Origin: Anolis carolinensis
Lineage: Eukaryota
Direction of reading: 5' to 3'
Assembly (NCBI RefSeq): GCF_035594765.1
Contig: NC_085843.1
Location: 242,707,971-242,771,970 of the forward strand
Length of the DNA stretch: 64,000 nucleotides
The position numbers and the translations under genes were made by a program. Under the pieces are notes generated by a model. That model was not told the DNA's origin. It saw nothing but the letters and a program-made list of their open reading frames with translations, and made no database searches. Each line of letters opens with the position of its first letter. The first letter of the stretch is position 1. Positions 1 to 64,000 of this stretch are shown in pieces.

Positions 1-290
1 AATGTTAACTATGATACCACTGCCATTGTTTTTATAGATCTTCTATCAGTGTCATCTCCTACCACCTAATAATCTGTTTAGCAGTCATGGCTTCTTAGCA
101 GAAGCCCATCTTCCATGGGAGACTATTAAATGCACTGCTACCATCAGTCTAACCTCTTGCCTTACAGGCACACACAATCCCATAATCTTGGAACAGTAGT
201 GGCATGGTGATAGTATGATATTACACCATATCACATGGAAGTACCATGTTACAGCAATTATAGTAGGCCCTAGATATAATATGAAGTCCA

Positions 291-941
291 CATGGACAAC
301 AAGTTGTACATGAGTCAACAATGTGATGCGGCAGCTAAAAAAGCCAATGGGATTTTGGCCTGCATCAATAGGAGTATAGCTCCTAGATCCAGGGAAGTCA
401 TGCTACCCCTCTATTCTGTCTTGGTCAGACCACACCTGGAATACTGTGTCCAATTCTGGGCACCACAGCTGAAGGGAGTTGTTGACAAGCTGGAAAGTGT
501 CCAGAGGAAGGCAACTAAAATGATTAAGGGTCTGGAGAACAAGCCCTATGAGGAGCAGCTTAAAGAGCTGGGCACCTTTAGCCTGCAGAAGAGAAGGATG
601 AGAGAAGACATGATAGTCATGTACAAATATGTGAGAGGAAGTCATAGGGAGGAGGGAGCAAGCTTGTATTCTGCTGCCCTGGAGACTAGGACATGGAACA
701 ATGGCTTCAAACTACAGGAAAGGAGATTCCACCTGAACATCAGGAAGAACTTCCTCACTGTGAGAGCTGTTCAGAAGTGGAACTCTCTGCCCTGGACTGT
801 TGTGGAGGCTCCTTCTTTGAAGGCTTTTAAGCAGAGGCTGGCCATCTGTCGGGGGTGTTCTGAATGCGATTACCTGCTTCTTGGGGTTGGACTGGACGGC
901 CCATGAGGTCTCTTCCAACTCTATTACTCTATGATTCGATT
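291..941 (+). mobile_element. CR1 LINE, 5'-truncated (ORF2 C-terminus plus 3' UTR)
   Basis: Translation EVMLPLYSVLVRPHLEYCVQFWAP...RRFHLNIRKNFLTVRAV and a CR1-type tail CTCTATGATTC. Confidence 0.92.
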
Positions 942-1226
942 GTCCAACCCATATGAGAGGGCACTCCCTGGTGCAGGCTGCCATGTGCCAACTACATACA
1001 CGTGGCACAAACAGCAGGGTGTCCCTAAATCCAGTATATTATTTTGCAACAAGTCCGTTCTTCAAAACCGAATGTGTGGATTGCTAAGGATAGACATTTC
1101 TGTGTGTATGTGTAGTGATTTAGCTAGAACCATGGTCAGAGAGTCTGTGCCCAGTGAGTGAAAGTGAAACCAGATAGGCTGGGACAGAACAAACTCACCA
1201 GGTTAAAGACAAGCCACAGAGGTTTA

Positions 1227-1883
1227 CAGTAGAACCCCGGTAGTCCGAGTTAAACGGGCGGACCTCAACTCGGTCAACCGGATAAGTCGGATTACCAGGC
1301 GGGACGCAGACTGGATCGGGAGGCGCTGCAAACGCCTCCCGATCCAGTCCTCGTCCCCATGGAGAGGCCTCCCCTCGGTTGGGAGCACCAGCGCAATGAA
1401 AAGGCTCTCCCTCCCTTTGGCGGAGGCCTGGAGCCAGGGAAGTGACTCCCGCTTCCCTGGCTCCAAGCCTTCGCCAAAGGAAGAAAGCCCCTTCATTCAG
1501 TGGGTGGGTGAACAGGGAGGGCCGCAAAAGCCCTCCCCGTTCCCCCACCCGCCCGCCCGCCCGTGCCTCGGCTCCCCGCCTCCAGGGCAGCAACACCGGT
1601 GCCGGGCGTGGCGAAGGAGTCGGACGTGCATGTTGCTAGGTAGATAGCAAGCTACCTAGCAACACGCATGGGGCGCTCGCCCCTTGGGATGTGCCCCCTG
1701 TGTGTTGCTAGGTAGCTTACTATCTACCTAGCAACACGCAGGGGCCACCTCCCAAGGGGCGAGCGCCCCGTGCATGTTGCTAGGTAGCTTGCTATCTACC
1801 TAGCAACACGCACGCCAGCGAGCACCTGCTTGGATTGCACGGAGGCTCGAACGAGCGGGGCTCGAACGAGCGGGGTTTTACTG
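1227..1883. mobile_element. GC-rich non-autonomous Tc1/mariner (Tigger-like) MITE with internal palindromes
   Basis: TA|CAGTAGAACCCCG ... CGGGGTTTTACTG|TA: 13-bp TIRs with one mismatch and a TA TSD. Confidence 0.8.
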
Positions 1884-1889
1884 TATTAC

Positions 1890-1958
1890 AATTTCCTGCT
1901 TCTTGGCAGGGAGTTGGACTGGATGGCCCTTGAGATCTCTTCCAACTCTGATTCTATG
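1890..1958 (+). mobile_element. CR1 3' terminal fragment
   Basis: Matches the CR1 tail at 870-935 (GGACTGGATGGCC...TCTTCCAACTCTGATTCTATGA). Confidence 0.8.
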
Positions 1959-3239
1959 AAAGGTGCAATTGTAACTGCCTCATACTTTAATAATTGCATC
2001 AGAACAAGGATTGCGTTAAAATTAAACACTACAAGAACTTTCATTCAACAAACAATTGTCATTGCTGTTACATATGCAATAGCAACTTTTACTTGCACCC
2101 AGTCCTTCGTACTCTCAACAGATGTTCTCTTTAGGGATTCTCCCAATCCACTCTCCACCGCTAGTAGATGGTATTCAAACTGCTGTTCAAAAGCAACTCA
2201 TTTCAGATGCAACAAGAACATCGGTTTTGTTTTTGATTCAAAGCCCATACCATTGTCAGGATCCTTGTGCTTCAAAAATTTGTGTACAGTTCTGGAGGAT
2301 CTTCTTTTCTAGACGGATTCCTAAGATACTATATTAACCTATGTGAACACGTCAGACATGCAAGTACAATTATGTCCAGTTGCACATAAGACATAATATA
2401 GATAGCTGCAACTAACAGTGGTTGTTTTCTGAATTAAGCAAACTAGGGCTTGATTCTGTGTAATACGTGAAATGTCCATTGCTGCTTTCACGCCACTTTT
2501 TACTTATAGTAACCTTAAGGAGAATCCATCAAACTTTTTTTTAGTAATATTTGTTCAGATGGAGTTTGCTCTTGCATTACTTGATAAGAGTGTCACTTGC
2601 CCAATGTTGCCCAGCTATGGTCAAGTGGGGACTTGAACCCTTGTCTCTCAGAGTCCTAGTCTACACTCAGACCGCTACACCACATTGGCTCTTGAAACAC
2701 ATAAGCCTGAGGAGCTACAGAGTTGGGCTGCTGAATTATGCATTTAGGGTGTCTTACATTATTATCATCTGTACATCTTTGAGAATTATTTCACTAAAAG
2801 ATAGGTATAAATTTTCTAATGAATACATACATACCTTAAAATGTATACTCACCAAATGTTATTCACTTGATGAGTGAATAACACTTCCAGATCTTCCAGA
2901 TATTCTTATACACACACATACTTCCAGATCTAGAACATAATATGTATGTATGTACCTATCTTCAGAATAAATAAACATTACCTATATAATCCTTCTGTGT
3001 TCTTTTTAAAAATCAACATTTTATCTTAATGTGCTATGTAAGCAAATGGTGACCAACCTATAGAACTGCAAAATCAAGGTTTTGACCTATCCAGAAATTT
3101 AGTTTGATATTAACTAGCCAATAGGAACATTGTAAAAAGTCTGTGTACTTATTTTAAACAGAAATTATGTCAAAGCTCATAACACAAACGATTCAATTCC
3201 ATTCATACTCTCAATTAATAAAAAATACTAGAAAGTACT

Positions 3240-6200
3240 ATTGTTTTGTTTGAGCAATTTATTTCATATTTTTACAGCTTGCAGTTGGTCTTAGGGTAAT
3301 AAGTTATAAGAGGCTTATATACAGAAACCTGTTCCCTATACCCCAAAGAATCATGGACTAATCGGCAAAATCAAAATGCTGTGCCATGTAGATGAGGAAA
3401 TAAGACATTCCTTTCAAATAGAAGTAAAGACTAAATGGAACTAAATAATTCCTTGGTGTAGGTTTCAGGACTAGTTCTCTCTACATAAAAAGTAGAGGTT
3501 ATTTAGCCCCGGCTGTGGAAAAGAGACAGATTAATCTAAGAAAAAATGTTTCTTTCCTTTTTTCAGATCATGCCATAGGATTTTATTGTAGTGATATATA
3601 TATTATATATACTGTATAGTTAAATATTATTTCTGGGAATCATAAATCTTTCCCAGTTCATTCACTACTTCTTAGTACCGTATGTTGAAAGGCATTGATT
3701 TGCTTTATTTTGACATTGTTTTAGAAAAAGACCAAGGATGAAAATGTTCTGTTGAGCAATATATAACACACAGAACAGATATTTTGAAACTTCAGCTCCA
3801 CACATGCAACCCTCAAATATCATTTTATTGTATCTGAGTGCAGAAGGAAACTGAAGTGAAGCTCTGATCACGTGTCCAGCCTGGACAGCTGAGAACATGC
3901 AAACTCTCTTAGCAAAGCTGCTCCTCCCATTTTCAGGACCTGTGAAGTAAGCTACTATTTCCATAATCTGATGCTACCACTATCAGTGCCATAAAATAAA
4001 TGTTTGTTGGCAGATGGATGATTCAGACCCTAAAACCAGCATTCAATTGTGATTTCCTTCTTCGGTCATGATAAGGATACAGCAGCAGTTTTTGAAAGAT
4101 GATTAAAGCTAGATCTGTCAATGTGACAAGATGGTAGTACAGATGACAAGTTCGTTTAAGCCTACATCAGGGATGAGCACTCTGCAGCCCATGAATTGTT
4201 TTCAGACCCCTCTCTGGTCTCGTACACTAAAGATTCAACTGCCATAATATTTCCTAGTTATTCTGTATGAACACAATTCATATGGGGAATGTGCACTTGT
4301 TTTCCAGCAAAATCAAACTTCCAATAGATCGTTGGGAGGGTAATTCTACTAGAAAACAAGTTGCATGTTCCTCACAGATTACATTTCCCAACAGGCTCAC
4401 TGAGTCTTTTGCAGTAGTATAAAGATCACTTAGTAGCAGCTCCTAGCAGTAGCAACAATGGCAGAGTGTGGCGTCCCCTATGAGTTCTGGGAAAGCCCTT
4501 CAATCCCAAGAAGTTGTACATTCTGCCATTTAATAAGAGAGTTAAGTCTGTTGGGAAGATCACAGCATAATCATTGTGACTACTATTTACTGAGGATCAG
4601 TGGCACTACCAAAGATTCTGGCTTTAAAAACTCCCATTTTAAAGCTTTCATTCAGTTAGAAGTGTACTCTCCAGCTGTAGTTTAAACAGCTACTGTGAAA
4701 AAATACAGACTGTTAAGCAGCACTCACGTATCTCAGCCAGCTTTCCATAGCTTCAGCTATGGAAATCACTGAGAGTTGCACTCTATTAGGCATTCTGATA
4801 CTTGTTGAAGGAGTTATCAGATACTTACAAGACTGTGTAGGAAAGAATGTAAACATCTTTTCTCCCAAAGCCACAATCCTTTACATAAATATTTGGGAGT
4901 AAGCCCCACTATACACAGTGGAAGTTGCTCCAAAAGAAATATGCACAGGATTGCCCTGAAAGTGTCTTCACTACTCACTGTTCAAATAAATATATTTATA
5001 AGGTAAAACAAAACAATACGTTAGTACCAAAAGCTGACATTTGAATGTACAAGAATAAGACATACAAGCTATACAGGATATTGGTGTCAGAGAATGACAG
5101 AGATATAAAATAAGACAAGGAAAAACTGCCTTGGGAAAAGGTAGTTGCTTCATCACCTTCAAGTCTTTCCTCTTTATACATTGGCCACATAAATACATCA
5201 CAATACAACTGAAGTCTGAAGAATCTTGGCTTACGGTGAATGAGTCAGTGTCCCCTAAAGCTCCTGTTTTTGTTGCTGACTCCTCCAGCAACTGAGAGCA
5301 AATGAGCATACTGAGGGTCGTATGTAGTTTATTTATCATAATGTACAAACTGTTTCTTCTCTAACACTCGAACAACAAACCATGACTTATGACTTGGATC
5401 GTCAAAGTGACGCAAACTAGAATTTTTGATTCACACATAACACTGAACAGTCACAATGTCCCTGGTTTGCTTATCACGGGAAGAAGTGGGCAGCAAACAT
5501 GTGGCTTGTACATGATAAGCAAGGTTCCCCTGGAACTTTGATTTATCATTTCGTGTGAACTGGCACATTACCTCCTCAGGAAACGTTTTCAGCCTCAAAA
5601 CTAAGTTTTAATACATGTGAAATAGTTCATCAGTCTGAAATGTGAGTGCAACTTAAATTTCAAATTATTTAAGCTAATGGTTTGAATCTTTTATAATAAT
5701 TTTTGTAAGAAATTACTCAGAAAATAATTTTCCTAAAATATCCTAATCAGACATTTTGGTACCAATTTGAAAACTTAATTTGTAAAAATGGACTTTCCCC
5801 TTATGTACATGAACACACTCTGTTCTAGCTATCAAATTTCAGCCATTTTACACCAGTCAAATCATCACAAGAGATGAACAACAAAACAGAAGAAGTGCAC
5901 TTATATATGTTATCCATTTCTTCAACAAAAGCTGATATTTGACATGTAGTGGGGTTTTTTTGTATTTAAGAAATTACGTCTCATTCAGAGCAAGAGCTAA
6001 CCTTAGTTTGGAAGGAATTTTTAAAGTGTTCTGTATAAACAGTCTTTAAAATACACATCAGTGTAGCTGCACAATGTATAGATCTGAAGAAGTGCAGTCC
6101 ATTGACCACACTCTGTAAATACATTTAAAATATATTAAATAAAACCTAACCTTTGGTAAAACACATCCGATCAAAGGCAGGAAGAAACAAATAGTTCTAA

Positions 6201-6592
6201 AATTGAAACCCTTTCCCACAACACACAATACTCACACATCTTGGGTATCTTCCTCAACTGTATCTATTAAACATTTCCTTAAATATGTACAGGATTCCAC
6301 ATTTCCACCTTGGCAACAAAATTTTATGCAACATGCATGTGGTTAACGGCCTTTCAACAACAAACTGCAACCCCCTGAGGAATTTTCTTGTCTGGCAGAA
6401 AAAGGAAATGCTTATGCACTCTTGTTCCATGCAGCTGGCCTTCTAGAACATAGGTTTTGGTTCTCCCGGATGTTTCTTGGACATACATCCATACATTTCA
6501 TTCATGTTTCCTTATTAACCATTGTACAAGCGTCCCTGTATCATCAACTTGATTTTCATGTCCCAGTTGTTCTTAAAAAACAAACAAGAATA
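3240..6592 (-). other. Probable long FBXO45 3' UTR with candidate poly(A) signal at 3263-3258
   Basis: About 3.3 kb of AT-rich, nearly TE-free sequence after the stop codon. Minus-strand AATAAA at 3263-3258 is followed by a U-rich tract. The end point is inferred. Confidence 0.45.
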
Positions 6593-8780
6593 TCATCCAT
6601 CTAAAGGTTTTCCCAAATAAACTAATGTCACTTCAGTGTTGCCATACACCGCAGACACTGCTGGATACAGGCATGTCTTTGGCAGTCCTCGGAATGCAAC
6701 TCCCAGGAACTCGTAGCCCCGCTCAAACGCCAACGTTTTGTCTTCCATATCCAGGATGACACGAATTCTCTCACCTATCTATAAGCAAAAACAGAAAAGA
6801 TTGAGGGGAAAGGAATGAGACAAAGATGGGCAATATTAAAACCAAAACATTTCCTAGGCTATTGTTTGAATTCAAAAGGTATTTTGCTTTTCAAAACTAT
6901 TCACACAAGGGGTTTGTGAAGGAAGTGCTGGACAGGTCTGGGACACCGTGAAGGTGAGTTTTGGACCCCCCTCGATTGATTGTCACCTTGATGTGGTGAG
7001 GGGGGGGGGGGGGGGGTTGCGTGTTCCAATGAACCTGCGGACACAACCACGGGAGTCACACACTCCCAGGAGTGGCCACAGGGGAGGATCCAGACCAAGA
7101 ACAATCCGAAGACCCAAAGATCTCAACGGCGGAGCAGGCGGAGGATAACATGGTACATGTTACAATGGCTGTGAAGACAGAAGAAGGCTGCAACAGACTG
7201 AGAAGCCACTCTCATTGTGTTAACCACACCACTGCTGGGACCTCAATCTGTGAAGACTGTGTGTTGACCGGCCGTGCACCGACCTCCACACTTTTAAAAA
7301 AAACAATGCACAGGCATCTTCCAAGAAATGGAGGACCATCATCCTCGAACTATGAGGGATCATCTAAGTAAGTAGGAGTTGTGGATGAGAAGAATGTAAC
7401 AAAAACAGAGGCTTTCTCTGAAAGAGCTAGACAAGTTCTGGAGTTGATACGGAGAGATTTGGGCTTTAAAAGAAACAGCTGAATAGGAACAAGATTGTTA
7501 GTAGGAAGAGAGTTTAGATTTTAGAGAGACAGAACAGTCTGTTGTAAGGGGGAACTGACACTGGTTTTGGAAGAGGCTTCAAAAATAAAATATTCAGTTT
7601 AATATGTTGCCATCCTGTGTTTGAAGAAACTTCAATTCGCTATTCTGCTTTTAAAACTATTTCTGGCTACCTCTATCAAGTCTGATAAAAAGTCAGACCA
7701 AGCCTACCATAACAAACCCATCACAGCCACACGTCCTTTTTTAAGGGGTCAGCCTGAGGCTCAGGAACCCAATCCAGAAAGGGATTAAGTGGGGGAACAA
7801 GGGCAAGGTGAACAGAAAGATTTAAGGGTTGGAAGTGTAGGGCCAGCCTGGGAAATTAACAGCATTATCTTTAACATCAGTCAGATCTCAGTCTTACGCA
7901 CATTACCTAGGAGTGTGTCCCACTAATCTCAGAGGGATGTTCCCAAGTAAACTTGCACATAGTTAAATCTGAAATAAAACATACTGGTCTACATCCAATT
8001 TGTAGTCTCAGTTAGACTAGACCCAATGAAACAATTACTGAACAGTTAAGTAAATACTGTATGCAAATCCTGTTGATTCAATGAGACAACTTCAATTAGA
8101 CTAACAACTGGATTGAAGTCATCATAACCAGCTAGGCAGGAATGATCAAAGACAGAAGTGTTCAGGACTCCAGCAAACATTTGGAAATAGTAAAACCCAC
8201 TCACCTGGTACTTTGGGGCATTGTTGCACTGGGGAAAGCTGCCGTTTACTTCACCATTGTGCAACAAGTTATTGTCCACCAAATTCCAGCCCCAGCTCTG
8301 GTCATCGCTGCCCAGTAGGGCCACATAGCCTTGGCACTGCATGGGAGCTCGCTTTGTTGCAATTCCAATTACTGCTACGGTGCCGAGAGGACCTTCCCAC
8401 CAGACTTCCCAGGCATGGCGGCCTTCGCTGAAGCCGATCTTGGTTCTGGCTCCATCTGTACTTTGGGCGATGGGATTCCGGTGCAAAGTAAACCCATTCT
8501 TCTTAATGTAGACATTCCTAGAACAATCATTGGTGCTGAAAGCATGCTGAAAGGCACGTACCTAATATTGGAGAGGAGGGATATGGAAAAAAGGTAAAGA
8601 ATTTGAAATAAGATTGTGAAACTATGCAAAGTCTGGTAATGATATTGATGCTTAAATTTATTCTCTTCATAGGTAGCATAATTATTTCCACATTTACATT
8701 GATATTTAATGGAATAAATAATGATACTATCTATGAAAGGAATAAACACTATATCTGTTTCCTTCCCAGTCTATTTAACA

Positions 8781-8820
<40 letters not shown>

Positions 8821-11800
8821 GGCAGCACTACATTTAAAACTAAAACCTAAGGCTAAAGATTCAAAGCACAATGAAGATAAAGGGGGAGAAAGAATAAAAG
8901 TTTCAACCTTGAAGAGTTCAAATTGATACAGAACATGAAGATAGGGGATTAATAATTTACCACCACCATCACAAAGAAGACATTAGGAAAATATTATCTT
9001 TTCCCCTAAAAACAAAAGCTCATTTTGTGTCAATCCATACTAGCCTAAACAAACGGAGGGTTATAAACAGCCCTCCCAAAAATGTGTTTGAAGTATCACA
9101 AAATTTGAAATACATATAAGAAGTCAAGTTAACTGAAACTGAAAATGTTATCAAAGGCTTTCATGGCCGGAATCACTGGGTTGTTGTGAGTTTTCCGGGC
9201 AGTATGGCCATGTTCCAGAAACATCCGGAGAGAATGCTTCTGGTACATGGCCATACAATTCAGAAAACTCACAACAACCCGATAAATAAAACCATCAACA
9301 CCAGGTCTACGTATAAAAAAATGTGAATGAGGGAAATTCAACATGTGAAAGAATACCAGAGGAAAGTAACAGATATGCACAACCACTGACTTCACAATTG
9401 GCAGAGTTGTATTGGTATCTCTGAGACAGTTCTGCCAAATGCCAAGCCCTTTCAGGGAAAAAACAAAAACAAAACAACAGAACATGTCCAGAACAAGCCA
9501 GAGCTCTTTCTCAAGCTTTCAGGGAAGGAGATGCCTCCAGGTAAGTGCAGTTTCGAATATGATTTCACTAACAATTGTTATAGTATATTTGATTCAAAAC
9601 AGTTATACTGTACTCTTCAGCCAAAGGAGCTCCCAAAGAGGCAATGGTGGTTTTTAAAAAGCATAACAGTCTTAGTACCCAGACTTATCATCTAAAAGAC
9701 TGCATACAAAAGGAGAAAAAGGAAAAATAGTGAGGCACCAATTCATAATGTTGTAAAATTCTTCCAGGTAAAATGGAAACAGCATAGTGAGGAGTCACTT
9801 GGGGATTACCTACATATACAAATACTGGTACTCCAAAACCTTAAAAAAGAAAAATCTTAAATCCAAATGCATCTGATCCCATGAATTTTGAAGAAAGGAT
9901 CTTCAGCCCGTACCTGCTAAAGTTTAGCCTCCCAAATCATACACATAACAGGCTCCTGGCCCAAAGCCAGCAGCTAGGTGGAGGTGCCACATCTACAGAA
10001 CCTGTGTTCAATGGGAGTTTCCACACAACTGACAAGTAGGCACACCAGCAAGGGCAAGAGACAAGCTGCACTTCATTGAAGTCACAGAACAAACCACAAA
10101 TATTATGTGGTAACTGCCATGGCATCATGGGATCTGCCATGGCATCATGGGGCCTGAGGCTGTTAGGAATTGTGGGAGTTGACGTCCAAAACACCTGGAA
10201 GGCCAAAATTTGCTCATGCCTGACCTAACCTGCCTTAGCAATGTGAACACACTAAGCTACAAACAATCACTGCTTAGAATAGATCCACTGAAATCAATAG
10301 GGCGCCTCACCAAACTACAACTCCCAGGATTCCATGAGTGCATCTCTACACTGTAACATTAATGGAGTTTGGCAGCTCTTGAACCGTCATGGCTCTAGGC
10401 TATGGAACGATGGGAGCTGTAGTTTGGCGAGGCACCAGCCCTCTTTGGCAGAGAAGGCTAAAGAACTCGTAAAACTACAACTCACAAATAAGCACTGAGC
10501 TACGGCAGTTCAAGTGGTGTCAAACTATATTTGTTCTCCAGTGCACATGAACCCAGAATTTTGGAATTTGTAGTTTTGTGAGGCACCAGCACATTTTGGC
10601 AGAGGATGCTAAAGACTTCATAAAAACACAACTCCCAAATAGCACTGAGCCATGACAGTTCAAGCTGTGTCCATTCATTCATTCCCAACTATGGATGTGT
10701 CTGCGGTAACTCCTTCCTTCCTTCCCTACTTCCTTTCTCTTCTTCCTTCCTTCCCTTCTCCATTCTTCCTTCCCTCCATTCTTCCTTTCCTTCCCTACAT
10801 CCTTTCCGCCTTCTTTTTCTTCCTTTTCCCTTTAGTTCCTTCCCTCTCCTCCTTCTTTTTCTACTACCTTCCCCTTCCTTTTCTTCCCTTCCCTACAGCC
10901 TTGTTTCCTTCCTTTCTTCTTTCCTCCTTCCATTCTTCCTTCTCTCCCTTCATCCTTTCTTCCTTCCTTCCCTTCCCTACATCTTTCCCTACATCCTTCC
11001 TTCCTTCCCTCATCCGATCCTTCCCTTCCTTTCTCCCTCCTTTGTTTCTTTCTTCATTTCTTTCCTTCCCTTTCCCCTCTCCCTCTTTCCCTTCTTTCCT
11101 TCCCTTCTTCCTTCTTCCCATTCTTCCTTTCTTCCCTCCCGCCTTCCTTTCTCCCTTCCCGTCTTCCTCCTTTCTTTCCCTTCCCTCATTCCTTCCTTCC
11201 TCTCCCTCTCCTTAATTCCTTCCCTTTCCTCCTTTTCCCCCTTTCCTTCTTTTTCCTCCTTCCATTTTTCCTTCCTTCCCTCCCTTTCCTTTCTTTCTTC
11301 CTTTTCTTCCTTCCTTCCTTCCTTTTCTCTCTTTAGTTCTTTCCCTCCTTCCTTCCCCTTTTTCTTCCTTCCTTTTCTCTCCCTCTCCCATCTCCCTCTT
11401 TCCCTTCCTTCCTCTTTTCCTTCCTTCTTTTTCTCTACATCCTTCCTTTTCCTCTTTCTCTTCCCTTCTTTCTTCCTTTCCTCCTTCCTTCCCTTTCCCC
11501 GTTCCCTCCTTCCTTTCGTCCTTCCTTTCCTCACTTCCTTTTCTCTCTTTAGTTCTTTCCCTCTTTCCTTCCTCTTTTCCTTCCTTTTCTTCTCTACATC
11601 CTTCCTTTCCCTCCACCATCTCCCTCTTTCCCTCCTTCCTTCCCTTCTTTCTTCCTTTCCTCCTTCCCTCTTTCCCCCTTCCCTTCTTCCTTCCTTTCCT
11701 CGCTTCCTTTTCTTTCCCTCTTTCCTTCCTCTTTTCCTTCATTCCTTTTCTTCTCTACATCCTTCCTTTCCCTCTCCCATCTCCCTCTTTCCCTCCTTCC

Positions 11801-12379
11801 CTCTTTCCCCCCTTCCCTTCTTCCTTCCTTTCCTCGCTTCCTTTTCTTTCTCTTTAGTTCTTTCCCCTCTTTCCTTCATTCCTTCCTTTTCTTCTCTATA
11901 TACTTCCTTTCCCTCCTCCATCTCCCTCTTTCCCTTCCCTCCTTCCTTCACTTCTTTCTTCCTCCCTTCCTTCTCCCCTTCCCTCTTTCCCTGGGCCTGA
12001 CCTTGCCCTTGTAGCTGGGCACATTGCAGAGGACGTCTGTGCGGAGCGCCTCCTCGGCCAGGCTCCGGGCGGCCAGGCTCCGCCAGACCTCGCTGTTCTC
12101 GTCTCCGTGGAGGACGCGGTGCCAGAGCTTGCAGACCAGGGCGCAGCTCCGCAGCTCCCGCAGCTCCAGGTAGGAGAAGACCAGCTCCAGCACGCGCCCG
12201 GGCAGGCGCCAGCCGGGCCCCGACGGAGCAGCACCAGACGCAGCAGCAGCAGCAGCAGCAACCGGGACCACGGAAGCGGAGCCGGAAGAAGGAGCTGCAG
12301 ACGCAGAAGCCGCCGCCACCGGCGCTGAACTCGGTCCCCCGCCGCCGCCGCCTCCAGCCGCCGCCGCCGCCGCCGCCAT
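6593..12379 (-). CDS. FBXO45: F-box/SPRY domain protein FBXO45; coding exons 12379-12002, 8561-8205, 6778-6593; 306 aa
   Basis: Exon 1 has an Ala/Gly-rich N-terminus plus F-box ([28 protein letters not shown]). Exons 2-3 encode the SPRY domain ([40 protein letters not shown]...YLGKPLDG*). GT-AG junctions at 12001/8562 and 8204/6779, all phase 0 (378+357+186 nt). Confidence 0.97.
7130..7375 (+). mobile_element. Degraded RTE-clade LINE 3' end
   Basis: Tail CTCGAACTATGAGGGATCATCTAAGTAAGTA resembles the RTE tail at 19038-19062. Confidence 0.5.
9146..9280. mobile_element. Penelope-like element terminus, folded back on itself
   Basis: GGCTTTCATGGCCGGAATCACTGGGTTGTTGTGAGTTTTCCGGG... resembles the recalled anole Penelope pseudo-LTR and is followed by its own reverse complement. 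Confidence 0.6.
10710..11992. repeat. About 1.28-kb CT-rich (polypyrimidine/polypurine) low-complexity tract
   Basis: Almost exclusively C/T on the plus strand, with reiterated blocks such as CTACATCCTTCCTTTCCCT and CTCTTTAGTTCTTTCCC. Confidence 0.97.
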
Positions 12380-12870
12380 CCCTCCAGCCGGCGGCCGCCC
12401 CAAGCAGAGCCGCCAACCAACGGACCAATCCGCTCAGCCCTCAGCTGGGAGGAAGAGGTCCGGTGCTGAACCTCTTCCCCCCTCGAAGCCAACAAAGAAG
12501 GGCGGAAGTGGGAAGTTTCACCCTTAAGAGACGTTTCAGCACAATGAACCTCTTCTTGGGAGGCATAGATTGACACAAGCGGTGGGAGTAATTGCATTTC
12601 CCTATTTCTCCCTCCAAAGCGACTCATCTGATATTTATTTTGATTTTCAATATTCTAATGATCTAGGCCCTGAAGCGGAGTCAGCCATATTATGTAAGGG
12701 TAAATGTTATTGTATGCGCAGGATTCGCACCTGTCAGTGCTGGAAAGGGAGTCATAATAGGGTGACGTCACTTCTCCTCGCCGGAAGAGAAGATTGGTGT
12801 GCCTTCTGTCAGAGGAAGAGAAAGGTTTGGTGTGTTGGTTTTTTTAGAAAGCTGTTGTTTGACTGGAGGT
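12380..12870. promoter_or_regulatory. Bidirectional FBXO45/WDR53 promoter and probable WDR53 non-coding first exon (donor GAG|GTAAAT at 12869)
   Basis: CpG-rich region between divergent genes. CCAAT 12425, ETS GGCGGAAGTG 12501-12510, TGCGCA 12715, palindromic CRE GTGACGTCAC 12762-12771, CCGGAAG 12781. Confidence 0.7.
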
Positions 12871-12917
12871 AAATACTTGCCTTGGAGCGCATTTCTTTTA
12901 GCTCTTAGAAAGACTCT

Positions 12918-13189
12918 GGCCCCTTCCACACAGCTGTATAAAATCCCAAATTTTCTGCTTTGAACTGGATTATATGGTGGTGTGGACTCAAGATAACCCA
13001 GTTCAAATCAGATATTGTGGATTATCTGACTTCATATTCTGGGTTACATGGTTTAGGGCCCATCCACACATGCCAAGGCAGAAAATCCCACAATATCTCC
13101 TTTGAACTGGGTTATCTGAGTCCACACTGCCTTATATCCCAGTTCAAAGCAGATAATGTGGGATTTTATTCAGCTGTGTGGAAGGGGCC
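12918..13189. mobile_element. PIF/Harbinger-like MITE
   Basis: TIRs GGCCCCTTCCACACAGCTG...CAGCTGTGTGGAAGGGGCC. Related copies at ~13453-13600 and ~39637-39776, the latter flanked by TTA. Confidence 0.7.
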
Positions 13190-13640
13190 AGAGTTACTTT
13201 CCAGTTTTGTTTTATTACTGTGTGTTTTAATTAAGTTTAGGAAGTGGAACTGTTTTTTTAAAGTGCTTTACCTCTACAGCCGTGTTTCTCCTTCTGTGGT
13301 AGCCATCCAGGGTTTATTTTCTACATGTCATTAATTGTTCATATTTGAACATCTTTACTATATATTTTAAATCTGATTTGTAATCCCTTTATTTTTTTTC
13401 TATGTGGTACGATTCACCCAAAGCTCCAGGCTCTCCAGTGTGGTTTGGCCAAGTCCCCTTCTACACTGCCATATAAAATCTGGATTATCTACTTTGAACT
13501 GGATTATATAGCAGTGGAGACTCATATAATCCAATTCAAAGCAGATAATGTGAAGTATCTGCTTTGATAATCTGGATTATATGGCAGTGTAGAAGGTGCC
13601 CAAGTGTCATCAAGTGTGCTGTCACACCCAAGTGCTGACG

Positions 13641-14496
13641 TGTCCTAACTTTCTATCAGCTTGGGGGATGCTGGTTTGCCTTCCTTTTTGAGCAAGGAAC
13701 GCCACAAAATCAATGTCCACGCTACTGCTTTAGAGAAACAGTAACAATTTATTAATTGGTCTTGGGCCTGTCTCCACCCAAACAGTATCTTGATTTCCCC
13801 ACAGCAAAGTCCACACTTAAAGTTTGCACGTAACTGGTTGTTCTTGAAATCACTGCTAATGGGTGATTTTGGAGACGAAGGACAGATGAAAGTTTTCCTT
13901 GCTTGCTTTCTCTGGTAAAGGGGCCTCTGGGGCACCCAATGACCAAGGTGATCAGTCCGGAGGCTGAGCAGGCCTCTTCTATTGAGGCCTGGCCCCTTGC
14001 TGAAGGTGCTAGAAACTCCACAGGCTGCCACTGACCAGCGGTAGATCAGTACAGTTGAATGAGTTCCCAGAATAGTAGTTAGTATTGCCTTGAAATGGCC
14101 TGTTCTAGCCTGGATCTTGCTGTAACCAACTATAGAAACATCTTGCTTCCAAGATTCCCAGGTGGTAATAACTCTAATCTAAAATGGCTCCCATTCCCCA
14201 GGCAAAGTGGTAGGAAACCTATTGCTACAAACCAGGAAGGGTTTTCTTAAACTCCACCCTCATAAACTAACAGAAAAATTGCTACTCTGAAGTTCTGGGT
14301 GAGTCAGCCTAACAAAAAGAACTGGGACTTATGCAGTTCCAGCACATCCAGGCTTTCCAAACTTCCATGCCATCAACTCAAATCAGTACCTCTTTTCAGC
14401 TTCAACCCATTTATTTCTTCTTCTTTTATTTTGGCCTTCACAATGCACCATTAATGCTTCATCTCTAAAAATGTAGAAGCAGCACTTGTAGAACAC
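13641..14496 (-). mobile_element. Possible solo-LTR-like insertion
   Basis: Minus strand has AATAAA ~110 nt before a terminal ...GTTAGGACA. No TSD recovered and the 5' boundary is uncertain. Confidence 0.3.
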
Positions 14497-15755
14497 AGCA
14501 GGACTTTAGATTTTTCTTCAAATTACCTTAATAGTAGGTTGCCTTTCTGGGAGAGGAATAGTTGTACTTACTGAATTGTTTGAGCTTCCTCCTCTCTTGA
14601 AGAATAAAAGTAAAACCTGTTAAAAGTAAATCTCTTTCCACCTAAGGACAAGAAAAACTAGCACAGGGATGATTTGGATAGAATTAGGAATGATCCCTTC
14701 CTCCAGCCCAGAAGAATTTACAAGTGTTTAGTATTCAGAACTAGATGTAGGGTTCAAGAAGAGGCCAGGGATACATATAATATGGGATCACATCCAGAGA
14801 TATAAGGCAGTGTAGATCTATCCATAGAGGCTGGACAAGGAACTGTGATTTTATTCCCTTTCCGCACAGCAACTGAACACAGAGGCAGAACCGAAACAGG
14901 ATAGTAAACTGGCATTTAGAGAGAATTAATTATAACTTAAAATAGCACATTGATTGATGTTTGAACTGTTCGTTAGGATATCATTAAATTAGTATAAAAG
15001 TTTCAACTAAAAAAATTTCTACATCTCACTTAAGTTAACTGGTTGTGATCTGTGCATTTTTGTATGGGTTCACAGAATACAGTATGAGTGATTAATATGC
15101 ATCAGACTGAATAGAAGTTTACTTAGGTTAAAAGCTTTGCAACCATATGGTTATAGTTTGCATGTAGTGTTAATCTATTTAAGGAATGTGCCAGTAATTA
15201 TGTATTAGTAGTATTTTTAGCCTTTATTTCATCCAGCCTTATGTGTTGCTCATCGACTTTCCATCCTTTTCAAGAACTATTGCATTTGACTGTCAATTCT
15301 ATTTTAAGCACTCTATGAAATACAATAAATGAAATCAGTTATTTAAGTACATTAATAGGCTCTGCAAGTATCTAGTGACATCTAAAATATGTTATGCTTT
15401 CATTCTATGGCTGCTGCAAAATGATATAGGCACATTACCGGTTACATCTTGTACACAATCTTTCTTAACTCATAGAGGAGTAACATGTTTCTTATAAAAT
15501 TAAATTGCCCTTAAATACTTTGGGAAGAGGTAGACAACATGCCTAGCCTGTTCTTATATGTGCCACCATTTAATTTGTTGGCCCATGTAATGTTTGTTAT
15601 GGCAGTAGAGTTAGTGTTTAAGTTTTTATGTTTGTAGTCTTGGGGAAGCTAGTATCTTGGAGTAAATATAATTTATCCACTCTTTCATACTGCCTTACTC
15701 CAACAGATAACCGTCACGTTACTAATCAATGTCTGTTTTATTTTCAGTATCTTAA

Positions 15756-17847
<2,092 letters not shown>

Positions 17848-18589
17848 ACATATCTAACTAGATAACTGACTCCTTGGTATACAGAGTCTACCTGTTTAGG
17901 ACTTTTTTTGGGAAGCACCATCTTTATTACCTCAAATAAATAATTTAGTTGACAAACCCAATTCATTCTATCAGTAATGAGATTTCTTGGGCTAAACCTG
18001 GTATAATTGTACTGGTGAACTGGCAATACAAACTTTTGGGTTATAAATATATATAAATATCTCTGCCTTGTAAAAAAAAAAGGGGGGGGAGAGACAAAGT
18101 CTGCACATCTTTGCACCTGTTGTAAGACTGACATCAAAAATTCATATACCTATGCCTAAAGTGGCTGATTTCCACAGAAAGAACTCTGTTTTATTTAGAT
18201 ACTATCTGCCATTCCGATGTCCAAAGCCTGAACAAAGCTTATGCAGGTTGTTTCCACATCTAGATTGCGTCCGCTATGTGTACTGGAAATAAAACTAATC
18301 TAAGTTCCTAAATAATTTTATCTATTCATAGACTTGGCTCCTTCAAACACAATTTGTTTTCTTAGATTTAGATGACATTTCTGAAGGGATTTGCATTAAT
18401 TTTCATTTGGTGCTGTTGAAACAACTTTTTATTAGATACCCGTATTTACTTGCATTTTATGCACCATCAAACCTAATACACACCTCAGTTTTCAAAACCC
18501 TGAAACCAAAAAATGTATTTACTGCTGAATGTAATGCACAGTGGCCTAAAGTACGCTCTTTGTAATTTGCTGTCTGTTAGAATTCCTCA

Positions 18590-19063
18590 AGCACGCGGAC
18601 AAATGTCAGCGTGCTTGAGGAAGCAAAGACCACCAGCATTGAAGCGATGCTCCTACGCCATCAACTCCGCTGGAGTGGCCACGTTGTCCGAATGCCCAAT
18701 CACCAGCTCCCAAAGCAGTTACTCTACTCCGAACTCAAGAATGGGAAACAGAATGTTGGTGGGCAGGAAAAGAGATTTAAAGATGGGCTCAAAGCCAACC
18801 TTAAAAACTGTGCTCTAATTGGAGGTCAGCTGTGACCAGCAGTGCTGCGGAGTTCGAAGAGGCACGAACGGAGGGCTTAAGGGAGAAACGTGCCAAGAGG
18901 AAGGAGCGTCAAGCTAACCCCCACCGGGACCGCCTTCCACCTGGAAACCAATGTCCTCACTGCGGGAGAATATGCGGGTCAAGAATCGGTCTCTTCAGCC
19001 ACCTAAGAACACACACCCAAGATGGAAGACAATCGCCCTCGAGCTACGAGGGATCGCCTAAGC
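18590..19063 (+). mobile_element. RTE-clade LINE 3' fragment
   Basis: Peptides SIEAMLLRHQLRWSGHVVRMPNHQLPKQLLYSEL and CPHCGRICGSRIGLFSHLRTH, broken by a frameshift/deletion. Confidence 0.85.
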
Positions 19064-19832
19064 CAGGGGTCCCCAAACTAAGGCCCGGGGGCCGGATGCG
19101 GCCCTCCAAGGTCATTTACCTGGCCCCCACCCTCATTTATAATATAATATTTTTATATCAGTTTTAATAATATAATATATTGTATATATTGTATATATAT
19201 GTATATATTGTATATATACATATAATATTGATAAAATATTATAATGTTATACAATATAATACTAATAATAATACCATATAATAATATTAATTATATGTTA
19301 TATATTACATATAATATTACAGTACAGTGGTATAGTTCAATGTAGTAATATATAATGCTAATATTGTGCTATGCTAATAATATAATATATTGTATGTACA
19401 TACAGCTGCCCTGAGTTCCCTTCGGGGTGAGAAGGGCGGGATATAAATGTAGTAAATAAATGTAGTAAATGAATAAATAAATAATTTTGGACTTAGGCTC
19501 GCCCAAAGTCTGAAATGACTTGAAGACACATAACAACAACATCAACATCAACAACAACAACAACAACCCTAATTAACCTGACTATCTCATTGGCCAGAAG
19601 CAGGCCCACACTTCCTATTGAAATCCTGATAGGTTTATATTGGTTAAAATTATTTTCATTTTTAAATATTGTATTGTTTTTTATTGTTATTGCTGTTTTG
19701 CACTACAAATGAGATATGTGCAGTGTGCATAAGAATTTGTTCGGTTTTTTTCTCTCCACATGATAATTCGGCCCCTCAACAGTTTGAAGGATTGTGGACC
19801 GGCCCTCTGCTTTAAAAGTTTGAGGACCCCTG
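19064..19832. mobile_element. Non-autonomous hAT element, 769 bp
   Basis: TIRs CAGGGGTCCCCAAACT / AGTTTGAGGACCCCTG and a perfect 8-bp TSD GCCTAAGC (19056-19063, 19833-19840). Confidence 0.93.
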
Positions 19833-21649
19833 GCCTAAGCTTTTAAGAATTCCTTAATTGTAAACAATTGTGTTGAAACACCAAAACTTCCATTAATGGA
19901 AAAGAAAACCTTGGGATGCATCTATGCTGTAGAATGAATCCACTTTAATTGCCTTGGTTCAGTGCTATAGAATCCTAGGGGTTGTAGTTTGAAATGGTTT
20001 TGAGCCGTCTCTGCCAAATAACGCTGGTGCTTTACCAGACTATAAATCCCAGCATTGTATGGCATTGAGCACTGGCCATTTAATTAGAGATTATGTCCCT
20101 CAAAGAGGAGTTCCAGATACGGCTCCTGAAGCAGCATCCTCTTTTGCTTTTGCTCAGCACTAAGATTATTGCATGACTTGAATCTAATGTGTACCCCCAA
20201 TGTTGCCAAGGCCAATTTGCCAAAAAAGATGAGCATTAAATTGGAGTAAATACAGTAATTAAAGCTTAAAATATAATTTTATTCCATATTTTGAAAATAT
20301 AGGAATTTTCTGTGTTCAGAGTGCTAATCTTTTAAGATTTTGTCCATAGCAATATTGATCTATCAAACAAGCTCTATTGTATTTATCCATTTTGCTTATT
20401 GAATGTATATCCTGCCTTTCTAGCAAAGTGAGATCCAATTCAGCTAACAACAATTTAAAAGCAATAAAATTAAAACATTAAATTGCAAAAATTAAGAAGA
20501 AATTACATACCTAATATTATTAACATGGTCCTTACAATTAAAAAAATTAAAATATAATTTTAAGACATAATACTAATAAGTACAAAGGATTAAAGCATTG
20601 AAACGGTGCACCAATTGCATATACAAGCTACAATTAAAATGTACAGTTCAAATGCCTGCCTGGATAATAATGTCTTCACCTGCCACTGAAAAGAGAGCAG
20701 GGAGGGTCCAACCAGACCTCAGTTGGAAGGAAGCAACTATGGAGAAAGTTCTTGACCCACATATGCCCCTCTTTATAGAACAAAATGTGCTATATGTTGT
20801 GGTATTCAACAGAATGGTACATGAAAATAATAGCATGCTCTCAAATCCCCAATTTCCTATTTATTTCTTCATACTTTTACTAAATTAAACCAACCTGTTG
20901 ATGAGACTTTGAGATCCAAGGAAATTTGCAAATATACCTAAAAACATTTTACAAGCAAATCTATTCTGTATAATACAAAAGGTTTTGTTTTGACAGAATA
21001 ACAAATAGAATATATATGTTGGAACTTCAATAAAAGAGAAAAATAATATATTTCTCATGATACCCAAAACAGCAAAATCAACTTTTGAAGGATTTATACT
21101 CGCTACAGCTGCTAACTACAGTTTAAAGTACATTTACATTTGGGGTTTGGAGGGCAGTAGCTAATGGCAATCAGTATTTCAGAGCAAATTGCAACTGGTA
21201 TATCGCAAACTTAAAATGAACTCCTGTGCAGTACAGGAGAGAATGCACTGAACTGGGATTTTTTTTAACCCTTTAAGGTTCACAATGGAGTCTGGCAGTA
21301 AAGTGAGCTCAGCAGTGTATTTAACAATGCAGCATTAGTGGGCTCCTGTTTGGAAATCCAGGATCTCGCCCAAAACAAGCAACAAAAAGTTATGACTTGT
21401 ACAAACTTGCAAATAGTGAGCAAGCACTATTAGCAAATATGAAACTTTGTACCATATTCCAGTGTTCTAGTTCTCAACAGTTGAATATATCAAGACATTT
21501 TAGAACATGGCTCAGAATGCTTTGTATAGGTTTAATTCAACTTTACTCAGTACGGACACAAATGTAGTGCCAGTCTCTGGGATACTGGGGGAAAAATACC
21601 ATAATTGCTGGGCCCCTACATCAGATAATTTGAGAAGCACTAATCTACT

Positions 21650-21876
21650 GAACAATGGCTTCAAACTACAGGAAATGAGATTCCAATTGGACATTAAGAA
21701 GAACTTCTTAACTGTGAGAGCTGTTAAGCAGTGGAACTCTCTGCCCTGGAGTGTGGTGGAGGCTTTTAAGCAGAGGCTGAATAGCCATCTGTTGGGGGTG
21801 CTTTGAATGCGATTTTCCAGCTTCTTGGCAGGGGGTTGGACTGGATGGCCCATGAGGTCTCTTCCAATTCTATGAA
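21650..21876 (+). mobile_element. CR1 3' fragment
   Basis: NNGFKLQEMRFQLDIKKNFLTVRAVKQWNSLP plus the CR1 tail. Confidence 0.88.
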
Positions 21877-22269
21877 TGAACCTCCCACAAGCACCTTAAC
21901 ATGAATCTAATGTACCTTAATCAAGCATTAGCAAAATGTTACAGCACAATATTAAATATATATTTTAGATGTAAGTCTCACTGAGTTCAATACAGTTTGA
22001 TTCTGACAGATATTTATTCAGTTGAAACCTAAAATATGTTAATAGCCCCAAATAGAATATATAGACCCACTGAATCATGAGTTAACATTTATGCAAATCC
22101 CATTTAATTAGTTGGAACTTTAATACAATTCAAGCCATAGTGTACTTTTGCATGAAATTATATTTATTTCATATGTTGCAACAGAAACCTGTTGTAGCTG
22201 GCCAATTACATTCTAGTAAATAATGTGCATGTAGGCATGTGTTAATATGCTATACTTGGATGTCCGGTC

Positions 22270-22276
22270 TATAAAA
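22270..22276 (+). promoter_or_regulatory. Candidate TATA box of SMCO1
   Basis: TATAAAA about 128 bp upstream of the SMCO1 ATG in a CpG-poor promoter. Confidence 0.4.
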
Positions 22277-22397
22277 AGCTTTAAGTGAAAGTTGACCTTC
22301 AATTCATGTTGTACCTCCTGTGTGTATGGCTGCTGTTTGCTGGAAAAAGAGCAGACAAGCAACCAGTGTTGATATTCACCTTTTCCTCTCCTTGAAG

Positions 22398-25327
22398 ATG
22401 ACTAAAGAAGCTATATCTCTGTGTGCTCTGAACAAGACATTAAACAGGTCAAAAGGGGGAAATGCAGAAGGACCTGCTTTGTTGGGGAAGGATTGTGTTA
22501 AAGAGTGGACTTTATCTTGGATGTTAGATATTTATTTAAAAATATTAATATCCTGCCCAGCTTTGAGTAACTGTAAAGCAGCATATGATATATAAATTTT
22601 GAATTATTGTTGATTATTAATATGAATAGTTATTAGACATTGTTTTCATTCTATATATAGATGATTAAATTAAATGAACACATCACATTCATTGTATAGA
22701 GTTAATATTTCCAAGTTTGCAATCTTTTATTTATGCTTTATCATTAGGTATAATTTTTCAGGGGTGGGTGTGGGTGGTGAGAGATTATCCTACGTAAGTG
22801 ATCCTCATTAGATATGTTTTCATATGTTCATCAATGTTTACAAGTTAAGCAGTCAAATTTCACAGTGTTAGGTAACTGTATCCTTATTAACAGCGGAGGG
22901 GAAATATTGAGGCAGAAATTATAGGCTTGCCTATATTAAGGATGAGCCTTAACCTCTCTTAGGATCAAATCTAGCTGGGCCACACTAGTATTGTAAACTA
23001 TTGTACACTAGTATTGTAAACTATTTAGACACACCCGACAAGCTCTGAAATGTACATCACTGTTGCATTGTGTAAGATGGGAATTGTGGCCTCCAGATGT
23101 TGTTGAGCTGTATTGAAGCACAGTTATAACTAGTCCTGGTTTTAAAATTTTAACAGAGTGGAGAGCAAACTGCAAACTATAGAAGCTCGATTCATTGTAC
23201 TAGATTCTAGCATTCAGAAATTATCAGAGAAGTTTGGACTTTGGAGTACCGACTTGGAACATCAGATTGATCAGGATGAAATGTGGACATCTCTGCTAGA
23301 AGACAGGTGAGAAATTAGGTGAAAGCCAGGGCTTACTGCACTAACCACAGTTACTAGTACCAAGTAAAGTAGACCCCTCAAAACGATAGCTAGATGACAA
23401 GTCAACATTTAATGTGAATCCTATTACTCCAATAGGTTCACTCAAATTGAGAATATAGGCTGGAATTCTGCATGGGAGTTACCTCTTTGCATGTGGATGT
23501 ACTTTGCTATATGGATAGTGCTCAATAATGGAATAACAGACAATGGTTAGCCACAATTACCATCCTTGTGTAGACAAAATGAATTGTTAGCATCACTTGC
23601 CAAGTGTAATTTACTGCCAAAGTATTAACATGATGATTTTAGGTATGCAGAACTTAACTTTTTAAGGAGAAGGGCCTTCTTTTTCCTAGCATTTTTGATT
23701 ACCACAGAATGATAATATGTCTATTTAGGACTAATACCCATCGGGTTAAGTGGAACTTACTCCTACAGAAGTATGATCAGGATTGTAGCTTTAATCTTAG
23801 AAAGAAAAACAATCTTACCATTATATCCGTTACATGGACCTGAAATCTGTTTTAGCTAAATTGAATTATTTCTTGGATTTAATTCAAATACATATTTTTA
23901 AAGAAAAGAATGTGCCTCAGATATGGTTCTGCTAGGTGTTGCAGCACATCTCTGAAATTTTTAAAAACCCTTTCAAATTTAGGAAATCAATCAGCCTTTA
24001 CTTTTGGCATTTTGAAGGTGCAGGTTTTTTTCCCCTGAAGTACAGGAGTTTGTAATGTGTATATATTACAAAAAAGCACTGTTGGTTGGCTATGAAAAAC
24101 AGCATTATATCATCTCAGAACAACTCCATTTTACATATCTATAAGGAATAATCCAGATAACAGGCATTAATACTTCTTTGTAGTGAAAATCTTTTCTGTT
24201 ACTGCAAAGGAATATCATATCAGAAGTCTTTTCAAGTTCTTTTGCTTATAAATTTCTGTGCTTTCCTACTGCCTTGACAGATTTCTCTATGTGCCATTTA
24301 AAATGGTTTCTCTGTGCTTTCTTTTTAAAATGAGAACCTGTGAGTCATCCAGTCTCACCCTCTTTTTTTTCCAAAATGAAATGTAAAATCACATGCTTGT
24401 GTTAAATTCCTTAGATATAACAGAATATCTTTTACACAATTCGAGTTCAAGCTTTAGGCTATAAACCTGCTGGACACAATTCCCTGGGAATAAGTTGCAT
24501 CGAACTTCATGGGACTTACTTCTAAACAGACATGGATAAAATTGGACTATTAGTAATCCGACAGGGAGCTCTGGCGTGGACTGGTCCATGAGGTCATGAA
24601 GAGTTGAAAATGACTGAACGAGTGAGACGACGATGATTAGTAATCCAACGTAGGGTGAATTCACATAGTGGAATTAATGTAGTGTGACACCACTTTGACT
24701 TCCATCGCTTAATGCTATAGAATGCTGGGAATTGTAGTTTGATGAGGTCCCACTCTTTTCGGGGAAGGCTAAAAACTTTGTAAAATGACAACTCCCAGGA
24801 TTCCATAGCATTGACCCATGCCAGCTAAAGTGATGTCAAACTACATTCATTCTATAAGATAGATGCAGCTGTGACCTTTCTTGAACTGTAATAAATCTTG
24901 AGCTTGGGAAGTGGGCAAATTTTAATGTTGTTGTTTTGGCAGATTCACATCTGTGGAGGTAAACCTTTTCTACAGCTACATCTGTGAAACTATTCATTGC
25001 TTACACTCTCACGTAGTAAAGAGGCTACCGGATCTGGCAAGAGGGCTTCCAACTCTGTCATCTATTTTGAGGCGAAAAGCAAAAAACCCGAGAATTAGGC
25101 TGGCATTGGAGACAGCGCTTGAGAAGCTGGGACTGCATGAAGGAGAAGTGAATGCCCTCTGTGTATTTTTCATTACACATAGCCGTGATGCCTGCTATTA
25201 TCCTGCGAGACAAAGGGAAGGTTATACCAAAGATATCTGCTCCATGATCAACAGTGTGGTCAAGAACCAGCTCCTTCAACGCAGCCTGTTGTGTGCTGTT
25301 CAGGTGGTGGAAAATAGCAAAGTCTGA
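22398..25327 (+). CDS. SMCO1: Single-pass membrane and coiled-coil protein 1 (C3orf43); exons 22398-22447, 23157-23306, 24943-25327; 194 aa
   Basis: Spliced product MTKEAISLCALNKTLNR-VESKLQTIEARF...DQDEMWTSLLEDR-FTSVEVNLFYSY...LPDLARGLPTLSSILRRK...LLCAVQVVENSKV resembles recalled human SMCO1 (QDEMWT, LPDLVRGLPTL). Exons of 50+150+385 nt stay in frame. Syntenic between WDR53 and RNF168. The exon 1 donor GTCAAA is weak. Confidence 0.88.
24558..24635 (+). mobile_element. BovB/RTE 3' terminal fragment
   Basis: CCGACAGGGAGCTCTGGCGTGGACTGGTCCATGAGGTC... Related pieces at ~47063-47135 (+) and 63205-63388 (-). Confidence 0.65.
24652..24868. mobile_element. Palindromic ~220-bp MITE family carrying GGGA(G/A)TTGTAGT
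   Basis: Long imperfect TIRs. Further copies at ~10340-10700, ~19917-20085 and ~39908-40390; the same family is the source of the 42575-44113 array. Confidence 0.7.
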
Positions 25328-26479
25328 AGAGGTTACCCACAAATCTCTCAAAAGCATTGCTGAAATACATATCATTGAAAAGTCCTCCCTTCAAATCTGG
25401 CTTGCCATGCATCCCAGATTTTAAGGGACAGTCCCGTATTTTGACCAAAATGTCCTGCATCCTGTAACATTTTCCCCCAGGACGTCAATTGTCCCGCCTG
25501 TATTTTAATTTCATTGTTTATCAAAATATATGTGACATCAAACCTTATCACTATTTTGAATGCAATTTTAATATCATTTTACTCTGTTTTCATCTTGTTA
25601 TTGTGTCTCTTATTTCCAGCTTCAACACCTGGCAACCCTGCTTTAAATATGTCCGCAACTGGGAAAAGTAACACAGTCCTGCCTTACAAATCTGTTGTAA
25701 AGTCAAAAAGGGAAATATATATGATGCTCTTTGTAAACTCTAAAGCACAACCGTAATAACTAGGTAATTCTAATTTTCACCACATCTTTTCAAATACCTT
25801 CAAACGATTCTACTGTGGGTTGCTGGCCAGGAATTATATTAAACCTTTTGTTTTATAGTTTCTATTCTTAAATAAATTAGGTTAATTCTTTTTTTCCATT
25901 TCCTTATTTTATTAACACATGTTTTATGGATACGAAAAGTCTTGGGAGGCATTCCGCAAGGATTGAAAAATAGTATTTCATAACTATTTCTTTCTGCCAG
26001 TGGTGAATTGTATTTGGTGGTTGTGTGTTTAATTTTTGCTTCTGAATTATTTTCTATCCCACTGGTTTTCAACCTGTTGGTCCCCAGATGTTTTGACCTT
26101 CAGCTCCTAGAAATCCTAACAGCTGGTAAACTGACTGGGATTTCTGGGAGTTGTAGGCTAAAACACTTGGGGACCCACAGGTTGAGAACCACTGCTCTAT
26201 CCTTATTGTTCTTTTCCTTGGGCACCCAAAGGAAATTTAGGGTTATATCTAGTGGTAATCTTTTACTAGGCGAATTTCTTTTTTTTATTTGTATTTTTAT
26301 TCAAGAAAACAAAATTCCAAATATATATAAAAAACATATGCAAGAAAAACATATTAAAAGCATCTGCATCAATAAAGTATATCGCAGTACAAAGTTTTCT
26401 TAATGTATTAATAAGATCAAAAAGTAAAGTCAACAAAGATACAATCATTATATATACTTAACATTAAATAATGACAGAT

Positions 26480-26766
26480 GCCCCCGGTGCAGCGGGTGAG
26501 CAGTTCGAATCTGGGGAGCGGAGTGAGCTCCCGCTGTTAGTCCCAGCTTCTGTCAACTTAGCAGTTTGAAAACATCCAAATGTGAGTAGATCAATAGGCA
26601 CCACTCCGGCAGGAAGGTAACGGCGCTCCACGCAGTCATGCTGGCCACATGACCTTGGAGGTGTCTACGGACAACGCCGGCTCTTTGGCTTAGAAATGGA
26701 GATGAGCACTAACCCCCAGAGTTGGACATAACTAGACTTAATGTCAGGGGAAACCTTTCCCTTTAC
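26480..26766 (+). mobile_element. Sauria SINE
   Basis: tRNA-like head, body GTGAGCTCCCGCTGTTAG...GGAGATGAGCAC, and an (ACCTTT)-type tail. Confidence 0.85.
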
Positions 26767-26789
26767 TAATGATAGATGTAATAATAAAA

Positions 26790-27150
26790 AAGCATCAAAT
26801 TTAGTTTAAAACTTTTCCCATCTATAGTATATTTCACTTATAGTTCTAATACATTTTTTCTAATTACTTGAATATGTTTAGCTTTCCCTCCCCTCTTATC
26901 CCTTTTCCCTTTCTTTGTGCCACCTTTACCTGGACCAACATAACTTATTCTTTATCTCCAGAATTTCATTGTTTCTGTTGCAAGTTTGTCCCCGTCTTTC
27001 TATAAATATACATTCTCCCCAGATTTTACAAAAATTAATTTGTGTCCATATTCCCTTTTTAACTTTAATGTCACAAGTCAGTCTGTTATTAATTGCTTTG
27101 TTCCAAACTTCCATTTTTCCAATTGAATGTCACTTTTATCATTCTGTTTT
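26790..27150 (-). mobile_element. L1/Tx1-type LINE ORF2 C-terminal relic
   Basis: Peptide EVWNKAINNRLTCDIKVKKGIWTQINFCKIWGE resembles the end of L1 ORF2. Boundaries approximate. Confidence 0.55.
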
Positions 27151-27194
27151 TTTTGGATTTTTTTTTGTTGTTGTTGCAATTATCAGTCTCGCTA

Positions 27195-27530
27195 GGAGCC
27201 TCCAGTGGCACAGTGGGTTAAACCACTGAGCTGCTGAACTTGCTGACTGAAAAGTTGGTGGTTCAAATTTGGGGAGTGGGGTGAGCTCCCACTGTTAGCC
27301 CCAGCTTCTGCCAACCTAGCAGTTCAAAAACATGCAAAATGTGAGATCAATAGGTACCGCTCCAGTGGGAAGGTAACGGCGCTCCATGCCGTCATGCCAG
27401 CCACATGACCTTGGAGGTATCTATGGACAATGGCAATTCTTAGGCTTAGAAATTGAGATGAGCACCAACCCCAAGAGTCGGACACGACTATACTAAATGT
27501 CAGGGGAAAACCTTTACATACCTTTACGTG
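27195..27530 (+). mobile_element. Sauria SINE, full length
   Basis: A/B boxes, ACCTTT tail, and a 10-bp TSD TCAGTCTCGC (27183-27192, 27531-27540). Confidence 0.9.
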
Positions 27531-27846
27531 TCAGTCTCGCCGCCGTTAATAGGTTGGAAATTAATTCCTTCATTTCTTGTGAGGATATAATATTATCATA
27601 CAATGATAAAATTGCTATTTCTGGTTTACCTTTTATCTCTGTTTTTATTATTGCTCTTATTTCCTTGAATAATATTTTCTAAAAATTTTGTATAAAGTTA
27701 CAGTTAAAGTCCCAGATCTAGGCGAATTTCTACTCACATTACGTAATTACAAAAATCTGCTCTGCTGGGTTGGAGTGATCTGAGGCTGAGATAGTGTGAC
27801 TTCCTCTACGTCATCTAGAGTTTCCATGGTCAAGCATGATTTAAAT

Positions 27847-27966
27847 CAGGGCATGGGCAAACTTCGGCCCTCCAGGTGTTTTGGACTTCAACTCCCACAA
27901 TTCCCAGTTAGAAATTGTGAGAGTTGAAGCCCTAAACATGTGGAAGGCTGAAGTTTGTCCATGCCT
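27847..27966. mobile_element. Short hAT MITE inside a MIR-like SINE relic
   Basis: GGCATGGGCAAACTT...AAGTTTGTCCATGCC; same family as 29785-29916. Confidence 0.7.
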
Positions 27967-28029
27967 AAATGATAGTCATCCAGACTCCTAGTCCAACATC
28001 ATGCTGTCTCTTAATAATAGGACAGGGCG

Positions 28030-28307
28030 CCTTTAAGCATGGACGGGACGACTAAAGCTGGAGTGGGGGCGGAGCCTTCCGTGACTCAGGCCTGCGATTG
28101 GCTGCGATGCGTTCCCGCGCACCTGTGGAGAGAGGAGGGCTCGATCGTTTAGCAGGGATGTCGGTTGTCCCGTTTTGCGCATGCGCCGAATCCGCATTGA
28201 GCAGGCTGAGGCGTTTCTTCCGTTGAGCGTTATGGAGCTGAAGCGGGCTGTCCTTGTTCGTTCCTCCGAAGCCACCGTCTATTCTGCCTGCTTGTGAAGG
28301 TGTAAGT
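28030..28307 (+). promoter_or_regulatory. RNF168 CpG promoter and probable non-coding exon 1 (donor GTAAGT at 28302)
   Basis: GC box GGGGCGGAG ~28066, inverted CCAAT ~28098, NRF1 TGCGCATGCGC 28176-28186, CTTCCG ~28218. The first coding exon has its own acceptor (CCCTTGCAG at 32175). Confidence 0.65.
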
Positions 28308-28604
28308 CGAGCCTGGCCTCTTTTTTTTTCCTGTTGGGGAAGCAAGGCCTAAGAATTCTCCGTAGATTTACCTCACGCAAAGGCGCCTGCGAGGAAGAGC
28401 CGAGGAGGAGAACAGTAGGCCTCGCTCCTGCCAGGCCTCTCCCTTGTTGGCTCTTACTTAGAACAGGATCTGTAAGGGCCTTTTCACTCCTAAACAGGAA
28501 ATTAAAGTATCCCTTATCTGAAATGCTTGGGGCCATAAATGCTCAGGATTTTAGACATTGAAGTACACGCAAATACATCTTGGAGCTGTATTTGCTTCTA
28601 ATAA

Positions 28605-29776
28605 TAATAATAACAATAATAATAAAAACTTTATTTGTACACCGCTCTATCTCCCCGAAGGGATTCAGGGCGGTTTTCAATATAGGTAAAGCATTCAATT
28701 ACCAACACAAAACCACACAAGACAACCGTAATAAAACATAACATAATTACTATTAAAACAAACATGCTCATTTAGAATTAAAAATCAGTTCCAGTACTAC
28801 TCCATTGGGTGAAATTCAACTACCAATGGTCAGGATTCTAGAGTGGGCCTAGACAACTATGAGAAGCTGGGCCAGGGCTAGGTAAAAGTAAAGGTTTTTC
28901 CCTGACATTAAATCCAGTCATGTCCGACTCTGGGGGTTGGTGCGCATCTCCATTTCCAAGCTGAAGAGCCAGCATTGTCCGTAGACACCTCCAAGGTCCA
29001 TGACTGCATGGAGCGCTGTTACCTTCCCGCCAGAGCAGTACCTATTGATCTACTCACATTTGCATGTTTTCAAACTACTAGGTTGGCAGAAGCTGGGGCT
29101 AACAGCAGGTGCTCACTCCACTCCCCGAATTCGAACCTGTGACCTTTCAGTCCACAAGTTCAGCAGTTCAATGCTTTAACACCCTGTGCAATTGGGGGCT
29201 CGGGCCAGGTCTAGTGCAACAAATAACATAGAGATGTGGGGCAGGGGGGGAGAGGTAAGGGCAGGGGGGGAGAGGTAAGGGCAGGGGGGGAGATAGCCAG
29301 GATAGAGCCTGGTTTACTCGATCTCAAGGCCTACTGAGCTGCTATAAGAGGGTTAGACGAGTGCAATGAGGTATCAAGGTATCGTGGGCTGGGGAAGTGG
29401 GTAAAGTGCAAGCAGGGTCCTAACTGGTGGCCAGGGTGGAGTCATTTTCAAAGGACTTATGGAATCACCAGGTTTTCAGGTCCCTGTGGAAGGAGGATAG
29501 TGATGGGGCTTGCCTTATCTCTTGGGGGGGGGGGGCACCACTGAGAAGGCCCTCTCCCATGTCCCCACCAACCATGCTTGGAATACTGATGGGAGCGAGA
29601 GGAGGGCCTCCCCGGAAGATCTAAGAATCCGCACTGGTACATAGGGGGACATGCGATCGCGGAGCTAGGCGGGGCCCGAACCATTTAGGGCTTTATAGGT
29701 CATAGCGTACACCTTGAATTGGGCCTGGCAACTTATCGACAACCAGTGGAGCTGTTTTAATATGGGTGTTATATAT
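28605..29776 (-). mobile_element. L2 LINE 3' portion interrupted by a Sauria SINE
   Basis: Minus-strand ITPILKQLHWLSISCQAQFKVYAMTYKALNG (L2 ORF2 end) and a (TTA)n tail near 28605. Boundaries approximate. Confidence 0.75.
28882..29201 (-). mobile_element. Sauria SINE
   Basis: Reverse copy with a 13-bp TSD GGGCCAGG(G/T)CTAG (28869-28881, 29202-29214). Confidence 0.9.
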
Positions 29777-29784
29777 GTGTATAC

Positions 29785-29916
29785 CAGGCATGGGCAAACT
29801 TCGGTCCTCCCGGTGTTTTGGACTCCAACTTCCACAATTCCTAACAGCCAGGCTCTTAGGAATTGTGGAAGTTGGGAGTCCAAAACACCTAGAGAAACAA
29901 AGTTTGCCTGTGCCTG
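29785..29916. mobile_element. 132-bp hAT MITE
   Basis: TIRs CAGGCATGGGCAAACTT / AAGTTTGCCTGTGCCTG and a perfect 8-bp TSD GTGTATAC. Confidence 0.92.
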
Positions 29917-30959
29917 GTGTATACATTTTCTCTCTCCATATATATATACAGTATATATATGTGTGTGTGTATGTGTGTGTAAATATATACACAATGTTTT
30001 TTTAAAACATATTTTGTGCCACTGAAACATCAGAAAGCAAAGATGCCACTAATCTCAGCCACCCCCATGGATGATGTGGGTGTATTTTGGATTTCAGAAT
30101 TCCAGATAAGGAATGCTCAACCTGTCAATGGTTTTACTACAAAGTTTATTTTAAAAAAAATACTTTTTATTATTTATTGTTTTACCCCACTCCCACCCTC
30201 TGCCCCTCCCCCTGGGCATACAGTTTGTACAGTAAACCATAGAAATTAGATTTGAAATATCAGCCTTAATCTGTTTTTCCACTCCACTTCTTAATACATT
30301 CTTTCAATAATTCCTAACTGGACCCCACATACTTTTAATTGTAATAACCTTTTCTATTTTATCTATATTTTTCAACTTACAATTTGTTATTTTCACATTT
30401 AACATATTAAATAAATAAATAAATAAATAAATAATAAAAATAATAAAACATTTGTGTTCCACCCTGTTTCCTCGAGGGGACTCAGGGCAGATTCCAACAT
30501 ACAATGGCAAACATTCAGTGCCTCCGTAAAACAAACAAATACTGACATAAAATCCCAGAGAAACCCCACAATTGAAAATAGCATTAAAACCTAACATCAA
30601 ATGAAAGCCTAACATCAGAAAATTAAACCTAACATCAATAAATGAAACTACACATAGTCAAACAAAATTATATAATAGCATAAAATCTAAGCAAACATCC
30701 ACATTAATTTCCAGCAGCCAACTAGAGTTCACAAAACAGTGTGGTTTGGTTGTGTAGTCAAACGATGGTGATTGGGCTGGTGTGGGTTAGGAGAGTCCAA
30801 ATCCAAAATAGTTCTCAACCAGGGGCCCGGTAGTGATCTTTCATCATCTAATCCTCTTCCTCTCCATATGCTAGTCAGCATAAGAAGGTCTTTATAGTTG
30901 TTTTTTGAAGGAGAGAAGGGAGGGGGGGCAGCTTTATTTATTTAGGGAGGGAGTTCCAA

Positions 30960-31350
30960 ATTACCCCCAGTTTGTCAGAGCTCACTTTATCTTTTCCAGT
31001 CTCTCACTAAAACAATTTGTGCACATGCTATTAATTTGTCAACCACTCTTTCCTTTTGCATATTATACACTCCTGGTATCCTTGCATGTAATACATTTCT
31101 ATTGCCCATTATTATTTGAAGAGTTAGCATTCTATTTATTTCTCCTTCAATTGTTCTCCAGTACACCTGTACTCTTATCACATTCCCATATCATGTGATT
31201 AAACACATCTCTTTGTTTATAGCTATGCCAACACCTGTCCTTTACCCTGGTTAAAAAAATGTGAAAGTTGTGCAAGAGTCCTATACCATTTTTGGTTTTA
31301 CTAAAAAGTTTCTGTTGTGTTTGACCATACATCACTTAACCCTGGAATAT
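30960..31350 (-). mobile_element. L1-type ORF2 relic with zinc-knuckle remnant
   Basis: Peptide RCWHSYKQRDVFNHMIWECDK (CCHC remnant), frameshifted. Confidence 0.65.
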
Positions 31351-31844
31351 TTTTTGGGCAGAAAACTTAACTGTTTAATTGTTATTTGTAGTGTGCTTTT
31401 CTCCCAAAGCAGCTCATAACCTTAAAAGCTATACAGTTACAAAATATAATTATTAGAATAGACCTATCACATATACTAAAACATGTATTAAAACAATTCC
31501 TAAAACCCTTTATTATTTTGGTATATCTCACCTTTTCTCTCCAAAAAGAGACTCAAAAGCAAAACAATGTTAAAAAATAACTTTAAAATATACCCTTTGA
31601 GACGCCTGATTTGGCCATGGTAGTCCACGCCTTAGTTACATCCCGCTTGGATTACTGCAACATTCTCTACGTGGGGCTGCCTTTGAAGATAGCTTGAAGC
31701 TACAACTAGTCCAAAGATTAGCAGCCATGAAATGAACTGTGCTTTCGGAAAGAGGCAGAAGAGATGTTACAGATAGAACATTTGTATTTGATTTTTGTCT
31801 GCTTTCTCTAAACAACAGTTCTATTTTGTATTGCATTGTTATTT

Positions 31845-32102
31845 TTTTCATTTTTTTTTTTCGTGTCAGGAGCAACCTGAGTTGCTTCTGGAGTGAGAGA
31901 ATTGGCCGTCTGCAAGGACGTTGCCCAGGGGACGCCCAGATGTTTTGATGTTTTTACCATCCTTCTGGGAGGCTTCTCTCATGTCCCCGCATGGAGCTGG
32001 AGCTGATCCACACTCTCCCCAGGTGGGATTCGAACCTGGCAGCTTTCAGGTCAGCAACCCAACCTTCAAGTCACTTAGTCCACTACGCCATCTGGGGGCT
32101 CC
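31845..32102 (-). mobile_element. tRNA-derived SINE, antisense in the RNF168 5' intron
   Basis: Reverse complement of 16338-16599, with TSD ATTGTTATT on both sides. Confidence 0.88.
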
Positions 32103-32183
32103 ATTGTTATTGATTCTAAGACAATATGCAATTTGTGAAGATATTGGTGATGCACTAAGTCACTTTCCCTTGCAGGACTGAAG

Positions 32184-35100
32184 ATGTCAAAAGACTCAGA
32201 GGCTCCTCTCTTGTCTGACTGCCAGTGTAATATTTGCATGGACATTTTTGTGGAACCAGTGACATTACCATGCCAACACACACTCTGCAAATCCTGTTTC
32301 CAACTTACAGTGGAAAAGGCCACCTTGTGCTGCCCTTTCTGTCGTCGGCGAGTGTCTTCTTGGGCACGGTATAATGCCCGCAGGAACACTCTTGTTAATT
32401 CAGAATTATGGGCAAAGATTCAGAAACATTTTCCAGAAGAATGCCAGCGTAGAATTAGTGGACAAGACATAGAAGACAGTGAGTAAAATTGTATTTAATA
32501 TTATGCACATAAAATCTACCTTGATCTGAGAATAGTTTAAATTTGCTATTATTCTGGCACTTACAGCTAATAAATGTTTACCATATAAAGTATATCACAA
32601 TACAGTTTTGAGTGCACTGAGATTAATTTGCATCATTATGTTTTTTCATAGCAATCTTACATAATTGGTTTCTAATAAGTTTTCCTTTCCCCATTTTCTT
32701 TACCATAGCATTCTTACCTCAACCACTACGCTGCTTAAGTAAGCCTGGAGAATTAAGACAGGAATATGAAGCTGAAATAACCAAGGTAAATTTGAAAAGC
32801 AGAATAGCACCTGCTAATTGTTTTATAAGGGATCTCAGGCATCTGCACACAAACCTGGGTTACGGAAAGCAAAGGTTTTCAGCAGTTCACAAAATACTGG
32901 CAGATAAATCAAGCTAAATGTGCAAAGTTTGTATGAATTAAAGAATTAAGGTATCTGTGAAATGTATGATATATAAATGCAAGAGCAGGTTAGAAATAAT
33001 GGGGAAATGCTTGGTTTAGGCAGAAGCAGAACGACGTGCTCATGAAGAAGAAGAGAGCAAAGCAAGTGAACAGTATATTCTAAGACTCCTAGCAGAAGAG
33101 GAGCAAGAGCAGAAGTTAAAAGAAGAATTGAAAAAGCAGATGGAAGAACAGCTTTTACAAGATGAAATGTTGGCACGTGAGCTCAGTTTTAGTTTGGTAA
33201 GTCAAACACAGTAATTCCTTGAACTTGGTTAAATATATTGGCACAGTTATATAATGGCATGCCTTTTTGTTGTTGCTTAGGTGGTAAATTCTGGACATGC
33301 AAAGCAGACAAATACTGAAAACATGTAGCCTTTGTACTATACTGTAGCCACAGTGTTTCTGTGTAACATTTTTCTAACCTTCAAACCCTCTGCTTCCTGT
33401 ATACATAGTAACCTATCATTTATTTAAAATACAGTAATAGCAATATAAAGCTATGTCAAGAGGTATAGCTTAATTGTTTATACTGGGAGAATTTTAACTT
33501 CTGAAATTGCTATACAGTGTCCCCTCACTTTATTGCTGGGGTTAGGTTCCAGGACCACCCGCAATAAGTGAAAATCCGCAAAGTAGGGACACTATATTTA
33601 TTTTAATATTTATACATTATTTTAGTAGTTATACACTCTTTTAAGTCTTTATCAACCAATCGTATGTTGATAAATCGCCGCCTCCTCCCGTTGCCGCTTG
33701 GGCTCCTTTTCTCTCCCTTTGGCTTCTCCTTCCTCCCTTCCTTAGGCTGTAAATTGTAATTTTTTATGATTTATAATAGTCTTTTAGAGTTTATTGAAAA
33801 ACCGTGAAACAGCGAATCTGCAAAAAGTGAACTGCGAAGTAGTGAGGGAACACTGTAGCTCATATATTTTTTACCAATTTTAAAAAAAATTACTTTGGAT
33901 ATAATTAAATGGGCTTATTTGTTAGTGATTGCTGTAACTGATTCTGCCCGTTATTAATGCATCTCTGATTGACTCCATATCTGTGATTGGCCATGTAGGC
34001 ACTTGTACTAATGTCCAGAAAGGATGATTTTGGGGGGGGGATGTTTGTGCATCAATATTTATGTGTATTAGGTAAGTCTTGACTTGTAAGAGTTACTGTA
34101 ATACATTGTAGTCATTTTCATTTGTGTCTTTTTGACATTAAAGAATAGCTCTACTGAGGAGCGTATGCACAATGGTCTGCCTCCTGGTCCATCTCCTGAT
34201 TCCTGCAAAACATCAAAAAGTAAATCAAGCAATTCTGCAGACATTAAAAAGTAAGTCAGATCCTAGGAGTAGTACCAGTAGTGATTGTTACAAGAGATAC
34301 ACTGCTATACAGTGTATATACTGTAGAGGAAGAGGCTTCCTAGTCAGATGATAACTTTGCAGTATCTCTGATTATCCATTAAAATGTGGAAGGATAGCAT
34401 TAAAATAGCAGTCCTCAAAGTGTAGACACTGCTTTTGCAGAAGTCTTTCCACCCCAATTCATTTTTACCTTGGCAGGCTTGTTTCCTTCAGAGTGGACAA
34501 CTGCACTTGTAAACTGAAACCAATCGTACCAAGAAATAAATGATATTGGCATTGTTTTGCATATTGTCTCAATTTATCCGGAATTTAGCAGATATAATCC
34601 TTTCATATGATTATATGTTTTTATAGATACAGTAGAGTCTCACTTATCCAACGTTCTGGATTATCCAACACTTTTTTGTAGTCAATGATTTCAATACATC
34701 GTGATATTTTGGTGCTAAATTCGTAAATACAGTAATTACTACTTAGCATACTGTATATTGAACTACTTTTTCTGTCAAATTTATTGTATAACATGATGTT
34801 TTGGTGCTTAATTTGTAAAATCATAACCTAATTTGATATTTAATAGGCTTTTCCTTAATCCCTCCTTATTATCCAACATATTCGCTTATCCAACGTTCTG
34901 CTGGCCCATTTATGTTGGATAAGTGAGACTACTGTAATAGAAAGCTTGATGTGATGATAAAATAAATAAGTTCTACAGTATGAAATATGTTAATTACAAA
35001 ATGGAAGTAACATATTTTTTTGGTTGGAATTTAGTGATGTATTACATCTTTCTCTTTATTGGCTTTAAAAACAACAACAACACAGCACATATACTATCTC

Positions 35101-37561
35101 TTTGGCTTACTGCCTCGGAGGTGGAACAGAATGGATACTATCAAATGAACAGTTCCTGTTTGATCAATGATTGTGTCTTTAAAGTGCTGCATTACTCTTT
35201 GTTACCTGAAATATTTTTCACTGGAGATTCTAGGAACTGCATGCAAAAGAGTTTTCTGAATTTTCTGAATTTTGCTCATCATTATGTTTATTGTAACAGA
35301 TTCGAATGGCCATCCCCCAGAAATGACTATAAATTATTTTTCATAGTTTCATAATGCACCTCTATTTATCTTGTTAAGTATAATCCAAAAGATCACTATT
35401 GCATTTAGAACACTGTTACCTTTGGGTTTTAGAAATAGTGGCTTACATCACATGTTGCATGAAACTATGATTTACCAGAATAAAACTATGTGTAAAACAA
35501 TCTTATAGGTAAGTTGAGGTTACGTTTTGGGGCCAAAATTATAGCTTTTGATATGACCTATGAATAGGTTGAGGGTAATTCCGCAGAGAGAAGAAAATGC
35601 CAGTGCTACCTGTGGCAACAATCTGCTCCTGGCCGCTATCTTGACACCTTTCTCAGTTTCAACTGCATTGGTTATCACTTTTCACATGCATTGACAACTA
35701 TAGCCAAATCCCAAGGATTGGGGGCTTGCAATCATTTCTCCATTTATAAAAGGGAAAAAGGATGACCCTGCAAATTACAGACCAGTCAGTCTTCTCATTG
35801 ATCTATGGTGGATCAGCTTTCCCTAAATCCAGCTTGCTCCTTGGTATGTTTTCCTATTCCAGCCAGACCTAGAGTTTCTATGCAAGATGTCTTGCATATG
35901 GTAGTTTACTGATTGTATTGAGGAGACTGATTGGTCTGTAATTTGCAGGGTCATTCTTTTCCCCCTTTTCCCTTTTATAAATGGAATAGGGGTCCAGAAA
36001 TCCAAATAGTTCTTAATGACCTTTGATGGAATTGCTTTGCCTAATTCACATCCTAAAGCACTGCATTTTATAGTCTGTAAAACTATATTTTTGTCCTCTT
36101 TAAGGTATTTGTCTCAAAAGTCCTGCAAGATCTTCGCTCCTAAGTTGCTTGTCAGAGAATCAGAAGAAGAAAATACCAGCTGTTCTGGGGTAATGTAAAT
36201 GAAGATAAATTTATTGTATTTTTGTGGAATACATTTGGTGCTTCCTCTGATTAGAACAATTGTGTCAAATTTGTGACTTTCCAAGTGTTTTGAACTTCAG
36301 CTCCCAGAATTCCTTCCCATTGGACAAGCCGGCAGGGATCTCTGGGAGATCCAAATGACTGGAGGGTCATAAGTTTGACACCTCTGAAGTAGAACAACCT
36401 TGCAGAACTCTGTAGTTTATCAAGATATGGGCATGTACCATGTAGCTTTCAATGTTAGCTGCAGTTTATGATTATAAGGGTCCCTGTTTTTAAAATGAGT
36501 GCATGTGCAACCCTGTAAGAAGAACGAACTCTATTTGACAATTTTTATTTATGCTCTGTTTTTTCTAGGTTAGTAACAAAAATAGCTTTACATTAGAGAA
36601 AGAAAGAATGGATGAAATGCTCACAGAATCTCTCCAAACTATCAGTGCAACTAGAAATACTGTGGATTCTTATATAGAACCATCTTTGCTTGACTCCAAT
36701 ATAGGCAACTCAACTGAGCCTAGTTTTCCTGGCTTAGATCTATCATGTCCTTCCACTTGTAAAATGAATGGACTTGTCAGTGTCACAGATAGGGAAGACT
36801 GTGAAACTGTGTGTCTTTTTTCAAAGAGCAGTGAGGCTGGTTATGATGTAAAAAAAGACAATTTTACAGGAAATCTGGATAGGCCAAACCATCCAGGAAA
36901 TGCTGCTCCCCAGGAAACACTTTTTTCTGTGACATCTGATAACCAGCAGGACAGTAGCATTCCAACCTGCAACCAAGTAAAAATGGAAAATAAAAATGAG
37001 TCACTAAAACTGTTTACTACAGAGATTCATAAGAGAAAATCTCAAGAATCACCCTCTAAAACAGTGGTGGATTTGGTTATGAACGATAAAAGAAGAAGAA
37101 CTTTTACACAAATAGATGATGAAGATGATATGGACAATATACAGCAGCAAATATATTTGGAGCAAACAATTTATGAAAGATATAAGCAAGAAGAAGAAGA
37201 TAGACTTTTAGCTCTGCAGCTTCAGAGGGAAATGGACAAAGAACAGAAAACACTAAACCGCAAAAAAGGTTCTCCAGATGAGTACCACTTACGCCCTAAA
37301 ACATCTCAGTCAGAAAGGGAATTTCCAGTTCTTAGAAAACCTTGCAAGAATAGCCAGACTAACAGAGAACAACAAAAATCACGAAGAAGCTCTCATAATG
37401 AGAACCGGAAGCCCTCTAACAAACTTCAGACAAAGTCGTCTCCAAAAGGAGGGAATGTTTTGAACTGTGTCCTTAATAGCCCTGGCTCCAGGAGTTCAGA
37501 ATTATTGCCAAACAAACAAAAAACTATTGTTCAGATGTTTAAGAGACCTGCAACCAGCTAG
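32184..37561 (+). CDS. RNF168: E3 ubiquitin ligase RNF168; exons 32184-32478, 32709-32785, 33020-33196, 34144-34250, 36105-36189, 36569-37561; 577 aa
   Basis: RING finger CNICMDIFVEPVTLPCQHTLCKSC...CPFCRRR; LSKPGELRQEYE; UMI/MIU1 (YILRLLAEEE...QDEMLARELS); MIU2 QEEEDRLLALQLQ; LRM2 RKKGSPDEYHLR. All junctions GT-AG with a continuous frame (1734 nt). Confidence 0.96.
33515..33855. mobile_element. Tc1/mariner MITE
   Basis: TA|CAGTGTCCCCTCACT...AGTGAGGGAACACTG|TA. Close copy at 45160-45502. Confidence 0.88.
34630..34934. mobile_element. Tc1/mariner (Tigger-like) MITE
   Basis: TA-flanked; reverse copy of 16914-17238. Confidence 0.85.
35740..35984. repeat. Inverted pair of CR1 ORF2 fragments
   Basis: 35740-35797 and 35919-35984 are reverse complements encoding the CR1 KGKKDDPANYRPVSL segment. 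Confidence 0.75.
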
Positions 37562-40394
37562 TAGATCAACAGCTGATGTGAAGATTTATAGCATAGAAAG
37601 GGACTATACAATGGATATTGTCGTGAAAATTTGATTTCATATTTCTGAGGGATCAGCTACTCCCGCTTTTATAATGTATGTGTCTCTTGATTGAAAACTA
37701 GTAGTGCCTGCTTTGTAGCTGTTAGGTATGACTTCTTTTTCCTTCCTAGTACATGCATGGTGTTAGGTAGTTCTGAATACCAAAAGGAATATTTGCTTAA
37801 AGCCATCATATACTATACAGCCGGTAGTTTTGTGTCAGAATGTGTAAGCAAAGGAGCTCCCTGTTACACCTCTACATTGTAAATGTATTAGAAAAGAGCA
37901 AATGGCTTTGATTTAGACTGGAGCATAATTTCTAATAAATAGATAGAACTATACTACTATTCTTGCTGTTTGTTGTGCTTACAAGTTACAAGATTTGTAT
38001 GTTAAATATTCCAGAAGCCTTTTTTCACGCCTTTCTCAATGTATGTTTGCAACAGATTACAACGATGCCTTTAGGTCTTCCCATGTAGACTAGTTTTTCA
38101 GATCCATCATCTTATAAATCTTATAATTTGTTTAGAACATTATCTATTAAATTGACTTTTAAGTCTCTTGAGATTATAAACATAGTGTCAATGGACTTCT
38201 TCTGAATAAATTTTAAAATATCTTTAGAAATTACTGAAAGACAGAAGCTGTATTTGGATATATATGCATAATGAGGTTTTTTTGAAATGAGACCCAAGTC
38301 TAAACACAAAATGTATGTTTGTCTCATATACATCAAATACCCATAGACTGAAGGTAATTTTGTATAATATTTGTAATTACTGTATTTCTTCAATTCTAAG
38401 ATACACTTTTTCCTATATAAACATCTCTAAAAATGGGGTGTGTCTAGAATCGCAGTTGTATTTTTGTTGGTGGTGGTACTGGTACTGAAATTTAGGCATA
38501 TCTTACACTCAATAGCGTCTTACAATTTAAGAAATACAATACTTTATGCAGGAAACAAAATTTGTGTACACTGAAATATCAGAAAGCAAAGATATCACAC
38601 AATAAGCCACCCACGTAGGCCCTTTGGGTTCCTGGAATATTTGGGATTTTGGAATTCTGGAAACAGGATGCTCAAATTATATTTATTAATTGAAATATCT
38701 CTGCATAGGTTCTCAACCCACCAAGTGATGAACAAATAAAAAAAATTGGACAGTACTGAGATTAAAAAATAAAAATGCACTGAAATGCTTTTCAACTCTT
38801 AAAATGCATGCTAAAAACAACTCTGGAATCCATTTTTGAAATGATTAACTAGGACTTTTTGACACTGAATAACATGTGGAACCACAGTTTTTGTTTACTG
38901 TCTACCCGAAAGAACTGAAGCCAGCCAAACCTTAGGTAGGGAGTTCCCTAGTAGGGGCACTGCCATAGGGAAAATCCTTTACATAATAATAATAACAACA
39001 ATGACAACAACAACAACAACAACTTATTTATATTCTGTTCTATCTCCTTGAGGGGACTTAGAGTGGATTATAACATACACAGATAGGCAAACATTCAGTG
39101 CCTTTAATACAGTGTAATAACAATTAGATACAAATACACAGAACAAAAGTAAAGGCTTCCCCTTTCATCCCTGGCTTTTTGTGGGCAGTGCTCTTGTTCC
39201 ATTTCCAAACCAAGGAGCCTGTTATCTGTAGATGCCTACTGGTCATGTTGCTGGCATGGTTGCAAGGGCGCCTTTATTACATGTAACCACCAACCTAACT
39301 TTTTCAAGTAAATGCAAAAATTGTAAAGCTAGAGATCTGCTATATCAGAAGGCAACATTGCCCTCACAGGATTGTTGTAAGCTTCCTCACTGAAAACACC
39401 AAGCAAAGTGAACTTGTACTTGTTTTACACTCTACAAATATAGCACTATAGTTCCTTTTTAGTTGTTATGGCTGCTTCCAAAGAATCCTTGCATTTGTGG
39501 TTTGGCATAGCTTTAGAATTCTCTTAAGGAGAACTCTAAATTCATCTCAAAATTCCAAATGTCACAATTCCATAGAATGGAGCCAGGGGAGTGAAAGTGG
39601 CATCAAAGTGCTGTAACTAGTGTGAAAGGAACCTTAGGGCCCTTCCACAAGGCCATATAACCCATAATATCATGGCAGATAATTCACAATATCTGCTTTG
39701 AACTGGATTATATGATTCCACACTGCCATATACATGCAGTCCAATGTGAAGTTTTTGCAGCTGTGTGGAAGGGGCCTTAGTCTTCAGATCAGCGCCTTTT
39801 CCCAATTGGAGTCACTGAATGATATGAACAACCTCTTTCAGTGTAACATGAACTCAATTTGATTCTTTCCATATCTATCTGGATTATCAGATCACTGTTT
39901 TTGGAATCATCTACACTGTAGAATTGATGCAGTTTAACAACACTATAACTACAATGGCTCAATGCTGTAGGATCATAGGAGATGTAGTTTTACAAGGTCT
40001 TGAGCCTTCCCTACCAAAGAGGGCTTGTTCCTCATCAATCTGCAACTCCCAGGATTCAATAGGATTGAGGCATGATGGTTAAAGTGGTGTCAAACTACAT
40101 TCACCAGTATGAACCCTAAGGATCTTACAAAATTACAACTGTTCTTCCTTAGCATTGAACCAATAAGCTTTCAATGGGTGAAAAACTCGAGGCTATATCT
40201 GTTTTTATTGTTGTTTTATTGTTTTTATTGTTATTTTAAAACTAAGTGTATTGTTTTAATCTATTTCTGTAAACCGCTCCGAGCCAAACTGGGAGTAGCG
40301 GTATACAAGTCTAATAATAAATAAAATAAATAATAAATAAATAAACCATGGCACTTAAAAGTGTAAAACTGCATTACTTCTACAGTATATAACG

Positions 40395-41916
40395 CAGGCA
40401 TAGGCAAACTTCAGCCCTCCAGGTGTTTTGGACTTCAACTCCCATAATTCCTAACAGCCTATCTGCTGTTACGAATTGTGAGAGTTCGTTGGAGATAGCA
40501 ACGTTCTCAAACCTCTTCAATCTAATGTTTTACCTGTTTATAATGTGTCGGTTTATTTCCTAAAGTGTATGTCTCTTTGGTTTGCAGTTTTCTTAGCTCT
40601 ATGTACTTGAGGCAGTGGGAGGGGCTGCAGACCATGTAACTGGTTTAGTGACTTTAGAATGCAGTTTTAAATAGAATGACACTTGAGGTATGAGTCTGTT
40701 TTGAGTACAGAAGCCAGTGTAGGAAGTTATCAGTCAGTTGAGGCTCGAGTTCCTTGGAAGTAGACTGTTATAAAAGAGAGTTGTATAGCCAATATAGTTG
40801 TGAAGAGACTGATAAAGACTGTAAGTTAAAGAAACAAACTGAAACGTTTTAAAGTTTAACCTGACAAGAAATGTACCTGTATATTTAAATACATGAAGTT
40901 GTGAGTAAAACAAACATGTTATTTCAAAGAAGCCTATTTGAATCTTTGTCTGCTGAGAGCATGGAATAGAAAGAAGATATTTACGTGTCCAGTGATCATC
41001 CATTAACCAATAAACTTCACCCCACCTAGCAGATTGAAAACAGCAATATGAGTAGATAAATAGGAACTGCATTAAAGTATGGAGATATTTTAGGCAGAAA
41101 AAAGGAGGAAAAGTTTATGAACAAGTTCTACAGCAAGGAGATGGAGTGACTACACCTCTCTGTGGACGAAACCGAGCACAGCCTTCAAAGATGCTGAAAA
41201 GATGGAGAAAAGCCTATGTAATCTATCTATTTGTCTTGTCATTCTATAACCGGCATTGAATGTTTGCCGTATGTGTTCTATGATCCGCTCTGAGTCCTCT
41301 TTGGGGTGAGAAGGGTGAAATATAAATACTGTAAGTAAATAAATAAATAAAGGAACACTCTTGAAATTCTGCTACTCAATAAATTATGATCCTGACAGGT
41401 CATAATCCCCGATAGGTTGCGATCCTGACAGCTCATAATCCTCAATAGGTCGTCATCCTGGCAGGTCATAATCCCCAATAGGTCACGATTCTGACAGCTC
41501 ATAATCCCCAATAGGTCATCATCCTGGCAAGTCATAATCCCCAATAGGTCACGATCCTGACAGGTCATAATCCCCGATAGGTTGTGATCCTGACAGGTCA
41601 TAATCCCCAATAGATCGTCATCCTGACAGATCATAATCCCTGACAGGTCATAATCCTCAATAGGTCGCTATGCTGACAGGTCATAATCCCCAGTAGGTCG
41701 TGATGCTGACAGGTCATAATCCCCGATAGGTCATGATGCTGACAGGTTATAATCCCCGATAGGTCATGATCTTGACAGGTCATAATCCCCAATGGGTCGT
41801 GATCCTAACAGGTCATAATCCCCCAATAGGTCGTGATAATCCCCAATAGGTTGCGATCCTAACAGGTCATAACACCATAGTCCAATAGAGTTGAAGTCCA
41901 AGTTTGCCCATGCCTG
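40395..41916. mobile_element. hAT MITE split by a ~1.4-kb LTR-like insertion (40487-41887)
   Basis: Outer TIRs CAGGCATAGGCAAACTT / AAGTTTGCCCATGCCTG with 8-bp TSD ATATAACG/ATATAACA. Inner insert CGTTGGA...TCCAATA with 5-bp TSD GAGTT. Confidence 0.75.
41388..41873. repeat. 33-bp minisatellite, about 15 units
   Basis: Unit GATCCTGACAGGTCATAATCCCC(A/G)ATAGGTC(A/G)T. The 11-aa periodicity is visible in ORF 41278-41634. Confidence 0.95.
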
Positions 41917-41929
41917 ATATAACACCTCC

Positions 41930-42181
41930 TTTTTCTGTTTGGGGATTGGGTTCCGCCGGCCACTAGGGGAGTGTCACGAGCTGGGAGGACCAGATATTAA
42001 AGTCCATCAAAGAGGGGGCGGTACTTGCGTGCTTTCCTCTTCCGGTTCTCAAGAAAGCTGGATGTTGAAATTGAAAGCGAGCCGGACGAATCGGGGCGCG
42101 GCGTTTGTGTGCGCCTGCGCAGTGGGGTCGGCAGGTGGCGGGTTGGTGTTGTTCGGGGGAGAGCGGCGGCAAGATGGCGGC
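41930..42181 (+). promoter_or_regulatory. UBXN7 CpG-island promoter
   Basis: Inverted CCAAT ~41945, GC box 42014-42021, ETS CTTCCGG 42039-42045, NRF1-like TGCGCCTGCGCA 42110-42121, YY1 CAAGATGGCGGC spanning the ATG. Confidence 0.75.
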
Positions 42182-45100
42182 GCCCGGGGGCTCCGCTGCC
42201 GCCTCGGCGCTGAAGGGGTTACTCCAGCAATTCACCGCCATCACGGGTGAGCCGCGCGGAACCCCGGAACGGGCTGGGGAGGCCTTTGGATCGCGGGGGG
42301 CGGAAAGGAGAGAGGTGGGGAGGGTGCCCCCCCTCTCTCTCCCCCGCTCTCCCCCAAATGGGGCCTTGTGGAAGGAGCCGAGGCGCCGCCGGGCCTAGAG
42401 GTGTCTGTTGCGTAGGAGGAGCGGAAGGGAAATTCCTTTGAGGAAAGGCGGGTTTGTTGTGTGAGACAGGAAGACGATGGGCACTCAGACGCAACCCACA
42501 CAGGCAGGCCACAGGTCAGCGCAGTGGGACAGCCTCCCCTCAAGCGCTGCTCTGTGTTGGGGAGCATCGAGAATGGATGCAGTTTCACGCCACTTGACCG
42601 GACATGGCTCCATGCTATGGAATCATGGGAGTTGTAGTTTCACAAGGCCTTCAGGCTTGTCTGTCAAAAGAGTGCTGTGAATGAATACAATTTCACACCA
42701 CTTGAACTGACATGGCTCCATGCTATGGAATCATGGGAGTTGTAGTTTCACAAGGCTTTGAGGCTTGTCTGTCAAAGAGTGCTGTGAATGAATACAATTT
42801 CACACCACTTGAACTGACATGGCTCCATGCTATGGAATTATGGGAGTTGTAGTTTCACAAGGCCTTGAGGCTTCTCTGTCAAAGAGTGCGGTGAATGAAT
42901 ACAATTTCACACCCCTTGAACTGACATGGCTCCATGCTATGGAATCATGGGAGTTGTAGTTTCACAAGGCTTTGAGGCTTGTCTGTCAAAGAGTGCTGTG
43001 AATGAATACAATTTCAGACCACTTGAACTGACATGGCTCCATGCTATGGCGTCATGGGAGTTGTAGTTTCACAAGGCCTTTAGGCTTCTCTGTCAGAAAG
43101 TGCTGTAAATTACTGCAGTTTCACACCCCTTGAACTGACGTGGCTCTTGCCATGGCATTATGGGAGTTGTAGTTTTACAAGGCCTTTAGGCTTCTCTGTC
43201 AGAGAGTGCTGTAAATGAATGCAGTTTCACACCACTTGAACTGACATGGCTCCATGCTATGGCGTCGTGGGAGTTGTAGTTTCACAAAGCCCTTGGGCTT
43301 CTCTGACAGAGAGTGCTGTACATGAATGCCGTTTCATACCACTTGAAGTAACATACGTTTGTGTGGTTTTAATAGCTGATTTTAATGTATTAATATGCTA
43401 TAATCTTTTAACTTTCAATGATTTTAATATTTGTGTATATGTATCTATTCGTTGTTGTATGGCATTGAATATTGCCAACTTGGAAGCTGCTCTGAGTCCC
43501 CTTTGGGGTGAGAAGAGCAAAAAATATAGTAAATAAATAAATGGCTCAATTCTATGGAATCATGGGAGTTGTAGTTTCATGAGGCCTTTAGGCTTCTCTA
43601 TCAAAGAGTACCATAAATGAATGCAGCTTCACACCACTTGACCTGACATGGCTCAATGCTGTGACATTGTGGGTGTTGTAGTTTCACAAGGTCTTTAGTC
43701 TTCTCTGTCAGAGTGCTGTAAATGAATGCAGTTTCACACCACTTGATCTGACATGGCTCCATGCTATGGAATCATGGGAGTTATAGTTTCGCAAGGCCTT
43801 TAGGCTTCTCTGACAGAGAGTATTGTAACAGATGCAGTTTCACGCCACTTGACCGGACATGATGCCATGCTATGGCGTCATGGGAGTTGTAGTTTCATAA
43901 GGCCTTTAGGCTTCTCTGTCAGAGAGTGTCATAAATGAATGCAGTTGCACACCACTTGAACTGCCAAGACTCAATGCTATGGAATCATGGGAGTTGTACA
44001 TTAGTGAGGCACCAGCATTCTTTGGCAGAAGACAGCTAAAGACCTTGTGAAACTCCAACTCCCATGATTTCATAGCATAGAGCCTTGGCACTTCAACTGG
44101 TGACAAACTGCAAACAGATAAATTTAGTCATGTATGCACTCTCAAAGGGATGTAAGGGAACTTTCATGACACAATTCTTACACTTTTCTCTCTCTTTCAC
44201 TCCCTTTTGATGATGATGATGATTATATTTATTTATAACCCGCTTTATCTTCCCGAAGGAGACTCAAAGCAGCTTGAGTAAAACAGGATTAAATATAAAT
44301 AGTATTTTAAAATTCCCAGTTGAAAATCATTAAAACAAATTCTGTCTCGATGCTGAGACAGAGCTTTCCAAACATTTCATGTTAATGACACATGTTTAGA
44401 CATGCATCAATTCATGGTGCAGTAATTCAGTTTTTACTAGCAAACCAGAGGTTAAATCAACCCCTTATGGGAGATAACGGATACATACTTTAATTGTAAT
44501 AACGAAATGTACAGGGACACAACCTATCTCATGAAAACCTTTCATTTATATTTTTATGGTCTAAGAGACCTTTAACTTGGAATAGGTAAATATTGCAGGT
44601 GTATTGTTCTCCCAGCTTTCTTACTGCGTTTTTGTGTGATGCAAATTGAATGCTGAATTGGTCAGTTATTGCTGTATAAGGCCCCATCTACACTGACCAT
44701 TTAATGGAGTTTGAAGTTAGCTTCAAACTGCAGCAGCCAGACAGGAAATGCCCACAAAAAATTCCTAATGCACCTCAGTGTTCTGTGTCATTACCATTTG
44801 GGCCACCAACAGATTCCAGGTTTTCCTTTGTAATCATAGACACAGAGAAACCTTTTCCTTCAATACTGGTTTAAAACGTCATTAAATGACCCAGAAAAAT
44901 CTAAAAAAGCTCTCTAGCAGCTTTTTACCTAAAAGCCAATGAAATCAGATGTTTTTAAATTCCTCTCAGAACTGCCACAGTGCAGCACTGAGAGGAAATT
45001 ATCATTTGTAGAGAGTGAGGAATAATAATCTTATAGATGATGTGGACCACAGTTTGCAATAACTGTCATTAGTTATTCTGGCTGTGATTGATGGGATTGG

Positions 45101-47684
45101 AGTCCAACAATATCTGGAGGGTCACATGTTCCATATGTAAGTTTTACTACCTATATATACAGTGTTCCCTCACTTAACGCAGGGGTTAGGTTCCAGGACC
45201 ACCCACAATAAGTGAAAATCCGTGAAGCAGGGACACCATATTTATTTTAAAATTTATACATTATTTTAGTAGTTATACACTATTTTAAGTCTTTATCAAC
45301 TGATCGTGTGTTGATAAATCGCCTCCTTCTCCTCCTGTTGCCGCTTGGGCTCCTTTTCTCTCCCTTTGGCTTCTCATTCCTCTCTTCCTTAGGCTGTAAA
45401 TTGTAATTTTTTATGATTTATAATAGTCTTTTAGAGTTTATTGAAAAACCGCAAAACAGCGAATCCGCGAAAAGTGAACCACAAAGTAGTGAGGGAACAC
45501 TGTACTGCCCATGGTATGATATCCAAAACTAAAAAGATGTTAGTCTAAGTAGTCCCTCAGATACTTAGACACGAGGTGTTAGTCCTTGAAAATCTTAACA
45601 AGTGGACTTTGCAGTGCAACCAAAAATGCAATCAATACAATCATTCAGTATTGGTGTGATATGATCTGCTACCCCAAATAAGGATATTTGCAGATATATT
45701 ATGTATCAACTGGGGATCTTGAATAGTCCACTAAATCCTCCCATATAATATGAATTATAGTAGTCCAATTAGAATGTAATTGGCATGCATAAGAACCCAG
45801 GTTTGTTCCTTAGATGAAGTTGCAGCTGACACACCAAACCAAAGAAGGGTTACTGTGGGTTACTGTCACTGCCAGTCCAGAAGTGCACTCAGGCTAGAAA
45901 TGTAGTCCTGTCGGAGTGCATTTTCATCCAAGTTGAGTCCCTCTGTGCATATCAGAAAATATTCCCACATATAGTACTGCAGCCTTTTCTAGAATAAGAT
46001 ACACCAGAGGTGGAGATTGTTTGAGTTTTCTCATGCTTTTGAATCACATCCTCCACCGTCCTTTGGGGCTGCTGGGAATTACACTTTAATAAAAGGCCAA
46101 CTCCACAATTCCCAGTCCCAGACAACTTGGTCATCCTCATCCATTCCAGCCTATTCTAAAATTTCCTTCAAGTACCAAGTCAGAGATCCCAGTCTTTCTG
46201 TGGCTTTAGCGAATGGAAACAACAGTGGAGCTATACATTCTCTATATATTGATGATATGGGACCCCCACTCTCCACCTAGCTTACTAGCATTTTTCAGAA
46301 GGTGGAGGGCAAGATGGGACTTTACATTGCTCCAGAAGTTTATAAGATGAAGTAAAAGTCCTGTAACACTACTTTTTGATGCCAGTCAGAAATTGCAGCT
46401 ATTGTAACATGTGCTTCTCTAAACCCAACTCAGCTAAATGATATCATGAGTGATCGTATAAAATCTGAGACAACTAGGATTTAATTGCCCCTCTCCATTC
46501 TGTGTTGCAAGTTCCAAATACTAAGCCAAGCCTTTTCAAACAGGTATGCTTTTGAACAGGGTGAAGATGGAATTTGTATGAAACATGGCGTCATACGAAT
46601 AAAATATGTGTTGAAATGAATAAGCAGCTAAACAGATCTGGAAGAGGTTTGAAAATACTGTATATTTTTCGTTCAAGCAGATGTCAATAATACTAACACC
46701 TTATAGCAGTGATATTTCAGTGCTTAGGTTGTTTTTTAACTTCTAGATATTTCTAGTTTTGAATCTGTGAGAATGACTTCAGTTCTTTAATTAATTCAAA
46801 ACAACTAGTGTAAATATATGCAGCCACTCTCGCCGATTCAAAACTAGAAATATCTAGATTCAGGAAAAAAGTAACCTTGCATCTCCTTGCCAGGTTACTA
46901 ACTGGAGCTCTATATGGGGGGGAGAACCACTCCCATGTTACGGCAGCTCCACTCTCTGCCCATCCGCATCTGAGCTAAATACAAAGTGCTGGTTGTTACC
47001 TATAAAGCGCTAAATGGTTCAGGTCCAGGCTATTTGTCCAATCGCATCTCCCTATCCTTAAAGTGACTAGCTTGACCTTGAAGGAGCTGGGGGTGGCGAC
47101 GGTTAACAGGGAGCTCTGGCGTGATAAACAACAGTCTCCCTATATAGATCATCTTGCACTCTTTGGTCAGAGGAGGAGGCCTTCTCTTGGTCTCATCCCT
47201 GTCACAAGTGCAGTTGGTGGGAATGAGAGAGGGGGCCTTCTTCGTGATTGCTCCCCGCCTCTAGAACTCCCTCCCTAAAGAAATAAAAATGGCCCCCAGC
47301 CTCTTTTCATTCAAGAAACTTCTGAAAACACATCTATAGTATGTACCTTAGCGTACAGAAAGGAGGAGGACTAGCACTTTATGGCTAATATGGTCTACTT
47401 TGAATTACAGCAAATGCTTGGCATCTTCTGCAGTTTGTGTTTTAACTATTCAGGGTATACGCTTTTGTTCACACATGTTTTATTGGTATAATTATGTTTT
47501 CCTTATATTTGTATCTCTTATTATTTTTATCTGAATTCTCTTATTGCAATAAGTTGGTTAATGATCATTTCTTATCTTTTGATATTGTGTGATTTATTTA
47601 TGGCATTGAATGTTTGCCTTTTTATATGTATGTAAACTGCCATAAGTCCCTCTGGGGGGTGAGAGCATTCTAGAAATAAAGTAC

Positions 47685-47717
<33 letters not shown>

Positions 47718-50700
47718 TACTACTACTACTACTACTACTTGCAAATAGACATGCTTAAGATTGCATTCATAAAGTTTTCATTAGCAGTTTAACTTGGCAG
47801 TGTGAAATACACATTTAGAAATGCTGTTGTAGATTTTCAAAGCCGCATTTCCATGTTGTTTCTCTTCTGTACATCCAGTTTCCTCCTGTCTCAAAAAGAT
47901 ATGTTGATTTCTCTTTGGCTTCTCAAGGGTTCTCCATTGGAGGCAAGACTCAAATATGAGACAGTTGAAAGAGGCATAGTATTGTTTATATGTTGATAAT
48001 CTATTACACTCAATTGAGTCACCTAATTTTAATAGGGGTGTGCTATTTAATGCTTACTGCTGAATTAACTTAATCCAAGGGACAGAAATTGCAGTGTATT
48101 TACTTTATAAAATAAATATTAAATGAGTACTAAAATAATACTGTTTTTAAATCAAATTTTTAATTGGCTGTTCTTGTTATAATTCTAATTTTCTGATAGT
48201 CTCTATGTTAGGGGTATCAAAAATATTGCTGAGATTATGTTGAATGACAAAAGTACACTTGGTTGCATCACTAACCTCTCTTCCAGAGTCCAAAAGTACA
48301 TTTGGGGCAAAGAAATGCAACACAAAAACATTGTTGAATTGTAAATAATTTTTGGAATTTAAATTTTATACTGATAATTCCAAAATGATGGTTCGTAGAA
48401 ATGGGAGAAAAGGTGCATAAAGCCATTTTCATGTCTCTAATATTTTCTTTATAGGTAACCCCTGGCTATCTCATCCATATAAAGGGGCATTTTATTTAAG
48501 AGAGGGGCTATAGTTACTGATCCATTTCTTCTTGTTTTGAATGCATAAGACTGTAGAAGAACTGTTACTTCCCATTCCAGTTACTTCTGATTAATCTGTT
48601 TAGTAACTGTTTTTGATGTATAGGATCTCACCTGGTGTTATTACTTTCCGACACGATAAAAATTACTTTCAATAAACTGAAGGTTGACTTTACTTTGAGC
48701 TGTCTTTTAAAACTTTGTTTAAGAACTCATTCTCTTTTTCTTTGTGTCACAGGGGCCACCGAAAGCATAGGCAAGCATATGCTTGAAGCATGCAACAATA
48801 ATCTGGAAATGGCTGTCACTATGTTCCTGGATGGTGGAGGGATAGCTGAGGAACCCAGCACTAGTTCTGCAAGTGTATCAAACCTCCGGCCACATACAGA
48901 GTATGTGACTTCATAAAGAGCTGTATAATGAATATTAGCTTTGACAGATAATCAAGGGATTACTATAATAGTTCATAGTTATTCTCATTGAACTGATCTT
49001 ATAATGCCTTTCGGAGCTAGCTAGCTTCAAACTGTATTGAACAGACAACAAACTCACCTAGAAGCACACCTTAAAAGCTCTTAATGCTCACCAGGTCTCT
49101 CTGGTTTGTGTAATCACCATCCGGACCTCAAACTGGTTCCAGGATTTCCCATGTAATCATCTGCACAGCGAAACCACTTTCTTCAATACTGGTTTGAAAC
49201 TACATCAGAATTTCTTGAGCAACTTGCTTGTTGATTTAGTTAATTAAAGGGTATATCCTGGAATGGGAGGCAAAGACTTCAGCATCATGCAAACTATTCA
49301 CACAAATGCATATCTGAATTAAAATGATCACATTTAATCATCACCACCACCATTATTTAGCCAGATGTTGTGATATTGATAATAAAGGTGGTGGTAATGA
49401 TAAGTGTGATCATTTTAGTTCCCATAGGCATTTGCGTGAATAGTGTGGAAAAGACTAAAATATGACTAGCAGATTGTCTTCAGATCTCCTGGTGGTCTCC
49501 TGCTGTTTTACCGTGTTCGTATTGTAGCATGCCAAAAAGAAAACATAAGATATAAATAAATATGCTAGTTGGGTTTATATATTGTAGGCAGTACCCCAGT
49601 GCTGTTACTAGAGTGCTGGTATATGTTTGACATCGAAACCCTTATTTTGTCAAAGGGCCAGGATTTTTAATTCCTTATAATAACTAAATTGTAATATGAT
49701 ATACTGAATTCCTTAATGTATAAATGTATAAATATTATTGGAGTTCGGTTTGCTCATTTACATAGTGTATGATAACTTTGAACAGTTCTGCTATACTCAT
49801 ACTGTTGAGACACAGAGGCCTTAAAGAGCCACACACTATTTTAGTCCAACAAAAAGTATATTATAAAGCAACAAAAATACACTTAGAGACACTTAACTTC
49901 AGTGTCTCTAGCCAAAACTCAAGGGTTTGCCCAAACTGGGCTTCAAAAAGCAACAGGAAAATAATCCTGATTAAACAAAAAGATAAACTGGATTAAACGG
50001 AAAGAAAACCCAGAATACTCAGTTCAAAATAAACAGCAATCAAACAGTGCTATAAAAAAGAGTTCCACTAGATAGCGCTGTGCCCAAAGAGTTAGTTGCA
50101 AATAAGCGTTGCCAAAGCCAGTCCAGTCCCAGAGTCGCCGTAAAAGGAAGCCAAACGAAGCATCGTTTCTCAGGTAGTCAAACCGAGCCGTAGTAGAGGT
50201 AATCCAAGAATCCAGGAAGGGAGAGAGCTACACTCACGATAATCCAGTCCAAACGTCCACCAAGGTAGTCAAACAGAGCCGTAGTTGAAGCAATCCAAAG
50301 GTCCAGGAAGGGAGAAAGCCACACTCACTATAAACCAGTCCAGACGTCCAGGAATCCCAGGTAACAGAATTCCAGGCTGCAGAACCCAGACCCAAAATCC
50401 CAACACGAAAACAGGCAGCGACAAAACACATACGATACGTAACCGACACTTTGCCTTCTGCAAAGATTTCCCATTTCAGAGCCTACTTTTAACTTACACA
50501 TCATTATCCGATGATGAGCTGGCCTCCACCCCATCATCATCTCCAGCAGCTGTCCTTGTTTCCACACCCAAACCCCTGTTTCCATCTCTCCAGTTCCTCC
50601 ATCTTCTGTCAAGACTTAGGTTTCCCCATGATTCGGATGTACCACCCGTTTGCCAATCCTCACGTCCTGCAGACCCCACACGCGTGCTGCCAGCAGTTGG

Positions 50701-51883
50701 TTCTTCACATATGTTCCCAATCTCTTGTACCCTAGTCCAATCCACTGCATTCTCCCCATTCTCGTCACTCCCAGACCCATCATCCCCAGAGAAACCCATA
50801 AACGATTCATCATCTGTGGGAGCAGTAAATATATCCCGGAGTTTCTTCCTCTCCCGTTCTTCATCTGATTCCTGCTCCCGAGTAACCCTTTTTGTGTCTC
50901 TATTCCCATCCCCCACATTTCCTTCCACGTCCATCAACTCCCCGCCACTTGAAAACCCTTCAAAAATCCGTAGGCGCCATAAGTATATCCTGAATCCGTT
51001 CCCTTTGCTGTTCTTCGTCTGACAGCTGCTCACGATTACCCCTTGTTCTCCTACTGGTATTGCTACTACTGCTTGCAACATTACTTGCTGACTCAACTAC
51101 AACACATACTTAGTGAATAGCTATGAAGAGTGCAATTTCAGGAATAAAGTTGTGCTATCAGTCTTTTTTACTAACTTTAATTTGCTTTTTTTATGGAATG
51201 TCATTTATCTGTGCTACACAAAGTCCTATTTTGCTATGTACCTAAAATGTGTTCATTCAAGCAGTGGAATTAAAGTATTGTACCATATTATTAGTGTTTG
51301 AAACTACAGTGCATTATAGATTTTGCAGGCACAAAATATACATTTTGACTAGATGGATATAGTTTTTTCTTTCTTCGAAATGCATTGTATTACTTACTGT
51401 CACGGTCAAACTCATGTGCTTTTTATCTTTACAGAGATGAAGTAAGAGCACCTATTCCTCAAAAGCAGGAAATTCTGGTAGAACCTGAGCCATTATTTGG
51501 AGGTAAGTAAACTACATTGTTCTTCCCTTCCCTGGTGGTAACTAGGAATGAGCTTTGACAGATTTCCTCCAGGTCTCTCTTGCTCTTCTGAGTCGTTGTA
51601 GCATGTGGCCTTCCGCTATTGAAGTATTTATACTACTTTCATTCCCCAGTAGTGTAAATTATGCATAAAATACAGCCTTTTATGCTTAATTGGCTGTCTA
51701 GAGAATATGTTATTTCATATATTCTGAGTTATGATGCTGCTTCCGTTTCCATTTTTTTAAAAATGAAGTGAGAATGTACTAACCATAAAGCCAATTCCTG
51801 TATAATATAATATATAATACTCTGTGACACATAAATACTTACAGTATTGTAATGAGCTACCAGGAGAGGCATGTAAAAATACA

Positions 51884-51925
<42 letters not shown>

Positions 51926-51992
51926 TTGTAATAGTTATGGAATTTGTTCTGTTAAACATGTTAATATTGTGAGTATTTTGAAACTACGGTTT

Positions 51993-52040
<48 letters not shown>

Positions 52041-55000
52041 GGCAAATTAATTCCATGACTTTATTTTGGCTTCTACACACAGTTTCTAATGTTTTGTTTC
52101 CATAACTGGTCATCATTAACTGGAGAGGTAATGAAAGTAGTTTTGTTTTGTCCTTAAAACAGGGTGAAGTAATGATGAGGGTTTGCTAGGGTATTGCTAC
52201 TCAAAGTTGTGGCGACCAATACTGGAATGCAAGTTATTGGCTGCAGTCAGTGGCAAGTTTCAAAGAAAGAACTAAAGAAAGAAAGACAGTTTCCATCTGT
52301 TTGTGTGCTCTCTCCTTCAAGTTATATTTTACCTTATGACAAATCCATGAATTTCATTGTGTTTTCTTATTTGTAATAGTGTGATATACTGAAGCTGTTA
52401 CATTAATTGTAAAAATGGCAGGTTGCTTGTGACCACAATAAAATGTCTTGGCCAAGGCAGCCCTCCCTAGTTAGGAGGGGAGAGATGGGCAGGTAGGTGA
52501 GCCTTGATACACCCACGAGCCTGTCAGTGAGAGCTGTAGGGCCTCCCTCAGCTGGCGGGAAGCTTTGGAACTACGGGTTTTCCCACAGCTGATCATTGAG
52601 GGAATCCCCATACTAGTCACACCCCCTTTTTGCCAAAAAGGGTGGAAAGTGTGACTATTATGCAATGAAATATGTTAATTTTCACTCATCCTTCAGCATT
52701 TATTTTTTATGCTCCAAGGTAAGTGGGGTGGATAGTAGAATGATGTGGAAAAAGAACCTTCAGTGGGAAGATGAAGTAGAGTCTCCCTGAAATGCCAGTG
52801 TTTCAGTCGAGCAGTGACTTCTGTGATGCAGTCTATTTTACTTGGGGTGAAACTAATATTTTAAAAAAGCCAGAAGTGTCCAAATGTCCATTGCTTATTT
52901 TGAAAACAGACAAATTTTTACCAGAGGGAAGGATACTATAACTCGTTTAAAATATAATTGCCAGCCTCAGATGCTTCCAGGAGTAGCAATTACATTTGGG
53001 GGAGGGGGGCAGAAAAATGGTGGTCTAAGACACCATTTCTTAAACCTTTTCCACTTGCACTTCCTTTCTACTCAAGAATTTTTTATGTGACCTGAGTATA
53101 TAAGATAGGTATAAAAATCAAACATTTGTTCACAATAAATCAGCATTTGCCAAGACTTGCTGAACACATTGATTATTTATTTATTTATTTATTTTATTTA
53201 CAGTATTTATATTCCGCCCTTCTCACCCCGAAGGGGACTCAGGGAAGATCACATTGCACACATATAAGGCAAACATTCAATGCCATAACATAGAACAGAG
53301 ACAGAGACAGACGCAGGCATGGGCTGGCCTCGAACTCATAACCTCTTGGTCAGAGTGATTTGTTGCAGCTGGGTGCTAACCAGCCTGCGCCACAGCCCAG
53401 ATTATCTTTTTAATGCTGATATTTTGTCGCACTAAAATAATTGAATTGAACCCTTTGTCTTCCCTGTACCTTTTATCAATTAATTGTGTAGTAACTGTGA
53501 CATGAAATTTTATGACCATAGCTTTGCCCTCTGCTGATGTTAATTTTGCACTTTCTTTATCCCTGTGCTAGCTGATGGTAGTAACCTGTTTTAATACTAA
53601 AACTTGTTCAACCTGAAGTTTTGCTACATTAAATTGATCAGTTGCATCCTAAAACCTCGAGGAATCATGTCTCCTCCAGCCTTTTATTGGGAAAAGAGAA
53701 AGGGAAGGTTTTAGAAATACTTGATGGGAGGGATAGGAAGAATGGAATGTAGACAATACAAGCATGTCTTGTGGTTCATATCTATACTTGACTCAGGGTT
53801 TCACACTTGTAGAATTTTGTGTGACCCCCACATTTGTGGTTCTTTCAAAGATCAGTGAAGACTTATTTTACATAATCCTTCAGTTTTGTGTTTATTTACA
53901 ACCTTGGTCATTATTTTTATTGTTATTACTGTACTGTGTTCTGCTGTTCTTGGTTTCTTTCTTTCTTTTTTTTAAGAATGTGTTGTATTGTCTTTTTTCA
54001 TCTAGAAGTCACATTAAAACCCTTAAAGTGAAACAGAAACCAATAAATAGAAAATAAATTTGTATCAACATACAGACGTCTAAAGACATAGAACACAAAA
54101 ATCATGTACTAATGAATGTGCACAAATAACAGTGCAGTCTAAAGTGGCCTTTCACCTTGATAAAAGAAAAGGGTCATGAAGTTTCAGACATATCAACAAT
54201 AACATAGTAGTGCAGTTATAGCAGAATATTTCTTATAACTAACCTGTGTATTAAATTCTGTTTTCTTATGAAGCTCCAAAAAGACGAAGACCTGCTCGAT
54301 CAATATTTGATGGCTTTCGGGATTTCCAAACAGAAACTAGTAAGTATCTGTAGACCATTAAAACCTTCCTTTTGCTCCGTAGTTGTATCTGTGCTTACTA
54401 ACTTGGACCTTTTAAAGTAAGTGTGAGGAACATTTTGTCTCCCAGATGTCCTTAGACTCTAAGCAGCCTCAAGAGTCCATAGTGAGTGATCCGTGATATT
54501 GCAAGTTAGAGTCCAAAAGCATCTGGAGGGGCGCTGCTTCCTACTCGTTGTTTTAGTGGTGGTGAAATCACTAAACAATTGAAAACTTTGTCATCTCCCA
54601 TTTCTTTTGGCTGCTGGCACACTTGCAGTTTGTGCCCACTATGGATATATTCACGTACTTGTTGGTCATAACTGTTGACAAAACACCAATTTCCCAGAAG
54701 GCAAACTTGTGTGTCTGAAAGGACACCAACTTGCACAGAGACCAGAATACCAGGTAGAATCTGTCTCTGACCTTCCAAACTTTAAAAAAAATTATTTTGA
54801 TCGCAAAGTTTTATGTTATAGGAGAAAAATAGATAATGCTTAGAGATAAGTAACTTGACCAAAAGCTGAGTATAAGGAGGAGGTTGAGTCTAAGCCTCAA
54901 ACGTTAAATCACTTATTTGTCACTGTAAATCACAGCTTATTTCACATGAGGTGCAGTGGTAATGCTTTTAAAAATATGTACACAAAATACCTGTTAATCA

Positions 55001-58000
55001 ACATACCTATACTGTACACACATTCCTCCCCAAGCAAAAACACATCACACTATAGCAAACAAACCACCTACCATTAATCACACACACGTAAAATCCACAA
55101 AATAAAGCAAAAGTACAGTGCCAGCGAAGTCACCTCCTTGTTATATATTATCTATATATTTTTATCAACCTCTGCCAGATATTAGCCAGGGAGGCCCACT
55201 AGCCTGTTGCAACCACTACCAACTCCTGGGCACTGGATGGTGATCTCCACAGACCTTATTACAGATTTACCCTATTTAACTGGTCACACAATCATTCTTG
55301 TAGAGGCAAACTTGTTCAGTAAAATGGCACACTTTATTCCCTGTTCTGATGTGACCTCTGCCAAGGAAATGGTAGCATATTTTGCCTTCATGGTTTCCCT
55401 GTGGGGATCATATCTAACCAAATTATTTTAATCAGATTATACTTTATTGATCCCTAGGCTTTCTGGGAACAGGAGGGGCAAACAAAACAAAACCTTTGAT
55501 TATCCATTATGGAAAATACAAGGACCCTAAAACATGAAAATTCAGAACTGTCTCTGCCCAATTCTCTGACCTTGATTCCCCCTTTTGAAAATGTTTGACC
55601 CCCATCCACAACCTAAAAATGTTAACATTTTCTACTTTCTGTCTACGAAGGGGTTTATGAGTTTTGCACTAGAAAGAGTTTTGGGTCTTAGCAAGGAAAG
55701 AAGGAGAGGCGTTTTCAAAGCCCTGTGTAAGTGATCCCTTTATAATAAGATTGCCTTATCTCTCTTTTTCTTCTGTCCCCCCACAGTACGTCAGGAACAA
55801 GAATTGAGGAATGGAGGAGCAATAGACAAGAAACTTACCACCCTCGCAGATCTATTCAGGCCTCCAATTGATCTAATGCATAAAGGGAGTTTTGAAACAG
55901 TAGGTTGCTAACATTTGCTGTGAATGGTTCAGTATTGACTTGGGCATCATTTTTTTTTGTATCATGACAATTTAGTGTTTTGTTATACACCTTGGTAGCT
56001 CTCTGACTATTGTTGTCATCATCACTTTTCTTAGAAGTATTTCATAGTTGTCACTATTTGTACATAATACTGAACTGAGTAAAGAGAAATCCTGGTTCCA
56101 TTCATAATTAAGCTATGTACATAAACAGAGGATTTCTCTATATCTGTACTGAAAATTCCTTCTAATAAGTTGGTCATAGGAACATACTTATTACATATTT
56201 TTGCCTCACTTTAAATTCCTGACACCGTAAGTTGAAAAGGACTCTGTCAAAGTTGAGGAGGATCATGGAAAGCTTGTTATCACAGTGGGCCGTAATGAGC
56301 TCTATTGACTATCTTAATAATTTTAAAACCAATTCCAATATCAATTAGTTTTCATCAGAATTTACTTTCAAATAAGTGTGCATTGAAAATCTGTGATATA
56401 TGAAGAACACTGTCTCTATACTGATATTCATTTTATAAATTGAAAGTGTTTATTGCAATAAAAGAACATTCTTTGGTTGTAAGAAATTTGTCTCTTGTAG
56501 CTGTCGAGAAAAAGGAAACTGTTCAGTTCTTCAAGAATAAAATCTATATTTATATTATACTACTGCATTTTGTATCCTTAATTGCTGTTATAGTTCCTTA
56601 AAGTGGAATCTGTTTTGCCTTAATTGTATTGATGCATATGTGTTTTTTGTATTATATCTTTTAAATATCTTAAATAGCTTTAGACAAAATAAAAGTCAAA
56701 TACTTTTGTTAGTTTTAGGAATGGCAGTCATTTTCCAATGTTGTTACTTTGTTTATGATAAAAGCTTCTTCTCCCATGTTTGGAAAAATAATTTCCTCAT
56801 TGCAAAAGAGGAGCCATGTACAGGCAGTCCCCAGGTTACAAACATGATAGATTCTGTAGGTTTGTTCTTACGTTGAATTTGTATATAAATTGGAACAGAC
56901 ACATTTTTAAAGTGTAACTCCAGTCATAGACACACATATGGTTTGAGTAGCATAGGGAAGGATTAACACCTCTCAGTGTTTGTTTTACTGTCTGTGCCCC
57001 CTATTCAGAAGATTTCACCTCATTTTCTGTTCCTGTAATAATTAGCTTTTGAAAACTGTGGCTTATTGTGGAAACAAGGATGGGTGAGAAAGCTTCAGCG
57101 GAGACACCTTTTCCCCATGATAACTCTTCCAGGAGTGAATTTCCCTTCCTAGGAGTAGATTTCTCTCACTGTTTTCTCAACCCAGTTCCTGTAAGTCTTT
57201 TGCAAATTGGATGTTTATAATCATAGAATCGTAGAGTTGGAAGATACCTCATGTGCCATCCAGTCCAACCCCCTGCAAGAAGCAGGAAAATCTCATTCAA
57301 AGCACCCCCGACAGATGGCCATCCAGCCTCTGCTTAAAAGCCTCCAAAGAAGGAGCCTCCACCATAGTCCGGGGCAGAGAGTTCCACTGCTGAACAGCTC
57401 TCACAGTGAGGAAGTTCTTCCTGATGTTCAGGTGGAATCTCCTTTCCTGTAGTTTGAAGCCATTGTCCCGCATCCTAGTCTGCAGGGCAGCAGAAAACAA
57501 GCTTGCTCCCTCCTCCCTATGACTTCCCCTCACATATTTGTATATGGCTATCATGTCTCCTCTCAGCCTTCTCTTCTGCAGGGAGGATAACTCAGGGACT
57601 GCCTGTATTTGTAGAAATTCCCTTTTCTAACGTTAAAGTGGAGGTGGGCAATGTCTGTCCCATGCAGATGTATTGTATGTCAGTAGCATGAAGAAAAGTT
57701 TTATCACTATAGAAAAGCACATGTACCTTGTTTCTAGATTGATTGGTTCTTCCAGAAAGCTTCCAGGAATGCTAACACCCTTTAATGGGAGAGATTTCCT
57801 TTAATTCTGTAGTTTCCATTGTTATCCTAAGTAAACTTATAAATAGTTTAACAACCTGGAGCTACAGTCATGTAAAGTTATTTAAAAGTCCACGTGATCA
57901 ATCTGGATGATTTTGACTGATGTGAGAATGCCTGCTACACAGAAAGTGGCATCTTGATGGAGATTGGATAACCTTTTGTCCTTTCCAAGTTTGTGATTCT

Positions 58001-61000
58001 ATATTATGAACCGAGATATGTGTTGGCACAATGGGTTAAATCCTGTGCTGGCTGGACTGCTGACCTGAAGGTTACCAGTTTGAATCCGTGAGACAAGGTG
58101 AGCTCCCGTCTATCAGCTCTAGTTTGCGGGGACATGAGAGAAGCTTCCCAGCAGGATATTAACACATCCCAGTGTCCCCTGGGCAACATCTCTGTAGACA
58201 GCCACTTCTTTCACACCAGAAGCGACTTGCAGTATGTTCTCAAGTCGCTTCTGAAATGATTAAAAAATTATGAACCAGAGCTGCTTACAATTTTCTTTCT
58301 TCTTCCAAAGCTATGAATTTTGGCAGTACATTTTATCAAAAGCTACTGTAGTCAGCAGAACGCTTTGATGGATATTTGCACTCTGTAAGGTTTTCAGTGG
58401 ATTGCTGCACAAACACTTTGGCTAAAATTAAAGTAGATAAAATCTACTTCCCATTCACTAAAAGCAAAATGCATTACCTTAAATTTTAAAGTATCAGATT
58501 CATAATTTTAGTAGATCTGCAATTTGAATACCTAATTCATAAATTTAAAGAGAATATTGAGTTTGCACCAAGTGAATTTTTGTGTGTAATATAACAATGA
58601 AAATTAGTTGGATTATAAAGAAGTAAGGTGAGACCTTTTAAGGTTCTGGTAGAAATTCAGTCCAGGATGACTTTGACACTGCTTTCTTAAAATAATTCAA
58701 TCTGTTTCTTGTATGCACATATTTAATTGTTGCTGTAGTTATCATTTATAAAACATAGGCTTCTCGATCCCCAGTTCTGAATATATCTACTATGAAGTAA
58801 GACCCATTCATGTGTTTTATATATAGTGTATTTCATTATATGAAGAAATATTGTGACCAGGTGACCTAAGCACCTGTTCAGGTTAGGCACATTCTTGATA
58901 GGCAACTTTGAGGGCTCTCCCTTCTGATGTTACCTTTAAATTTAAACTGGTAAACAAACCTGCTAACAGATTAGTTATCTTTAAATAGGAGATATAGTTT
59001 ATTTAAATGCTTAATATCTGCATCAATATCTGAAAATAGACTGACTTATTGAAATGATTCTGGACATGCATTGTCCTAAAGGATTGTTGTAGTTTTTTAA
59101 AGTCTTTATAGTACATGGCTAAATTCCTGCCCCCCTTATTGTATAAAAAGAATCCCATGCAAGCCTTGTATGGTTAACTGAAATGTCCTTGTTTTTCATT
59201 AATGGGCTATGTATTCCAAGGTACAGGTATAAAATACACTTTGAACAGAGTGTGTGTATTATCCATTCCCATTCCTTCATTGTAAAGAGAAATAGGGTTA
59301 TGATGAGGTTTTGTAGTTTCCCACCTTGGCCAAATTAATTGGTTCAAATTAATGTTTAACGAAGTTCAGGCAGTTCCCGAGTTACAAACAAGACAGATTT
59401 TGTAGATTTGTTCTTAAGTTGAATATGTATGTAAGTTGGAACAGATACATTTTTAAGTGTAACTCCAGCCACACATATGTAACCTTTGGATAGCATAGGG
59501 AAGAGTTAACACCCCTGTAACATTTGTTTTGTTGTCTGTACTCCTGTTCAGAGGATTTCACCTCACTCTGTCCCTATGATAATTAGATTTTGAAAAAAAT
59601 TGGCTTGTTGTGGAAAAAAGGATTGGTGAGAAAGCTTCAGTGAAGACACCTTTTCAACCAGCCAATCAGGCAATGCCAGCTTTGAGACTCAAACCAGTAA
59701 GATCTCTTCCTGCAAATTCAAATCTTTCCCACACACCCCACTTGCAGTCTGAAGGATCCAAACAAAGTTGTTCTCCAATAATACCAAAATATAGTATTTA
59801 AGAATGAACAGAGAAATAGAAAGAATAGTAAAAATGGAAACTGCAACATCCATTAATGAATCATACCCACCACAACTTCACCTCTTGAATCAACCAATGT
59901 GTCCTGTTGTTAGATCCATGTTATTCTTTTTACAGTCAACTCTATTTTTTTTTTAGCTTTTCCCAGTTTTGGAAAAAAGAAACACTGCTTTACTACTTCT
60001 CCTGTGCTTGGCATGTTCACGAGAATTACTTTGGGATTACCAGGGTATGATAATGTGACGTGCAGAGTTGCTTATCAGGATTGTTTGCAGATAATCTTTT
60101 TTAGACCTGATAGGGTTTTTGTCCAGTACAAAGAAACTGTAATGAATCCTGGAACAAAAAGCAGAAGCCTTCATTGCTGGGATTGTTTCTTGCTGGATCT
60201 CCATTTCTGTCTAATATTCTTAATGTTGTTTCTCTCTCCAGGCCAAGGAGTGTGGTCAGATGCAAAATAAATGGCTCATGATAAACATACAGAATGTGCA
60301 GGATTTTGCTTGTCAGTGTCTTAACCGTGACGTTTGGAGCAATGAAGCTGTGAAAAATATTATCCGGGAACACTTCATTTTTTGGCAGGTGGGAATATCA
60401 TTTCTCAGAAAGAATATAAGATTGATAACAAAATCAAGTCTCACCCAAATCATGCTTGGGGAAGTAGTTTATATGCTAGATTAAAATGTAGATGGTAATC
60501 TTGAATGTTGGTGCATCCTTTAATGGTGAAATGTTCTCTAGCATTAAAACACTCATTTTGATTACTTGATAGGTATATCATGACAGCGAAGAAGGGCAAA
60601 GATATATACAGTTCTACAAATTAGCAGACTTCCCTTATGTGTCTATTCTGGACCCTAGAACAGGTAAGAAGGAACATGGATGTGTGTGTGTGTGTGTGTC
60701 TATGCTACTGTAAAATAAACAGCTTTGCTTTCCTTTAGATTCTAAAATGTGTGTGTTACTGTTGGCTGGAAACTTACTATCTTATAATCAACTTTTTATC
60801 TACCAGTATACAATCCTGTGTAAAGCTCAAACACTGATCATGTCATAAGGAGAAGGGGGCATTGATCTGTGTTCTTGATGATTTTTGGTAGGTTGTCGGT
60901 AATATTCTAGCTACATGCACCAGGAAGTGAGCACACTTCCTGATGTATCTAGTCATGCTAGCGCAAAGGTGCTTCTGTTCTATGAGTCCCCAAACACTAT

Positions 61001-62407
61001 CACCTTTCTTTTCACCTTGATGCAGTTGGTGATTGACAAACAGCAGACAATTGTGACTCCATCTGCCTCCATCTCTGCAGTTATTTCTCTTAAATTCCTT
61101 TCTGTAATATCTATATGGAATCTATGGGATGTATAACTATGGTACACATGTTAAGTCCATTATACTTCCAATGGCAGGCTAGAAAGTTTTTATTCAGGCA
61201 GGCTTTTAAAGAAAAAGGTTTTTAAGATCAAGGAGCTTAAAGGAGCTCCTGTGTTTTGAGTTTTGAATTTTTAACATCACTGATACTTAATTTGATTTTT
61301 AATGTTTGTATATTTGTAGATTTTAAATTGTACTTAATTGCTTTTAATGTAAGCCGCTTTGAGCTTCCTTGTGGAGAGAAAAAGCAGGGTATAAATAAAC
61401 ATAATCATAATCATCAGTGGCTATTTCATCCTTAGAAATAAAAGGCTTAGTGTTTCAGTCCAATGGTTACTTAGCAATTCTGTTGCTACTGTCTTTGCAG
61501 AAACATTGTAGAAATACGTTAGGATTTTTTTTTTAAAAAAAACGGTCATTACATATTCATTGTTTTGAGATGTGAAAGAGAATTCTTTAAAAAGTTAATT
61601 TTTATGGATTTTTAAATGTCTTCTTCTTGGTAATAATTTCAAATTCCAGTTGCTGAAGTATGGATTATTGCTATTTTGAACAGGGCAGAAGCTAGTGGAG
61701 TGGCATCAGCTAGATGTAACCTCTTTTTTGGACCAAGTGACTGGGTTTCTAGGGGAGCATGGACAACTAGATGGACATTCTACCAGTCCTCCTCAGAAAC
61801 GTACTCGCTCTGTAAGTATAATTTTTATTTGATGGCTTGAAAAGATAAATTGAGCGTATTTTTAGTCAGAGAAGAAAAAAATAGGCAGTACATTACCTTT
61901 TAGTCAAAAATGTTATTTCATAGACAAACTATTTGATTTCTCTTGTGTTTCCTTCCACTTTTCAATGTATTAATGTAGCTTTTCTCTCCCATTTGCTTCA
62001 TGGCTGTATTCACTAGGAGAGTTTAATTGATGCAAGTGAAGACAGCCAGTTGGAAGCTGCCATCAGAGCATCTCTACAGGAAACACATTTTGACTCTGAC
62101 CAAGCCAAGCAGGAGAACAGATCAGATGAAGAATCTGAATCAGAGCTTTTCTCTGGGAGTGAAGAATTTATTTCAGTTTGCGGTTCTGATGATGATGAGC
62201 CAGACAATTCTTCAAAGTCTAGGAAGTCTCCGCACAAGGACTTGGGATGTAGGAAAGAAGAAAGCAGAAGGCCCCAGGCGGAGCCCACTGCAAGGACTGA
62301 ACCTGAGGTGATAACAAACCACCGAGAACTGTCTTGCATGGATTCTGGGGTGCTAACAGAGGCAGAACCTAAACCAGAAGCTGCTGTGAAGGAGTTAAAT
62401 GTTAATG
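42174..62407 (+). CDS. UBXN7: UBX domain protein 7, exons 1-9 (3'-partial): 42174-42246, 48753-48900, 51435-51502, 54274-54339, 55787-55899, 60242-60388, 60573-60663, 61684-61811, 62017-62407
   Basis: UBA-like N-terminus (LLQQFTAITGATESIGKHMLEACNNNLEMAVTMFLD), UAS domain (LADLFRPPIDLMHKGSF...KWLMINIQNVQDFACQCLNRDVWSN...FPYVSILDPRTG) and UIM (SEDSQLEAAIRASLQE). Frame is continuous across GT-AG junctions. The UBX-domain exons are not found before 64000. Confidence 0.96.
42575..44113. repeat. 107-bp tandem array (about 12 units) derived from one arm of a palindromic MITE
   Basis: ATGAATACAA recurs at 42681, 42788, 42895 and 43002 (107-bp period). Interrupted by a LINE-tail insert at ~43350-43540 and ends in the inverted arm. 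Confidence 0.92.
45160..45502. mobile_element. Tc1/mariner MITE
   Basis: TA-flanked with TIR CAGTGTTCCCTCACT; copy of 33515-33855. Confidence 0.88.
46930..47740 (+). mobile_element. L2 LINE 3' fragment with a BovB-like insert and a (TAT)n(TAC)n tail
   Basis: QLHSLPI..KYKVLVVTYKALNGSGPGYL, followed by an L2-type 3' UTR and a microsatellite. Confidence 0.7.
49803..51104 (-). mobile_element. Solo LTR (Gypsy/BEL-like), 1302 bp, containing a 195-codon ORF
   Basis: Termini TGTTG...CAACA, perfect 5-bp TSD CATAC (49798-49802, 51105-51109), and an internal 91-bp duplication at 50172-50350. Minus orientation inferred from a TATA-like TTAAAAG ~50490 and the ORF direction. Confidence 0.88.
51885..52038. 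repeat. (TTA)n and (TAA)n microsatellites in inverted orientation
   Basis: About 13-14 units each, ~70 bp apart. Confidence 0.9.
53172..53399 (-). mobile_element. Short tRNA-headed SINE with an L2-type (TAAA)n tail
   Basis: Head GGGCTGTGGCGCAGGCTGG...GAGTTCGAGGCC; tail CTGAGTCCCCTTCGGGGTGAGAAGGGCGG...AAATAAATAA. Confidence 0.7.
55165..55400 (+). mobile_element. Degenerate Ty3/Gypsy integrase fragment
   Basis: LLQPLPTPGHWMVISTDLITDLPYLTGHTIILVEANLFSKMAHFIPC matches the Gypsy integrase core start (QPLP..PW..ISMDFITDLP...VVD.FSKMAHF.PC). Confidence 0.85.
56821..57605. mobile_element. Tigger-like MITE interrupted by CR1
   Basis: TA|CAGGCAGTCCC...GGGACTGCCTG|TA. Truncated sister copy at 59367-~59655. 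Confidence 0.8.
57219..57581 (-). mobile_element. CR1 3' fragment
   Basis: Reverse complement of the 3' part of 291-941 (MIAIYKYVRGSHREEGASLFS...). Confidence 0.92.
58015..58267 (+). mobile_element. tRNA-derived SINE, older copy
   Basis: Similar to 16338-16599 and flanked by direct repeats ATTATGAACC. Confidence 0.75.
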
Positions 62408-62749
62408 GTAAGTGTGGTAGCTGAATGAATCCTGATGCTTTCCTAAGGCATTGAATTGTCGTAATTGATTTAGAGACACAACATTGTTTGTGGATGGTTA
62501 TTTATACTATCAGCTCCCACATGGTGTTCTATTGAACCCTAGGATTGCACAAAAGCATCATAGGAGTTAAGTGAAAAAAAATCTTTAAAATCTTTATTTA
62601 AAACTTTCAGAAAGCTTCATTAAGATCATATTGAAATTCAGTTTGCCTCTGCTTTAAAAAATGAAATTTGAATCTCTTTATTTCCAAACCTACTTTATTC
62701 AAGACACCTAGGCAATAGGAGTCAATGGAGTAATGATGATAATAATACG

Positions 62750-62791
<42 letters not shown>

Positions 62792-63204
62792 GCTACTTTA
62801 TTCTTGTGTCCTTCCACCATCTCCCCAAAGGGACTCGGGGCGGCTTACACACAGCACAAAAGTGCCTAAAAACAACATAAAAATAAAATGCAATATAAAA
62901 TGCAATTAAATAAAACAAATAGACATATAAAACAACAACTTAAAATTCAATTAAAGCAGCGCTCTTATAAAAGAAGAAAGAAAGCTGTGGGCTCATAGTG
63001 CTTAGGGACAGAGTTTGGGTTCCATGGAAAAATCAATTACAGTTAGGATTCCGCAGAGAAAAAAAGTCTTCTGTGATCAAAAACATTTGGTAACCACTGA
63101 TCTAGACACTTTTTATGTATGCAGGGCAGTTGAGCCCTTTGTATAATTCACAATGTATTTAGTGTGGTTGGCAAATCAGGTAGCAGAGCCACTATATACC
63201 ATTA

Positions 63205-63388
63205 TTCTGCTGCTGCTCAGGCGTTTAGTCGTCTCCAACTCTTCGTGACCTCATGGACCAGTCCACGCCAGAGTTCCCTGCCGGCCGTCACTGCCCCCAG
63301 TTCCTTCAAGGTCAACCCAGTCACTTCAAGGATACCGTCCATCCATCTTGCCCTTGGTCGGCCTCTCTTCCTTTTACCTTCCATTTTC
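63205..63388 (-). mobile_element. BovB/RTE 3' fragment
   Basis: Minus strand encodes GKRKRGRPRARWMDGILEVTGLTLKELG...DGRELWRGLVHEVTKSWRRL. Confidence 0.8.
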
Positions 63389-63925
63389 CATTATTCTAGT
63401 GTGGTAAATTTAAATGTCAGCAAAGTTTGGTTTTTTAAAAAACTCTTTTGAGTTTTGATAAGATCTCTCTTGGTAACTATTTTGATTAGTATCTGGACAG
63501 TGTTCATAATAACTTACTTAGTGTATGCATCTTCTATGTAAAGGGAGGAAAGTATTGGAAAGATCAGTGATGCATCCATAAAAACAGCCGTATTCCTTCT
63601 CTTCAGTAACAGTTGTATTTCTTACTTTGTAATTAGTTATCCAGTTTGCAATACTGAAAATTCTACACATTTCATAATTGCTTTTATGTTGCTCCCTAAA
63701 TTTAAATTATGTCTTAAAATTGATACTTGTGTACTGATATTCAGGGTTACAAACAGCTGTCCAAAAGACATGTGTTTTCCCAGAGAGCCATGTTGATGTG
63801 AATCAGCCATTTAGGGTTCAAAGCTGATCCTACCAAATTTGTATGCAACTAGCTGTGCCCGGCCACGCGTTGCTGTGGCGAAGTCTGGTGGTATGGGAAA
63901 TAAAGTATTGAGGAATTGGTGGTAG

Positions 63926-64000
63926 TTAAGGTAAAGGTAAAGGTTTTCCCCTGACATTAAGTCCAGTCATGTCTGACTCTGGGGGTTGGTGCTCATCTCC
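63926..64000 (-). mobile_element. Sauria SINE 3' end (truncated by the window edge)
   Basis: (AAAGGT)n followed by TTTTCCCCTGACATTAAGTCCAGTC..., as at 28882. Confidence 0.85.

What the first reader, a model, noticed from the sequence alone, without database searches (positions are those of the whole stretch)
50494..51081. Solo LTR encodes an intact acidic ORF with a LEDGF/TFIIS-N-domain interaction motif (LRDIFTAPTDDESFMGF)
Seen: inside the TSD-bounded solo LTR (49803-51104), the minus strand is open from ATG 51081 to stop 50494 (195 aa, acidic and disorder-like). Positions 50841-50791 encode LRDIFTAPTDDESFMGF. Established (recalled): the IBD-binding/TND-interacting motif (TIM) is a short helix ending in IF, an acidic CK2-phosphorylated linker, then (D/E)xExFxGF. 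Examples are CDCA7L/JPO2 VADIFNAPSDDEEFVGF, IWS1 IADIFG...EEEFTGF, KMT2A and POGZ. It binds LEDGF/PSIP1, HDGFL2 and other TND proteins, the same surface lentiviral integrase uses to target transcribed genes. The LTR peptide matches all three parts, including a T-D-D-E CK2 site. Inference: this retrotransposon family may encode a U3-located accessory protein, architecturally like MMTV sag or nef, that mimics a host TIM. It could tether integration or transcription to H3K36me3/elongation machinery; this copy does sit inside an intron of a housekeeping gene. A TAG immediately upstream in frame argues it is not simply pol read-through. I know of no description of such an LTR-encoded TIM.
Basis: partly seen in the sequence, partly recalled or inferred. 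Interest (0 to 1): 0.85.

Follow-up and report, generated by a model that had tools for sequence, protein, structure and literature searches.

The report
Lizard retrotransposon integrase mimics LEDGF partners
This is the leftover end-piece of a lizard jumping gene whose insertion enzyme has lost its usual chromatin-reading domain and ends instead in copies of a short motif that host proteins use to dock on LEDGF, so it likely grabs the same host protein as HIV integrase and would be steered into active genes.

Summary
The solo LTR, its 5-bp TSD, the 195-codon frame and the motif are real. But the frame is not an accessory gene. In internal-containing relatives it is the integrase C-terminal tail of a Tf1/sushi-type Gypsy retrotransposon, read across the polypurine tract into U3, where relatives carry a chromodomain. 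The family carries up to three tandem motifs; sister families with intact pol frames carry one. Inherited variants show purifying selection only in the pol frame (pN/pS 0.36 against 0.85, p=0.0016). The top PDB match is the LEDGF–JPO2 complex, and an element-only profile finds the host's own CDCA7/CDCA7L motifs. Complex prediction with anole LEDGF gives weak support (0.51, controls 0.00). Most likely the tail tethers integrase to LEDGF/HDGFL2, by host-style motif mimicry rather than the lentiviral mode. Binding is unmeasured, insertion bias into genes could not be tested, and one young sister family lacks FxGF. Nine literature searches (listings only) showed no such report. New variant of integrase tethering; interest 0.75.

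The parts
49803..51104 (-). Solo LTR (1302 bp, TG...CA) of a Tf1/sushi-type Gypsy family ('family A', my label)
   Evidence: 23 of 26 scoreable loci are solo LTRs with exact 5-bp TSD
49798..49802 (.). Target-site duplication, left copy (CATAC)
51105..51109 (.). Target-site duplication, right copy (CATAC)
50494..51103 (-). U3-encoded C-terminal tail of integrase (about 200 codons, no start codon of its own); broken in this copy by an 8-nt deletion near 50965
50953..50995 (-). TIM-like repeat 1, split across two frames in this copy
   Evidence: FxGF codons present in 27 of 30 copies
50791..50841 (-).
   Evidence: FxGF in 27 of 30 copies
50671..50721 (-). TIM-like repeat 3, weaker; FxGF lost in this copy
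   Evidence: FxGF in 20 of 30 copies
50966..51081 (-).
50486..50493 (-). TATA-like box just after the pol stop codon (assignment inferred)
50451..50461 (-). 11-nt self-primer, complementary to the family's primer-binding site
   Evidence: predicted, matching PBS found after family LTRs
50172..50350 (-). Two ~92-bp tandem repeats downstream of the TATA-like box (86% alike; copy number varies in the family)
48753..48900 (+). Host exon upstream of the insertion (UBA-like domain; gene name UBXN7 recalled)
51435..51502 (+). Host exon downstream of the insertion (AG/GT bounded; assignment recalled)

Best explanation
The acidic frame in this solo LTR is the C-terminal tail of a Gypsy retrotransposon integrase, encoded by the 3' LTR in place of a chromodomain, and its repeated JPO2-like motifs likely bind the host chromatin readers LEDGF/HDGFL2 and would tether integration to transcribed genes. 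Shown: pol runs protease-RT-RNase H-integrase-SH3(GPY/F), crosses the polypurine tract and continues about 200 codons into U3; no chromodomain lies there; one to three helix + acidic linker + FxGF motifs do; the frame was under purifying selection while the family was active. Inferred: after polyprotein processing the tail stays on integrase as a disordered arm; CK2-type sites in the linker raise affinity as in host TIMs; tandem motifs add avidity; LEDGF/HDGFL2 hold the complex on H3K36-methylated gene bodies. The window copy is a dead solo LTR that only preserves this tail.
For: In-frame continuity from integrase GPY/F into the LTR motifs in 6 of 8 family-A copies, 5 of them stop-free from GPY/F to an FxGF; same layout in intact 1214-1219-aa pol frames of sister families B and D and in UniRef models P0278/P0284. 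Pfam: SH3_Tf2-1 but no Chromo in the family-A tail, while a neighbouring element gives both. Families A-D form one chromodomain-less clade (100/99; 99) among chromodomain-bearing relatives. Selection: variants shared by 3 or more of 30 copies 34 syn / 45 nonsyn / 0 stop (pN/pS 0.36) against singletons 60 / 178 / 12 (0.85-0.86), Fisher p=0.0016; 5 other frames and the post-stop region p=0.17-1.0. Motif window identity A2 vs B and D 12 and 13 of 22, downstream tail 20 of 72 and 23 of 73. Best of 177,635 PDB sequences is 6EMO, LEDGF IBD-JPO2 M1 (E=0.024 single; 1.8e-4 profile). The element-only profile finds three host CDCA7/CDCA7L motif exons as its only significant hits in 60 kb of six-frame host DNA. 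Host has PSIP1 and a second IBD gene. Complex prediction: score 0.51, best of 3 controls 0.00, runs agree in at least 91% of contacts, partner pLDDT at least 63; rated weak support: the mark was reached by 51 of 78 solved and 2 of 108 mismatched pairs, but at 0.60 or under by only 5 of 78 solved and by all 4 mismatches that passed.
Against: No insertion-site evidence: family-A loci on contigs beyond C6 were 2 of 40 against about 15% of bases, so no enrichment on small chromosomes (recalled as gene-dense), though the chromodomain control was as low (4 of 150 rows). Young sister family C, in the same clade, has the helix and acidic linker but no FxGF, so FxGF is not needed for success. The complex score may come from memory of 6EMO, and peptides and disordered chains are untested for that mark. 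Within family A the motif core has 1 shared replacement in 16 codons against 37 in 162 elsewhere, too few to show extra constraint. Alignments A1/A3 were picked with a pattern that required P and FxGF, so invariance of those columns is circular; families B and D, however, were found through the integrase domain. FxGF motifs do not say which TND protein binds.
Confidence: 0.6

Rival explanations
1. The tail does bind TND proteins but not to choose the target site: it serves chromatin retention, nuclear entry, or recruitment of elongation factors that keep the new copy transcribed or unsilenced.
For: All sequence and structure evidence speaks to binding, not to site choice; B/D LTR starts are spread at near-average density on the one stretch listed (100 in the first 38 Mb of C1, 5,257 in all); TIMs bind many elongation factors (PMC9987994).
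Against: The motif sits exactly where chromoviruses carry their targeting domain, as with the LTR-encoded CR motif of plant CRM elements (PMC3059260); LEDGF tethering sets lentiviral sites.
Confidence: 0.25
2. The tail is a generic acidic, disordered extension kept for charge or spacing; the FxGF likeness is coincidental and nothing binds a TND.
For: Family C thrives without FxGF; chromodomain family F also reads into its LTR with an acidic tail and no TIM; extra constraint on the core within family A is not shown.
Against: In-register identity with JPO2 M1; motif kept across families whose LTR DNA is otherwise not alignable; tandem duplication of just this unit in family A; shuffles 1 of 3000.
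Confidence: 0.11
3. One reading: a stand-alone U3 accessory protein started at the LTR ATG, like MMTV sag or nef.
For: The window copy has a 195-aa ATG frame; internal Met codons exist and an NCBI model starts at one (P0125).
Against: ATG frame is 195 aa in 1 of 27 copies, shows no selection (p=0.65; 5 columns whose commonest codon is a stop, row labelled 'frame+1'), and the acidic frame is continuous with integrase.
Confidence: 0.04

Closest known systems
Tf1/sushi-group chromoviruses (Ty3/Gypsy) of fungi and vertebrates
   Same: PR-RT-RH-IN order, GPY/F (SH3_Tf2-1) module, 11-nt self-priming PBS, 5-bp TSD (group described in PMC6317226 passages)
   Different: No chromodomain; replaced by an LTR-encoded tail with TIM-like motifs
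Plant CRM group A centromeric retrotransposons (CR motif)
   Same: Chromodomain replaced by a non-chromo targeting segment at the integrase C-terminus, with pol extending into the 3' LTR that encodes it (PMC3059260 passages)
   Different: Different sequence, host and presumed target (centromere versus transcribed genes); CR partner was unknown in that paper, here a candidate partner is named
Host TND-interacting motifs: JPO2/CDCA7L M1 (PDB 6EMO), KMT2A (2MSR), IWS1, POGZ
   Same: Helix + 8-aa acidic linker + D/ExExFxGF, near-identical register to JPO2 M1
   Different: Carried by a selfish integrase, encoded in an LTR, in tandem; binding not measured. POGZ is a domesticated transposase-derived LEDGF binder (only the reference title seen), the nearest conceptual precedent
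Lentiviral integrase-LEDGF tethering
   Same: Same host domain predicted; same predicted outcome (PMC9987994 passage)
   Different: Lentiviral integrase uses folded surfaces (recalled), not a host-type linear motif; unrelated lineage, so this would be an independent solution
Ty1 (AC40), Ty5 (Sir4) and MLV (BET) integrase C-terminal tethers
   Same: Short C-terminal integrase motif binding a host chromatin factor (Ty1 from abstract; Ty5 and MLV recalled)
   Different: Different partners; not LTR-encoded; not copies of a known host motif class

Membership tests
Ty3/Gypsy, Tf1/sushi group | pol order protease-RT-RNase H-integrase | tested here: met
   Pfam on successive stretches of the C6 copy and intact sister models
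Ty3/Gypsy, Tf1/sushi group | Self-priming PBS complementary to the RNA 5' end, not a tRNA | tested here: met
   11-nt complement in 4 of 5 sister elements; PBS predicted from the window LTR found after 3 family LTRs, each followed by gag-like frames
Ty3/Gypsy, Tf1/sushi group | Phylogenetic placement with named sushi/Tf1 references | tested here: inconclusive
   Trees place it among SH3_Tf2-1/chromodomain elements but no named sushi or Tf1 sequence was included
Chromovirus in the strict sense | Chromodomain at the integrase C-terminus | tested here: not met
   No Chromo hit in the family-A tail or in P0278/P0284; control elements hit
TND-interacting motif (FxGF type) | Short amphipathic helix ending in bulky hydrophobics | tested here: met
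   Sequence aligns to the JPO2 M1 helix; helix itself inferred
TND-interacting motif (FxGF type) | Acidic linker of 8-16 aa with Ser/Thr | tested here: met
   8-aa linker with a T-x-x-E site (definition; CK2 consensus recalled)
TND-interacting motif (FxGF type) | D/ExExFxGF consensus | tested here: met
   Exact match in repeat 2 (consensus from PMC8022399 passage)
TND-interacting motif (FxGF type) | Measured binding to a TND, enhanced by CK2 | not testable with these tools
   Only a weak-support prediction
Integrase targeting domain | Biases insertion sites | tested here: inconclusive
   No gene annotation available; strand-skew proxy too noisy; contig tally uninformative
LTR accessory gene (MMTV sag / nef architecture) | Own conserved start, separate from pol | tested here: not met

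The most novel reading that the evidence does not exclude
A clade of lizard Gypsy retrotransposons swapped the chromodomain for copies of a host JPO2-type motif, independently reaching the LEDGF/HDGFL2 tether that HIV uses; more widely, U3 acts as an interchangeable cassette of host chromatin-binding motifs on vertebrate chromovirus integrases (FxGF TIMs in families A, B, D; a helix-only form in C; an HMGN-like RRSAR motif in F; chromodomain plus TIM-like motifs in P0186), each setting a different insertion landscape in one genome.
Probability: 0.45. Interest if true: 0.9.

Novelty: new variant of a known kind. Interest (0 to 1): 0.75.

Why it matters
How vertebrate LTR retrotransposons choose insertion sites is largely unknown, and LEDGF tethering is treated as a lentiviral trait. 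A Gypsy integrase with a host-style LEDGF-binding motif would show convergent use of the same host domain by a different binding mode. The genome holds thousands of LTRs from young families with one motif (B, D), a reduced motif (C), a chromodomain (F) or no tail (E), so the targeting question can be tested directly from existing annotation. It also explains a class of acidic 'uncharacterized' anole gene models as integrase tails.

Tried and rejected
Pfam on the window ORF and on the overlapping 245-aa plus-strand frame: nothing significant; the plus-strand frame is open in the family but shows no selection (p=0.29), so it is read as a by-product of acidic codons. First searches for the internal region with a short-gap purine pattern and a tRNA-type PBS found none; the element is self-priming. 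ESM Atlas: no usable hit. Insertion bias by strand skew: 10 host stretches gave T-A skews of -0.054 to +0.053 and 10 family-D flanks -0.22 to +0.05, too noisy, dropped. Capture from host CDCA7L: 33 of 45 bases match over the motif (my hand count), with no flanking similarity looked for at DNA level; capture versus convergence is unresolved. A chromodomain-plus-TIM family in this genome: none among 20 loci read. Wider spread: of 149 representative proteins examined, 137 had a readable tail, 77 matched a rough chromodomain pattern and 1 (P0186, unnamed source) had acidic FxGF motifs; all 10 named profile hits of 11 were Anolis carolinensis, but only 7,999 candidates were scored. Tail labels in the tree come from a rough pattern and are blank for the family-A rows, whose stretches end before the tail. 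Earlier-findings look-ups were empty. The POGZ paper was not held.

Full report
1. Observation. Window 49803-51104 is a solo LTR on the minus strand, TG...CA, flanked by CATAC on both sides, between two plus-strand exons of a gene with a UBA domain (the name UBXN7 is recalled). The frame 51081-50494 is open for 195 aa and holds the stated motif at 50841-50791. A TIM-like pattern of my own arose in 1 of 3000 residue shuffles and 1 of 500 base shuffles. The genome search gave 1,491 first-look candidates, of which 40 were scored; the 29 other copies fetched are 80-88% identical. Of 30 loci fetched, 26 could be scored at both ends and 23 have an exact 5-bp TSD.

2. The ATG start is an accident of this copy. 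In sister copies the acidic frame is open from LTR base 2 with no start codon and holds three motifs in register; 12 of 30 copies are open throughout. FxGF codons are present in 27, 27 and 20 of 30 copies for repeats 1, 2 and 3. The window copy has an 8-nt deletion inside repeat 1 (shared with L003), which joins an unrelated ATG frame to the acidic frame, and it has lost FxGF in repeat 3. The ATG frame is 195 aa in 1 of 27 copies that keep it and 51-53 aa in 19.

3. It is the integrase tail. A polypurine-tract pattern found LTRs preceded by internal sequence; upstream lies a Gypsy integrase whose GPY/F module reads through a ~35-aa linker and the tract into the LTR frame. Of 8 family copies with this region, 6 cross into the motif frame, 5 of them stop-free from GPY/F to an FxGF; 2 are frameshifted near the tract. 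Four of the 8 are of the window's own subfamily, and 2 of those 4 are in frame. Pfam gives protease, RT, RNase H, integrase zinc finger, core and SH3_Tf2-1 in order and no chromodomain, while a neighbouring element gives SH3 plus Chromo. An 11-nt self-priming PBS is present in 4 of 5 sister elements. The PBS predicted from the window LTR was found 8 times with up to one mismatch; 3 of these follow family LTR ends and precede gag-like frames. Self-priming marks the Tf1/sushi group (PMC6317226, passages).

4. Sister families (labels mine). The same integrase-to-U3 read-through occurs in young families with intact frames: B (1219 aa) and D (1214 aa; 2 of 2 elements examined had identical LTR pairs) carry one FxGF motif; C (1207-1217 aa) has the helix and acidic linker without FxGF. 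B/D-type LTR starts number 5,257 exact matches, tail-less family E 423. A-D form one clade without chromodomain (100/99, 22 rows; 99, 16 rows, quick method); its relatives, including family F of the same genome, mostly carry one. F also reads into its LTR but has no TIM in 20 loci read. UniRef models P0278 and P0284 hold RT-RNase H-integrase-SH3 and the motif in one protein. All 10 named hits of the motif profile are Anolis carolinensis. One unnamed protein, P0186, has a chromodomain followed by two TIM-like motifs, and Podarcis P0198 has a weak FxGF after a chromodomain-like stretch that Pfam does not call.

5. Selection. Counting per column against the commonest codon in 30 copies, variants shared by 3 or more copies are 34 synonymous, 45 replacement and 0 stop (pN/pS 0.36); singletons are 60, 178 and 12 (0.85-0.86); Fisher p=0.0016. 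The five other frames and three post-stop frames give p=0.17-1.0. So the tail was functional protein while the family was active and decayed after insertion. Extra constraint on the motif core within family A is not shown (1 shared replacement in 16 codons against 37 in 162). Across families the 22-aa motif window is 12-13 of 22 identical (A2 vs B, D) against 20 of 72 and 23 of 73 downstream, and the LTR DNAs do not otherwise align.

6. The motif. The TIM definition is a helix, an acidic linker of 8-16 aa and an optional FxGF that matters most for LEDGF and HRP2 (PMC9987994, first part of the text); the consensus is D/ExExFxGF (PMC8022399, passage). Repeat 2 meets all three. The best of 177,635 PDB sequences for the window ORF is 6EMO, LEDGF IBD fused to JPO2 M1 (E=0.024; 1.8e-4 with the profile, and the KMT2A peptide 2MSR at E=0.22, below four thymidylate kinase chains at 0.12-0.13). 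A profile built only from element sequences finds three host CDCA7/CDCA7L motif exons as its only significant hits in 60 kb. The profile rows were chosen with a pattern requiring P and FxGF, so that part is circular. Folding the window peptide with anole PSIP1 IBD gave 0.51 against 0.00 for the best of 3 controls, at least 91% agreement, partner pLDDT at least 63: weak support. The mark was reached by 51 of 78 solved and 2 of 108 mismatched pairs, but at 0.60 or under by only 5 of 78 solved and by all 4 mismatches that passed; a like complex is solved, so it may be memory.

7. Mechanism. Shown: an LTR-encoded, selected, disordered-looking integrase tail with one to three JPO2-like motifs where relatives have a chromodomain (about 0.95). 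Inferred: it binds a TND protein, LEDGF/HDGFL2 most likely (about 0.75), and this tethers integration to transcribed chromatin (0.6 overall). Rivals: binding for another purpose (0.25), generic acidic tail (0.11), accessory ORF (0.04). Insertion bias is the gap: no annotation was available, the skew proxy failed, and family-A loci on small contigs were 2 of 40 against about 15% of bases, with the chromodomain control as low (4 of 150). Family C shows that FxGF is dispensable in this clade.

8. Known and new. [quoted passage not shown] Lentiviral use of LEDGF is the only case named under viral mimicry in the TND review, which does not mention transposons. POGZ, a transposase-derived host protein, binds LEDGF (reference title only). 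Nine searches (listings and abstract starts only) showed no report of a TIM on a retrotransposon integrase. Subscription papers, supplements and Repbase/Dfam entries were not seen and may mention the extended frame. Verdict: new variant of a known kind (integrase tethering tail), interest 0.75.

Noticed in passing
L136-L155 (e.g. L139:1288-1578 minus; G000 C3:281.64 Mb): Young chromodomain family F also reads about 100 codons into its LTR and most copies end in RRSARI, close to the HMGN nucleosome-binding core RRSARLSA (PMC12487698 passages): a possible acidic-patch anchor. No PDB match.
   Followed up: partly
L068-L076, L082, L087, L089, L092: Young family C keeps the helix and an acidic Ser-rich linker but no FxGF; it resembles helix-only TIMs (recalled) and might bind other TND proteins.
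   Followed up: partly
P0186 (unnamed source); P0198 (Podarcis muralis): Gypsy integrases with a chromodomain or chromodomain-like stretch followed by FxGF motifs: a possible intermediate or an independent gain.
   Followed up: partly
family A, B, D tails (window 50719-50742 and 50581-50601): Two further conserved islands, an acidic W-T-R-V stretch and a W-x-x-W-R-D-G stretch, are shared across families; function unexplained.
   Followed up: no
L083: A family-C tail continues in frame into a family-F-type LTR tail, apparently a nested LTR insertion that swaps the C-terminus.
   Followed up: no
L024, L030, L053/L058, L054/L057: Family-A copies often host nested insertions of other Gypsy LTRs or whole elements, including an intact 1646-aa family-E element.
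   Followed up: partly
L100 (G000 C2:143.72 Mb): Processed PSIP1/LEDGF pseudogene with a stop inside the IBD.
   Followed up: no
window 50285-51022 plus strand: A 245-codon antisense frame is open across the family but shows no selection signal.
   Followed up: yes
In the rows listed, B/D LTR starts are often single (solo or truncated) whereas family E is almost all paired full-length copies.
   Followed up: no
window 41325-41856 and 42561-44040: Minisatellite arrays of 33-bp and about 107-bp period.
   Followed up: no
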